From: Mytilus californianus
Lineage: Eukaryota
Direction: 5' to 3'
Length of the DNA stretch: 64,000 nucleotides
Assembly: GCF_021869535.1 (NCBI RefSeq)
Contig: NW_026262701.1
Span: forward strand, 1,178,001 to 1,242,000
Below are positions 1-64,000 of the stretch, one piece after another. Each line of letters starts with the position of its first letter. Position 1 is the stretch's first letter. Under the pieces are notes generated by a model. It did no database searches. It was not told where the DNA came from and saw nothing but the letters and a program-made list of their open reading frames with translations. The translations under genes were made by a program, and so were the position numbers.

Positions 1-190
1 ATACTTTAATCCGACGGTTAGATTTCCCTTTTTCTAAATTTTTGATATCGGTGATTTTTATAGCGTACTTTTTGGTATGTGAGTTGCCCTTTGTTGAAGG
101 GCGTACGATGAACTAAATTTGCTTTCATCTTTTATGGATGTTTGTCTCATCGGCAATTATGTCCGATCTTCTCATTTTTTATGATAACCT
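1..190 (+). repeat. Short interspersed mytilid repeat (SINE-like family ending ...gtctcattggc...catcttct)
   Basis: Degenerate match to the copies at 18848-19008 and 60750-60860 (gttgaag..cgtac..tgacc..., gtctcat(t/c)ggca...atcttctc). Confidence 0.4.
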
Positions 191-589
191 CTCGATTTTA
201 TAAATTTTTTGATCAATTTTTTTAAAGAAAGGGCTCTGGATGAAATGTCAATTATTTGATGACTTTTAGTTTTTTTGTTGTTGGCTTGCTGTCTCGTTGT
301 ATTTTAAGTAGTTTTAGAAATAATTTTATTACATTCGAAGGACTTTTTTTAACCAAGAATGCTGCATTTGTTCATTGCTCTTTTAAGCGAATTCTTCTCT
401 GAAATGCTTTTAATTTGTATATATCAATTTGCACTCACGTTGTCAGTCTTCATGAAACATTATTTGATTACGTGGATACAGTCTGTTTTTATAAATAAAA
501 AGATTTTTTTTAATTAACCGCTTCCAAGAACTATAAGTTTTTTTTTATATTTTGGACTTATTTAGAACAAATATTGGTCATCCAGGAAC

Positions 590-1010
590 ATTCAAGTTCG
601 GCCTAATAATTTTCCTTATAGAAATAGGCTTTTTCATCATAAATAGGTAATTTAACGACTTATTCATAAAAAGAAGGGATTCAAAATATCGAGTGTTCGA
701 AAAAGTATCAAGTTTGTAGTCGAAAAAGTCATTGCTTTCTCCAATTAAAAACAAAATATGTTTTTGGCGTGACATTTAACGTGAGTTCGGCCTGCAAATG
801 TTCCTTTATATATAATTTCGGCATATATCTGAATTGTATGCTTAAAATATAAGGGTCAAATTATAATTATTGAATATACAACTTTGACACATAACATTCA
901 AAGTACAATATTTCGCTTAATCAGTTAATTATTTATGTTGGTAATATATTCCTGTTTTAATTTGACAAGTTGTAACTTGACCTACCCTTAATGAACATTG
1001 TGAAGGACAT
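590..1010 (+). mobile_element. Degenerate copy of the 5' ORF region of a Penelope-like element family
   Basis: Shares aagttcggc / ttcggcatatatctgaattg / aacattgtgaagg anchors, in the same order, with 18490-19180 and 22070-22610; broken reading REFGLQMFLYI*FRHISELY. Confidence 0.45.
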
Positions 1011-1084
1011 CGAATTCAAAAAAGGTCGAAATGAAATGCATGCAAAATCCATCTTAAAAGCAAAGCTTTAAAATAGATGTCCTC

Positions 1085-1530
1085 TTGAGACATGTAAGAC
1101 TTATTAAAACATGTTTTGTTTTGAGCGCAAACTGTCGTAGACTCGATCAGGTTTTGGTTGACTGTTATGGAATATCTTTTTCAAATAGGACCAGGAGTTG
1201 TTCCATATATCGTAACCACAACCCCGTCCTCTTTTACATACATAAAACAACTTATTACAGGGGATTTACTTGCCTGAGCAATACGACTGATACCACATGA
1301 GGAGTAGACAATATTATGTCTTCCGAGCACTTGAGAACAACCCAGGGTTTGGGTTCGTGTTTCTTTCTTTTTCTATGTGATTGTTGCTTTTCCTTTCGTT
1401 GTTTGGTCATAGTGTTGTCTGTTGTTATAAAATCAATTCACGAGATTTGAACATTGGGAAACTACTGTCGTCTTAATTTATTTCATTTACGATTTCCGAT
1501 ATCTCACTCGGTATCTTCTGTCTTGTTTTT
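1085..1530 (+). mobile_element. Degenerate 3' end/UTR of a Penelope-like element and its non-autonomous derivative
   Basis: gttccatatatcgtaaccacaacccc...ccacatgaggag...cttccgagcacttgag...gggttcgtgtt; reverse complement of the better-preserved copy at 11353-11770. Confidence 0.5.
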
Positions 1531-2439
1531 ATGGAATGATATTTAAAGTTTTTCAAATATTTTATCATTATTAGTCAAACGATTTGAAAGAATCAATAGT
1601 CCATTTGTTTGAAATCGCAAACTCACGTATATTTAAAACAAATATCCACATAATGTCAAATGTTATAAATGTATACCGCTTAATCGTTTGAGAAATGTTC
1701 AAGTGTACGGGAGAATAATTATTTAAGAATTTTGGAAAAATATCATTCAAACATTGTCACTATTATAGCGAACATGTGGCAATGAATTATGAACAAGTAT
1801 TTAGAAAAAAAAATTTAATGAACATTTCCTGGAAATATCAAAATGTTAACAAAACATTACGAACCTTTTTTGTAGACATTAGCTCTGACCGTAACCGTAA
1901 AACTATTTACATATATCATATCTTAATTATAATGTTCTGTATATTAAGTATATCTTGAATGTTTTCATAGGATTCTTATTTTTCAGTTTTAACATTTACA
2001 TTAAAAAACTCATTTTCTTAGTAATTTCTATTGTAAAAAAGTGAATTTACAATGTAATTAGTGTAAACAATGACAACGAAAGCGATATCAAAACTATGAA
2101 AACTATAACAGTATTTACTTCTATAGTTTCAGATGTTTTAAATATCATAGATCATCAATTAAATATTGACAAACATTACAACATGTTATAACTTTTGTAA
2201 TTGTTTTGCTTAAATCATTTATTTTACATCCATTTTTATTATAAGTGTTTAGGTTTCACACACCGAAGTCCACACCTTCAATTATTAATTTCATTCATAA
2301 CCTTCGCTATTAAAAGAAAACAATTTACATTTCTCATATAGGCAGATAAGAGAAAATATAAGAGAAAATCACAGTTAATTTATCGCCCAAACAAAACATA
2401 TTTAATGCATGCAAAGCGTTTGTCACTAGTAGTACCTGG

Positions 2440-2740
2440 TAGCGGCTGAGTCTTTATGAATTTCATGCATCCGAAGCAGTTATGGATTAACTATCCGCCA
2501 GCAGTGGTTTCGACCAAGTGTTAGTAAGTAAAAATGATACTTTATAAATGTGGTGCTTCAGAAGTTTTTATTTAATTTACCTGCATTTGGAACGCTCACA
2601 GACAAAAATTAAAAAGCCTCTGATATCTTCACAAGTAGAAAAGTTAGAAGCAATATAAACAAAAAGAGATATAAAAAGAATAGCCAAATAATGTTCAGGT
2701 CAATTTTGCCTTCATGAAGTTGAAACCTTAGTTTTGTTTT
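2440..2740 (+). mobile_element. PLE pseudo-LTR remnant (degenerate hammerhead motif on minus strand)
   Basis: ccagcagtggtttcgacc; tttacctgcatttggaacgctcac; aatagccaaa...ggtcaattttgcc...gttgaaaccttag all align to the pLTR at 45995-46190. Confidence 0.45.
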
Positions 2741-2771
2741 TATTAATTACTTACAACATGGAATTTTAAAC

Positions 2772-3337
2772 TCGAGAAAGAAGACGTAGATACTCTTTAT
2801 GAATATATTAAGGCTGTGAGGTCGTTGATACAAATCAGAACATAAATCTTTAATGACCCAAATGTTGTAAAACAACTGTCCTACCCCCATGACAAATATG
2901 TTGTTGTCCCCGCAGATAAAGTCCAAAACAACATCGTGTTTTTGTGCAAATCACATTACATAAACTGCTTGCTAAATGAATTATGTATTGACAATTCACT
3001 TGGAACTACCCCTACGACACTTACCAAGGAGGAAATCCGGGATATTGGTAGGTCTGTTCTATTTTCCTTTGGAATTTCAACCAAAAATGAAAAACTGGGT
3101 CTTCCTTCACTGTATTGGATACCTAAACTACATAAGTGTCCTTACAAACAACGTTATATTGCTGGGTCTTCCAAGTGCTCAACGAAACCTCTTTCTAAAT
3201 TAAAAAAATCAATTTTATCAGCAATGAAAGCCGGGCTTCAAAGTTATTGTAAAACTACTTATTTTAGAGGTAGCGGGAATCAGATGTGGATACTAAAATC
3301 TTCCAAAGATATTTTAGAGTACATACAATCTAAAAAG
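2772..3337 (+). mobile_element. Penelope-like retroelement reverse transcriptase fragment
   Basis: ORF 2936-3340 LPSLYWIPKLHKCPYKQRYIAGSSKCSTKPLS...QMWILKSSKD, preceded by KYVVVPADKVQNNIVF: typical PLE RT N-terminal motifs. Confidence 0.9.
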
Positions 3338-3383
3338 TAAAATAACAAAAATACCGAACTCCAAGGGATATTTAAAACGGAAA

Positions 3384-4894
3384 TTAATAAAAAAAGTCTA
3401 GGAGTTTATTTTGGAACAAATCGAGCTGAATGTGATAAGCTTAATACTGAAAAAATAATACAAAAATGTGACAAATTAATAAGTAATTGGAAAAAAAGAA
3501 ATCTTACAATGATAGGTAAAATAACAATTGTAAAATCTCTTCTTATACCAAACCTTACATATTTGGCTTCAGTTACAAACCTACCACATGAATTTATTCA
3601 ACAGTTTAAAACCCTTATTTATAATTTTATATGGGATGGTAAAAAAGAAAAAGTAAAACGAACCATATTAAGCAAAGATACTACTGATGGAGGTCTTAAG
3701 ATGACAGATATAGACAATTATATAACTGCACTACAAATAGCATGGATTAAAAGACTAACTGCAGATAATTTTGCTAACTGGAAAGTGATTCCGACATTTT
3801 ACTTAAATAAATTTGGTGCTAATTTCATGTTACTTTACATGAATCCAGATAACATTTACTCCATACAAAACCTACATAAAACTTTACCAAAATTCTACTT
3901 AGAAATTGTAAAATCCTGGTTCAAAGTACAAAATTTAAATAACACCAAACTCACGATGAATTTTAAAAACATTAGACAACAAATCTTATGGGGAAATAAA
4001 ATGATAAAGTTTCAAGGAAAGTGTTTAATTTTTATAAAATGGATAAAAGAAGGTATTATGTATGTTAATGATATTATTGACCAGAATGGTAACATCTCTC
4101 AAGATATAATATCTAATAAAATACCCTCAAAATCCAATTTAATGTTTGAAATTTCAAAAATTAAATACGCTATACCAAATGAATGGCTCAAGACACTTAA
4201 ATCAGATCAATCAATAAAATCAAAAGTAAAAAATAAACTTAACCTTTGTATTAAGACAAAAGAAAAAAATAAAATAACAAATTTACAAGCAATGGAAACA
4301 AAACAGATATACACATACATTAATAGTAGAAATGAAGACATACCTTCAGGTTTCTTAAAATGGAAACGTGTACTAAATTTAGATTCTTTAATCCCAATTA
4401 AATCAATGCTAAATTTCGTATTTACTTATTTAAAAGATAACAGATTAAAACTATTTAAATGGAAATTGTTGCATCATATCCTTCCTTGTAAACAACTGCT
4501 CTTTCAATGGAAGATAAAAGAAGACAGTAAATGTGACTTATGTAATGAAACAGAAGATTATAAACATTTTTTTCTGGAATGTCAATACTTTGAAGCTTTT
4601 TGGGAAAAGATCAAAATACTATTAAATAAAGTTAAAATTGGTCATCATATCCTAAACTACAGAAATCTCATAGTAGGATATAAAATCTGTGACATCAATT
4701 ATTATGACATAAATCTTTTGGTAACACTCATTACATTTTCCATCCACAAGTGTACTCACATTTCAAATTATAAAACTACAAATCTTGATGTATATGCCCT
4801 GTTCAAAAAAGATTTTTTGAACTATTTAAATATTTCGACACTAACAGGAGTTAAACATGGTAACATTTTGAAAGAAATAAGCTTGTACATATAA
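3384..4894 (+). mobile_element. L1/Tx1-clade LINE, 5'-truncated ORF2 C-terminus (post-RT region plus zf-RVT)
   Basis: Frame open from KSLGVYFG (~3396) through ORF 3509-4894: GKITIVKSLL, FIWDGK, GGLKMTDI, C-terminal CDLCNETEDYKHFFLEC zinc motif. Confidence 0.9.
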
Positions 4895-5439
4895 TTATTA
4901 TTTTATGCATATATGTTATATGCTATATTTATTCAGCAATACACGTGTCTCATCATTATTTAATCTTTAGACCACGTGTTGTGGACTTCGTCATGATCAT
5001 GATCAGTGATAAAACATTAAACCCCAATTATCCTAAAAGCATCCTTACTTTTTTTTTTAAATCACATATTCACAAATAACTAAACTGATATAAACACATC
5101 AATTCGCAACCAAGTATGTATACCTACATAATTAATAATAAGTACAAGCAGCTTCGCCAGTTAGCTTGCCTCCATCGTATGATCGTTGATCAACAGGTCA
5201 TGACCAGGTCAACTAACATATACAGAGTCAAAGCGGTCCACGATTGTAATTTTTCCGGAAATTAATTTCTGAAGTAATCTGTTGTATTGATACATAGAAT
5301 GTAAATCTAACAATTTATTATTATTAATGTACTGAGCAATCTCCCTGTTTGTTCAGTAAAACTAATCCTACAGGGGTGCCCTGTCAAATGCTGTAGACAT
5401 GGTATTCATTATAACAGCAATAGTGCAATAAATCAGATT

Positions 5440-5990
5440 TTAGATAAAAAAAATAAAAAAATAAAACGGAAATTCATATATAAAATGGCAAAATCAAAAG
5501 CTCAAGCACCTCAAACAAATGGACAACAACTGTTATATTCCTCACTTGGTACAGGCATGTCATAATGTAGGAAATGGTGGATTAAATCTGGTTTTATAGA
5601 TAGCTAAACCTCTCACTTGTATGACAGTCGCATATAATTCCATTATATTGACAACAATGTGTAAGCAAAAAAACCAGACAAAATAGGTAAAAATGTCAAA
5701 AATGGGGATACAGCAGTCAACACTGTAATATAATCTTAATCACTATACAAATAAATAACTATTTTAATGAAGAAAAACAAAATGGCATATAGACACTCTG
5801 TAGACAAAGAATGAAGCAAAAATGAAAGACTAGAATACAACACAAAAAATGGACTAAACAGTAATAATAAAAAAAAAAACACTATAACACGTAGTAAAGA
5901 TAATAAACAACGTCAGTACCTAGAATCCATACTTTAAGACCATCATGTATTATTTGTGAATTCGATACAGAATATTGATCAACAAGGTAT
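5440..5990 (-). repeat. Abundant mytilid interspersed repeat (PLE-derived non-autonomous family)
   Basis: aaatggcaaaatcaaaagctc...ggtggattaaatctggttttatagatagctaaacctctcac; reverse complement of 20878-21345 and 34770-35330. Confidence 0.65.
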
Positions 5991-6750
5991 TGATATCTTC
6001 CAATAAATTTTTTTTAGAAAAAGGACGAGACGTTCTTTGACATAACCTTGGCTCATTAACTTTCTGCTCATACACTGGTAATGTTTAATAAAGTCTGAGT
6101 AGTATCTGTAAGCTCTTAGTACCGAATGAGTTGGGAAATGTATATCCCATATGCAGGTAAAGTTGGTATATTGCTGCTAAGGCCAGATCATATATCAAAA
6201 TTAAAATCGTCTCGTTTGTCATAGATGTTGGTGCTGGGTTGACCGCTTATGTCAAATTCGAGGTATAAGTCTAAAATGAGGCAGAGGAAGCCGTGTCTGT
6301 TGTTTCTGTAATTTCTAGTTCAGGAAGATATATTAATGGAAAGAACATCATCAATATATCTGAATGTGAAATCAAATCATCTGGCTTCTTTGATCTTCTT
6401 GTTTTTGACAAGTGTCTAAAGCAACTCCGACTGTATGAAAATAAGAAGAGGTCGACAAGGAGAGGCGCGCAGTTAGTCCCCATAGAAATGTCGACAACAT
6501 GGACAAGTTGTTGTAAAAGATTACCTCCAAATTCAACAAATATTGTCAATTAGAAACTCTAGCATACTGATCACTTGTTCTTCTGTGTAGCATGTTTAAC
6601 CTTTTATATGCCAAATATGCCGTGTGGTATCCCAAAGCAATCAATTGATAGCTCTTTCAATTTAAGAATATTTTGTTTTGCAATAGTAGTAAAACATTTG
6701 ACTTTTCTACACTTAACACAAGTAATCCCTATTCCAAACTAAAAAAACAA
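5990..6750 (-). mobile_element. Penelope-like RT fragment
   Basis: Minus ORF 6271-6549 FVEFGG...SMGTNCAPLLVDLFLFSY, then frameshifted FRYIDD region and DKRDDFNFDI. Confidence 0.85.
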
Positions 6751-6751
6751 A

Positions 6752-8735
6752 TTGAAAGACTTGGTCCTTGTTTGTTTCATAAAAAAAATTGGCCAACGTA
6801 GAAACAAGTATCTTGTCTTAGGGAGGGATACACCTCACTTTGTAAAAAATCACTCTGATTCAAATAAACAATTCTCTGAAACTGATATTATCAAAATGCT
6901 TGATTTTTTGATTGACAACATATTTGTTACGTTTGGAGGACCTGTTTTTTAAACAAACATTCGGCATTCATACAGTCAGCATACAGACCACGTAATTCAA
7001 CTGAAACTGCATTGGCTAGAGTATATCATGATATAAATGCGGCTTTAGATAAACAGTCATCAGTTGTATTGGTGCTCTTGGACCTTTCTGCTGCATTCGA
7101 TGTCATAGATCACAGAATTCTTCTGGAACGTCTGTCATTTGCGTATGGCATAACTGGTTGCGCCCTCGAATGGATTAAGTCGTATTTAATGGACAACTGG
7201 GTGAACTATTTTTCAAAACTTGAACTATGTCTTTCCGACATTAGTTCATGGATGTCAACAAATATGTTAAAATTGAATCAAGATAAAACCGAACTGATCA
7301 TATTCACACCGAAACATCTGAAGGCAGGTGTGTCAAATCTCCAACTCAAAGTCGGCAATAATGTGGTAAGTAGTGTATCCTGCGTGAAAAACCTAGATGT
7401 ATATTTTGATCAACATCTTACGATGGAACGGCAAGTTTCTGCCATAGTAAAATCTGGTCATTTCCACATTAGTAATATTGGACGCATTCGCAGCTTTATA
7501 ACAAAAACCGCTTGCAAGACACTAGTGAACAGTCTAGTAACATCCAGACTTGATTATGGGAATATTCTGCTGAACGGTATTAAGAAGACTGCGATGAACA
7601 GATTACAAAAAGTACAAAATACAGCAGCCCGTTTTATCACCAGGACAAGAAAACATGAACATATTACTCCGATACTTGCTGATTTACATTGGTTACCCGT
7701 CCAATACCGACCACAATACAAAATACTTACATATGTGTACTGCGATTTGAATGGCATTGGCCCTGCTTACATTTGGGAACTAGTCAATTTACAAGTGCCA
7801 AACCGATCTCTGCGTTCAAGCTCTACAAAACAACTTACCGTTCCAAAAGTGAGAAAGAACGGTGAAAGACAATTTGATTGGGCAGCCGCATCTCTATGGA
7901 ACAATCTCCCGAACAGTTTAAGACAATGCAAGTCCCTAGAGTGTTTTAAATCTCAGCTAAAAACTCGTTTTTATCGAATTGCTTTTTAATTCGATCTTTT
8001 TCATTTTCTCTTTTATTAGGTTTTACTTGTTTTGTATCAACTTTTAATGCAAGTTTTTTTATTCCTTTTTAGATTTTTTGCTTGTTTTGCATGCTTTTAG
8101 CCTATATTGCTAATTTTTAAATTTTTTGTTTTAAAATGTATTTGCGTATTGACCTTTTATTTTATGGTAGGCATTTTTGTTGTATTTTGTTTATTTTTTC
8201 TGAATCAAATTTGTTTTATGTTTTTGTCATTGATTTGTTTTCATTACCATTTTGAATGTACAGCGCCTTAGCGTAATTTTTATTTTTTATATAGGGCGCT
8301 TTATAATTTTTCATTATTATTATTATTATTCCCATGGAACCAACTGTGCTCCCCTCTTGCCGACTTGTTCCTTTATTCATATGAGGCTGACTTCATACAG
8401 GAACTTTAAGGAATAATGAAAGGAAGATAGCAGTATCCTTTCACTTCACTTTCCGACATATAAATGATGTTCTTTCGCTAAATAATTCAAAATGTGGTGA
8501 CTTTATTGGATGCGTCTATCCCATCAAACTTGAGATAAGGGATACACCAAATACTGTTAAATCTGTCTCATATCTTGCCTTACATCTCGAAATTGACAAT
8601 GAGGGTCGGTTAAAAACAAAACTTTACGACAATACAGATGATTTCAGCTACCCAATTTTGATCTTTCCATTTCTATGTAGCAATATTCCAGCAGCGCCTG
8701 CATACGGAATATATATTTCCCAGTTGATACGATAT
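6752..8735 (+). mobile_element. Penelope-like RT fragment split by an L2 insertion (pieces 6752-6969 and 8331-8735)
   Basis: SETDIIKMLDFLIDNIFVTFGG...cggcattc | L2 | ccatggaaccaactgtgctcccctcttgccgacttgttc (the PMGTNCAPLLADLFLYSYE motif resumes). Confidence 0.85.
6970..8330 (+). mobile_element. L2/CR1-group LINE, 5'-truncated and internally deleted, (ATT)n tail
   Basis: QSAYRPRNSTETAL; ORF 7012-7989 LDLSAAFDVIDH, LKLNQDKTELI, RLQKVQNTAAR, LHWLP, LWNNLP; 3' gcgccttag...gggcgcttta followed by (att)6. Confidence 0.9.
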
Positions 8736-8869
8736 TTTTAGTTTTTATGTTGTGTTGTGTTGTGTTTTGTGTAATGTTGTTTGTCTTTTTCTTTTTAGCC
8801 ATGGCGTTGTCAGTTTATTTCCGACTTACGAGTTTGAATGTCATTTGATATTTTTCGCCTTATAAAATC

Positions 8870-9695
8870 ATTTCAGCCGATGATAACCTCGGGGACTTAC
8901 AGTCAACCAAAGTGGTATCAAAAGTAAGAATCTATATGACCAAATGGGACCTAAAGAGAAAATACAAAATCAGCTATGGTCAACTTTGCTTTAGAGAGTT
9001 GGAATCTCAGTTTTTCAGTGATTTCGTAATTAAACGACGGGGGAGTTTAGAAAATATTGTATAAAGAATGTACCAAAATACTGACTACTGAGTTAATGAT
9101 ACCTTCATGGACTGCTAGTCCACTAGCAGTTGTATCGTCTACTAGCAGTTGTATCGAACAAGTGTTTTGCAATGAATAGTCTATAAATTTCTGACGTCCA
9201 AAGCGACTTTTTGGAATTTATCTAACAGGATTATATATTGAGCTTCATAATTTAAATATGTTACATGGAGATATATATAAGTGTTTTTTAATACAAAACT
9301 CACAACACAATAGGCTCTGACCGTCGTAATACTCAAATTCTTGTAAAAAATATTCCGATTAATGTATAGTATTAGTTGAATTTTCCTTTAAATTGTTGCA
9401 GGAATTTTCTCAGATTTTGTATATTGAATAAATATAAAACTGTATTTGTCCAAGGCAGGAAACTGCGATAAAACTACAAATACTCTATGTGTTCATGGTA
9501 CTTTCAGCGAAAACATCTATACAATTCTTAAAAAGAATACTTTATTCAATTTTAGAATAAAAATTTACGATGAAATCATTGTAATGCATAAATATTTCTA
9601 ATACATTGTAATAATCCCAGTTTTATTTAAATTATTCTTTGATTAGTTATTTTTTTAATGTCTTTTTGCATTCAAGTTGTCAGTTTTTACTACAA
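8870..9695 (+). mobile_element. PLE pLTR plus 5' ORF region, degenerate copy
   Basis: Collinear with 17450-18370 (tatggtcaactttgctt, gtccactagcagttgtatcg, caaggcaggaaactg, ataatcccagtt). Confidence 0.55.
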
Positions 9696-9699
9696 TTCC

Positions 9700-11345
9700 A
9701 GGTGTAATATCACTAAATCATAGTACGTCACACCCGGTTGCATACGAAAAAGGGTCGAAAAAAAATATTCCCTTGAATTTGACAGTTGTAGGAAATTAAT
9801 CCTACATTGCATTGAAGTTAAAAATTTCTGAGTCATAAACATATATCTTGGGTGTTTCAAAGCACCATTTTTTTTTATTTGGTGTTTCTATAGAATATTT
9901 TGGAAACTTGAGGTTACATGGTTTCTAAAGCTTGTACACAGGAAAACAAAGGGGTGAACATTTGATTGGTTAACTTCCGGTGATGGTTATTATCTTATAT
10001 GCAATGAAATGTTAAATGAAATTTTGTCTGTAGTACTGGACAGGTTAAAACTTTACTCATGCCAAGTATTTCTTTATTTGAAACATAGATAAATTCTGCA
10101 CAATTTTTTGAAAAGTGCAAATTTAACAGACTAATTGGGGAAAAACAATGGTGGTATTACACCTAATATGGAAAGCTGTACATGCACCTTTGACCTTGTA
10201 TGTACTCTTATTTGTTAAAATTCATGGTATTTATGTGAAATACTACAAAAATGAAATATTCTGAGTAGATTGAGTCTCAAAAACACATTTTATGAGAAAA
10301 TTGCCTTGAAATAGGATTCTACCATGAATATTAGTAGACAGAGCAAGCCATACTCAGTGTTTTGGGGAGCTTTTTCTGACTTTTTCTCCTTATTTCTTAT
10401 ATTTTGCTATAATAGAAAAATTTTCCTTCAGTAATACTTTAATAAATATACAGTTATAAGTAAATGAAATTATTTTTGAAGCAGTAACAACAAATTATTC
10501 ACTACAAGGAAAGCTTTTATGTCCCTCTCTGGAGCGCGGCGTATAGGACAAGGTACGATAAGGGGCATTTTTGGCCCCCTCTCAAAATAAGTTTATATTC
10601 ATATTATTGATAGTCTTGGAATAGAAACTTGAAAAAATAATGATTTGTTTATGTTCCGTTGAATGAATGGTTGCCTAGCAACGGTTTTATCACTTGTAAA
10701 TTTGCTTTATCTGTGCAAATTAACACAATTCCTTATTGAATTGATTGTGTAAGAATAACTTGAAGTTAAGAATGCGAAGTCACTATAATTTCAGTTTACT
10801 AAATGTTTAGCAACAACCTAGCAACAAAATTATTGCAACGGTACATTTTTTTAAATTTTTGCCATCTGAGGTATACATACAGCAAATGTTTGAAGATTAA
10901 GCTTACATAAATGGTATTTCAGTCTTATATGATATTGTAGTCATCATTTTTCTTTTATGAAGTTCGTATTGAGCTTAGCAACACAAATGTTGACGAGCAA
11001 CAACCAAATATAATTAAATTAAAGACAACTACAAAAATTAATTTATTTGTTATTTTATGGTACAGATAAGAATAAAAGCAAACAAGAGTGGTGTATAATG
11101 ATAATAACTATCAGTGAGAAATAAAAGCAATTCATATTTTAGTTCATGTTTCTCAACAGCTTAGCAACGGTTAAATAAAGGGTTTTTTATTTTCTGAAGT
11201 TTGAATTTCGCCATTTAAAAAAATATTTGTCATATTTTGATGACTGCTTTTTTTTGACAAAGTTAATCAAGCATAGCAACACATATGGTGCTTAGCAACT
11301 GCCAACATGTTTAAATTAAAGACAATTATAAATGACATATTTCTC
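9700..11345. repeat. Unclassified probable non-autonomous DNA element(s) rich in TAGCAAC motifs
   Basis: No ORF; repeated (c/t/a)tagcaac; perfect GTTGCCTAGCAAC at 10670-10682; termini not resolved. Confidence 0.3.
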
Positions 11346-11352
11346 GACAAAA

Positions 11353-11770
11353 TAGAAGAGGGACGAAAGATACCAGAGGGACAGTTAACTCATAGATCGA
11401 AAACAAACTGACAACGCCATGGCCAAAAATAAAAAGACAAACAGACAAATAATAGTACAGATGACACAACATAGAAAACTAAAGACTAAGCAACACGAAC
11501 CCCACCAAAAACTGGGGGTGATCTCAGGTGCTCCGGTAGGGTAAGCAGATCCTGCTCCACATGTGGCACCCGTCGTGTTGCTTATATTATTACAAATCCG
11601 GTAAATAGTCTTATTCGGTAGGTCACATTCGTAAAAAGGGAAGGATATTGTAGTTACGACATATGGAACATATCCGATATCATCTGTGAAACGGTTATTC
11701 CATAACGGTCAACCAACTCGTGATGGCGTCCTTAAAATTTATGAAGGGATGATTTCAACTTCACCATTGA
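11353..11770 (-). repeat. PLE 3'-end-derived mytilid repeat
   Basis: aagagggacgaaagatacc...acaacgccatggc...cacgaaccccaccaaaaactggggg...gcagatcctgctccacatgtggcacc; same family at 16675-16895 and 40110-40470. Confidence 0.7.
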
Positions 11771-12164
11771 TTGCATGAATACAAATCCGATTGTCCGATC
11801 TGTGTAAAAAAACTAGCAGAAGCAGTTCATTAGTAGTAAGCTTAGTAATCATCAACAACTTAGCAAGGGAACTAGTGATAAGGAGCGGTTCAAATGGGTT
11901 TTCTTTTATTTGAAATATGAATTTTTATTAAAAGTGTTCATTTTGTTTACATCCGATTTCATTCATACGATCGTACATAAAAGCATTGGTATTTATCTAT
12001 GTCATGAACATTCTCATACATTCATTTTCATTTAAACTTTTATCATTCCATCCAATAGAATTGGTGATGTTTTTCTTAACATTAGCAACTTCAACAATTT
12101 ATTATGTTGCAAAGGAAAGCTTTTTAATGGCACTCATGGTAGTACAATTTACACAATGATTAAA

Positions 12165-14062
12165 TTAGCATGTACAGTACCAACCTGTAATGTCATCATT
12201 GCTGTACTTATCCATAGACTGTAGGCTTTCGATGACGAGTGTCTTGATGATAACGTAACACGGAGTAAGTTTTGTCGGTCCTTGCATATTTGAAGTGTGT
12301 AATTGTCATCGTTTATGTGACTCTCTGTATACCGTGGAGCAAGCTGCAGCTGATACACACCCATGGTAATTTCTCTGATTGCTTAAGAGGTCAACTTTGG
12401 AAAGTCTAACACATTATCAACACCATTTACTATAGTATACACCGCTTTCTTTTGAATTAGATTGTTATCTTCCACAATTTGTTGAAAATGATCGTTGAAG
12501 CATTTGTTGACCGATCTCGTCATTTCCAAAATCGTTTATCAAGGGAGCACGAAAACAATTGATGAGCGCACTCACTATCCTTACAAAATCTCCAATGTGT
12601 GGTACATAATGGTTAGAAATAACCTTATCGAAAAAACGCCATTACTTGATACGGCCATTCGCGCTTTCGACCATCCACCTTACTTTAGTTATCGGCCGAG
12701 CTGCGTTTGCCTCCTCAGTGGGGTGTTGTTTCATTCCTTTCTTTATATAAAACGGCATCTATACCTTTAAATTCATATTTTCTAAGAATTTTGGAGCGCT
12801 TCTGAATCTTCTATCCACCACAAGAACATCATTCTCCTGAACCTAATTATTAATGTCCTCGGCATTTGTCTCAAATAAATGTTTTGTAATTGAAGCATCA
12901 TAATTATGATAATCAGCAAAGTATGGACCTATGACATTCAAGATGTAGCCATCTGCTCCAACAATTAATATAGGTTTAACTAAAGGTCTTCCTTCATGCA
13001 TGCTATATGTCATCTTTTGAAATTGGTGAAACGAGCTTTCTTGTATATACAAGTAAGTACCATCTAGAACAAGGATAGCTATATCATCGTTTTCGTTTGC
13101 AAATAAGGTTTTTGCTGTTGGTGTTGTATGTTTTTGAGAAAATTCTTGATGAGTAATGTGGTTAAAGCCTAAAAAGAGGGCCCGAAGCTCTGCATCAATT
13201 ATTCTCTTGTTGAATGAACAGCTGGTCGTGATTGGTGCGATTTTAAGGAGAAGAGAGTGCTTAATATAGAATTTGATAAGCCTGTGCGAAGCTTCACGAG
13301 AAGAATGGCAAGACATGTCCTTACTGAACGCACCTCAGAGTTTCGTAGATCCTTTACGTGCAAAGCGACTGCATCAAATTGTTCTCTTGTAAGACCAGTC
13401 AAATTAACGTAGTCATCATCTGAAAGTGAAGACGAAATATCAAAATTGAGCTTGCCAGTATCTTTTATGACTGCCCGAGTTCTTTCCAACAGCTCTGATA
13501 TGTCCGTACGGTTACAATATGATGATGATGAGGATTGTTGTACAGTTTCCAATGCATTTTGTTTAAATATTTGCCAATAAGATGGTCTGGACAACATCTG
13601 CTATTTGTCGATATAAAAATGCCCTAATTAATAAGAACCTGAGTTGCTGCTTCTTTTGGAACAACCACTAGTCGATGTCTCCTAGTGTTTTCCTTCTTGC
13701 AAATTATACACCTCCGATGAGATTTCGATGTAGATGAAATGCTGAGTTGTATTGTTTTCTGGCTAATAACTTCAGCAGGACCCGGCAATCCCTGTTCACA
13801 ATTTTCATCATAATCTGTTGCTACATCTACTAATCTTTGTAATTGGAGTTCTCTTCGGATTCGCGATCGACATTTGGAGCATATTATATCCTGCACATAT
13901 ACATTCCTTTTGATCAAAGACTCGATGTAGTTTTGTAGTGGTGTGTTGATGACTGGTCGTCTATTATTTTCTTTTACATGTGTTTTTAAGCATATGACAC
14001 AACTATAGTTTCGTATTCTTGGCCTCTCATTTTTTGGCTAATCCAACCATTTCTTTGCAACC
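12165..14062 (-). pseudogene. PIF/Harbinger-ISL2EU-type (DDE_Tnp_4) transposase, frameshifted, with N-terminal Cys pairs, HTH and truncated C-terminal SWIM
   Basis: CVIC...CSKC and CIIC (13624-14020); LTGLTREQF...LRTGLSNSILSTLF HTH; ILVLDGTY, GRPLVKP, DASI; further downstream [10 protein letters not shown] and ITGWYCTC*. Confidence 0.85.
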
Positions 14063-14129
14063 TAAAAAAGAAAAATGAGAAAAATATATAGTTTTCTATG
14101 TTGGTTTGATACATGATTTATGTGTTTAT

Positions 14130-14508
14130 ATCGCCATGGGTATTATGTTATACTATGTTCCTCTATGGCGGTCATCTTTGATTAATGATCCGCATCAAAA
14201 ACTCAAACCTAGAACAGGAACATGTTTCAATCTACCAAGCGGTTTCTTAGAAAAAGAGGTTTGAAAATTCACCCAATCAGAACGCATGTTTGGCCATGGC
14301 AGCCATGTTGAATTTCCAATAAGCATCCGAAACTCAAAACTGTTAAGTAACAACCACTAAACTATCAGGTCAATTATTTGTTTCATTTGCCAAACAATTT
14401 CGGTGAAGATTAAAATGAGAAAAAATTACAAAAACAGCGTCGCCAAATTCGACAGACGCAAAGTGATTACAAAACCCTCTTATGACCCTTTAGTCCAGGT
14501 GAGCTTAA
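14130..14508 (-). mobile_element. Helentron-associated non-autonomous element (HINE/DINE-like), partial
   Basis: Ends gacagacgcaaagtgat...tgacccttt..ccaggtgagct, the reverse of the tttagctcacctg/catcacttggcgtc start of the family seen at 41115. Confidence 0.55.
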
Positions 14509-14689
14509 TATGAACATCACTTATGCATTTACAGTTTTTATACATGTAAGAAAATAATGTAATGACGGAAGTTCTTATATGGATTACCAGCATACATGGA
14601 ACGATAGTTCCTGCGGACGAAGATTCAATCAATATCGTTTTTGTTTGTAAATCCTTACTAGGAGTGTCTTAACAAAGAATTAAGAAAAA

Positions 14690-16330
14690 ATGAACACTCG
14701 GTAAATCCCACGTACAAAAACGTTTGGTAAGGATAAGTCCTTTATAGCCTCCTTGAATAATACAATGAACAACAAATCTGAGGTTTTTCCTTGTTTGTAT
14801 TTGATACCTAAACGTCACATAGCTCTGTTCAAACAACGGTACATTGCCTGCTAATCTGCATGTTTTACCAAGGAATTGTCCGTTAGATAACTAGTAACAA
14901 AAAAAAAATGTCCGCAGAGAAAGAGGGATTACAGAAATACTGTGACACTGTTCACTCGCGCAGTGCCATTAACCGATGTGGATTCATAGAACTCGAAAGA
15001 AGTTGTGGTAAATTTAAAATCTCAGTCATCCTCGGAAATTGATTTCATCAAAACCTTGGATTTTTCCACCATTTACACTACCATTACACCTGAAAAATTA
15101 AAAACACATTTTAGAGAAATAATTCAACATGCTTTCCTTCATGAAAATGGTACAATACGCTACAAATGAATTGTTTTGTGATCTAATTCTGTATATTTTG
15201 TTAAACATGAGCCCGAAAATAAAGGTTGACCTTTGTAAATACAGCTTATTAACACACCACGCCTCATTTGGAAAGATATTTATTATTCATAGATATTCTG
15301 TTTTGTTTACATACTGGTTCCCAGATATGATCTCCATGTTTCATCTCATAGAGACACAACTTGGGGATTTTACAAGTATAAATACTGTTGGAAAGCAGAC
15401 AAATTGAATTTTCAGGAAGACTCAAAGTAAAAGGAGGGGTAGTACAGAATAGTAGTATAGGTTTCAATTTTTAGATGTTCAAGGCATTTAAAAGTTGAAA
15501 ATATGCCGCACAGCCAAATGTTTTGGCCTTTGCAAAAAATAGTAGTTCATATGAACTTTACATTCCAGGATTTGATTTTGTACGAAAATTCATAGTAAAT
15601 GTGGCACTTTTTTGGAAATTGCATTGTCTATATTAACAGAAGTGCAACCTAAAACATGCTACACCAAAGAAAAATCGAGCAGTATGAGGAATTTTCTCAT
15701 TGACAACATATTTGTTGAATTTTGAGGTAGAAATTTCCAGCAGGTTGTCGGCATTTTTATGGGAACCAACTGTGTACCCCTCCTGGACGAATTTTTTCTT
15801 ATTTTCATATGAGTCGGAGTTCATACACTTGTTAAAACAAGAAGATCATAGTAGCTTGATTATTTCATTTCACATACAGTTAAATAGATGATGTTTTCTC
15901 ATTAACAATCCAAACTTTTCTGATTGGTTCCTATATATATATCCTCTTGTACTAGAAAATTAAGAAGCCACAGATTAATCTCCCTCTACCCCATTTCTAG
16001 ACATTTACCTCTTTATGAACAACAGTGGTCATCTCAGTACCAGAATCTGACATTCGAGACAATATCAATTTAGAAATCATAAGTTTTCCACACATTAACA
16101 GCAATATACCAATTTCACACGCTTATGGACTATATATTTCTCAAGTCATGCGATATGCATGAGCTGGCAGCCGCTACAGAAACTTCATATGTTGTTTGAG
16201 CAGAACAAATAATAGCCCAGGTCTTTGTTAAAGAACGTCTCGTTTTTTGTTACCGTGTTTTTTCCCATTTTGTATACCCTTGTAAGTATTATATTTGTAC
16301 TTAATCGAGAAAGTGTATACTATAGACGGT
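14690..16330 (+). mobile_element. Penelope-like RT, degenerate
   Basis: FPCLYLIPKRH..KQRYIA; IKTLDFSTIYTT; ttgacaacatatttgttgaattt...atgggaaccaactgtgtaccc (MGTNC motif); SYESEF. Confidence 0.85.
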
Positions 16331-16499
16331 GTGTACTATCAACTTATTTATCGGTGTCATTGTTTATTCACTATCAACTACAAAAACTGTTTGTTGACGT
16401 CTTTGTCAATTTTAATATGAACTTCAAAAACCTCTTCGTTGTATTCTATGTTTGTTTGAATATTTGAATATGTTGTATTGTATGTCTGTGAAATATTTT

Positions 16500-16960
16500 T
16501 ACAGTTGTGGCTATTGTCACATTAATCTATTATGTATGTTTGGGTTGCTCACCCAATGTTGTCAATATAACGGAACTATAAACAACTGCCAAACAAGTTG
16601 GGGTGTAGCTAGCTAGATATAAAACCAAGTTTAACCAACCATTTCCTTAGGTATACAACAGTTTTTTGCACACGTTCTGTTGGTGGATCTGCTTACCTTT
16701 CCGGAGCTCCTGAGATCACCTCCAGTTTTTGGTGGGGTTCGTGTTGCTCAGTCTTTAGTTTTGTATGTTGTGTTTTGTTAACCGTTGTTTGTCTGTTTGT
16801 CTGTTGGTCTTTTTCTTTTTTTAGCCATGGCGTTGTCAGTTAATTTTCGACCTATGAGTTTTAATGTCCTTTTGGTATCTTTCGCTTCTCTGTGATAACC
16901 TTTGATTTTGTCAGTTTTTATGGACTTGCCTTTTTGAAATTTACGTTGGAGTTATGGATT
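16500..16960 (+). repeat. Cluster of mytilid interspersed repeats
   Basis: tgtcaatataacggaact...; ggatctgcttacctttccggagc...ggggttcgtgttgctcagtc...catggcgttgtcag. Confidence 0.6.
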
Positions 16961-18847
16961 TTTGTTATCAATTTTATTCCTAGGAAACAGAATTCTATTT
17001 AAATCAAAAATGTTTTATCAATATTATGTAAATATCGACCGCCATCAAATTGTGTTTTAATATAGTCCAACCATTCATCTATTTACTGGAGACTTTGACA
17101 TCGTAAACGTTGAATAAGTTAGGTTGGCATTAGCCAAAGACCTAATATTAAATCCCCTGCCCCTCAACTGGAAGAGGCAATGTATGTGACTGAAAGATGT
17201 ACTTGAGAACTATGCCTGACAATTGCAAAGATCATTATTTGGAATGTATAACTAAAGAACACGGATTTCAAAGCAAAATATGGAATCCCTCGTACACCCA
17301 AGCAGTGTCATTCAGATATGGATTTGCAGTTATAACAAAACATTTCTACGTTTTACACTTTAAAGAATTGTCAAATCAGCTCAGATCAATTTTCTGTGAG
17401 GAAGTTGGAACGCTAGTTTCTTAATATATCAACGGGGAATCTTAGAAAATAATTTAAATCATTTCAGAACCAAATCACTGAGCAAATTGCTTTGGTGACT
17501 TACAATCAACCAGCAGTGGTATCGACAAAGTGCCAGTAAATGCAATTCAAGCTTTATAACCTTCATGCATCCGTTCACTTTTCTAGGTTAACTCTTATCA
17601 AGAATGATCAGACCTTAACATTTGAAAGCGAGGGATGTATAAATACGTCGAAAGTGAGGAAGTTGGTGCTGGATAACGGGACATACAGAGAATATGCAAA
17701 TTTAGATATGGTCAACTTTGCTTGAAGTTGGAACCTTCGTTTTGCAACGGGGAATTGTAAAAATATGATTTCTACCATGTCACTACCAACACACTGACTT
17801 CTATGTTGATGCTACATTAATGGATTGTTAGTCCACTAGCAGTTGTATCGACAAAGTGTTTTTCAATAAAAAGTTTATAAAGTTTTGCCATTTAGCGCGA
17901 CTTTAAATAATGAAATTTATCATTTCAATATATTACACGGAGCTATCATAAAAAAAACCAACTTACAACAGTTTTAGCACTAACCGTTGTTAAAGTCATA
18001 TCATTAAAAGAAATATTCCGTATAATGCATAATATAGGTTGAAGACGTAATGAAACAATGGTTATTTTTTTATTTAAAATTGTGACAGAAATTCCTTCAG
18101 TTTCAGTTAAATGAATATATAATTTTATCTGATCAAGGCAGGAAACTGGGAGTAAACTACGAGTACTGTATTTGTTCATGGTACTTTTTGCAAAACTTTC
18201 TTTTAAATTGTTAAAAGATAGCCTATTCAATTATGAACAAATGTTTATGATGATGTAAAATTCCAAAAATGTATAAAACAATGTTATAATCCCAGTTATC
18301 TTCAAATTATTGTGTAATTGGTTATATTTCATTTCACTTTGCACTCAAGTTATCAGTCTGCAAAAATACAGTGCGTTTTTGTAATTAAAGAGATTTTCTT
18401 TAAAAAACGCTTCTCACAAGGAGACGCTATTTATAGTTTCTTTTATATATATAGAATTTCTTTGAAAACATATATCAGTAATCTAGAAACATTTAAGTTC
18501 GGCAAAAATTTCCTTTTAAAAAATATTCTATTTCATCATAAAAAAGGGTAATGTAACGAGTATTTTTTTTAAAAAGAAAGGTTTAACAGTATAGAGCGTT
18601 CGATAAAGAATAAAGTATTTGTCAAAAATTTCATTCTTTTATTAAATTAATTGAAAAAAAATGTTTTTGGCGCGAAATTAAAGATGAGTTCAGTTTGCAA
18701 TAGTTCCCCTATATTTAATTTTAAGTTCGGAAAATATCTGAATTGATCATTACAAATGTCGGGGCAATGCGTTCAAATTTGTTTTTATTTAGAAATTGAC
18801 TGCATTTATATCTCATCAATCGTATTTATTTTTAAAGGTTCGGACAA

Positions 18848-19008
18848 AGAAGTATATTTTGGGGCCCTTTATAGCTTACTGTTCGGTGTGAGCCAAGGCT
18901 CCGTGTTGAAGACCGTACTGTGACCTATAATGGTTTACTTTTATAAATTTTGACTTGGATGGAGAGTTGTCTCATTGGCACTCATACCACATCTTCTTAT
19001 ATCTATAT
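18848..19008 (+). repeat. SINE-like mytilid repeat present only in array unit 1
   Basis: ggtgtgagccaaggctccgtgttgaagaccgtac...gtctcattggcactcataccacatcttcttatatctat; absent at the equivalent site (~22430, ~25835) of the other units. Confidence 0.7.
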
Positions 19009-19397
19009 AACATAGAACATTTAAACCGGTCAAATTCTTATTATTCCTAAAACATCCTTGACCAAAAACAATTAAATGATAATGTTTCGCTTAATCGATT
19101 AATGATTCACATCGATAAACTATGGCTGACTTAATTTTACAAGTTTATATTTGACCGACCCTTATCAAACATTGTGGAGGGTATTACAATCGAATAGCGT
19201 CGAGATGAAGATCTTATCAGCAATGACCTGAGATAATATACTCTATAGACAAATTTAAGTTACTTTAAAGATATTGTGTTTGTCTAAGTAAATCATCAAA
19301 TCAAGCAACATTTAAGGGACACGATCATGATTTGGTTGCCCATAATACAATTTCTGTGACAAATATGTCTATTAATTTTTTTTTAATCCTTGTGGTG

Positions 19398-19615
19398 TAA
19401 GGGACGGTCATTTGGTATTGTGGTTTGAGCAGGGCAGGACATTTTTTGCTGACGGAATATTTATTTTCCCTTTTGAACACAGTCATATCATGCATTTTAT
19501 GGGGGAAAATATTCTACGTTCTGGTTTGGCCAAGGTTACTTATTTTCTTACCAAGGCAGATTATTCTTTTTCCAAAGCCTTGTGCATCCACAGAAATCAA
19601 ACGGTCGTCCCTTCA
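19398..19615. mobile_element. ~215 bp MITE, copy 1
   Basis: TIRs taagggacggtcatttggt / aaatcaaacggtcgtccctt; TA (possibly TTAA-like) target. Confidence 0.8.
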
Positions 19616-20437
19616 TCACAATTTCGTCCTCTTTTCCTTAGATGTGACTTTTACAAACAACGGCTTATTGATATATCTTCACTTGAATGAGCAATATGAT
19701 GGACGTCCTTGTGAAGGATAAACTGAGCTTTCAGAGCACGCGAGTTTAACTCTGTTTTTCGTCGGGATTCGAGTTTCGTATTGTTAAGCTTCTATGTGAT
19801 GTTTTGAAGGTTTTGCGTTTCAATTCGTCATTCTTTTTTGCTATCATGTTGTTTGGTTGTTTTTACTAAGGATTTTTAGTTGCCCTTTTAGTATCTTCAC
19901 TGGGTTTTTTGAAATGAGAATTCATATTTTTTTTGATAGATAATATTGTTTAGGCGATATATTTCTATCAATCAACAGGCAAATGGTGTGTCATCTTAGG
20001 AAATATAATTCTATTAAAAAATAATATTTTATCAATATTATGTAAATTCGATCTGAACCAAACTGTGTTTAAATACAGTCCCATTGGTCATCTAGTTACT
20101 GGAGACCTTGGCATCGTAAACGATGAACAACTTAAGAAGTGATTAGCCATATGCCCGAAATACAGAATTCCCCATTTTCAATGAAAAGTTTTTAACTTTT
20201 GGCCGTCCAAAACCACTTTATAAAATCAAATTTATCATTTCAACATATAACACGGAGATATCTATCTTAAAAAAAACTTACAACGATTTAAACACTAACC
20301 GTTGTTAAAGTCACATCATTAAAAGAAATAATCCGAATAATGTATAAGATAAGTTGAAGACGAAATAAAGCAGCGGTTAATTTTTATTTTAAATTCCGAC
20401 AGAAATGTTTTATTTTTGTTGTATATTAAATGAATAT

Positions 20438-21690
20438 GAGCCAGTCCATGCGAAAACGTACAACACGTGTTTTTGATAAACTTTACAGGACACGTTGATA
20501 AAATTCGTTAAAATATTTTTGAAAAACGATTTTATCCGTCAAAATTGGTATTAATAAAACATTCATAAAATTGTCAATTCTGTTTCGAATTTGTCAGTTA
20601 AAACGGAAAAAGACGTAAAAATATCTGAATTTATGACTTAGGTAAGTGTTAAATCATTTGTTATCCGGCACAATGCGATACTGAGGCGAAATTAAACTAT
20701 TGACGACACTATAGACATGATAGAGCGAAAAGGTCAACAGTTTTCATCATCTCTAACTATGCCTAAAGAAAGAAAGATAACTGTTAAACTTAACGGAAAA
20801 TGCAAAAATTATGTCATCTAGTGTTTTTGAAATTGAAATTCAAATTAAGTTAAGTATTTTGTTTTTATATAAATCAACCGTCCTTGTTGTTTATACATCC
20901 CGCCATTGTGTTATTGTGCTATGGTCATTTTTTGTATTCTTGTCTTTCATTCTTGCTTATATACTTTGTCTATAGTGTCTATATGCCATTTTGTTTTTTC
21001 TTTGATGAAATAGTTATTTGTTTTTATATTGATTAAGATTATAACACAATGTTGACTGCAATTGTACCCCAATTTTGGACAATTTTACCTATTGTGTCTG
21101 TTTGTTTTGCTCACACATTGTTGTCAATATAATGGAATTCTATGCGACTGTTAGAGGTTACGCTAGCTATTAAACCAGGTTTAATCCACCATTTTCTACA
21201 TAAGGAAAAAGCTTTTACCAAGTCAGGAATATGACAGTTGTGTTTCATTCCTTTGATGTGTTTGAGCTTTTGATTTTGCCATTTGATAAAAGACTTTCCG
21301 TTTTGAATTTTCGTTGGAGTTTAGTATTTTTGCTATTTTACTTTTTTTTCGAACTGTTGCCACAATTAAATTGCGTTGATTTCTGCATTGTAATCGAGAC
21401 ACTCATCCCCTCTGCAACCCGAATGAACATAATCAAGTGGTAAGTTAAGACATTTAAATTTTACATAGAAAGAATGAATAGAAAATGTGAAATAATATAA
21501 CAGATTCTTTAGAAAAAGCAAGGGGTGTGTGTGTGTGCCTGCACTGAAAGGCGATTATAGCTAACAGCCTAATCGTATAAGGAAAAGTAAAAGTTTTTTT
21601 ATAGATGACAACTCTGCTACCAATAACTATACACACTTTTTAGAATTTCACAAAATTTTAGTTTTTGTACCTTATTGCTCGGACTGGCTC
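20438..21690. mobile_element. Sola2-like non-autonomous DNA transposon (GAG...CTC ends, ATAT TSD), carrying a nested repeat at 20878-21345
   Basis: atat|gagccagtccatgcgaaaacgtac ... gtaccttattgctcggactggctc|atat; empty site atgaATATataatttt at 18111-18126. Confidence 0.8.
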
Positions 21691-22817
21691 ATATGTAATT
21701 TTATCTGTTCAAGGGAACTGCGAGTAAACTAAGAATACTGTATTTGTTCATGACACTTTTAGCAAAACCTTCTATAAAATTATTAAAAGAAGACTTATTC
21801 AATTGTTAACAAATATTCATGAAGAAATCATTAAATAAAATTCCAAAAATGTATAAAACATTGTTATTATCCCAGTTTTCTCCAAATTAGTGTTTAATTT
21901 GTTATATTTTATGTCACTTTGCACTCAAGTTATCAGACTGCCTGAATACAGTGCGTGTTTGTTATTTAAGAGATTTTCTGTAAAAAAAAACGATTCGCAG
22001 AAGGAACGCTATTTATAGTTTCTTTTATGCAGATATAATTTCTTTAAAAACGTATATCGGTTATCTGGAAACATTAAAGTTCGGCAAAAAATTCCTTTTT
22101 TACAAAATAGTCCATTTCATCATAAAAAGGGTAATGTAAGGAGTAATTTTCAAAAAGAAAGGTTTAACAGTATTAAGCGTTCGATTAAGAATCAGAGTAT
22201 TTGTCGAAAACTTCATTCTTGTATTAAAATAAACGAAAAAAATGTTTTTGGCGGGAAATTAAACTTGAGTTAGGCATGCAAAATGTCCCCTATATTTAAT
22301 ATAAAGTTCGGCAAATATCTGAATTGATTGTTACAAATGTCGGGGTAATGCGTTCAATTTACTTTGTATTTCAAAAGTGACTGCATTTATATCTCATGAA
22401 TCGTATTTATATTTAAAGATTAGGAAAAACCAGTATAACAAAGAAATTTAAACCGGTCAAATTCTTATTATTCTTAAAACAGTCTTGACAAAAACAATTA
22501 GGGTATAATGTTTTGCTTAATTGATTAATGATTTACATCGATAAACTATGGCTGCCTTTTTAACAAGTTTTTATTTGACCGACCCATATGAAACATTGTG
22601 AAGGGCATTACAAATATCGCCTAGATAAAAATCTTATCAGCAATGACCTGAGATAATATACTCTATAGACAAATTTACATTACTTTAAGATATTGTGTTT
22701 GTCTTAGTAAATCATCCAATTAAGCAATATTTAACGGACACGATCACGATTTGGGTGACCATAGTACAATTTCTGTAACAAATATATCTATTGATTTTTA
22801 TTTTAATCCTTGTCGTA

Positions 22818-23035
22818 TAAGGGACGGCCATTTGATATTGTGGTTGGAGCAGGACAGGAAATTTTTTTCTGACGGAATATTTATTTTCCCTTTTGGACAC
22901 AGTCATATCATGCATTTTATGGGGGAAAATATTCTTCGTTCTGGTTTGGCCAAGGTTACTTATTTTCTGACCAGGCCAGATTATTCTTTTTCCAAAGCCT
23001 TGTGCACCCACAGAAATCAAACGGTCGTTCCTTTA
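22818..23035. mobile_element. ~215 bp MITE, copy 2
   Basis: taagggacggccatttgat ... aaatcaaacggtcgttccttta. Confidence 0.85.
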
Positions 23036-23845
23036 TCACAATTCAACCCGCTTTCCCTCAGATGTGACATTTACAAACAACGACTTATTAAAGAATCTTC
23101 ATTTGCCTGAGCAATATGATGGACGTCACTTGTGAAGGATAAACTGCTTACATTTCAGAGCACGCGAGTTTAACTCTGTTTTTCGTCGGGATTCGTGTTT
23201 CGTATTGTTAAGCTTCTATGTGATGTTTTGAAGGTTTTGCTTTTCAATTCGTAATTTTTTTTGCTATCATGTTGTTTGGTTGTTTTTAGTAAGGATTTTC
23301 AATTGCCCTTTTGTATCTTCACTGCGTTTTTTGAAATGAGAATTCACATTTTTGCCAATAGTTAAAAATTGGTTAGTCGATATATTAGTCTCAATTAACA
23401 GGCAAATGGTGTGCCATCTTAGGAAACATCATTTTATTTAAAAAACTATTAAGTCAATATTATGTAAATTAGATATCAACCAAACTGTGTTTAAATACAG
23501 TTCATTAGTCATCTAATAACTGGAGACCTTGGCATCGTAAACAATGAACAACTAAGGGAGTGATTATCCAAAAGCCCGAACTATAGAATTCCCCATTTTC
23601 AATGTTTTTGCCGTCCAAAACCACTTTATTTAATCAAATTGATCATTTCAACATATTACACGGAGATATCTATCTTAAAAAAAAACTTACAACGATTTAA
23701 GCACTAACCGTTGTTAAAGTCACATCATTAAAAGAAATAATCTGAATAATGTACAAGATAAGTCGATTACGAAATAAAACAACGGTTAATTTTTATTTTC
23801 AATTACGACAGAAATTCTTTCAGATTTTGTATATTAAATGAATAT

Positions 23846-25092
23846 GAGCCAGTCCATGCGAAAACGTACAACAAGTGTTGTTGATAAACTTTACAGGACA
23901 CGTTGTTAAAGTTCGTTAAAATATTTTTGAAAAACGATTTTATCCGTCAAAATTAGTATTAATGTAAACATTCATAAAATTGTCAATTCTGTCTCGAATT
24001 TGTCAGTTAAAACGGAACAAGACGTAAAAATATCTGAATTTATGACTTAGGTAAGTATTAAATCATTTGTTTTCCGGCACAATGCGATACTGACGCTAAT
24101 TCAATCATTTACAACACTATAAACATGACAGAGCAAAAAGGTCAACAATTTTCATCATCTCTAACTATGCCTAAAGAAAGAGAGATAACTGTTAAACTTA
24201 ACGGAAAATGCAAAAATTATGTCATCTAGTGTTTTTGAAATTGAAATTGAAATTAAGTTAAGCATTTTGTTTTGATGTAAATCAACCGTCCTTGTTGTTT
24301 ATACATCCCGCCATTGTGTTATTGTGCTATGGTCATTTTTTGTATTCTTGTCTTTCATTCTTGCTTATATACTTTGTCTATAGTGTCTATATGCCATTTT
24401 GTTTTTTCTTTGATGAAATAGATATTTGTTTTTATATTGATCAAGATTATAACACAATGTTGACTGCTGTACCCCAATTTTGGACAATTTTACCTATTGT
24501 ATCTGTTTGTTTTGCTCACACATTGTTGTCAATATAATGGAATTCTATGCGACTGTTAGAGGTTACGCTAGCTATTAAACCAGGTTTAATCCACCATTTT
24601 CTACATAAGGAAAAAGCTTTTACCAAGTCAGGAATATGGCAGTTGTTTTTCATTCATTTGATGTGTTAAAGCTTTTGATTTTGCCATTTGATAAAAGACT
24701 TTCCGTTTTGAATTTTCGTTGGAGTTCAGTATTTTTGCTATTTTACTTTTTTTTAACTGTTGCCACCATTAAATTGCGTTGATTTCTGCATTGTCACCGA
24801 GACACTTATCCCCTCTGCAACCCGAGTGAACATAATCAAGTGGCAAGTTAAGACATTTAAATTTTACATAGAAAGAATGAATAGAAAATGTGAAATAATA
24901 TAACAAAATCATTAGAAAAAGTAAGGAGTGTGTGTGTGTGCCTGCACTGCAAGGCGATTATAGCTAACAGCCTAATCGTATAAGGAAAAGTAAAAGTGTT
25001 TTATAGATGACAACTCTGCTACCAATAACTATACACACTTTTTAGAATTTCACAAAATTTTAGTTTTTGTACCTTATTGCTCGGACTGGCTC
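23846..25092. mobile_element. Sola2-like element, copy 2 (duplicated with the array)
   Basis: Same TIRs, ATAT flanks and nested repeat as 20438-21690. Confidence 0.8.
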
Positions 25093-26218
25093 ATATGTAA
25101 TTTTATCTGTTCAAGGGAACTGCGAGTAAACTAAGAATACTGTATTTGTTCATGACACTTTTAGCGAAACCTTCTATAAGATTATTTAAAGAAGACTTAT
25201 TCAATTGTTAACAAATATTCATGAAGAAATCTTTAAATAAAATTCCAAAAATGTATAAAACATTGTTTTTATCCCAGTTTTCTCCAAATTAGTGTTTAAT
25301 TTGTTATATTTTATGTCACTTTGCACTCAAGTTATCAGACTGCATGAATACAGTGCGTGTTTGTAATTTAAGAGATTTTCTGTAAAAAAAACGATTCGCA
25401 GAAGGAATGCTATTTTTAGTTTCTTTTATGTAAATATAATTTCTTTAAAAACGTATATCGGTTATCTGGAAACATTAAAGTTCGGCAAAAAATTCCTTTC
25501 TTACAAAATAGTCCATTTCATCATAAAAAGGGTAATGTAAGGAGTAATTCTTAAAATGAAAGGTTTAACAGTATTGAGCGTTCGATAAAGAGTCGGAGCA
25601 TTTGTCGAAAACTTCATTCTTTTATTAAAATTAACAGAAAAAATGTTTTTGGCGGGAAATTAAAGATGAATTCGGCATGCTAAATATCCCCTATATTTAA
25701 TATAAAGTTCGACAAATATCTGAATTGAAAGTTACAAATGTCGGGGTAATGCGTTCAACGTTTCTTTGTATATCAAAATTGACTGCATTTATATCTCATG
25801 AATCGTATTTAAATTTAAAGATTCGAAAAAACCAGTATAACAAAGAACTTTAAACCGGTCAAATTCTTATTATTCTTAAAACATCCTTGACAAAAACAAT
25901 TAGAGTATAATGTTTTGCTTAATCGATTAATGATTCACATCGATAAACTATGACTGCCTTTGTTTGACAAGTTTTTATTTGACCCATATCAAACATTGTA
26001 AAGGGCATTACAAATATCGCCGAGATAAAGATCTTATCAGCAATGACCTGAGATAATATACTCTATAGACAAATTTACGTTACTTTGAAGATATTGTGTT
26101 TGTCTTAGAAAATCATCCAATTAAGCAACATTTAACGGACACGATCATGATTTGGTTGCCCATAATACAATTTCTGTAACAAATATGTCTATTGATTTTT
26201 ATTTTAATCCTTGTCGTG

Positions 26219-26435
26219 TAAGGGACGGCCATTTGATATTGTGGTTGGAGCAGGACAGGAAATTTTTTTCTGACGGAATATTAATTTTCCCTTTTGGACA
26301 CAGTCATATCATGCATTTTATGGGGAAAATATTCTTCGTTCTGGTTTGGCCAAGGTTACTTATTTTCTTACCAAGGCAGATTATTCTTTTTCCAAAGCCT
26401 TGTGCACCCACAGAAATCAAACGGTCGTCCCTTTA
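26219..26435. mobile_element. ~215 bp MITE, copy 3
   Basis: Same TIRs; 1 nt shorter than copy 2. Confidence 0.85.
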
Positions 26436-27260
26436 TCACAATTCTATCCGCTTTCCCTCAGATGTGACATTTACAAACAACGACTTATTAAATAATCTTC
26501 ATTTGCCTGATCAATATGATGGACGTCACTTGTGAAGGATAAACTGAACACATTTCAGAGCACGCGAGTTTAACTCTGTTTTTCGTCGGGATTCGTGTTT
26601 CGTATTGTTAAGCTTCTATGTGATGTTTTGAAGGTTTTGCTTTTCAATTCGTCATTTTTTTTTGCTATCATGTTGTTTGGTTGTTTTTACTAAGGATTTT
26701 CAATTGCCCTTTTTGTATCTTTACTGTGTTTTTTGAAATGAGAATTCACATTTTTGCAAATAATTAAAAATTGGTTAGTCGATATATTAGTCTCAATTAA
26801 CAGGCAAATGGTGTGCCATCTTAGGAAACATCATATTATTTAAAAAAATATTTAGTCAATATTATGTAAATTCGATCTCAACCAAACTGTGTTTAAATAC
26901 AGTCCATTGGTCATCTAATAACTGGAGACCTTGGCATCGTAAACTATGAACAACTTAGGGAGTGATTATCCAAAAGCCAAAAATATAGAATTCCCCATTT
27001 TCATTGAAAAGTTTATAACTTTCTGCCGTCCAAAACCACTTTATATAATCAAATTTATCATTTCAACATATTAAACGGAGATATCTATCTTAAAAAAATG
27101 TTACAACGAGTTAAGCACGAACCGTTGTTAAAGTCACATCATTAAAAGAAATAATCCGAATAATGTATAATATAAGTTGAATACGAAATAAAACAGCGGT
27201 TAATTTTTTATTTTAAATTGCGACAGAAATTCTTTCAGATTTTGTATATTAAATGAATAT

Positions 27261-27486
27261 GAGCCAGTCCATGCGAAAACGTACAACAAGTGTTTTTGAT
27301 AAACTTTACAGGACACTTTGTTAAAGTTCGTTAACATATTTTTGAAAAACAATTTTATCTGTAAAAATTGGTTTAAATGTAAACATTCATAAAATTGTCA
27401 ATTCTGTCTGGAATTTGTCAGTTAAAACGGTAAAAGACGTAACAATATCTGAATGTATGACTTCGGCAAGTGTTAAATCATTTGTT
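27261..27486. mobile_element. Sola2-like element, left end only (cut by the deletion junction of the 1.83 kb unit; same at 29095-29320)
   Basis: gagccagtcc...aagtgttaaatcatttgtt then jumps to aattaaagatgaattcggc. Confidence 0.75.
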
Positions 27487-28052
27487 AATTAAAGATGAAT
27501 TCGGCTTGCTAAATGTCCCCTATATTTAATATGAAGTTTGGCAAATGTCTGAATTGATAGTTACAAATGTCGGGGTAATGCGTTCAATGTTTCTTTGTAT
27601 ATTAAAATTGACTGCATTTATATCTCATGAATCGTATTTATATTTAAAGATTCGAAAAAAAACAGTATAACAAAGAACTTTAAACCGGTCAAATTCTTAT
27701 TATTCTTAAAACATCCTTGACAAAAACAATTAGAGTATAATGTTTTGCTTAATCGATTAATGATTCACATCGATAAACTATGGCTGCCTTTGTTTGACAA
27801 GTTTTGATTTGACCGACCCATATGGCACATTGTGAAGGGCATTACAAATATCGCCGAGATAAAGATCTTATCAGCAATGACCTGAGATAATATACTCAAT
27901 AGTCAAATTTACGTTAATAAAAATATATTGTGTTTGTCTTAGTAAATCATCCAATTAAGCAACATTTAACGGACACGATCATGATTTGGTTGCCCATAAT
28001 ACAATTTCTGTAACAAATATGTCTATTGATTTTTATTTTAATCCTTGTCGTG

Positions 28053-28269
28053 TAAGGGACGGCCATTTGATATTGTGGTTGGAGCAGGACAGGAAATTTT
28101 TTTCTGACGGAATATTAATTTTCCCTTTTGGACACAGTCATATCATGCATTTTATGGGGAAAATATTCTTCGTTCTGGTTTGGCCAAGGTTACTTATTTT
28201 CTTACCAAGGCAGATTATTCTTTTTCCAAAGCCTTGTGCACCCACAGAAATCAAACGGTCGTCCCTTTA
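28053..28269. mobile_element. ~215 bp MITE, copy 4
   Basis: Near-identical to copy 3. Confidence 0.85.
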
Positions 28270-29886
28270 TCACAATTCTATCCGCTTTCCCTCAGATGTG
28301 AAATTTACAAACAACGACTTATTAAATAATCTTCATTTGCCTGATCAATATGATGGACGTCACTTGTGAAGGATAAACTGCTTACATTTCAGAGCACGCG
28401 AGTTTAACTCTGTTTTTCGTCGGGATTCGTGTTTCGTATTGTTAAGCTTCTATGTGATGTTTTGAAGGTTTTGCTTTTCAATTCGTCATTTTTTTTTGCT
28501 ATCATGTTGTTTGGTTGTTTTTACTAAGGATTTTCAATTGCCCTTTTTGTATCTTTACTGTGTTTTTTGAAATGAGAATTCACATTTTTGCAAATAATTA
28601 AAAATTGGTTAGTCGATATATTAGTCTCAATTAACAGGCAAATGGTGTGCCATCTTAGGAAACATCATATTATTTAAAAAAATATTTAGTCAATATTATG
28701 TAAATTCGATCTCAACCAAACTGTGTTTAAATACAGTCCATTGGTCATCTAATAACTGGAGACCTTGGCATCGTAAACTATGAACAACTTAGGGAGTGAT
28801 TATCCAAAAGCCAAAAATATAGAATTCCCCATTTTCATTGAAAAGTTAATAACTTTCTGCCGTCCAAAACCACTTTATATAATCAAATTTATCATTTCAA
28901 CATATTAAACGGAGATATCTATCTTAAAAAAATGTTACAACGAGTTAAGCACGAACCGTTGTTAAAGTCACATCATTAAAAGAAATAATCCGAATAATGT
29001 ATAAGATAAGTTGAATACGAAATAAAACAGCGGTTAATTTTTTATTTTAAATTGCGACAGAAATTCTTTCAGATTTTGTATATTAAATGAATATGAGCCA
29101 GTCCATGCGAAAACGTACAACAAGTGTTTTTGATAAACTTTACAGGACACTTTGTTAAAGTTCGTTAACATATTTTTGAAAAACAATTTTATCTGTAAAA
29201 ATTGGTTTAAATGTAAACATTCATAAAATTGTCAATTCTGTCTGGAATTTGTCAGTTAAAACGGTAAAAGACGTAACAATATCTGAATGTATGACTTCGG
29301 CAAGTGTTAAATCATTTGTTAATTAAAGATGAATTCGGCTTGCTAAATGTCCCCTATATTTAATATGAAGTTTGGCAAATGTCTGAATTGATAGTTACAA
29401 ATGTCGGGGTAATGCGTTCAATGTTTCTTTGTATATTAAAATTGACTGCATTTATATCTCATGAATCGTATTTATATTTAAAGATTCGAAAAAAAACAGT
29501 ATAACAAAGAACTTTAAACCGGTCAAATTCTTATTATTCTTAAAACATCCTTGACAAAAACAATTAGAGTATAATGTTTTGCTTAATCGATTAATGATTC
29601 ACATCGATAAACTATGGCTGCCTTTGTTTGACAAGTTTTGATTTGACCGACCCATATGGCACATTGTGAAGGGCATTACAAATATCGCCGAGATAAAGAT
29701 CTTATCAGCAATGACCTGAGATAATATACTCAATAGTCAAATTTACGTTAATAAAAATATATTGTGTTTGTCTTAGTAAATCATCCAATTAAGCAACATT
29801 TAACGGACACGATCATGATTTGGTTACCCATAATACAATTTCTGTCACAAATATGTCTATTGATTTTTATTTTAATCCTTGTCGTG

Positions 29887-30103
29887 AAAAGGACGGCCAT
29901 TTGATATTGTGGTTGGAGCAGGACAGGAAATTTTTTTCTGACGGAATATTTATTTTCCCTTTTGGACACAGTCATATCATGCATTTTATGGGGAAAATAT
30001 TCTTCGTTCTGGTTTGGCCAAGTTTACTTATTTTCTTACCAGGCCAGATTATTCTTTTTCCAAAGCCTTGTGCACCCACAGAAATCAAACGGTCGTCCCT
30101 TTA
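29887..30103. mobile_element. ~215 bp MITE, copy 5
   Basis: aaaaggacggccatttgat ... aaatcaaacggtcgtcccttta. Confidence 0.8.
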
Positions 30104-30647
30104 TCACAATTCCATCCGCTTTCCCTCAGATGTGACATTTACAAACAACGACGTATTAAAGAATCTTCACTTGCCTGATCAATATGATGGACGTCACTTG
30201 TGAAGGATAAACTGACACTTCAGAGAACCCGAATTTATTTCTGTTTTTCGTCGGGATTCGTGTTTTGTATTGTTAAGCTTCTATGTGATGTTTCAAAGGT
30301 TTTGCTTTTCAATTCGTCATTGTTTTTTGCTATCATGTTGTTTGGTTGTTTTTACTTAGGATTAATTATCCAAAAGCCAGAAATATAGAATTCCCCATTG
30401 TCAATGTTTCTGTCGTCCAAAACCACTTTATATAATCAAATTTATCATTTCAACATATTACACGGAGATATCTATCTTAAAAAAAACTAACAACGATTTC
30501 AGCACTAACCGCTGTTAAAGTCACATCATTAAAAGAAATAATCCGAAAAATGTATAAGATAAGTTGAAGACGAAATAAAACAGCGGTTAATTTTTTATTT
30601 TAAATTGCGACAGAAATTCTTTCAGATTTTGTATCTTTAATGAATAT

Positions 30648-31565
30648 GAGCCAGTCCATGCGAAAACGTACAACAAGTGTTTTTGATAAACATTACGGGA
30701 CACGTTGTTAAAGTTCGTTAAAATATTTTTGAAAAACGATTTTATCCGTCAAAATTGGTATTAATGTAAACATTCATAAAATTGTCAATTCTGTCTCGAA
30801 TTTGTCAGTTAAAACGGAATAAGACGTAAAAATATCTGAATTTATGACTTAGGTAAGTGTTAAATCATTTATTTTCCGGCACAATGCGATACTGAGGCAA
30901 AATTCAACCATTGACGACACTAGAGACATGATAGAGCGAAAAGGTCAACAATTTTCATCATCTCTAACTATGCATAAAGAAAGAAAGACAACAGTTAAAC
31001 TTAACGGAAAATGCACAAATTTTGTCATGTAGTGTTTTTGAAATTGAAATTCAAGTTAAGTTAAGTATTTTGCTATTTTATAAATCAACCGTCCTTGGTG
31101 TTTATACATCCCGCCATTGTGTTATTGTGCTATGGTCATTTTTTATCATTGTCTTTCATTCTTTCTTATATACTTTGTTTAAAGTGTCTATATACCATTT
31201 TATTTTTTCTTTGATGAAATAGTTATTTGTTTTTATATATTGATTGAGATGTTAACACAATGTTGACTGCTGTACACAAATTTTTGACGATTTTACATAT
31301 TATGTCTGTTTGTTTTGCTCACACATTGTTGTCAATATAATGGAATTCTATGGGACTGTCATAGAAGTGAGAGGTTACGCTAGCTATGAGACCAGGTTTA
31401 ATTCACCATTTTCTACATAAGGAAAAGCCTTTACCAAGTCAGGAATATGACAGTTGTTTTTCATCGGTTTGATGAGTTTGAGCTTTTGATTTTGCCATTT
31501 GATAAAAGACTTTCCGTTTTGAATTTTCGTTGGAGTTCAGTATTTTTGCTATTTTACTTTTCTTT
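30648..31565. mobile_element. Sola2-like element, copy 5, right end lost after the nested repeat
   Basis: Left TIR at 30648; nested repeat 31090-31565; no ggactggctc right TIR follows. Confidence 0.7.
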
Positions 31566-31599
31566 TTACTGTTTATTTTTTTTATTTTGTTTTGCAATG

Positions 31600-33803
31600 C
31601 GATTGTTTTTCTCCGACTTGTAGATATTTGAATTTTCGTTTGATATTTTTCAGACTCCTTCAAACAATTAAGAGCAGTTAAAGCATGACATGTGTATACT
31701 GCCAACACAAAATCATTGATAGAATAGCTTATTCATATGACAGGACTTAATTATGACTGTCAATGAATATTGAATTTTCCTGAATAGCATTTTAACATTT
31801 TATTAATTAGTCAGAATCTGTATCTTCTACTGCGAGCCTCCTCCTCTTGTTTGCTTTCTGAAGAAGAAAAGAAATACATATACTTTAAAGCCGATATTAA
31901 GTCAAACTGATTTTTTTTCAAACATTGTGACAAAAATTCTATTATAATAATTTATAGATTACAGGTATGCCGTTATTTTGATTATGATATGGATTCAGGA
32001 AACAGAACTATGTCAAAAAACGTTCTAACTAAATAAATAATTCAAGTGAAAAAATACAAAGTCAAATCTAAATCAAAGTGACACTTAACATATTAAACAT
32101 TTTATGCATATATATCTGCGAATTTCAAATCCGATGTAGCATAAAGGATGGCTATTATGTTACTAACTTAAAGTAATTCATTCTGGGCTATCAAATGGTA
32201 GAATGCATTTTGTCCCTTCTCCATTTCTATGCATTTTGTAGCCAGAATATTTTCAATGATTACTACTATTCATTTTGCACTCTGATTTAATTTGTCTTCT
32301 GTAGTACTCAAATACCTGACCTATAAATTTATATGAGAATGTAAAATTGAATATTAAAAAGAAAATCTACTTCAAGTAGTTCATACACGAATCTGTCTTC
32401 AAATTTGTATAGACTTTTCCGTTTAGAAATATCCTAAAGTTTTTCCGCCTTTTTTTCACATATACATGCCGTTTCATTTTGTTTTATATATAACTGTTGA
32501 TGAAGTTCACTTTTTCATGATTTCGTAATGTTGAATTATAAAACGGCATACATATAATTTAAAGAAGTAGCGTCTTCAGCTTTTTGTGATATTAACTCCT
32601 AAAACATGTACACACTATTCAAATACAGATTTTATTTTGCTAAAGTTTTGCAGAGGACAAAAAACAAGATTCAGTCGAGTCCGTATACATGGTATATCAA
32701 TTACGAATTTTTCAAATTACAACTTACATGTTTCTTTCTCTTTGTTTCTTTCTATTTGAACTCTGATTTTCTCTTTTGATTTTCTTTGTTATCACTGCTT
32801 TCGGAAGTTAAAAATAGACGACAGGAAATAACCTCAAAAGTGACCATCCCATTACATATAAATTTTCTATAAACTTAATTACCATAGCAACTAGCTTTGA
32901 AATGTGTCCAACCTTATCAGAATGTGTTTGGTTAACAGAATGGATGTATCAAATATCACTCTGTTTATAATTGCTTATTATGTTTCATAAATTAAAGTTG
33001 AACGAAAAAAGTTGTAATAATACATGATTGAAATGTTCATCAAAGGTTAAAATTATCAAGGAGGTTATCTCATATAACTATAAAAATGAGGAGATATTCA
33101 TGTTAATGTGATATCTAAGAAATATTTCTTTTTCATATCAAACACTTGTTTCACTCAAATATTACTACAAACATTTGATATATATTTCTGTCATACATCT
33201 TACAAATATCGATAAGACATATTATGTTAAAATGTCTATAAAATAGCCTTCAACTAATATTTTCTAAATAAATCGAAAAATATATTGTTATGACGTTATT
33301 AAAATATTCATTAGATATTACCAGCTTATATTTTTAATTAGGACAAAAAAATTATTTAGATGTTACATCAAAAAGATATTTTATTATACATCAAACCTAT
33401 GCTTTACGCAGATATTAATCAAAAATGTTTTATAAACATTTCTTTTACACATCTTACAAATATATATTATAATTATAATATAAAAATGTACATCAGATAT
33501 TGTTTGAATATTGTAAAAAAATATCTCATCGACATATAACTGTTCTCATTTATAAAAGTGTCTATTAAACGTTTAAAAAACTTCACTAAAAATATTTTTC
33601 TTTATTATAAAAATAAATTTACAAAAAATGTTTTTATATTGGCAATCAAACATTGGGATGAAATGTTATTGGTAAAATATCATTCACACCTAATTTCTGA
33701 TGTAAACAAAATGTCTTTAAAATATTTTTTCGAAAATATTTCTGATAAACATATATATAACCAATAGTCAATAATATCACGAAAATATTTTGTGTTAGCT
33801 GGG
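31600..33803 (-). mobile_element. Probable CMC-EnSpm (CACTA-like) DNA transposon remnant
   Basis: Terminus reads CCCAGCTAACACA on minus at 33803 (animal EnSpm-type CCCAG end); AT-rich subterminal repeats (aaaatgttt..a..att) at 32960-33790; spliced coding remnants at 31807-32730; other terminus not found. Confidence 0.5.
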
Positions 33804-34760
33804 GTCTTACCTTGTTTGTATTGGATACCTAAGCTTCACAAAATTCCGTACAAACAACGGTACATTGTGGGCTCATTTACATGTTCTACAAAGAAATTGT
33901 CCATTAGAATGACAAAAATTCTGTCCGCAGTGAAATAAGGTCTTCATAAATACTGTGAAACTGTATACTCGTGTAGTGGTATGAACCATATGTGGATTCT
34001 AAAAAACTCTAAAGAGCTTCTGGATAAATTCGAATCTCGATCTTTTTCTGAAATCAATTCTATCAAATCCTTTGATTTTTCAACCATTTATACGACCATT
34101 TCCTAGGTGAAATTGAAAAATCGTCTAAAAAAATAATCCATTATGCTTTTCAATATAAACATGGTAGTATTAAGACATAATAACTTTTCATACCAAATCC
34201 AGTGTGCTGTTTTATTACGAATTTTGATCTAAATATAAATTTATTGCTTTGGGATACCATACGGCATATTTTGTTGATAGTAAAAAAAAGGGGGGATGTT
34301 TAAGATATGTTCTTTCCATCAACAATCAAAACTTTTCTGATTGGGTTCCATTAATATACCTTCCACAACTTCAAATAAATGAAACAACAGACACAGCTTC
34401 ATCTGCCTTATTTTGAGACTTATACCTCGAATTTGACACAAGCGGTCAAGCTTTGACAAATGAAACGATTTTAACATTGAAATAATAAATTTGTCCCACC
34501 TTAGCAGCAATAAACCAACTTCACCTGCGTATGGGATATACATTTCCCAACTCATTCGGTATCCAAGATCTTGCAGCTGCTACTCAGACTTTATAAAACG
34601 TCACCAGTGTGTGAACAGAAAGTTTATGAACCAGGGGTATGTCAAAGAACGTTTCGTCCTTTTTCTAAAAAAGTTTATCGGAAGTTACAAAGACCTTGTT
34701 GGTGAATATTTCGTATCAACTTCACAAATAATACAAATAATACATGATGGTCTTGACGTA
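33804..34760 (+). mobile_element. Penelope-like RT fragment
   Basis: LPCLYWIPKLHKIPYKQRYIVG...HMWILKNSKELL...IKSFDFSTIYTT; ORF 34491 SPAYGIYISQLIRY. Confidence 0.9.
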
Positions 34761-34769
34761 TAGATTCTA

Positions 34770-35330
34770 GGTACTGACGTTGTGTATCATCCTAATTACG
34801 TGTTAAAGTATTCTTTTTATTTGTCTTTTTATACTTTTAACCTTTACTGTGTAGTTCATTTGGGTAATATCCTTTTAACTCGGCTTGGTATTCATACATC
34901 CTGTTATTGTGCTATGGCCATTTTTGTATTCTTGTCTTTCATTTTTGCTTATGTGCTTTGTCTATAGAGCGTTTATATGCCATTTTGTTTTTCTTTGTTG
35001 ACATAGTTGTTTGCTTTTATAGTGAATAAGATTATAACACATTGTTGACTGCTATACTCAATTTTTTTACATTTTTACCTATAAAGTATGTTTTGCTAAC
35101 ACAATATAATGGAATTTATGCGACTGTCAAACAAGTGAGAGGTTTAGCTAGTTAAAAAAACAGGTTTAGTCCACCATTTTCTACAAAAGAAAATGCCTGT
35201 ACCAAGACAGGAATAGGACAGTTGTTTTCCATTCCTTTGATGTGTTTGAGCCTTTGATTTTGCCATTTAATAAGGGACTTTCCGTTTTAAATTTTCCTTG
35301 GAGTTCGGTATTTTTGTTATTTTACTTTGG
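34770..35330 (+). repeat. Abundant mytilid interspersed repeat
   Basis: Same family as 20878-21345 (gtgagaggtttagctag...ccaccattttctac...gggactttccgttt). Confidence 0.65.
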
Positions 35331-35794
35331 AAGGCGACCAGATTTCATGATATATTTAACAAATTGACAGTCTTAATCCTAGAAAGTTTCCTTATTTAAC
35401 AATGTTTTAGGATTTTAATGAAGTAACATGAAAGTCGTTGAATCTCATTAATTTGCTGTTAATATAGAGGGTCGTAGTGTTCAAGACGGGAGACTAGACG
35501 AGTGCATTCAGGGAGAACAAAACATCATTTCAGAGGTTATTTCATTTCATTATAAATTCATTGTGCTGTTATTTCACGAATTTCATCGAGTAAGCTAAAC
35601 CACAGTCTATTTATGAAATTAAGGAAGCATTTAAAAATCAAAAAACTTATTGCACTGTTAGTAATCAGTAATATTAGTAAATAAATTAAGTTTGATATAT
35701 AAGTAAACTTGACAAAAATAACCATTTTTATTAAAATTAATATCATTTACACTTTTAAATTTGATATTGGACTCTAATAAATTTATCTATTTCA

Positions 35795-37313
35795 TTACAA
35801 AATGGAGCATAAATCCTGATTCAGTTCTTTGATCTTCTTCTCCAAAGCGTTTTTTAATTTATCTATTTGATTTATTCGAATTTTGTTTTCTTCTAGTAAT
35901 AAGAAGTATTCATGGGAAAATAACCATCCATAGTTGATATTTCATCAGCGACTTCCTGTGCATATGTTTGCTGTTCGTGTGGTGATGCTAAGTTTTCTAA
36001 AGCTACAATACGTTTACCACATCTTTCATATAGTTGTTGAACCTCTTCTACAGCCATTTTGTCGATGAATTCATGAATATCCATTCGATTTCCCTTTACG
36101 TCTCTTATCTCATTTTTTCTGACCATTACAATCATTGTGTGATCTAGAAAATTAGTGTTTCCAAATAAATTTCTAAGATCTTTTATTGCTTCTTTTTCTT
36201 CATCTGTTACTATGTTTGGCGAAAGAACAATTATAAACGCATGAGGTCCTGGCGATAGAAATCCAATACTTTTAGTAACTTCTGTTATGACTGCCTTCTG
36301 CTTCGTATTTAATATTCCAGGCGTATCAACAACTCTTATCGTCTTTCCAGATGGAAGCTTGCCAGTACCTTCATTAGTTTCTGTTGTCACTGATTCTCCT
36401 GAAGGAAGCAACACAAAACAATTATAACCAACCAGAGTGTTTCCAAAAGCACTTTTCCCGCATCCTGTTTTTCCAATTAGTGCAACTCTTATTCTGAAAT
36501 AAATCAATCATACTACGTTATTTTACCGAGAAACATACATCTTTCCTTGAATAAGTGATATATTGCGTACATTGTATTGTGCACTATAAACAACACTTCA
36601 TGTTGGTGAATCAGTCATAATGACATCTTTTACAGATGTAACAAAAAGTTCCTAGTTTGACTCTGTGTAACAGTAATCTTTTTTAAACTGCATATTATAG
36701 TAAACGATATGAAATTACTATCCCTTAAAAAAGAGAAAAAGACAATAAGGTACAGGAAAAGTTAGGAATAGTTAAAATGTAAAAAAAACACCTTTAAGAA
36801 TATAAAATTGAGAATGGAAATGGGGAATGTGTCAAAGAGACAACAACCCGACCATAGAACAGACAACAGCAGAAGGTCACTAACAGGTCTTCAATGCAGC
36901 GAGAAATTTCCGCACCCGGAGGTGTCCTTCAGCTGGCCCCTAAACAAATATATATACAATTTTAGTGATAATGAACGCCATACTAAACTCCAAATTGTAC
37001 ACAAGAAACTAAAATTAAAAATAATACAAGACTAACAAAGGCTAGAGGCTCCTGACTTGGGACAGGCGCAAAAATGCGGCGGGGTTAAACATGTTTATGA
37101 GATCTCAACCCTCCCCCTATACCTCTAGCCAATGTAGAAAAGTAAACGCATAACAATACGCACATTAAAATTCAGTTCAAGAGAAGTCCGAGTCTGATGT
37201 CGTATGATTGCAATAGACTATCTTTTAATCACTTTGTTAACAAAAAAAGTAATGTTATGATTGTTGAATTATTGCATTTAAACTTACGCATGCGGATCTC
37301 TTTCTTCTGCCAT
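35795..37313 (-). CDS. GIMAP/IAN (AIG1-domain) immunity-associated GTPase; two coding exons (37313-37288, 36493-35795); 1-nt frameshift near 35915; C-terminal coiled coil plus CaaX (CSIL)
   Basis: IRVALIGKTGCGKSAFGNTL (G1), ESVT (G2), VVDTPG (G3), PGPHAFIIVL, CGKR; exon 1 ATGGCAGAAGAAAGAGATCCGCATGC|gtaagt and tttcag|A ATA AGA are phase-compatible; exon 1 was identified by eye. Confidence 0.85.
36805..37200 (+). repeat. Mytilid repeat inside the GIMAP intron
   Basis: aattgagaatggaaatggggaatgtgtcaaagagacaacaacccgacc family; also at 39115-39620, and reversed at 48700-49075 and 61250-61670. Confidence 0.7.
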
Positions 37314-38559
37314 TTTATAGAAACACAACTTGCTTGACTACATTGTTGCCTTATATATGTCAACATTTAAATCAGGTGCACGATGAACTACAGTTTTATT
37401 GAATAATGTAAAATTCGCTAAACGAATATAAATGTGCCTGCTATTTATTATATAAATTGTGCTTTACAACAGAATATGTCACATGATCAGTAAAAAAACC
37501 ATGAACAATTGTCTAGTTTTTCCCAGATGGTCATCTGCAAGAACAACAAGGTTTAGGCAACTAAATCAGAGTAGTTTGAATATGAATTTTCATGTCCATA
37601 ACATACCATAACCTCATCCACAGTATGTATACAAAAACATGTTGACGAACTTTTCTTTCTCCTTAGGACATTAAGACAAGATACTTGTTTTTTAATCAGA
37701 TTATTTTTTGTAAGCCATTCATAGCTGGCTATAGTGAAATGATTTTGCTCATTGCTGAAGGCCGTATGGTGACCTACATTGCATACATTGCTCTGGTGGA
37801 TAGTTGGCATTCATAAAAAAATGTTGTTATTGTTATATTGTCATGTTACACAAAACTCAAATTAAACATATTCTAGACGTTTGTTATTTTTTTCCAATTC
37901 CAAGATAAATTTGAGAGATGATTTCCATCTCATATCAGAAACGATAAATTCATAGAACTTATGTTGAAAAAGTAACGCAATAGATGCAATAACCCAAATA
38001 TAGCATCTCTGCTACTTCAGGTTATGTTGAAATATGTATTTGGTAGTTTAATTTTACTGGTTTGTTTCTGTTTGTCCAGCTAGTCTCTTAAAAATCTAGT
38101 TGTGTACTCAAAGAAACTTATCTTATTTGAAACCAATACAACGTTTATCTATACATAAAGATGTATTATTTGTTTTCTTTAAATATTGAAAGAAGGTTTC
38201 GTCTCACTTGCTAGGTCTTAATACCCAGTGTGAGCTTTGTCTCCATATAAAAAAAAATCCTCTGCTTTCTATGATGAGTTTATTGTTATCTGAAAAACAA
38301 CAAAATAATCTGACACTACTTGGTATTAATATAAGTAAAAAAGATGGCTATCACTGAAATATTTGTTATTTTTTTAATATTAATTTGTTTATATCAATGT
38401 TTATATTATATTTGACATATTCGTTTATTATAACTTGTTGGAGTAAATCATTTAGTAAATCTTACATCTTATAAAAGTGAGTGAACTTCATCAATTTCAT
38501 CATGTAACTATGTTGTTCGCCAACTGTAATTGTTTGTTTGTATTGTAGGATTGTTGTCT

Positions 38560-39000
38560 CGATGACGGTTCACGAGGTAAACAACATCTACTATTGCTTA
38601 TATTTGAAGATTACGTCATTGATGATTGATAAAATGTGACTGTCTATTTAATAAGTGTTGATTTAAATATAACTATCCTGAAGTAAAAATTAGGTTATCT
38701 GGAAACCTACAAGTTCGGCAAACTAAAAATCTTTAAAAATAAAAAAGAGATAAAATAAGTAATGTAACAACAAACTTTTAAAGAAATAATTACACAATAT
38801 TGAGCGTTTGATAAAGTATCAAGTTGCTGTTTCCTTCACATTTGAGTTTAACACAATATGACAGGGATAACCAGTTGAACAAAAAAACTTTAAATTCGGT
38901 CAAAATCTTAAAATTTCTTTTATAAAAAACTTTATAATTTTAATGTTTTGACAAGTGTTGACATGATTAACCCTTTTTAGATAAAACATATTTAATTCAT
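38560..39000 (+). mobile_element. Degenerate copy of the PLE 5' ORF region
   Basis: ggttatctggaaacctacaagttcggcaaa (GYLETYKFGK), attgagcgtttgataaagtatcaag, aaattcggtcaaaatctt. Confidence 0.5.
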
Positions 39001-39114
39001 GTCACTGAAAATATTTCAATTGTGTTGTTGGTCAAATTTATGATTGGATAAAACATAGCATTTAAGTTTTTTCAACTCACAAATTATAAGTAAAAGTATT
39101 TCAGTTATGATGGA

Positions 39115-39620
39115 ATATAGGATGGAAACGGGGAATGTGTCAAAGAGACAACAACCCGAACAGAGAGTAGAAAAAAAGCCCAAGGTCACCAATGGGTCTT
39201 CAACAAAGCGAGAAAATTCAGCACCTGGAGGCGTGCTTCAGTTGGCATCCAAACACTAATGTATACTAGTTCAGCGAAATGTACGCCACACTAAACTGCA
39301 AAATATACAAATGAACTAAAAATTTAAAAACACACAAGACTAACAAAGGCTAGAGGTTCCTGTATTGGAAAAGGCGCAACACTGCTGCGGGATTAAAAAC
39401 GGTTTTGTGAGTTCTCAACCCTCCCTTTTACCTCTAGTCAATGTGGAATAAACAAACACACAGAATACGCACAAAAAACTCAATTTAAAGAAGTCCGAGT
39501 TCGATGTAAGAATAGGTAACAGACAAAACTAAGAAAAACGAAAATGATCAACATAAATTAACAAAATACTTCTAGCAGTTAGTGACATACCAGCTCCAAA
39601 CCTCATTTATACTGATATAT
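39115..39620 (+). repeat. Mytilid interspersed repeat
   Basis: Same family as 36805-37200. Confidence 0.7.
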
Positions 39621-40109
39621 CCTCATCACATAATAATCAACCACAATCCATTCTGTTAGGATTTTAGTACAATACCATCATAGATTCTACGAGAAGAACA
39701 TAAGCCGTATCGAGCTAACAATTTATTTTTGAATAAATGTGTCTACTTCCTATGCAAACCAAATAGTATTACATCCAGTATTTATGAATTTAAATTGCTT
39801 GTTTTCTTTTTGATAATGCCATTGTTAATCGTCAAATAAATGTCGGTATGAAAATCTTTAGTAATTTCTAGAGAATTTTGCGGTCGTAACCTGTATGAAA
39901 GTTTAATTTGAGCATGGAAAATCTAACGAATTTGGCTATTTTTTTCTGTTCTTCTTAGTTAAAATAGCTCATAAGGGTTCTATGTATTTCTACACCCCTG
40001 GTATGACATTTATATCTCTGTGGAAAAGAGTTATTTTCATTTACTAGCATCGAGTCGATATTACTGCCTGTGGATGACTATAAGTAAGCCTTGGTTTCAG
40101 CAAATTAGT

Positions 40110-40470
40110 AGTCAGTACTCGGAAAGGTGTGCAGATCCTGCTCCACATGTAACACCCATCGTGTTGTTTATGTAAGTACAAACCTGGTGATAAGTCTATT
40201 CCGTAGGTCACATTCGAAGAAAGAGTACGGATTTGTGGTTACGACAATTGTTACCCCCGCTTTAGATGGGGTTCGTGTTGCTCAGTCTTTAGTTTTCTAT
40301 GTTGTGTTCTGTGTATTGTTGATTGTCTTTTCGTCGTTGTTCGTTTTTCATTTCATACCGGTGTCAGTTTGTTATCGATAAATGAGTTTGAATATCACTT
40401 TGGTATCTTTCGCCATCGTCATCTGTGAAATATATATTACATAACAGTCATCCAACTTGTTATGGCGTTT
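40110..40470. repeat. PLE 3'-end-derived repeat pieces
   Basis: gcagatcctgctccacatg...ggtcacattcg; ggggttcgtgttgctcagtctttag. Confidence 0.6.
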
Positions 40471-41114
40471 GTTAAATTTTAGAACTTATAAACAAAAGAC
40501 AAACATATTAATGACAATAAAAGGTCCTTTAAAAAGGTTAGTCATCCTGCTGTTTATTTCATCCTAGTTCATACATGTCTTAACACTAAGCCTATGAAAT
40601 TGATTACCTGGTAATCTGAAGTTTTCTTCACATCAAATGTAAGTATTTGATGCAGCTTAGAGACAAATTTCAAATTCAAAGCAGGTGTTTTCGAGTGAAC
40701 ACAAATTATTGGCATTATAATACACATCATCTAAAGAGGTATTTCTTAAACTTTAATAGGTCAGAGGAAAAAAGGACGGAATATCAGTAACAACAATTGG
40801 AACATATACATATAGGTCAACCAACTATTGATGGCATCTGTAAAAGTACAAGTGTCCATTCAAAAGTATCCTTTTTTGATTTTGCAATATACGATTATTA
40901 TTGTACAACTAGATCTGGGAACACTTCCGATAGTTTAAGTTTTTTTGTTTTTCCCTCTTACACATGCCTGAATCAGTTAATACCGTTTTATTTATGTATT
41001 TATACAATATCAAGATTACTAGAAATAGAACGTTTCTTGGGTTTTTCAGCAAATGATGTAGCATACATGTTTTTTCTTCAGTTCTTGAAATAATCATGCT
41101 TTTCAACTTCGTTC

Positions 41115-41758
41115 TTTTTAGCTTATGCCATCACTTGGCGTCAGTCGTCGTCCGTTGTCTGTCGTCGTCTGTCGTCGTCTGTCGTCGTAAACTATTTCAA
41201 AAATCTTCTTCTCTGAAACTACTGGGCCAAATACCTTCAAACTTTAACTAAATGTTTCTTAGGGTATCTAGTTTATAAATTGTATCCGAAGTTTTGATCC
41301 ATCGACAAACATGGCCACCATGGCTAAAAATATAACATAGGGGTCAAACGCAGTTTTTGGCTTATATCTTAAAAACTAAAGCTTTTAAAGCAAATCTGAC
41401 TGGGCTAAAATTGTTCAATTGGTCAAGATCTATCAGCCCTGAAATTTTCAGACGAATCGAACAATCCATTGTTGGGTTGCTGCCACTTAATTGGTAGTTT
41501 TAAGGAAATTTTGCTGTTTTTTTGTTATCTTGAATATTATTATAGATAGATATAAACTGTAAACAGCAATAATGATCAGCAAAGTAAGATCTACAAAAAA
41601 GTTTATAAGACCATAATTGTCAATTGACCCCTTAAGGAGTTATTGCCCTTTAAAGAAAATTTTACACAATTTGTTCATCAAGTTTGCTTACATTTAAAAA
41701 TCTTCTTCTCTGAAATACAGGTCAGCGATTCAGGCTCTTGAGAACCTCTTGTTTTTTT
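41115..41758 (+). mobile_element. Helentron-associated HINE/DINE-like element with (GTC/GTCT)n microsatellite and 3' hairpin
   Basis: tttttagct..catcacttggcgtcagtcgtcgtccgttgtctgtcgtcg...; repeated aaaatcttcttctctgaaa; ends caggtcagcgattcaggctcttgagaacctcttgt(t)n. Confidence 0.75.
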
Positions 41759-41787
41759 GCCTTTTAAGTTTTTTGATTCGAGCGTCA

Positions 41788-41826
41788 CTGATGAGTCTTT
41801 TGTAGACGAACCGCGCTCGTGGCGTA
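41788..41826 (+). ncRNA. Minimal type-I hammerhead ribozyme motif (core GAAA mutated to GAAC)
   Basis: CTGATGA-GTC-ttttgta-GAC-GAAC-CGC-gctcgtg-GCG-TA. Confidence 0.75.
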
Positions 41827-41978
41827 CACAATTTTATCCTGGTATATATGATGACTTATCGCACCTCGGATAAATTCTAACGTTAGTAGATTTCATATGG
41901 GGTTCATGATGTCACATTTACTATTAATGGTGACGTCATCGATTAATGTTTTTGTAAATCATTGCTTATTTTTATATA

Positions 41979-43602
41979 CAGTTTGCCAAAAGTTAATCAC
42001 CACCTATTTTCATTGCATCGAAATGTTTTTCATTTTAAAAAAGTCAGTTATTCCTCAAAAAAACATTCAAGTAGCAATTTTGCTAACATATACCATAAAC
42101 AAACCATAAATTAGGTTTGGTCAATTATGCAGGTTCTATGCATTTAAATTTTGCGTTCATAGAAATAGTGCAAATTACACAGAAACGGATTTTAAGTTTC
42201 ACTGTGATTTTTTTTTTACAACAATTAATCACCCAACATCATTAAAATTCTCTACAAATAATCTTTGGGATGTTCGTAAATTTAATGTCAATATTTGAGT
42301 CAATAGGATGTGTAACCACCTCTCTTCCGGTACAGTTCCATAACACGGCGTCTCATACTCTGTACAAGCCTTCTGAACTTTACTTTAGTTGAGGAAATCT
42401 ATTCCATTCATCAACAATTGCCACTCTTAATTCGCAAAGATTTTGCAAAGGTGGATCTCTGATTGAGATTTCTGCCAATGGCATCCCAGACATGTTCGAT
42501 AGGGTTCATGTCTGGAGACATGGAAGGCCAAAAGATAGTGTCGAAGGCTTCTTGCTCTTTGTACTCGGTTACAATCCTTGCCTTGTGTGGTCTAGCATTG
42601 TCGTCCATGTACAAGGGTCTTGACGCAAGTGGGTGATTATCAAAATGAGGGACTACAATGTTTCTATGCACCAAATCCCTGTATGTCTGTCCGTTCATGT
42701 TACCCTGCAGAGTATGCATACCCAGCTTACAACGATATGAGAAGCATCCCCATACTGTAACACCACAAGCACCGAATGCAGTCGTTGGGAAAATGTTGTT
42801 TTGGTCATAGGCAGTTTTATTTTCCCACCAAACTCGTATTCCGCGTCTACTGGTCGTAGCAGAAACCGACTCTCATCGTACCAATGAATTTTTTGCCAGC
42901 TTCTCATGTTCCAGCGACGATGGTCATTAGCCCATTGAAACCTAATTATACGGTGCCTGGCTGTGAGGGCAGGTCTCTTGACAACACGACGTGCTCTTAA
43001 GTTGCCTCTATGAAGTCGACGGACCAATGTTCGAACACTAACACGACCACCTGGAGGCCAGTGGTGTCTAAGCTGCGGGACAGGAGTAAATAGGTTGGCT
43101 TTAGAACGACGAATAAGCAGTCTGTCATCACGAAGGGTAGTTAAACGGGGTCTTCCGGACCTTGGTCTATTATTTACAGTTCCTGTGTCAACATGATGTT
43201 GTAAAAGTCTGACAATGACGGTATGATTAACATTGAAATGGTTACCCAAGCTCCTAGTACTCCTACCGGCATTTGACATGCCAATTCCTTGCCAAAGTTC
43301 AGCCACAGATAACGTACGCCTTGCCATATTATACAATGACTTGATGAAAGTGAAGTTTCACCTGTACGCGGGACAATAGGAGATGATTTAAAGGTATCGA
43401 AACAGTGTATTTGTAAAAGTGCAGATGACCTTTAATAAAAAGTTGCTTGAAGGGTTTATCGGAGTTCAATCTTTTTGGTCGTAATGCATTTTCTTAGTGT
43501 ATGTTAAAGGCAATTCATAATATCAAACATTAATAATTTTTCGCAATAGTTAAAAAAATATTGCCATTTATATTTAGGTGGTGCGTAACTTTTGGCGGAC
43601 TG
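41979..43602 (-). mobile_element. Tc1-family DNA transposon (DD34E), 1624 bp, TA TSD, transposase frameshifted
   Basis: TIRs ta|cagtttgccaaaagttaatcaccaccta and ta|cagtccgccaaaagttacgcaccaccta; PRSGRPR, WYDESRF, DDNARPH...34 aa...SPDMNPIE; frameshift near 42845. Confidence 0.95.
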
Positions 43603-43645
43603 TATATATAACATTACAAGAAAAGTCCCGTGTACGATAAATTCT

Positions 43646-43784
43646 TTATACGGTTCACTACTGACCCCCTGCGGCTCCATAGAGGATTAGTAAAATCCAT
43701 AGGAGATTCGGCCTTCGGCCTCATCCCCTATTGATTTTACTTACCCTCTATGAATTCGTAGTGGTTCAGTAGCAAACCATATAA
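43646..43784. mobile_element. Palindromic foldback MITE (~58 bp imperfect arms around a ggccttcggcc hairpin)
   Basis: ttatacggttcactactga...gtaaaatccatagg / cctattgattttac...tcagtagcaaaccatataa. Confidence 0.7.
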
Positions 43785-44099
43785 CTTATATTTACACACT
43801 ACTACTAACAATGATAAATAAAAATAACAAATAGGGAAATCTTATTCCAACGATGTGATTTATATACACAGAATATTTTTAACATAATTGAACATTTGTA
43901 ACATATGCCGTTTTTTTCTTGGTTATGTCTGTTAGGAAATAATTCGTTAAAAAATAGTCTGTAGCCACACACGTGTGATTTATTCCGTTCAAAAATATGT
44001 TAGAAACAAAGGTTACCATTGTTATATAATATAATGATATAGAAGACCATGCATAAATGTTCAGCAAATGAGAAAATTAGTGAAAGAAATAAAAAATAC

Positions 44100-44650
44100 A
44101 ATTGAAAATCTTTTCACACATCTCAATAATAAGCTTTGTCTACAACAATGAGACAACGTTCCTCCAAAGTTCAAATGAAGTAGATGTTAGCAATTTTAGG
44201 CAACCGTACGCCCTTCAGCAATAAGAAAAAACCATACCGTATATATAGTCGGCTATAAAAGGCCCATCATGAAAAACTAATGGCATAATTTATAACAAAA
44301 TAATTTACGAACAACAAATACCGCGGTATTAGAGACATAAACAAACAACAACAACTGAACTACATGCTTCTGGCTCTGAACAGACACACAGATAGTGTGG
44401 CGGAGTTAAACATGTTAGAAGGCGCCAACCCCCTCATTTACATGAGAAAGGGGTTGAACAGTACAACATAAGAAACAAACAATACAATATAGTTGAAAAG
44501 GGTTTAATTCATCAGATCGAAACAAATCAGAAAAATATCTATCAAAAACACAGACAGGACGTGACTAGGAGTTTATACATCCCTCACAACAAAAAAGACA
44601 CAAAGAACATATCTTCGAGTACTCACAGTTACTGACAGCTAGTCGATCAT
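44100..44650 (+). repeat. Mytilid interspersed repeat
   Basis: caatgagacaac...accgtacgccttca...ctataaaaggccc...aggcgccaacccc; same family at 58620-59470. Confidence 0.6.
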
Positions 44651-44812
44651 ACGGTATATGGGTTCGTAATGAATGTAAACAAACGTGCATACATGAATTA
44701 GTCTAGTATATATGCATGTATTAGGTTAGTAATTTTCTTAACATTATATTTACAAGAAACTTCTTTTATATCGCTTGAACTGGGATCGCACACCATTACA
44801 TTGCAGACTGCA

Positions 44813-44888
44813 TACTGTAAATTCAGAAATTATTGCGATGTTTTTATTATTGCGACAAATGCGCGTATTAATTTCTCAATTTACAGTA
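44813..44888. mobile_element. Very short TA-flanked MITE
   Basis: 20-bp TIR tactgtaaattcagaaatta / taatttctcaatttacagta (1 mismatch). Confidence 0.6.
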
Positions 44889-45994
44889 ATTTATATAATA
44901 TCAATTATTTCATACAGCTAACCAAAACAAGCCAATCTGATGTTTTGACTGTTTAATTTTAATGACCAGCGGAAGAATTAGATACTTTTCTAAAATCCAC
45001 AATGACATTTACAATTTTTTTCTTTACTTGTTTTTATAAATTTTTGATCCATTTTTCATAACTATGTCAATGTGAAAGTAAATGTCAGTTACCATAATGA
45101 TTACAACTTAATAAATTGACAAATAAATCGGCGCTGGTAAACAAAACAAACGTTTGGTTTAATAAAAGTGCAAATGTCCGTTATGTTTACAGCAGAAACG
45201 TCCTTTCATGTTACAGGAGGACAAGCGAAAACGGTCTATGCCAATGAACACATTTATTCAAAGACGACAAATTCATTAATATAATTACATAAATGTTAAT
45301 TCACCATGAAGATAACTCGTTAAATATTTTGGCACAAGTATCAAAAAGCACAGCATAAATATCATTTACATTGATGTACATCTGATAGTGTACAAGATAC
45401 GGGATACTGCTCAAAAGTACTTGAAAATGATCACATATTTATAGGGCTCAAGGAGGATAATTCTTTTAGATCACAAGGTCAGGTTAAGAAACTGCTTCAG
45501 GTCAACAGGTCACTTTAAAGCAAATTTAAGAACGTCTGTTTCGAACAGTTGTAAAGGTCACATGTCACATGACCTCTTAAATGAGAAGTCCAGTAGCAAG
45601 GTCGCCCGCTTAACCCCCAAGGTCACAGGTCGGGGTAAACAATATTGCAGCCACATCAATCTAAAATAGTCCTTGTAGATTAGGTCCATTTGAAAGTAAA
45701 TCTTCCTCAGAAACTAGACGGTTTGACAAACTAACACACAAAAGTTATTCTCAATAGGTATTTTAAAAGTATATTATGGTCAGAAATATTGAGAATGTTG
45801 CAGAAAAGTCAATCTGAAATAGTCAAGCTGAATTTGATACGTATATATAATATGATATATACCAGTTTTAGTTCACAGAACGCCTAACGCATTCGATTCA
45901 AGAATAATTTTATGGACTGTTTACAATTGCTATCGTTATCTCGAATATCGTATAGACTATAGTACATATAAAACATAAAAACAACACGTTATAA

Positions 45995-46190
45995 ATTTTA
46001 TGCGTCCGAAGCGCATTTCTGGATTCACCTTCATCAGGAACGCTCAAAACCGAATATTTAAAAGCCAAGGATGTTTAAAAACCAAAACAGTTGAAGAGCT
46101 ATATGACAAAAAAGGACTTAAAAAATAGCCAAATCCATCTAAGGTCAACTTTGCCTGAGGGAGTTAAAACCTTAGTTTCTTTCTTTATTT
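45995..46190 (-). ncRNA. Hammerhead-like ribozyme motif (46000-46045, minus) within a solo PLE pseudo-LTR
   Basis: Minus: CTGATGA-aGGtgaatCCa-GAAA-TGCG-cttcgga-CGCA-TA; stem II non-canonical; flanks match pLTR remnants at 2440-2740 and 17450-17870. Confidence 0.6.
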
Positions 46191-46713
46191 TTTGTATTTG
46201 TTACACCTTAGCTGGCAATAATAAGATTCGGAAAATGTTATTTTCTGTTAATTTACTGTTGATGAAATGTTAGTATTATTCGAAACACTAAGTGTTTTTT
46301 TAAGGAAAATTTTAACGTTTTTCGTTTTTTGCCATGTCTTTTGAGTTTTGAAAACCACTTTGTATATTCCGCCACTTCTTGAGTTTTTTGAAAGTTGTCA
46401 ATCAACGGAACAAGTGAAAAACAGCTGCCATATTCCTGACTTGGTACAGGATTTTACGAAGAAAACGATGGTTAAAACCTGGTTTTATAGCTAGCTAAAA
46501 CTCCCATACTTGTATGACAGTTGTTTATAGTTCCGTTATTTTAAGAAATGTATGTTATAAATTTTGTCAGTACCGAAGCACTGAATACTAGATTGAAGAA
46601 ACCCTCTGATTGTCGTTTGTTTTTTATTGTTTATTATTATCTAGTATTTTTTTTTTCATTCTTTTATCTTGATTTAAAACTGGTAAGTTTCAAAAAATGT
46701 TATGGATAATTTC

Positions 46714-46930
46714 CTAGTTTTGAATGTTATATGTTGTAACATATGGTAGGATGCCCTCTCCTGTTTTATTATTCATTTTTCTTAATTCCTGAATATCTTT
46801 TCGTTTTTCTCTTTCAATTCCGTTCTTGACTAATTCCTGAGGAAACTGTATCTGCAATAGAACCTTTCTTAGTTCCTCCGATCTTATGTAACGTGTTGCT
46901 GGATTTGAAACTACTGTACACATTATTTTG
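46714..46930 (-). mobile_element. Penelope (canonical type) post-RT fragment
   Basis: CTVVSNPATR..RSEELRKVLLQIQFPQELVKNGIE...ILPYVTTYN. Confidence 0.65.
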
Positions 46931-47914
46931 TCAAGGCTAAAAGGGATGTTTTACCGTGTATGTTTAGGGTGGCATGATATGAATAATAGGTATTGCTTTG
47001 CAAAACCAAAACCTGAGTGAATAGCTTCAATTCCTATCTGTTTAAAACCACACTAGATGCTGAAATGACCAACTTGTGTCTGATTTTGTATGATTTTGTC
47101 TTAACATTCTAAAAAGTTTGAATTATGTCCGAATTTGTCTTAACACTCTTAAATTTTTGATATGCATTGAATTTTCTTAACTCAATATTTTCATTTTGAT
47201 TTTTCTTACGCAATTCTCAACATTCTTATATAACTTTAACATATTTCTAACATTATAACCTTATCTTGATAAATTCTTGACAATCTTAATATGTCTTAAA
47301 ATGTCTTGAACTGTTTGATATATGAAATAAGCTCTTTATAAAACACGAGGTTCACGAATCATTCAATACGGTCCTGTTTTCTGTCATATCTTAAAAATCA
47401 AAGATGGATTTTTATTTCTTGCCGAAAGATGCCTACATATGTTTCTTTCATCGATTTGATGTTTTTCCCGTTTTATTGCATTTCTTGTAATGCCAAATAA
47501 GTGTCATAAATCGTTTTTGGTGGACATTTCCGTAAAAGTTGACAATTTATACTTTGGGCGCCACACACGATCCAAAGAAATATATTTTATTTTATCAATA
47601 TTCATTCATTGGACTTTTTAAATGCATAAAGAAGTATTGGATCGTGGGAAGCAGCCAAAGGGGAAATCGATTTCAAAGGAATTGCCGATATATCCGGAAA
47701 GTGCAGTAAATTAATGTCAGCGCATGCATAGTTATCCATATTTTTGGATTTTTTTTATGAAATGTTTCGCACACAAATTGATATTAAAAGGGTTAATAAA
47801 ACTAAAGAAAACTGAAAGAAATCGATTATTGATGCTAGTAAAAACAAACGTCACTGGAAAAGCAAGTCGCAGACGACCAGCCATATCCAGTCAGAATATT
47901 CACAACAGTAACTT

Positions 47915-48900
47915 GTAAAAAGTAAAATAACAAAAATACCGAACTCTAATGAAAATTCAAAACGGAAAGTCCGTTATCAAATGGCAAAATCAAAACCTCA
48001 AACACATTTCCTGACTTGTTAAAGGCAATTGCTTATGTAGAAAATGGTGGATTAAACCTGGTTGTATAGCTAGCTTAACCTCTCACTTGTATGAAAGTCG
48101 CGTAAAATTCCATTATATTGCAACAATGTGTGAAGAAAAAAAAACCGGACAGTTCCCATATCACAAACTCGTCAAGACATTTACCTAATTTTATCATCGG
48201 TACAAGGACATCATTTGTAAATATAAATCAACGTGCATGTATCTTACATGTATTTTTACGTTCAGGTATTTCACACCCCATCTTTTATGGTAATATGCTA
48301 TACAAAGCACAAAAATGTCGTAATTCACCTCAAAAGCCCATCAAATCTTTAAAAAGATTTTTTCAGATGGGATTACGATACTGTTGTTTGGTCATTAAAG
48401 ATGGCATTTTTTTGGAATTATTATTGATTGACTCAGAGTCGCAAATAAACACATTTATTCTTAAACCAGTTGTTTGCATGATGCGAGGTATGTTCTCCTC
48501 GTAAATTTTATGATGCTATGATACTTAATCACTAACGGGAGGGATTATGCTTCATTTTCATATGATGAAGACATAATCTTTCAATCAGTTAAATTAAGGT
48601 CTTGAGCTGGCATGTCTGTAACTGGTAGTAGTCCTTGTTAATTTGTGTTGATCGTTGTCATTTTGCTAAGTTTCTTCTGTTACCTATTCTAACATTGGAA
48701 TCGGACTTCTTTTAAAACTGAGTTTTACTGTGCTTATTGCTGTGTTTGTTTATTCCACATTGGCTAGAGGTATAGGAGGAAGATTGAGATCTCACAAAAC
48801 ATGTTAAACCCCGCCGCATTTTTACGCCTTGCTCAAGTCAGGAGCCTCTGGAATTGTTAGTTTTGTATTTTGTTAAAAATTTTGGTTCATTTACATGCTT
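47915..48900. repeat. Composite of mytilid repeat, PLE RT C-terminal remnant (48170-48420, +) and 3' repeats
   Basis: RSGISHPIFYGNMLYKAQKC in ORF 48118-48504; 3' part shared with 61050-61490. Confidence 0.6.
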
Positions 48901-50569
48901 AAGTGTGACGTCCATTTTTGCTAATCTAGTATACATTATTGTCTAAGGGCCAGCTGAGGCACGCCTCCGGGTGCGGGATTTCCTTGTATTGAAGACCAAT
49001 TGGTGGCTTTGGGCTGTTTTCTGCTCTTTGGTCGGGTTGTTGTCTCTTTGACACTTTCCGAGTTTCAATTCTCAATTTTATAATAGGTAAAAATGTCAAA
49101 AATTGGGGTACAGCAGTCAACATTATGTATAATCTTAATTGTTATATCAACAAACAACTTTGTCAACAAAGATAAACAAAATGGCATATAGACACTCTGT
49201 AGCTATAGACAAAGCACACAAGCAAAAATTAAAGACAAGATGTACAAAAACCAAGCCACACTAAAAGGATAATACCGAAAATGGACTAAACAGTTAAGGT
49301 TAATAATATACAAACACAAATAAAAAACACTATAAAACGTGATTAAGAGGATTAACAACGTCAGTACCTGTAATCTATACTTCAAAAACATCATGTACTA
49401 TTTGTGATGTTGATACGGAATATTTATCAACAAGGTCTTGGTATCTTCCGACGAACCTTTTTTTTTTTTTAGAAAAAGAACTATTTGATTAACATGTGAT
49501 CAATATCGGAAGGAACAAACAAGTAAAAGGAATATGAAGTAAGTACATATGTTGAAAAAATGATAAGAATAACGACAGTTTATAAAAGATGGTTCTTGAT
49601 ATGCCCTGTCATTTAGTTAGTCAGCATCCCTCACAAAGCTTTGAACGGGAATGAAAACTCGTTGAATTTAAGTTACTTTCCTATTTACAGCAGAACAAAT
49701 ATGAATATAGTTTTAAATAAGCTCTTTTAAATTAAATGAATAATGGATTTTTTTTCAAATTGCAACTCTCCGAACAAGAGAAATGAAAAACGGACAAAGG
49801 TTTGCTACATTTTGCGGTCAAGAGATGATGAGTCCTGTTATAAAAACCGTACACGAAATACTAATTCCTTGAAAACAACTCGACAGAAATCAAACTAAAC
49901 TTTCAAAGGTTTTACAGGATATAAAGTTGAAAACCTGCTATTCTATTTATGATTTAAGTGATTTTTTGGGGTTCCCAGAACAAAAACAGGGACTTTCCAA
50001 TTTATTCTTAATCTTCTGTTTCTAAATTCCACCAAATTTGCCTACATGCATCTACATTAAATTTATATGTCGAAAGTATCTTTTTTGTCATCGTAAGACA
50101 CAATCACGGTCACTTACAGAATGATATATTATAACTATTAGTCTTTCATAATTGAATCAGAGAAAATAAGAGTGGTATATTTGATTCATATCCGTCACTT
50201 ATGTTATAACAGTGGTCGAACAATTTACAAACAATTGATATTTTCTTTTTTTCTATTCCAAAAATGTCGATATGTATCTTTTTACCCTGATTAAAATTAA
50301 TATTTACGATAAAAATATAATATTTTTTATTGACACAGTAACTTATCGTGGAAACCAATATCAACACGCCTGTCTGTCCGTTTGCCAGCATATATATTTT
50401 TGATAATTTGTCAATTTTGATTTCGTCTATTTGGGGCGTTGTGTAATTTCAATTCATCGTTATGTAATCATGCTGTTCCATTTTTGTTTTCGAATGCCGG
50501 GCAGTGTTCCGAAAAGGTACCATTGTTGTTAATTTAGAAAGAAAACCAAACCAAATGACAGAAAGAAAT

Positions 50570-51123
50570 GCACATTAGCAGAAATAAGGAAAAGCTTGAT
50601 AAGGAAATTCATGCTAGACGCATCACCGTATGACACTATGTGTAACAGGTATCGACATCTTTATTTTAGGGCCACGGAGAAAACATTTACGCGTAAAGAT
50701 GTAATTAGCGCAGTCATCAAGGTACTCTTGAGAATCAAGCTATTCTTGTTCTGAATAGGACTTATATTTACATAAAAAAGTAACAATTTTAGCTTTCAAA
50801 GAATGTCGTTTAGCTTACACAAGGGAGACTACTACTGTGGTTGTGACAACATATGGATACTTTTTGACAATTTGTGGACCGTATTTTACTGATGCAAAAA
50901 ATAACGATGCATCAATTTCAAATCATATATGCTTAAATCGAACATAGAGGACATCAAGGCATGATAGAAAAAGATAATGTATTTGTGATATATAGAAGAT
51001 TTTGTGACTCAATTGAAGCCCTAGAAGAGCTTGGCATCCAGGCAGAAATGCCACACTTCATGAAGAAAGGGGAAAAACATATGACAAATGAGGATGTAAA
51101 TGACAGTATATTAGTTACCAAGG
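50570..51123 (+). pseudogene. Second PIF/Harbinger-ISL2EU-type transposase fragment
   Basis: QAILVLNRTYIYI..SNNFSFQRMSFSLHKGR; GPYFTDAKNNDASI; DNVFVIYRRFCDSIEALEELGIQAEMPHFMKKGEKHMTNEDVNDSILVTKV, homologous to 12600-13100. Confidence 0.75.
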
Positions 51124-53190
51124 TCTTATTATTATTACTTACAATATTTTTATAGCGCATTATCTAATTAAAATTGCTCTAAGCGCTTAACATAAAAACA
51201 ATCAATGCAGTTAAAAGAGGTGTTTAACATTAAAACCATCAATACAATAAGAATGAATTAAAATTTTGAACAATTAAAAAATATTTAAAATACATATACT
51301 ACAACGGAAAGAACAAAAGATAAAAGTTACTGTCAGTATAAGAAGTTAAATGTGATAACTGAAAATAATGTTTTTTTTGAAATATTTCTTAAAAAGTTCG
51401 ACGGAGTGTTCATGTCTTAGATGGCTAGGAAGATTGTTCCAGAGGCTCGCAGTAGCTTTGTCGAAACGTCTTTCTCCGTAATTTTTGGTGCGTACACGTG
51501 GTTGTATTAGTCACATTGCATTTTCCGATCTACGAGATCTTGATGGTTGCTAACACGGCTGGTAATCTACACACGCAGAACAATCGGTTCTGCAATGAAA
51601 ACCGTGAGAGGATTTTCCGGTTATGCGTGAGTGGAGTAATTGTCACCGCTTCAAAAGGTATGTACATTTCTAAATTGCAATTTTCTAATTCAACTGATCA
51701 AAATATTGAAATTCGGAGAATGCTATGCTGTGGTGAATACTTTAACAAAGAGACACATGTATCATTTACTGTTGTGCATGGAGTAAAACTCCTACAAAAT
51801 CAATCGTCCCACGAGTAATTGCCGAAAAAAGTGACATTTAAATTTTGAGATGGTTCTACTAACAGACCTACAAGTTCAGATTTAGTTTTTTTCTGTCAAC
51901 GGGATTGAATGTCGTTTTGGGCGGCGTGTACGCTGTCCGAAGGTGATAGACGTCTTAATAAATCTAAAAACTGCCAATTTTCATTATTTTATGCGTGAGG
52001 GGATCGGTTCTGATTGAGGACATCGTGAATGCATGAGGGGAAGTGCAATCATATTTTTATATCGAAAAATGCAACAATCACTTCAAGAAAGGCAAGTAAC
52101 TTGCATAGTCTTATTGAAGTTTATAATAAATATAAATTGACAATGGAAATGGAAATGGCTATAATATATACAACGTAAATATAATTGGTTTAGATTTATA
52201 ATTGACTATGTTTTTTTCTCGTGTGCATGTATTAAGACTTTAATCTATGTTTTAGATGGATAGAACACGCCACCATTGCCTGCAGTGTGATAAGTCATAT
52301 ACTCAACGTCCAAAGCTGAACTTCCATGTAAAGCTGGTACATGAAAACACATGAGTCGAGAAAAGTCACAAGGCCAAAGATTAAAAAAATGTTTGCACTT
52401 CCCCTCACGCATTCACGATGTCCTCAATCAGAACCGATCCCCTCACGCATGAAATAATGAAAATTGGCAGTTTTTAGATTTATTAAGACGTCTATCACCT
52501 TTGGACAGCGTACACGCTGCCCAAAACGACATTCAATCCCGTTGACAGAAAAAAAACTAAATCTGAACTTGTAGGTCTGTTAATAGAACCATCTCAAAAT
52601 TTAAAGGTCACTTTTTTCGGCAATTACTCGTGGGACGATTGATTTTGTAGGAGTTTTACTCAATGCACAACAGTAAATGATACATGTGTCTCTTTGTTAA
52701 AGTATTCACCACAGCATAGCATTCTCCGATTTTCAATATTTTGATCAGTTGAATTAGAAAATTCCGATTTAGAAATGTACATACCCTTTGAAGCGGTGAC
52801 AATTACTCCACTCAAGCATAACCGGAAAATCCTCTCACGGTTTTCATTGCAGAACCAATTGTTCTGCGTGTGTAGATTACCAGCCGTGGCTAAGCCATGT
52901 AGAATTTTGAAAGTATATAAAAGCAGTTTATACTGTATCCGGTACTGCACCGGGGTCCAATGAAGTGACACAAGAACTGGTGTAATATGATGGTGTTTCG
53001 TGGTACGTGTGACGAATCTAGCTGCCGTATTTTGTACTCGCTGTAACTTATTTACTAAACTGGCATTCACTTCATATAGAAGAGCGTTTCCGTAGTCTAG
53101 ACATGACGTGACAAGCGAACAGACTAGCGTTTTACAGGCATCCTCGGTGATATATTGCCGAATTCGACCAATGTTTCGCATTTGAAACAT
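51124..53190 (-). mobile_element. L2 LINE 3' fragment, split by a foldback element
   Basis: RNIGRIR..SCLDYGNALL..KLQRVQNTAAR..LHWTP..HGLA (52894-53190); QPSRSRRS..PRVRTKNYGE (51400-51548); (AAT)n tail at 51126-51137. Confidence 0.85.
51554..52888. mobile_element. Non-autonomous foldback DNA transposon: ~495 bp TIRs, CACGG...CCGTG ends, 5-bp TSD GCTAA (Transib/RAG-like signature)
   Basis: gctaa|cacggctggtaatctacacacg ... cgtgtgtagattaccagccgtg|gctaa; arms 51554-52048 and 52393-52888 are near-perfect reverse complements. Confidence 0.9.
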
Positions 53191-53309
53191 ATTTAGATTA
53201 CTATAGTTTGTGCCCAAAAATTAAGAAGACCTTAATTGAACAATTAGGAACTAGGTGTGAGTTATGATAAGACAAAGGATTTTTATTTTTAAAGTTTAGA
53301 AAAACATGC

Positions 53310-53740
53310 AAGTAAAATAACAAAAATATCGAACTCCAAGGAAAATTCAAAACGGAAAGTCCCTTATGAAATGGCAAAATCAAAAGCTCAAACACTTCAA
53401 ACGAATGGAAAACAACTGTCATATTCCTGATTTGGTACAGGCATTTTCTTATGGAGAAAATGATGGATTAGCTAGCTAAACCTCTCACCTGTATGCCAGT
53501 TGCATAAAATTTCATTATATTGACAACAATGTGTGAACAAAATAGGTAAAAATGTCAAAAATAGGTGTACAGCAGTCAACATTGTGTTATAAACTTAATC
53601 ACCATAGAAACAAATGAATATGTCAACAAAGAAAAACAAAATGGCATACAGACAAAGCACAAAGGCAAAAATGAAAGAACAGGAATACAAAAAATGACCA
53701 TAGCACAATAACACCATGGCGGGATGTATAAGTACCGAAA
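53310..53740 (-). repeat. Abundant mytilid interspersed repeat
   Basis: Reverse complement of 20878-21345. Confidence 0.65.
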
Positions 53741-54281
53741 GGTGATTGGTTATAAAAACAATTGATTAAGAGACCAATATCTTTACACATATTTGTTGTT
53801 GTTGTTATTGGTTTTGGTATGTGTCTTACTTATATAGTAATTGTGCCTTAATTTCATTTAACATAAATATTATGTATATGCACTCAATCCTTAATATATT
53901 CTTAGCATTAAATTTTTGCGAGTAATTATATGGAACTCTGACGAACAGGGTTGACTGTGTTACAATAAAGTATAAATATGTAAATAAAAAAAAAAATAAT
54001 ATAAAAAAAAATGATAAATGAAACAAAGCAAAAACAAAACAAACGATAGTTCCTAATGAAATGTAAAATATCAACTGATAGGTATCATAACATTGTTTTG
54101 AAATTTAATCAGGTTGTTCACCTTTGTGTCGTCTGTGATACACTTATAAAAATAAAGTATATCTTGATAAAAACAAATAAGAAGAAAGGTCCCCTTTTTG
54201 AATGATTTTGGTTAAAATCCTACTTTTAATTTTGAATGTCTAAACTATATCCTGGTAAATGTTTTGCAGTAGTTTCCAAGT

Positions 54282-54333
54282 AGTGCAGCCGGAAGGAACA
54301 ATGAAAATTCCCATTGTTCCTCCCGACTGCACT
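54282..54333 (-). other. 22-bp stem hairpin (8-nt loop)
   Basis: agtgcagccggaaggaacaatg-aaaattcc-cattgttcctcccgactgcact; both mismatches become G.U pairs on the minus strand. Confidence 0.6.
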
Positions 54334-54799
54334 CCCGGACTTTGGAAAAATTATGGGCGTAAGGATAAAGTATTTAAGATTATCGGCTAATAAGAATTAA
54401 ATATGGTCCTTAAATTATCCTCCCGGTAGGCTATCATAGCGAAAATACATAGAATAAAGCATGTGTTAGTTAAATGCTACCAATGAAAGGACTTCTCTCA
54501 CGATTGATGTATCAGATAAAAAACCTTTAGTAAGATTTTACAGCCGTTCCTTTTCCATAACGGTCTCGTATATTATTCCAAATAACATTCCAAAGACAAA
54601 CTGGTATTTAGTGATTCTTCCGTCGCCTATTTAGCTATATATACATGTAATATATATAAGAAGAAAAGATAGAAAAATATGAAAAAAATATTAATACAAG
54701 TATATTATTAAAACAATGCAATTGTTTGATTTTGTTTTTCAGTACAGAGATTGTCAGCAATACAATCAATAGTGCAGGGTTGTGCATATATTTACAATA

Positions 54800-55215
54800 T
54801 TCTCTAGTACAAATTTTAGTGACACCGTCATAGAAAGGATTTAGCACATGCTTCTATTCTGCAATATATATGCTTATTGTGTTTTTCGTTTGGTTTTATT
54901 ATTTTCTTATAATATGACTGTAATTGTCAGTTTGTGAAAATCTGAAAGTGATATTGTATTTATTTTTGTTTTTAACCATGTACTGTTAAATTATTAAGAC
55001 ACATTTTAGTGACACCGTCATAGAAAGGGTTGTAGCAAATGCTTCTATTCCTAAGTATATGAAGTAAGTGTGATGGTTTTGCTTGAATTTTTTTTTCTTT
55101 TTTCTTAATTTCTAATAATTTGACCGTAATAGTCGGTTTGTGAGACTCTCAAAGTGGTATTGTATTTTTTCCCCCTTCTTTTTCATTTCCTTTTTTTTTC
55201 TAGCATATACTGTAA
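54800..55215. repeat. Two-copy 190-bp tandem duplication
   Basis: ttttagtgacaccgtcatagaaagg at ~54814 and ~55004. Confidence 0.7.
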
Positions 55216-55599
55216 AATTATTTAGTGTCGCAGTTTACTACTAATCTTCAATGGACCAGAGTGTTTAACTTGAATTTTTGAGACTTGTTAATACTAATTG
55301 CGTGCATTACTTAGTCAGTTACGTACAGATGTTTAAAAGATAATTGAGTCCTGGTGTACAACACAGGTAGAAAAAGTCTATTTGATTAAGCTCAATGGAC
55401 CGAAACAAAGGTGAATTGTGCAATGCACTTATGGCTTGCTTATCACAATTCTATGTATATTAAGAAAAAAGCTTTCAGATTCGGTTTGTAATGGTGAAAT
55501 ATTTAAACCTGAGAGACTATCTTAGAAATATACCAAGTACACAGGTTACAAATACATATTTATCTTATCTAAAGGATACTTTTTTGAGAGTCTTCCTTG

Positions 55600-57400
55600 C
55601 TTTCTTATAAGTATATTAGTTTCCTGTAAATAGTAATGTATGGGACTAAAAGTATGTGAGTATCCGGAAAAAAGGTTGTTTCAATGAGAAATCTATGACT
55701 CCTTGATTTTTAAGCGTTTCACACATCTGTTTTCTATGTGCATCATATTTTGAGGAGGCTAATGGAAAGTGTACAACATCGTCTGTGGCTTTACAGTTTT
55801 CACAAATTACACTGGGACTTTTCCCTATTTTGTAAAGATATTTACTAATATTAATAGAGCCAGATCTAAATCTGAATATGATTCGTTCATTTTCTCTATT
55901 TATTTGTGGGATAGCAATCTTAAAAGATACATTATTTTGAGTTGAGTGTGCTAATCTTCCATTTGTGTTGTCTGACCACTGTATTTGCTCTATTTGTTTT
56001 AAGATGTTTTTTGTTAAACATTTGATTTGATTGTGTTGGAAATTGTTTGTATCTATATATTTGGTCAATGTATATATCATTTTGATTAATCATATCTTTT
56101 GCAACAGAAAAAATACGGTTTAATTTCCCTGGAGTATCAAAGAAAGGTTGTTTTTTTGCTAAACTTTCCTTAGTTGGATGATATGATTATCATCATGACT
56201 AGATATATTCAAGAAATATTTTGTAATTAGACTCTTTCTACGTTCTTCGAAGGGTGGGTCACCTATTTCTATTTGCAGTCCACTAGTGGCTACATTTTTA
56301 TATGCACCTGTACAAATTCGAAGTGCTTGACTTTGCACCCAGTCCAGAATTTTCTTTACAGAATGTGAGGCGGAGTTGTATACTGCACATCCGTAGACTA
56401 TTTCATATCTTATTAGTGCAATATATATGTTTCTAAGAGAATGACTATTTGCTCCCCACTCAGTACCAGTTAAAAGTTTCATACAATTTAAGAATTTACT
56501 GCATTTTGCCTCAATATATTGCATATGTTTTAACAATTATAACTTCTCAGGCTTTTTCTTTCTACTAAACAAAATGGCTACAATTTAGAGGGGGAAAGAA
56601 GAAATCCCCATTTATTACCCTATGTTTAAATATTGTCAAGATCTTTCTGTATTTTCCTTTGAATATAACCAATATTTCTACCACACAACCATATTGCACT
56701 GTCGTCTGCAAATTGGTAGATAGAACAGTTATCAATACATATCGGGAGAATTTACCACAATATTGAATAATGTCGGGCTGATACAACTTCCTTGGGAGGT
56801 ACCATTTTGAATCGTGAGAATATCAGGGAGAGTGTTATTCATTTTGACATGTATGGTTCTGCTAGTAAGAAAACATTTAACCCAACCTAGCATGTTACGC
56901 TTAAACCTAACTTGATTAGGTGAATAAAAATGATTTTTCTAAAGGTAATATCGCAGTCTGTTATTCATCATCTTTTCCAAAATGTTTACAAAATTAGATG
57001 TTAAAGCTATTGGTTTATATGCATGTAAATCACTTGAATCTTTCCCCTTTTTAAAACTTGGAACTATTATTGAATGTTTCCAAGTCAAAGGAAAATCTTG
57101 TAAGAACCAAATTCTGTTATACAATAAAAGAAGTACACCAAGTGATTTATCACTAAAGGTTTAAAACTATGACGGGCTTTATTACGTTCTTTGACCATCC
57201 TTATGCAATTTTCATTCCACCAGGGTATCCCAGGTTTACATACATTGATAAATTTTTTATTTTTCAGATAAGATGTGTTGTCGGCTAATGCAAGGATTAA
57301 GCAATGGAGATATCTAGATAATGTCCTACCAACCAATCAAGTACCACATGTTGGGAAATATGTTTGCATAGTGTATGCAATTTCAAACAAATTTTCACCT
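55600..57400 (-). mobile_element. I/Nimb-clade LINE, fragmented
   Basis: PWWNENC; WKHSIIVPSFKKGKD..YKPIALTS; WGANSHSLRNIYIALIR..YG; QALRICTGA; C-terminal RFRSG..YLYKIG..CENC...HF. Confidence 0.85.
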
Positions 57401-58153
57401 TTATTGTCAACAGGTTTATCATAAATGAGTTATATTGTGTTACGGGCTTGACATAAAATACTGAAAAATCAAAATCGTCCCAAAATGTTCTGAAATGTTG
57501 TACAATATTGATAAAAAAAAATAGAAGTAAGAAAACGAAGTTAATCAAAGATAATCCCAAAAAAAATCCTCAAAACAATAGAAATATGCAAAAAACAAAA
57601 GATTATTGTTCTATTCTAAGGAAGATAGATCTGTCGGTTGTTATAAACATTTGTTAACTCCTAACAACAGGATCGAGGGCGTAATTTGCTACAAGTCCAG
57701 CGTAAACTTTGCATATTGTCGTCTTCTATATATGGTTTATATGTATCCTGCATTAATAATTTAATAACTTTTTTTTCCGACCATTATACAATTGAAATGT
57801 ATAACTGGTATGATTTAAATTCACATGTTTCGTGTTTCTAAATTATAACAACTCCTAGGTGTACGCTTGCATATAAAATTGAGTAGTCAAATATATGAAA
57901 CATTGAAGCACATCAATACCAAAAGGCGTACCAAAAGCGCAAAATCTGTACTACAATATTCTTCCAAATCAACTGTGTCGAGGTAAAAAAAATGTTGTGA
58001 GAAGTCGCAGCATAAACTAAGTAGTATTTCACGTTAAGTTAGCCACAAATTTGTAGTAAGATCTTATTATATCATTATATTATGTGTGTAAAGAAGCACT
58101 TGGGAATGAGCGGTTGCCGCAGTTCAAACAAATATGTACAACTTTTCAATTAA

Positions 58154-58359
58154 TACACTTATTTTCGCAGATACTTTATTTCGCGTTTAGTCCTTTATAA
58201 CCCAATTAACGGCAATTTAATTCGCGATTTGCAAATTTACTTGATGTATTAAAATAAGGGAAGGTCCAAGTTTTACATATTTATGACGATTTATATTAGC
58301 GTGATTTTCAGGAAAGTCGCGAAGATAATTCGCTCGCAAAAATTAGTTGGTTTACAGTG
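58154..58359. mobile_element. MITE remnant (ttcgcg-rich, ends gttggtttacagt)
   Basis: Repeated tttcgcg / cgcgaa motifs; right terminus aaattagttggtttacagtg. Confidence 0.45.
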
Positions 58360-58619
58360 TTTTCTTTTGCGTACACATCTATTTACTTTTGTATTTCTCC
58401 GTAATCCTTCAATTTCAATCATCTTTTTATAAGGTAAATGTGACGGATAAACTCCTGTTATGTCAAAATGAAAAATTTTAGTTGACACAAGATCAAACTG
58501 CAGAGTAAACCTACAATGTCAAATAACTACATCCCTTCATTTTCAGCATTCTAAATACATAAGAAATACATATTCAACTATTGTTCCTTTTATCTGTAAT
58601 ATAAATTGATAGAAATGTG

Positions 58620-59470
58620 TGCATATAAAAATAAGATGATGTGGTACAATTTTCAATGAGACAACTCTCAACCACAGACCACATGATATTAAGGTTAACA
58701 ACCATAGGTCGACGTACGGCCATCAAAAATGAGCAAACTTCATACCACAGGGTCAGCTATAAAAGGCCCAAAATGACAAAATTAATGTAAAACAATTCAA
58801 ACGAGAAAACTAACGGCCTGCTTTATGTAAAAAATAATGAACGAAATACAAATTTGATATACAGCAAAAAAACGACAACCACTGAATTACAGGCTCCTGA
58901 CTTGGGACAGGCACATACAGACTATGGTGGGGGTTAATATAAGAATAAGAAGATGTGGTATGATTGCCAATGAGACAACTCTCCACAAGTGACCAAACGA
59001 CACAGAAATGAATAATTTTAGGTCACCGTACGGCCTTCAACACTGAGTAAAACCCATACCGCATAGACAACTTTAAAAGGCCCCGAATTGACAAATAAAA
59101 ACAAATTTCAAACTAGAAAAGTAACGGCCTGGTTTATGTACAAAATAATGAACGAAAACAAATATGATATACAGGAATAAAAAGTAAAATAACAAAAGTA
59201 CCGAACTCCAAGGAAAATTCAAAACGGAAAGTCCCTTATCAAATGGAAAAATCAAAAGCTCAAACACATCAAACGAATGTTAAAACAACAGCAATAAACG
59301 ACAATCATTGAATTGCAGGCTCCTGACTTGGGACAGGTACATACAGTTTGTGGCTGGGATAAACTAGTTTGAAGGCGCCAACCCCTCCTCCCTACCTGGG
59401 ACAGTGGTGCAACGGTACAATACAAGAAAAAAACTTTACAAAATAATAAACGCAAAACAAATATGAGAAA
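58620..59470 (+). repeat. Nested cluster of mytilid repeats
   Basis: Two agatgtggta...caatgagacaactctc starts; ggctcctgacttgggacagg twice. Confidence 0.6.
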
Positions 59471-59799
59471 CAGCAATAAACATGTCAGCGGGCGCCCACA
59501 TTTTTGCGATAGGAAAAACAATAAATATAAACTTTTATTTTTATTTTATAGGAATGTTAAAATTAGAAATCGTATCCTCTAAAGTTGATAACATATGTTG
59601 CATGTACTTGTTTTACACGTCAGGTGACAATATTATGATCTGAAAATAATATCGCTTCTTTTTTTAATGTAAATTGACTTTTAATAAAATGTAAAAAGAC
59701 AGAAATATTCTCAGCAAAAGTTGCAATAACTTTTGAATTTTTGAACATTATTTCATTTTCAACAATGTTTGCATTATATTTTGTTTTAGAAGTCTGCTA

Positions 59800-60480
59800 T
59801 AACATGACGAGTGCATATTTCTTACAGTTTTATCCCGTTTTTGTTATAATTAGCAAGTTGAATTTGTAACTGTGTACGTATGTCGTCAGTGCACATGTAT
59901 GCAGCCCGTTTTTTTTACTCAGGAAATTTTCTAAATTAGAAGCTTCAGAGAATAAGACATTGTTTAAATGGTTTTGCTATACAATGATGTACTTTGAAAT
60001 AGATAAAGGCTTGCGAAACTTCGAGTTCGGCAAAAACGTTTTAAAATTATTGTAATTAATAACAAAATAAGGAATGTAAATATTACTCTTTCAAGGAATG
60101 GATTACACAATATCGGGCAATCGATACAGTGTCAATTATTTTGAGGGATATTTCTTTGTTGGTGCTTTTCAGCAGGGAGTTAAACAAGAGTTCGGCATGT
60201 AAAAATTACTCAATATATCTTTTAAAGTTGGCATATATCTGAATTGTATGTTAATTATGTCATGGTCATATTTTGTCTGGTAATATTTCACGCTATTGAA
60301 ATGTTTGCTATATGATATGTTTTGGAAAACTAGTAGTTTTATCCTGTAAATCTTTTTTTTTCAGAAGAATTCATGACAAACATTTAATTGTGTAATGGTT
60401 TGACAATTTTTATACTCCTTAGTATAATTTGGACCTTTTTTTCTTGTGGCTTTTTGTCTGATCACATAATGCCTTTTCGC
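59800..60480 (+). mobile_element. Degenerate copy of the PLE 5' ORF region (paralogous piece at 60930-61030 plus 61730-61980)
   Basis: gagttcggcaaaaac; TLSRNGLHNIGQSIQCQ; KQEFGM; gttggcatatatctgaattg; gttcggcatatatctgaattg at 61775. Confidence 0.5.
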
Positions 60481-61049
60481 TCTCTGACTTTCAATTTCTG
60501 ACTTTTAGTTCGTTTTTTTTCCTGTCCCTGTCTTTTACAACCGGGTATATTTACTATACTGTTCATATTAATGTATCTATTGCGTTGTATAGGCTGTTAA
60601 TGTGAACCAATATTTTAAACTTGAATAAAACTAATGTGTAAAACCTTACTATATTCACAATGAATTTGTGCACATTTATTTCCATTTGCATTTTTTCATA
60701 TTCTTACATTATCAACATAATTTTACAATGTTCATTTAAGAAATGGCTCCGTGATGAAGGCCGTACTTTGACCTATAATTGTGAACTTTTTATACATTGT
60801 GACTTGGATGGAGAGTTGTCCCATTGGCACTCATACCACATCTTCTTATTTATATTTCTAATATATCATTAGGAAATTTTATTTGGTTTCCTATTTGAAT
60901 ACCCAAAGGCAGAAATAATTGGTTACTATGTGCTTGTTTAAAATGAATGCTTGCTCGTTTAGAAATTTTTTTTTAAAATAAGAAGCTTCCGAGAAAAAGA
61001 TGATATTTAAAAGTTTTGTCATACATATTTTGGTATTAATATTGATTCA

Positions 61050-61670
61050 CTCATAAGGTCTTTGCAAAGGAAATAAACACATTTATTCTAAAACCAGTTG
61101 TTTGCATAATACGGATTATGTTCTTCTCATATATTTAATGATGGTATGATACTAAACCCCTAACGGGGGATTTTGCTTGATTTTCATATGATGAAGACAT
61201 AATCTTTCAATCAGTTTAGTTGAGGTCTGGAGTTGGCATGTCAGTAACTGCTAGTGATCCTTTTTTAATTTATGTATCATTGTCATTTTACTTAGTTTCT
61301 TTTGTTAACTATTCTGACATCGGACTCAGACTTCTTTTAAACTCAGTTTAACTGAGCGTATTGCTGTGTGTTTGTTTATTCTACATTGGCTAGAGGGTTG
61401 AGATATCAAAAAACCTGTTTAACCCCGCCGCATTTATGCGCCTGTCCAAAACCAGGTTTTCAAAGTTTAGTTCATTTATATGTATTGGAGTTTAGTGTGA
61501 CGTCCATTGTGAACTAGTACATATTTTTGTTTAGGGGCCAGCTGAAGCACGCCTCCGGGTGAGGGATTTTCTCGCTGTGTTGAAGACCCATTGGTAGCCT
61601 TGGGCTGTTTTCTGCTCTTTGGTCGGGTTGTTGTCTCTTTGACACATTCCCCATTTTCATTCTCAATTTT
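61050..61670. repeat. Mytilid repeats
   Basis: Shared with 48430-49075. Confidence 0.6.
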
Positions 61671-62639
61671 ATTGAAATATTTGGAAATAAATTAAGGTTT
61701 GAGTACATTCAAATTTGGCATTTTGTTCTTTTAAAAAACTGTATCTCATAATTAATATTCATATATCTTGAAGGTTCGGCATATATCTGAATTGAGAATA
61801 ATGTCATGGTCAAATGTTGGCAATTTTGTCCGGTAATAGTACAGGCCATTGAAATGTCTTCTTTACGTTTTATTTGGAAAACCAGTTTTTAAATCGGCTA
61901 AATATCAATTTTTGAAAAGCATGACAAACATTTTTCATTGTGTAATGTTTTGACAACTTTTTACTTGTTAGTCAATTAAATGCAACACATGTTACTGTTT
62001 ACTGATCATATATGCTGGGATGACATCAGCACAGTTTACGTTGTAATACTATCATCTCAACATATACAAAATATTATCTATGGTGTGCATTGTAGTATTG
62101 CTAGGGACCCTCGTTGAAGTAATGAAATCGGAACTGTGTACATTGTATCAAGAGTATATACACAAAGAGAATGACTTTGGAGATGTATGCACTGTACAAG
62201 AGCTAACGGATCCTTCTCAAAAGACATGATCTGTGATCTTTACATTGTATAACTATCAAAGGTTCCAGCATGAAGGGATAACATCAACATGTTAAACATA
62301 GTATTTAGCTCATTATGTGTTACTGACCTATCCTAGTACAGAATTTTCCTTGGTCATTGCGCTCTCTCCATATCAAGGTATAATAAGGTTGACTGGATGA
62401 AATATATACATTCTCTATTACTCGTTTAAAGAGGCAGACGATACCAAGTGGACAATCAAATCCCAATTAGTCGAGGAAAACAGACCATAACATAACCAAA
62501 ACGAAAAGTGAAGAAAAGAAAAAAGAACAGTTTACAAAACTCTACAAAGTAATCATTCATAACATACATTTCTAATTTTTTCCTGGCCTTAGATGGTTCA
62601 TGTGACTCTGTTCATATCACTTTGTTGCAAAAAAACATC

Positions 62640-62735
62640 AAGCTTAGGAATTTTAGGTCACTGGCTTTCCAGCTTTTGGTTTTTAGCATTGCTGATGAAG
62701 GGTTTATCCAGGACATCAATTCGGACTCTCGAATT
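62640..62735 (+). repeat. pLTR remnant with decayed hammerhead motif
   Basis: ctgatgaagggtttatccaggacatcaattcggac; homolog of the 46000 motif with core GAAA mutated to GGAC. Confidence 0.45.
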
Positions 62736-63029
62736 TTTCAAGTGTTATTTTAATCATATACACAGAAAAGTAAACACCGAGGAAAACGAACAAAATTTCC
62801 GTTCATTCGATTTCAATCCTTGTCTGGTATCATTAATGAACGGATTGCACCATCTCATTGTGCATTTTATTTCCGGTCAGTGGAAGATCATTGCCCTTTG
62901 TATTAGACAGTGACAGGAACGCTGCATCAAGGGATAAAAACAGCTCAGTTTGTTATTCTCATTATAAACTATTTATATTGAGGATGGCCTCGGTTTATAG
63001 TTTGTTTCATTCATGCTATAGTCATGGAA

Positions 63030-63850
63030 TGTTATTTTAACGGTATGGACGGACGCACACAACGAAAATCATAATGCTCTTCTACTATCGTTGACGGGAC
63101 ATGATCTAACAGCTATAAGGTTGTTTTCCAAATACATGAAATGCTGAAAAATAAAGAACAATAAAATTTAATATGTAGGATAAAAAACATAAAAACCATA
63201 GGTCATAACCTTTGTCTATGATAAGTTCATGTTTTAATTGCTTTAGCATATTAATGAATAATTAAAACATTCAAAGTCATTCCCTTTGTCTTATGTAATA
63301 TAGACTTTACTAGTGGGAATGGCTTTGGGGTCATAGGAAAAACTAATGTCATATGATCTCTGTAAATGAATATCAATTACATTGACCTCTCTGTTTTCTA
63401 TTTATACGACGAATTTTACAAAATTATTTTAGGTCATACCTAAATGTTGTACAGTTGTATTGGATGAGTAAAACACAATGACCTGATACAATCTCACTTT
63501 TTAAACTACTGTGTCTATCATAATTAAAACACAATTACTGTTGGTCATCTTCAGTTGTCTATCATAAGTACATGTATAAACCCCTTTCTTCATAATGAAT
63601 AACACACTGACTCAACGTCGGCCTTCTTTGTCCTGTTTCTTGTAATCTTTCTTAATAGGATGAAATGACCTTTGGTCATTTTGTGAAAGTCAACGCATAT
63701 GACTTATGTATATGAGTGTAAAGCATACTGACCACATGTCACCCTGTTGATTATCTAATATAGGATGAATTTTACAAAATAACTTTAGGTCATAGTTCAA
63801 TGTTGTAGAGGATAAGTCTAACACAATGACCTGACAGCGTGTTGGTCGCC
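63030..63850. repeat. HINE-like / tgacct-rich molluscan repeat remnants
   Basis: cggacggacgcacac..cataatgc..ctactatcg end motif; repeated aggtcata / aacacaatgacctga. Confidence 0.4.
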
Positions 63851-64000
63851 CCTCCTGTATACTTATGAAAAAAACAGTGACCAGACGTCATCTCCTTTGT
63901 TCAGGATAATTAACATCTTATGTTGTCCATGATAAGAACATATATAATAATGAAAATAAAATGATTCAAGGTTACTCTATTATTTTTAGAGTTATTCTTT

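What the first reader, a model, noticed from the sequence alone, without database searches (positions are those of the whole stretch)
51554..52888. Foldback transposon with ~495-bp TIRs, CAC termini and a 5-bp TSD: candidate non-autonomous Transib/RAG-like element
Seen: the arms are near-perfect reverse complements (only a few substitutions over ~495 bp), the ends are CACGG...CCGTG, GCTAA is duplicated exactly, and there is a 344-bp spacer with no transposase. Established: CAC ends with 5-bp TSDs characterise Transib and ProtoRAG/RAG-like transposons, whereas CAC-ended Chapaev/EnSpm elements make 2-4 bp TSDs. Inference: a young MITE family moved by a Transib/RAG-type transposase elsewhere in a bivalve genome. 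Such long TIRs are atypical for that superfamily, and a transcript would form a ~0.5 kb dsRNA stem.
Basis: partly seen in the sequence, partly recalled or inferred. Interest (0 to 1): 0.7.

Follow-up and report, generated by a model that had tools for sequence, protein, structure and literature searches.

The report
Gene-less palindromic mussel DNA transposon
This is one copy of a roughly 80-copy family of gene-less, hairpin-shaped cut-and-paste transposons in a mussel genome; its CAC ends and 4-5 bp target duplications place it in the broad transposon clade that includes RAG1's relatives, but the enzyme that moves it was not found, so the specific RAG/Transib link stays unproven.

Summary
Window 51554-52888 is a 1,335-bp element with inverted arms of 506 and 507 nt (15 mismatches, 1 indel), CACGG...CCGTG ends and an exact GCTAA on both sides.

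It is a real transposon family. The genome holds about 164 termini, so about 80 or more copies of 0.4-3.0 kb. All examined copies are gene-less. The basic form is a near-complete 1.8-kb palindrome with arms of about 857 bp and a 74-nt loop. The window copy is a deletion derivative that itself transposed.

- Of 34 unique copies, 22 have exact 5-bp TSDs (one more has one mismatch), but 10 have exact 4-bp TSDs.
- Targets are AT-rich, not GC-rich as for Transib/RAG.
- The terminus shares only CAC with the Transib and protostome RAGL TIR consensus sequences.
- No autonomous copy or Transib/RAG1-like gene was linked to it.
- The genome does hold intact CMC/Chapaev-type transposase ORFs, whose hallmark is CAC ends with 3-4 bp TSDs.

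Best reading: a non-autonomous member of the CMCT clade (CACTA/Mirage/Chapaev/Transib), with Transib-type versus Chapaev-type mobilisation unresolved. Earlier notes of this scan report similar gene-less CAC/5-bp families elsewhere in this genome. This is ordinary transposon biology with a few unusual details.

The parts
51549..51553 (.). Left target-site duplication GCTAA
   Evidence: identical to 52889-52893 and not extendable; other copies have unrelated 4- or 5-bp duplications at the same boundary.
51554..52059 (+). Left arm core (506 nt), terminus CACGGCTGGTAATC...; this is the part conserved across all subfamilies (family positions 1 to about 505)
   Evidence: inverted repeat; subfamilies share only positions 1 to about 505-515; depth step and divergent flanks at 51554.
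51583..51635 (+). Outer cluster of subterminal direct motifs: ATCGGTTCTG (51583-51592), CCGTGAGAGGA (51602-51612), GCGTGAGTGGA (51625-51635); candidate transposase-binding sites
   Evidence: The same motifs are mirrored in the right arm at 52807-52840.
51993..52041 (+). Inner cluster of the same motifs: GCGTGAGGGGA (51993-52003), ATCGGTTCTG (52003-52012), GCATGAGGGGA (52031-52041)
   Evidence: Mirrored in the right arm at 52400-52448.
52060..52351 (+). Inner part of the left arm of the full-length palindrome (family positions 507-798). Its mirror image has been deleted from the right side of this copy.
   Evidence: window element positions 1-798 align to both arms of the 1,776-bp copy L012. 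L012 arms are about 857 bp with a 74-nt loop.
52256..52354 (+). Short ORF (32 codons plus stop) encoding one C2H2 zinc finger (C-x2-C-x12-H-x4-H); a decayed fragment of a tandem C2H2 array, not a transposase
   Evidence: zf-C2H2_4, E 0.007, below cut-off; in L012 the frame continues into a second finger with a TGEKP-like linker; no parent gene above about 75% identity outside the family.
52352..52381 (.). 30-nt filler at the deletion junction of this subfamily
   Evidence: The same junction is present in copies L002 and L007, which have different flanks and TSDs.
52382..52888 (-). Right arm (507 nt), reverse complement of the left arm core, ending ...CCAGCCGTG
52889..52893 (.). Right target-site duplication GCTAA (this copy is native to the host LINE sequence)
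   Evidence: a paralogous LINE contig resumes exactly at 52889.
52894..53217 (-). Host sequence: C-terminal part of a non-LTR retrotransposon ORF, interrupted by the element
   Evidence: ORF runs into the element; 64% identity, E 6e-44, to the RT-bearing ORF at window 7012-7989. RVT_1 match in that ORF.

Best explanation
The element is one copy of a non-autonomous, hairpin-shaped (foldback-type) cut-and-paste DNA transposon family of a Mytilus mussel. It encodes nothing useful. It is moved in trans by a DDE transposase of the CMCT clade (CACTA/EnSpm-Mirage-Chapaev-Transib). That enzyme recognises the CAC...GTG ends, and probably also the repeated GCGTGAGNGGA / ATCGGTTCTG motifs in the roughly 505-bp arms. 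It integrates with a 5-nt stagger, or in about 30% of events a 4-nt stagger, into AT-rich DNA. The ancestral form is a near-perfect 1.8-kb palindrome, probably made by inverted duplication of one transposon end together with a fragment of a C2H2 zinc-finger sequence. The window copy belongs to a 1.3-kb subfamily that lost the inner 290 nt of one arm plus the loop and still transposed. Shown: family, boundaries, TSD spectrum, target composition, architecture, absence of coding capacity. Inferred: the clade of the enzyme, the role of the motifs, the origin of the palindrome. Within the clade I cannot decide between a Transib-type and a Chapaev/CMC-type enzyme.
For: The family is real: 146 DNA matches and 164 termini. 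There are 34 unique copies with unrelated flanks. Depth steps occur at both ends in two other labelled organisms. TSDs: 22 exact 5 bp, 1 of 5 bp with one mismatch, 10 exact 4 bp, 1 with none. The ends are CAC...GTG in all but one of the paired copies listed (L029 reads CAATG). The CMCT clade is defined by CA..TG ends and 2-5 bp TSDs (PMC12730594). No ORF above noise is found in any form up to 3.0 kb. No pair of termini lies more than 3.0 kb apart, except two pairs: one was examined and holds unrelated repeats (C79), and one could not be fetched (C165). Palindromic architecture. The deleted subfamily shares its junction but has different TSDs. Subterminal motifs occur four times per arm in direct orientation. 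Candidate enzyme sources exist in the genome: 57 Transposase_21 matches and 11 Chapa-like matches, with open frames up to 1,115 aa.
Against: No transposase was linked to these ends. A 4/5-bp TSD mix fits neither canonical Transib (precisely 5 bp) nor canonical Chapaev (3-4 bp). Arms of 500-850 bp are atypical for both. Repbase and Dfam could not be consulted.
Confidence: 0.8

Rival explanations
1. Sub-hypothesis A: the mobilising enzyme is a Transib or RAG-like (RAG1L) transposase. The 4-bp duplications reflect a RAG-like flexibility of the integration stagger.
For: 5 bp is the modal TSD (22-23 of 33), and 5 bp is the hallmark of Transib/RAG (PMC1131882, PMC7204232). No 2- or 3-bp TSDs were seen. 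RAG1/2 intramolecular transposition in vitro gave 69% 5 bp, 28% 4 bp and 3% 3 bp (PMC1131882), close to the 70/30 split here. TSD and TIR features are labile within Transib (bioRxiv 10.64898/2026.08.26.747230). Earlier, mostly unchecked scan notes list many CAC/5-bp long-TIR families and RAG1-fold transposases in this genome.
Against: HzTransib and protostome RAGL make invariably 5-bp TSDs (PMC4840297, PMC7204232). Targets are AT-rich (TSD 26% GC against 33.5% background), not GC-rich. Terminus positions 34-35 are G and T rather than the conserved A and A, and only CAC matches CACAATG (PMC1131882). The AAA at positions 8-10 of the RAGL consensus is absent. Pfam RAG1 and RAG2 models find nothing in the genome, which is weak evidence because the controls were silent. 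A bivalve-wide ORF survey found a single Transib signature (PMC10294476).
Confidence: 0.35
2. Sub-hypothesis B: the mobilising enzyme is a CMC-type (Chapaev-like) transposase whose integration stagger has widened to 4-5 nt.
For: Chapaev hallmarks are invariable CAC...GTG termini and 3-4 bp TSDs, with A/T-rich targets in Chapaev3 (PMC4079192, PMC3014272). 10 of 33 copies have 4-bp TSDs, and targets are AT-rich. The genome holds apparently intact ORFs of 1,085-1,115 aa with a RAG1-N-terminal/Chapa-like zinc domain, and 57 Transposase_21 matches. CMC is present in all molluscs surveyed (PMC10294476). Clusters of subterminal repeats, as seen here, are typical of CACTA-type elements (own knowledge).
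Against: Two thirds of copies have 5-bp TSDs, which no described CMC lineage produces (2-4 bp; 10.64898/2026.08.26.747230). No 3-bp TSDs were seen. No CMC gene lies near a family terminus.
Confidence: 0.4
3. The element belongs to another superfamily with short TSDs or long TIRs (hAT, Sola, Ginger, P/Galileo, MULE-type Foldback).
For: Long TIRs and foldback shapes are known in P/Galileo, Sola2 and Drosophila FB (own knowledge). Sola makes 4-bp TSDs (own knowledge), and Sola is reported in bivalves (PMC10294476).
Against: The third terminal base is C, whereas hAT ends always have G there and make 8-bp TSDs (PMC1131882). FB and Galileo make 9- and 7-bp TSDs (own knowledge). Ginger1 targets CCGG/CCGT (own knowledge), unlike the AT-rich sites here. 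The arms contain no tandem repeats. A 5-bp majority does not fit Sola.
Confidence: 0.07
4. It is not a mobile element but a local palindromic duplication or an assembly artefact.
For: None beyond the palindromic shape.
Against: There are about 80 dispersed copies with sharp common ends and unrelated flanks. The same boundaries appear in independent sequencing runs.
Confidence: 0.01

Closest known systems
Transib non-autonomous elements (e.g. Hopper/Kodama, Transib-N families)
   Same: CAC...GTG termini, a modal 5-bp TSD, gene-less derivatives of about 1.3-1.8 kb, and autonomous partners that are rare or absent from assemblies (PMC1131882, PMC4411706, 10.64898/2026.08.26.747230).
   Different: 30% of TSDs are 4 bp. 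Targets are AT-rich. There is no nonamer-like block at positions 31-38. The arms are 506-857 bp instead of TIRs of about 38 bp. No Transib transposase was found.
Chapaev / Chapaev3 (CMC) transposons
   Same: Invariable CAC...GTG ends, 4-bp TSDs in a third of copies, A/T-rich targets, and intact Chapa-domain transposase ORFs in the same genome (PMC4079192).
   Different: The majority of TSDs are 5 bp, outside the 2-4 bp range of CMC. There is no TWA target motif. No link to a transposase gene was found.
Protostome RAGL transposons (oysters, Modiolus, Bathymodiolus)
   Same: Bivalve host, CAC start, 5-bp TSDs (PMC7204232).
   Different: The RAGL TIR consensus CACTWMCAAAC..., with its conserved AAA, is not matched. 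RAGL TSDs are invariably 5 bp. RAGL TIRs are about 15-17 bp. No RAG1L or RAG2L gene was detected here.
Foldback-type / hairpin non-autonomous derivatives of DNA transposons (e.g. Drosophila FB, Galileo)
   Same: The element is almost wholly palindromic, lacks coding capacity, and has potential to form hairpin DNA or RNA.
   Different: FB arms are built of tandem repeats with 9-bp TSDs and Galileo makes 7-bp TSDs (own knowledge). Here the arms are unique sequence with 4-5 bp TSDs.

Membership tests
CMCT clade (EnSpm/CACTA-Mirage-Chapaev-Transib), umbrella | 5'-CA...TG-3' termini | tested here: met
   The ends are CACGG...CCGTG in the window copy and in all but one of the paired copies listed (L029 reads CAATG). 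Definition from PMC12730594.
CMCT clade (umbrella) | TSD of 2-5 bp | tested here: met
   22 of 5 bp, 1 of 5 bp with a mismatch, 10 of 4 bp.
CMCT clade (umbrella) | [quoted passage not shown] | not testable with these tools
   No autonomous partner was identified. Flanks of candidate genes could not be fetched.
Transib | Precise 5-bp TSD | tested here: inconclusive
   5 bp is modal (about 70%), but 10 of 33 copies have exact 4-bp TSDs. These are called atypical for Transib in PMC1131882, and HzTransib is invariably 5 bp (PMC4840297).
Transib | 38-bp TIR: CACAATG-like heptamer, 23-bp spacer, A-rich nonamer; positions 1-3 and 34-35 conserved | tested here: not met
   Positions 1-3 are CAC, but positions 34-35 are G and T, and no A-rich nonamer follows a 12- or 23-bp spacer (sequence, against PMC1131882).
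Transib | [quoted passage not shown] | tested here: not met
   TSDs are 26% GC (5 bp) and 22% GC (4 bp), and flanks 29%, against 33.5% in all fetched loci.
Transib | Transposase of about 700 aa homologous to the RAG1 core | tested here: inconclusive
   Pfam RAG1 gives 0 hits in the genome, but the control was silent too. Transib transposases may escape domain models (10.64898/2026.08.26.747230).
Protostome RAGL transposon | TIR consensus CACTWMCAAACKTYKBB with conserved AAA at positions 8-10 | tested here: not met
   The terminus here is CACGGCTGGTAATCTAC. Positions 8-10 are G, G and T (against PMC7204232).
Protostome RAGL transposon | Convergent RAG1L-RAG2L gene pair in the autonomous element | tested here: inconclusive
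   Pfam RAG1 and RAG2 give 0 hits in the genome. The controls were uninformative.
Chapaev (CMC) | Invariable 5'-CAC ... GTG-3' termini | tested here: met
   Definition from PMC4079192.
Chapaev (CMC) | 3-4 bp TSD (TWA in Chapaev3) | tested here: not met
   Only 10 of 33 are 4 bp, none is 3 bp, and the majority are 5 bp. There is no TWA motif.
Chapaev (CMC) | Chapaev-type transposase as partner | tested here: inconclusive
   Intact Chapa-domain ORFs of 1,085-1,115 aa exist, but none lies near a family terminus, and their ends could not be read.
hAT | 8-bp TSD; third terminal base G | tested here: not met
   TSDs are 4-5 bp and the third base is C (PMC1131882).
Non-autonomous TIR element (MITE-like / foldback) | TIRs, TSDs, multiple dispersed copies, no transposase ORF | tested here: met
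   At 1.3-3 kb it is larger than a classical MITE.

The most novel reading that the evidence does not exclude
The family reports an undescribed mussel transposase lineage on the Transib/Chapaev border. Its transpososome would integrate with a flexible 5- or 4-nt stagger (70:30, like RAG1/2 in vitro) into AT-rich DNA, and it would accept ends embedded in 0.5-0.85-kb palindromic arms. That would show that the '5 bp = Transib, 2-4 bp = CMC' rule breaks down within one active family.
Probability: 0.3. Interest if true: 0.5.

Novelty: new member of a known kind. Interest (0 to 1): 0.3.

Why it matters
For genome annotation, this is a clear and well-bounded repeat family that can be added to a mussel transposon library. 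It also warns against calling 'Transib/RAG-like' from CAC ends plus one 5-bp TSD. Across copies the TSD is 5 or 4 bp, targets are AT-rich, and the genome's detectable candidate enzymes are CMC/Chapaev-type.

If the enzyme were identified, the family would be a natural data set on how integration stagger varies in the clade that gave rise to RAG1.

The long perfect hairpins are also potential sources of genome instability or hairpin RNA, but the two RNA runs examined show almost no transcription.

Tried and rejected
1. Autonomous copy with the same ends. I listed termini, fetched the longest elements and 10 kb inward from 14 unpaired termini, and scanned for ORFs. I found only nested or unrelated pieces:
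- a PIF/Harbinger DDE_Tnp_4 ORF in L046;
- an Integrase_H2C2 fragment in L033;
- a Helicase_C ORF beside L048;
- LINE and BEL-like ORFs.
The 18-kb pair on C79 is two separate fragments with a LINE and tandem repeats between them.

2. Pfam RAG1 and RAG2 on the genome gave no hits. The controls were silent, so this is not evidence of absence.

3. The CMC/Chapa hits could not be followed up.

4. Paralogous empty site. The reconstructed 34-nt empty site has no match at 3 or fewer mismatches.

5. Orthologous empty allele. None was found in the contigs of two DNA runs. Instead, a paralogous LINE contig showed 34 extra letters at the site.

6. C2H2 ORF as a transposase N-terminus. Rejected: it is a Krüppel-type tandem finger fragment with a TGEKP-like linker, it decays differently in each copy, and it scores below the Pfam cut-offs. 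No parent gene was found.

7. RSS-like nonamer. An A-rich block (ATGAAAACC) lies at positions 42-50, but the spacing of 34 nt fits neither a 12- nor a 23-bp spacer, so I treat it as chance.

8. Earlier scan notes by sequence returned nothing.

9. PMC3093488 and PMC2727372 are not held, so the Sola and Yuan-Wessler details rest on my own knowledge.
Full report
**Observation**

The sequence is as described, with small corrections.
- Window 51554-52888 (1,335 bp) begins CACGGCTGG and ends CCAGCCGTG.
- The arms are 51554-52059 (506 nt) and 52382-52888 (507 nt). They differ by 15 substitutions and one 1-nt indel in a T-run, so they are 96.8% complementary.
- GCTAA lies immediately outside both ends (51549-51553 and 52889-52893) and cannot be extended.
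- The 23-nt terminus occurs twice in the window against 0.00 expected.
- Folded as RNA, the element forms a stem of about 505 bp with MFE -942 kcal/mol.

**It is a transposon family**

- The window's own genome is 1.65 Gb in 175 contigs. Earlier follow-up notes of this scan call it a Mytilus mussel.
- The whole element finds 146 DNA matches there. The 34-nt terminus finds 80 forward and 84 reverse matches at 2 or fewer mismatches, against 0 for the reversed control. That means about 80 or more copies, plus more diverged variants.
- Paired termini give elements of 0.43 to 3.0 kb.
- In DNA contigs of public runs from two differently labelled organisms, summed depth jumps from about 50-480 in the flanks to 1,000-14,000 inside, exactly at 51554 and 52888. 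Several contigs of organism B diverge into unrelated sequence just before 51554.
- So the boundaries are real, and the family is high-copy in at least two labelled taxa.

**Architecture**

- The commonest forms (about 1.7-1.85 kb) are almost complete palindromes. In L012 (1,776 bp) the arms run about 857 bp around a 74-nt loop.
- The window copy aligns to L012 over positions 1-798 on the left but only over the outer 507 nt on the right, with 30 nt of filler between. It is therefore a deletion derivative that lost about 290 nt of the inner right arm plus the loop.
- The same junction occurs in L002 and L007, which sit in other chromosomal places with other TSDs. The asymmetric 1.3-kb form was therefore itself mobilised.
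- Subfamilies share only arm positions 1 to about 505-515 and differ internally. This marks the roughly 505-bp core as the functional end.
- Each core carries the motif (AT)GCGTGAGNGGA four times in direct orientation: two near the tip and two at the inner edge. Two of the four adjoin ATCGGTTCTG. These are plausible transposase-binding subterminal repeats, but that is inference.

**Coding capacity**

- No form up to 3.0 kb has a transposase ORF.
- The short ORF in the window spacer (52256-52354) is one C2H2 finger. In L012 the frame continues into a second finger with a TGEKP-like linker. The Pfam matches are below the cut-offs, with E about 4e-4 to 7e-3.
- It is a decayed fragment of a Krüppel-type zinc-finger array, either captured or ancestral, and not a transposase. 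No parent gene above about 75% identity was seen outside the family.
- Larger copies contain foreign pieces: an Integrase_H2C2 fragment (L033) and a PIF/Harbinger DDE_Tnp_4 gene (L046).

**Target-site duplications**

| TSD class (34 unique copies) | Copies |
|---|---|
| Exact 5 bp | 22 |
| 5 bp with one mismatch (L035) | 1 |
| Exact 4 bp | 10 |
| None | 1 |

- The 4-bp class is not a register artefact, because a 5-bp reading fails in those copies.
- The TSDs have no consensus beyond A or T at the first position (20 of 22).
- They are AT-rich: 26% GC (5 bp) and 22% GC (4 bp), with flanks at 29%, against 33.5% over all fetched loci.

**Age**

- The two arms of one copy are about 96% alike.
- Each arm is about 2-4% from the family consensus. 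For the window copy the figures are 2.0% and 2.4%.
- Full-length relatives are 91-97% identical to the window copy.
- The family is moderately young, not brand new.

**Search for the enzyme**

- I listed termini, fetched the longest copies and 10 kb inward of 14 unpaired termini, and found no long copy that keeps family sequence.
- Pfam RAG1 and RAG2 models give no hit in the genome. The tool's controls were silent, and Transib transposases can escape domain models (bioRxiv 10.64898/2026.08.26.747230), so this is weak evidence.
- The genome has 57 matches to Transposase_21 (CACTA/CMC), with open frames up to about 1,000 aa. It has 11 matches to the RAG1 N-terminal (Chapa-like) zinc region, four of them in open frames of 1,085-1,115 aa without stops. 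These fit Chapaev-type transposases (PMC4411706).
- None lies within 30 kb of a listed family terminus.
I could not read the ends of these genes or the 8.7-kb interval between inverted variant termini on C165. I did not try to obtain that DNA by another route.

**Comparison with known families**

- The CMCT clade (EnSpm/CACTA, Mirage, Chapaev, Transib) shares CA..TG ends and 2-5 bp TSDs (PMC12730594). Both features are met.
- Transib is defined by a precise 5-bp TSD, a 38-bp TIR (CACAATG, 23-bp spacer, A-rich nonamer, with positions 1-3 and 34-35 conserved) and GC-rich targets (PMC1131882). HzTransib makes invariably 5-bp TSDs (PMC4840297). Here only the CAC and the modal 5 bp agree. Positions 34-35 are G and T, targets are AT-rich, and 30% of TSDs are 4 bp.
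- Protostome RAGL elements have the TIR consensus CACTWMCAAAC... and invariably 5-bp TSDs (PMC7204232). This is not matched beyond CAC.
- Chapaev has invariable CAC...GTG ends and 3-4 bp TSDs, TWA in Chapaev3 (PMC4079192, PMC3014272). The ends agree, a third of the TSDs agree, and the majority do not.
- RAG1/2 intramolecular transposition in vitro gave 69% 5 bp, 28% 4 bp and 3% 3 bp (PMC1131882), much like the spectrum here. A 2026 preprint shows TSD length to be labile within Transib.
- A bivalve-wide ORF survey found CMC in all molluscs but one Transib signature in total (PMC10294476).
- I therefore file the family under the umbrella clade. I leave Transib-type (about 0.35) against Chapaev/CMC-type (about 0.40) open.

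**Context and a loose end**

- The element interrupts the C-terminal part of a non-LTR retrotransposon ORF on the minus strand.
- One contig from organism A is a paralogous copy of that LINE. It joins 51549 to 52889 with 34 other letters between, and these restore the LINE reading frame (...ILHGLAPVYLEELIIAVQPSRS...).
- So the window's LINE copy lacks about 34-35 nt flush with the outer edge of the left GCTAA. Either this LINE copy already carried the deletion or it arose with the insertion. I cannot tell which.
- No orthologous empty allele was recovered, and a reconstructed empty site has no match in the genome.

**Expression**

Two raw-read RNA-seq runs gave 13 and 16 reads, mostly partial, out of about 10-15 million records read. 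There is no sign of notable transcription. No small-RNA library was available.

**Earlier notes of this scan**

- Many first-reader notes, and two follow-ups (s1-307219, s1-335351), describe other gene-less long-TIR CAC/5-bp families in this same genome, also without an identified enzyme.
- Other follow-ups report RAG1-fold or CMC-type transposases elsewhere in the genome (s1-279518, s1-328135, s1-318182).
- I used these only as leads. My own Pfam searches independently show CMC/Chapa-type genes.

**Verdict**

The element is a genuine non-autonomous foldback-type DNA transposon, a new member of a known kind. The specific Transib/RAG attribution is not established, and several Transib features tested here are not met.

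Noticed in passing
window 51540-51553 / 52889-52900: Compared with a paralogous LINE contig, the host LINE copy lacks about 34-35 nt (encoding ...APVYLEELIIAV...) flush with the outer edge of the left TSD. This is either a pre-existing deletion or a deletion linked to the insertion.
   Followed up: partly
G000 C165:98539152-98547854: Inverted pair of a diverged terminus variant (...CTACACAAGC) lying 8.7 kb apart, a candidate long copy. No RAG1, Chapa or Transposase_21 hit falls inside it. The DNA could not be fetched.
   Followed up: no
G000 C132:49175575, C121:90913443, C107:1768943, C121:52610369: Open frames of 1,085-1,115 aa without stops that match the RAG1 N-terminal (Chapa-like) zinc region. 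They are probably intact Chapaev-type transposase genes.
   Followed up: no
L046:459-1241 (G000 C121:87936997-87937779): A PIF/Harbinger transposase ORF (HTH_Tnp_4 plus DDE_Tnp_4, E 1e-49) follows the truncated first 399 nt of a family copy, a nested insertion.
   Followed up: partly
L033:1136-1519 (-): A 127-aa ORF with an Integrase_H2C2 zinc domain (E 2e-20) lies inside a 2.9-kb family copy. It is a captured or nested retroelement or Ginger-like fragment.
   Followed up: partly
window 35893-36507 (-): A 204-aa ORF of the AIG1/GIMAP GTPase family (E 2.6e-36).
   Followed up: partly
window 42695-43336 (-): A Tc1/mariner-type transposase fragment (HTH_Tnp_Tc3_2, E 2.6e-10).
   Followed up: partly
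window 3509-4894 (+) and 7012-7989 (+): Non-LTR retrotransposon ORF fragments (zf-RVT and RVT_1). The second is 64% identical to the LINE fragment that hosts the element.
   Followed up: partly
G000 C121:25536216-25537706 and 25540763-25542252; C88:39791750-39793308 and 39795060-39796616: Two places where near-identical family copies recur 3.3-4.5 kb apart in the same orientation. This suggests local segmental or tandem duplications that carry the element.
   Followed up: no
G000 C46:29259788-29260217: A 430-bp copy with both termini intact, the smallest member seen. It may mark the minimal mobilisable unit.
   Followed up: no
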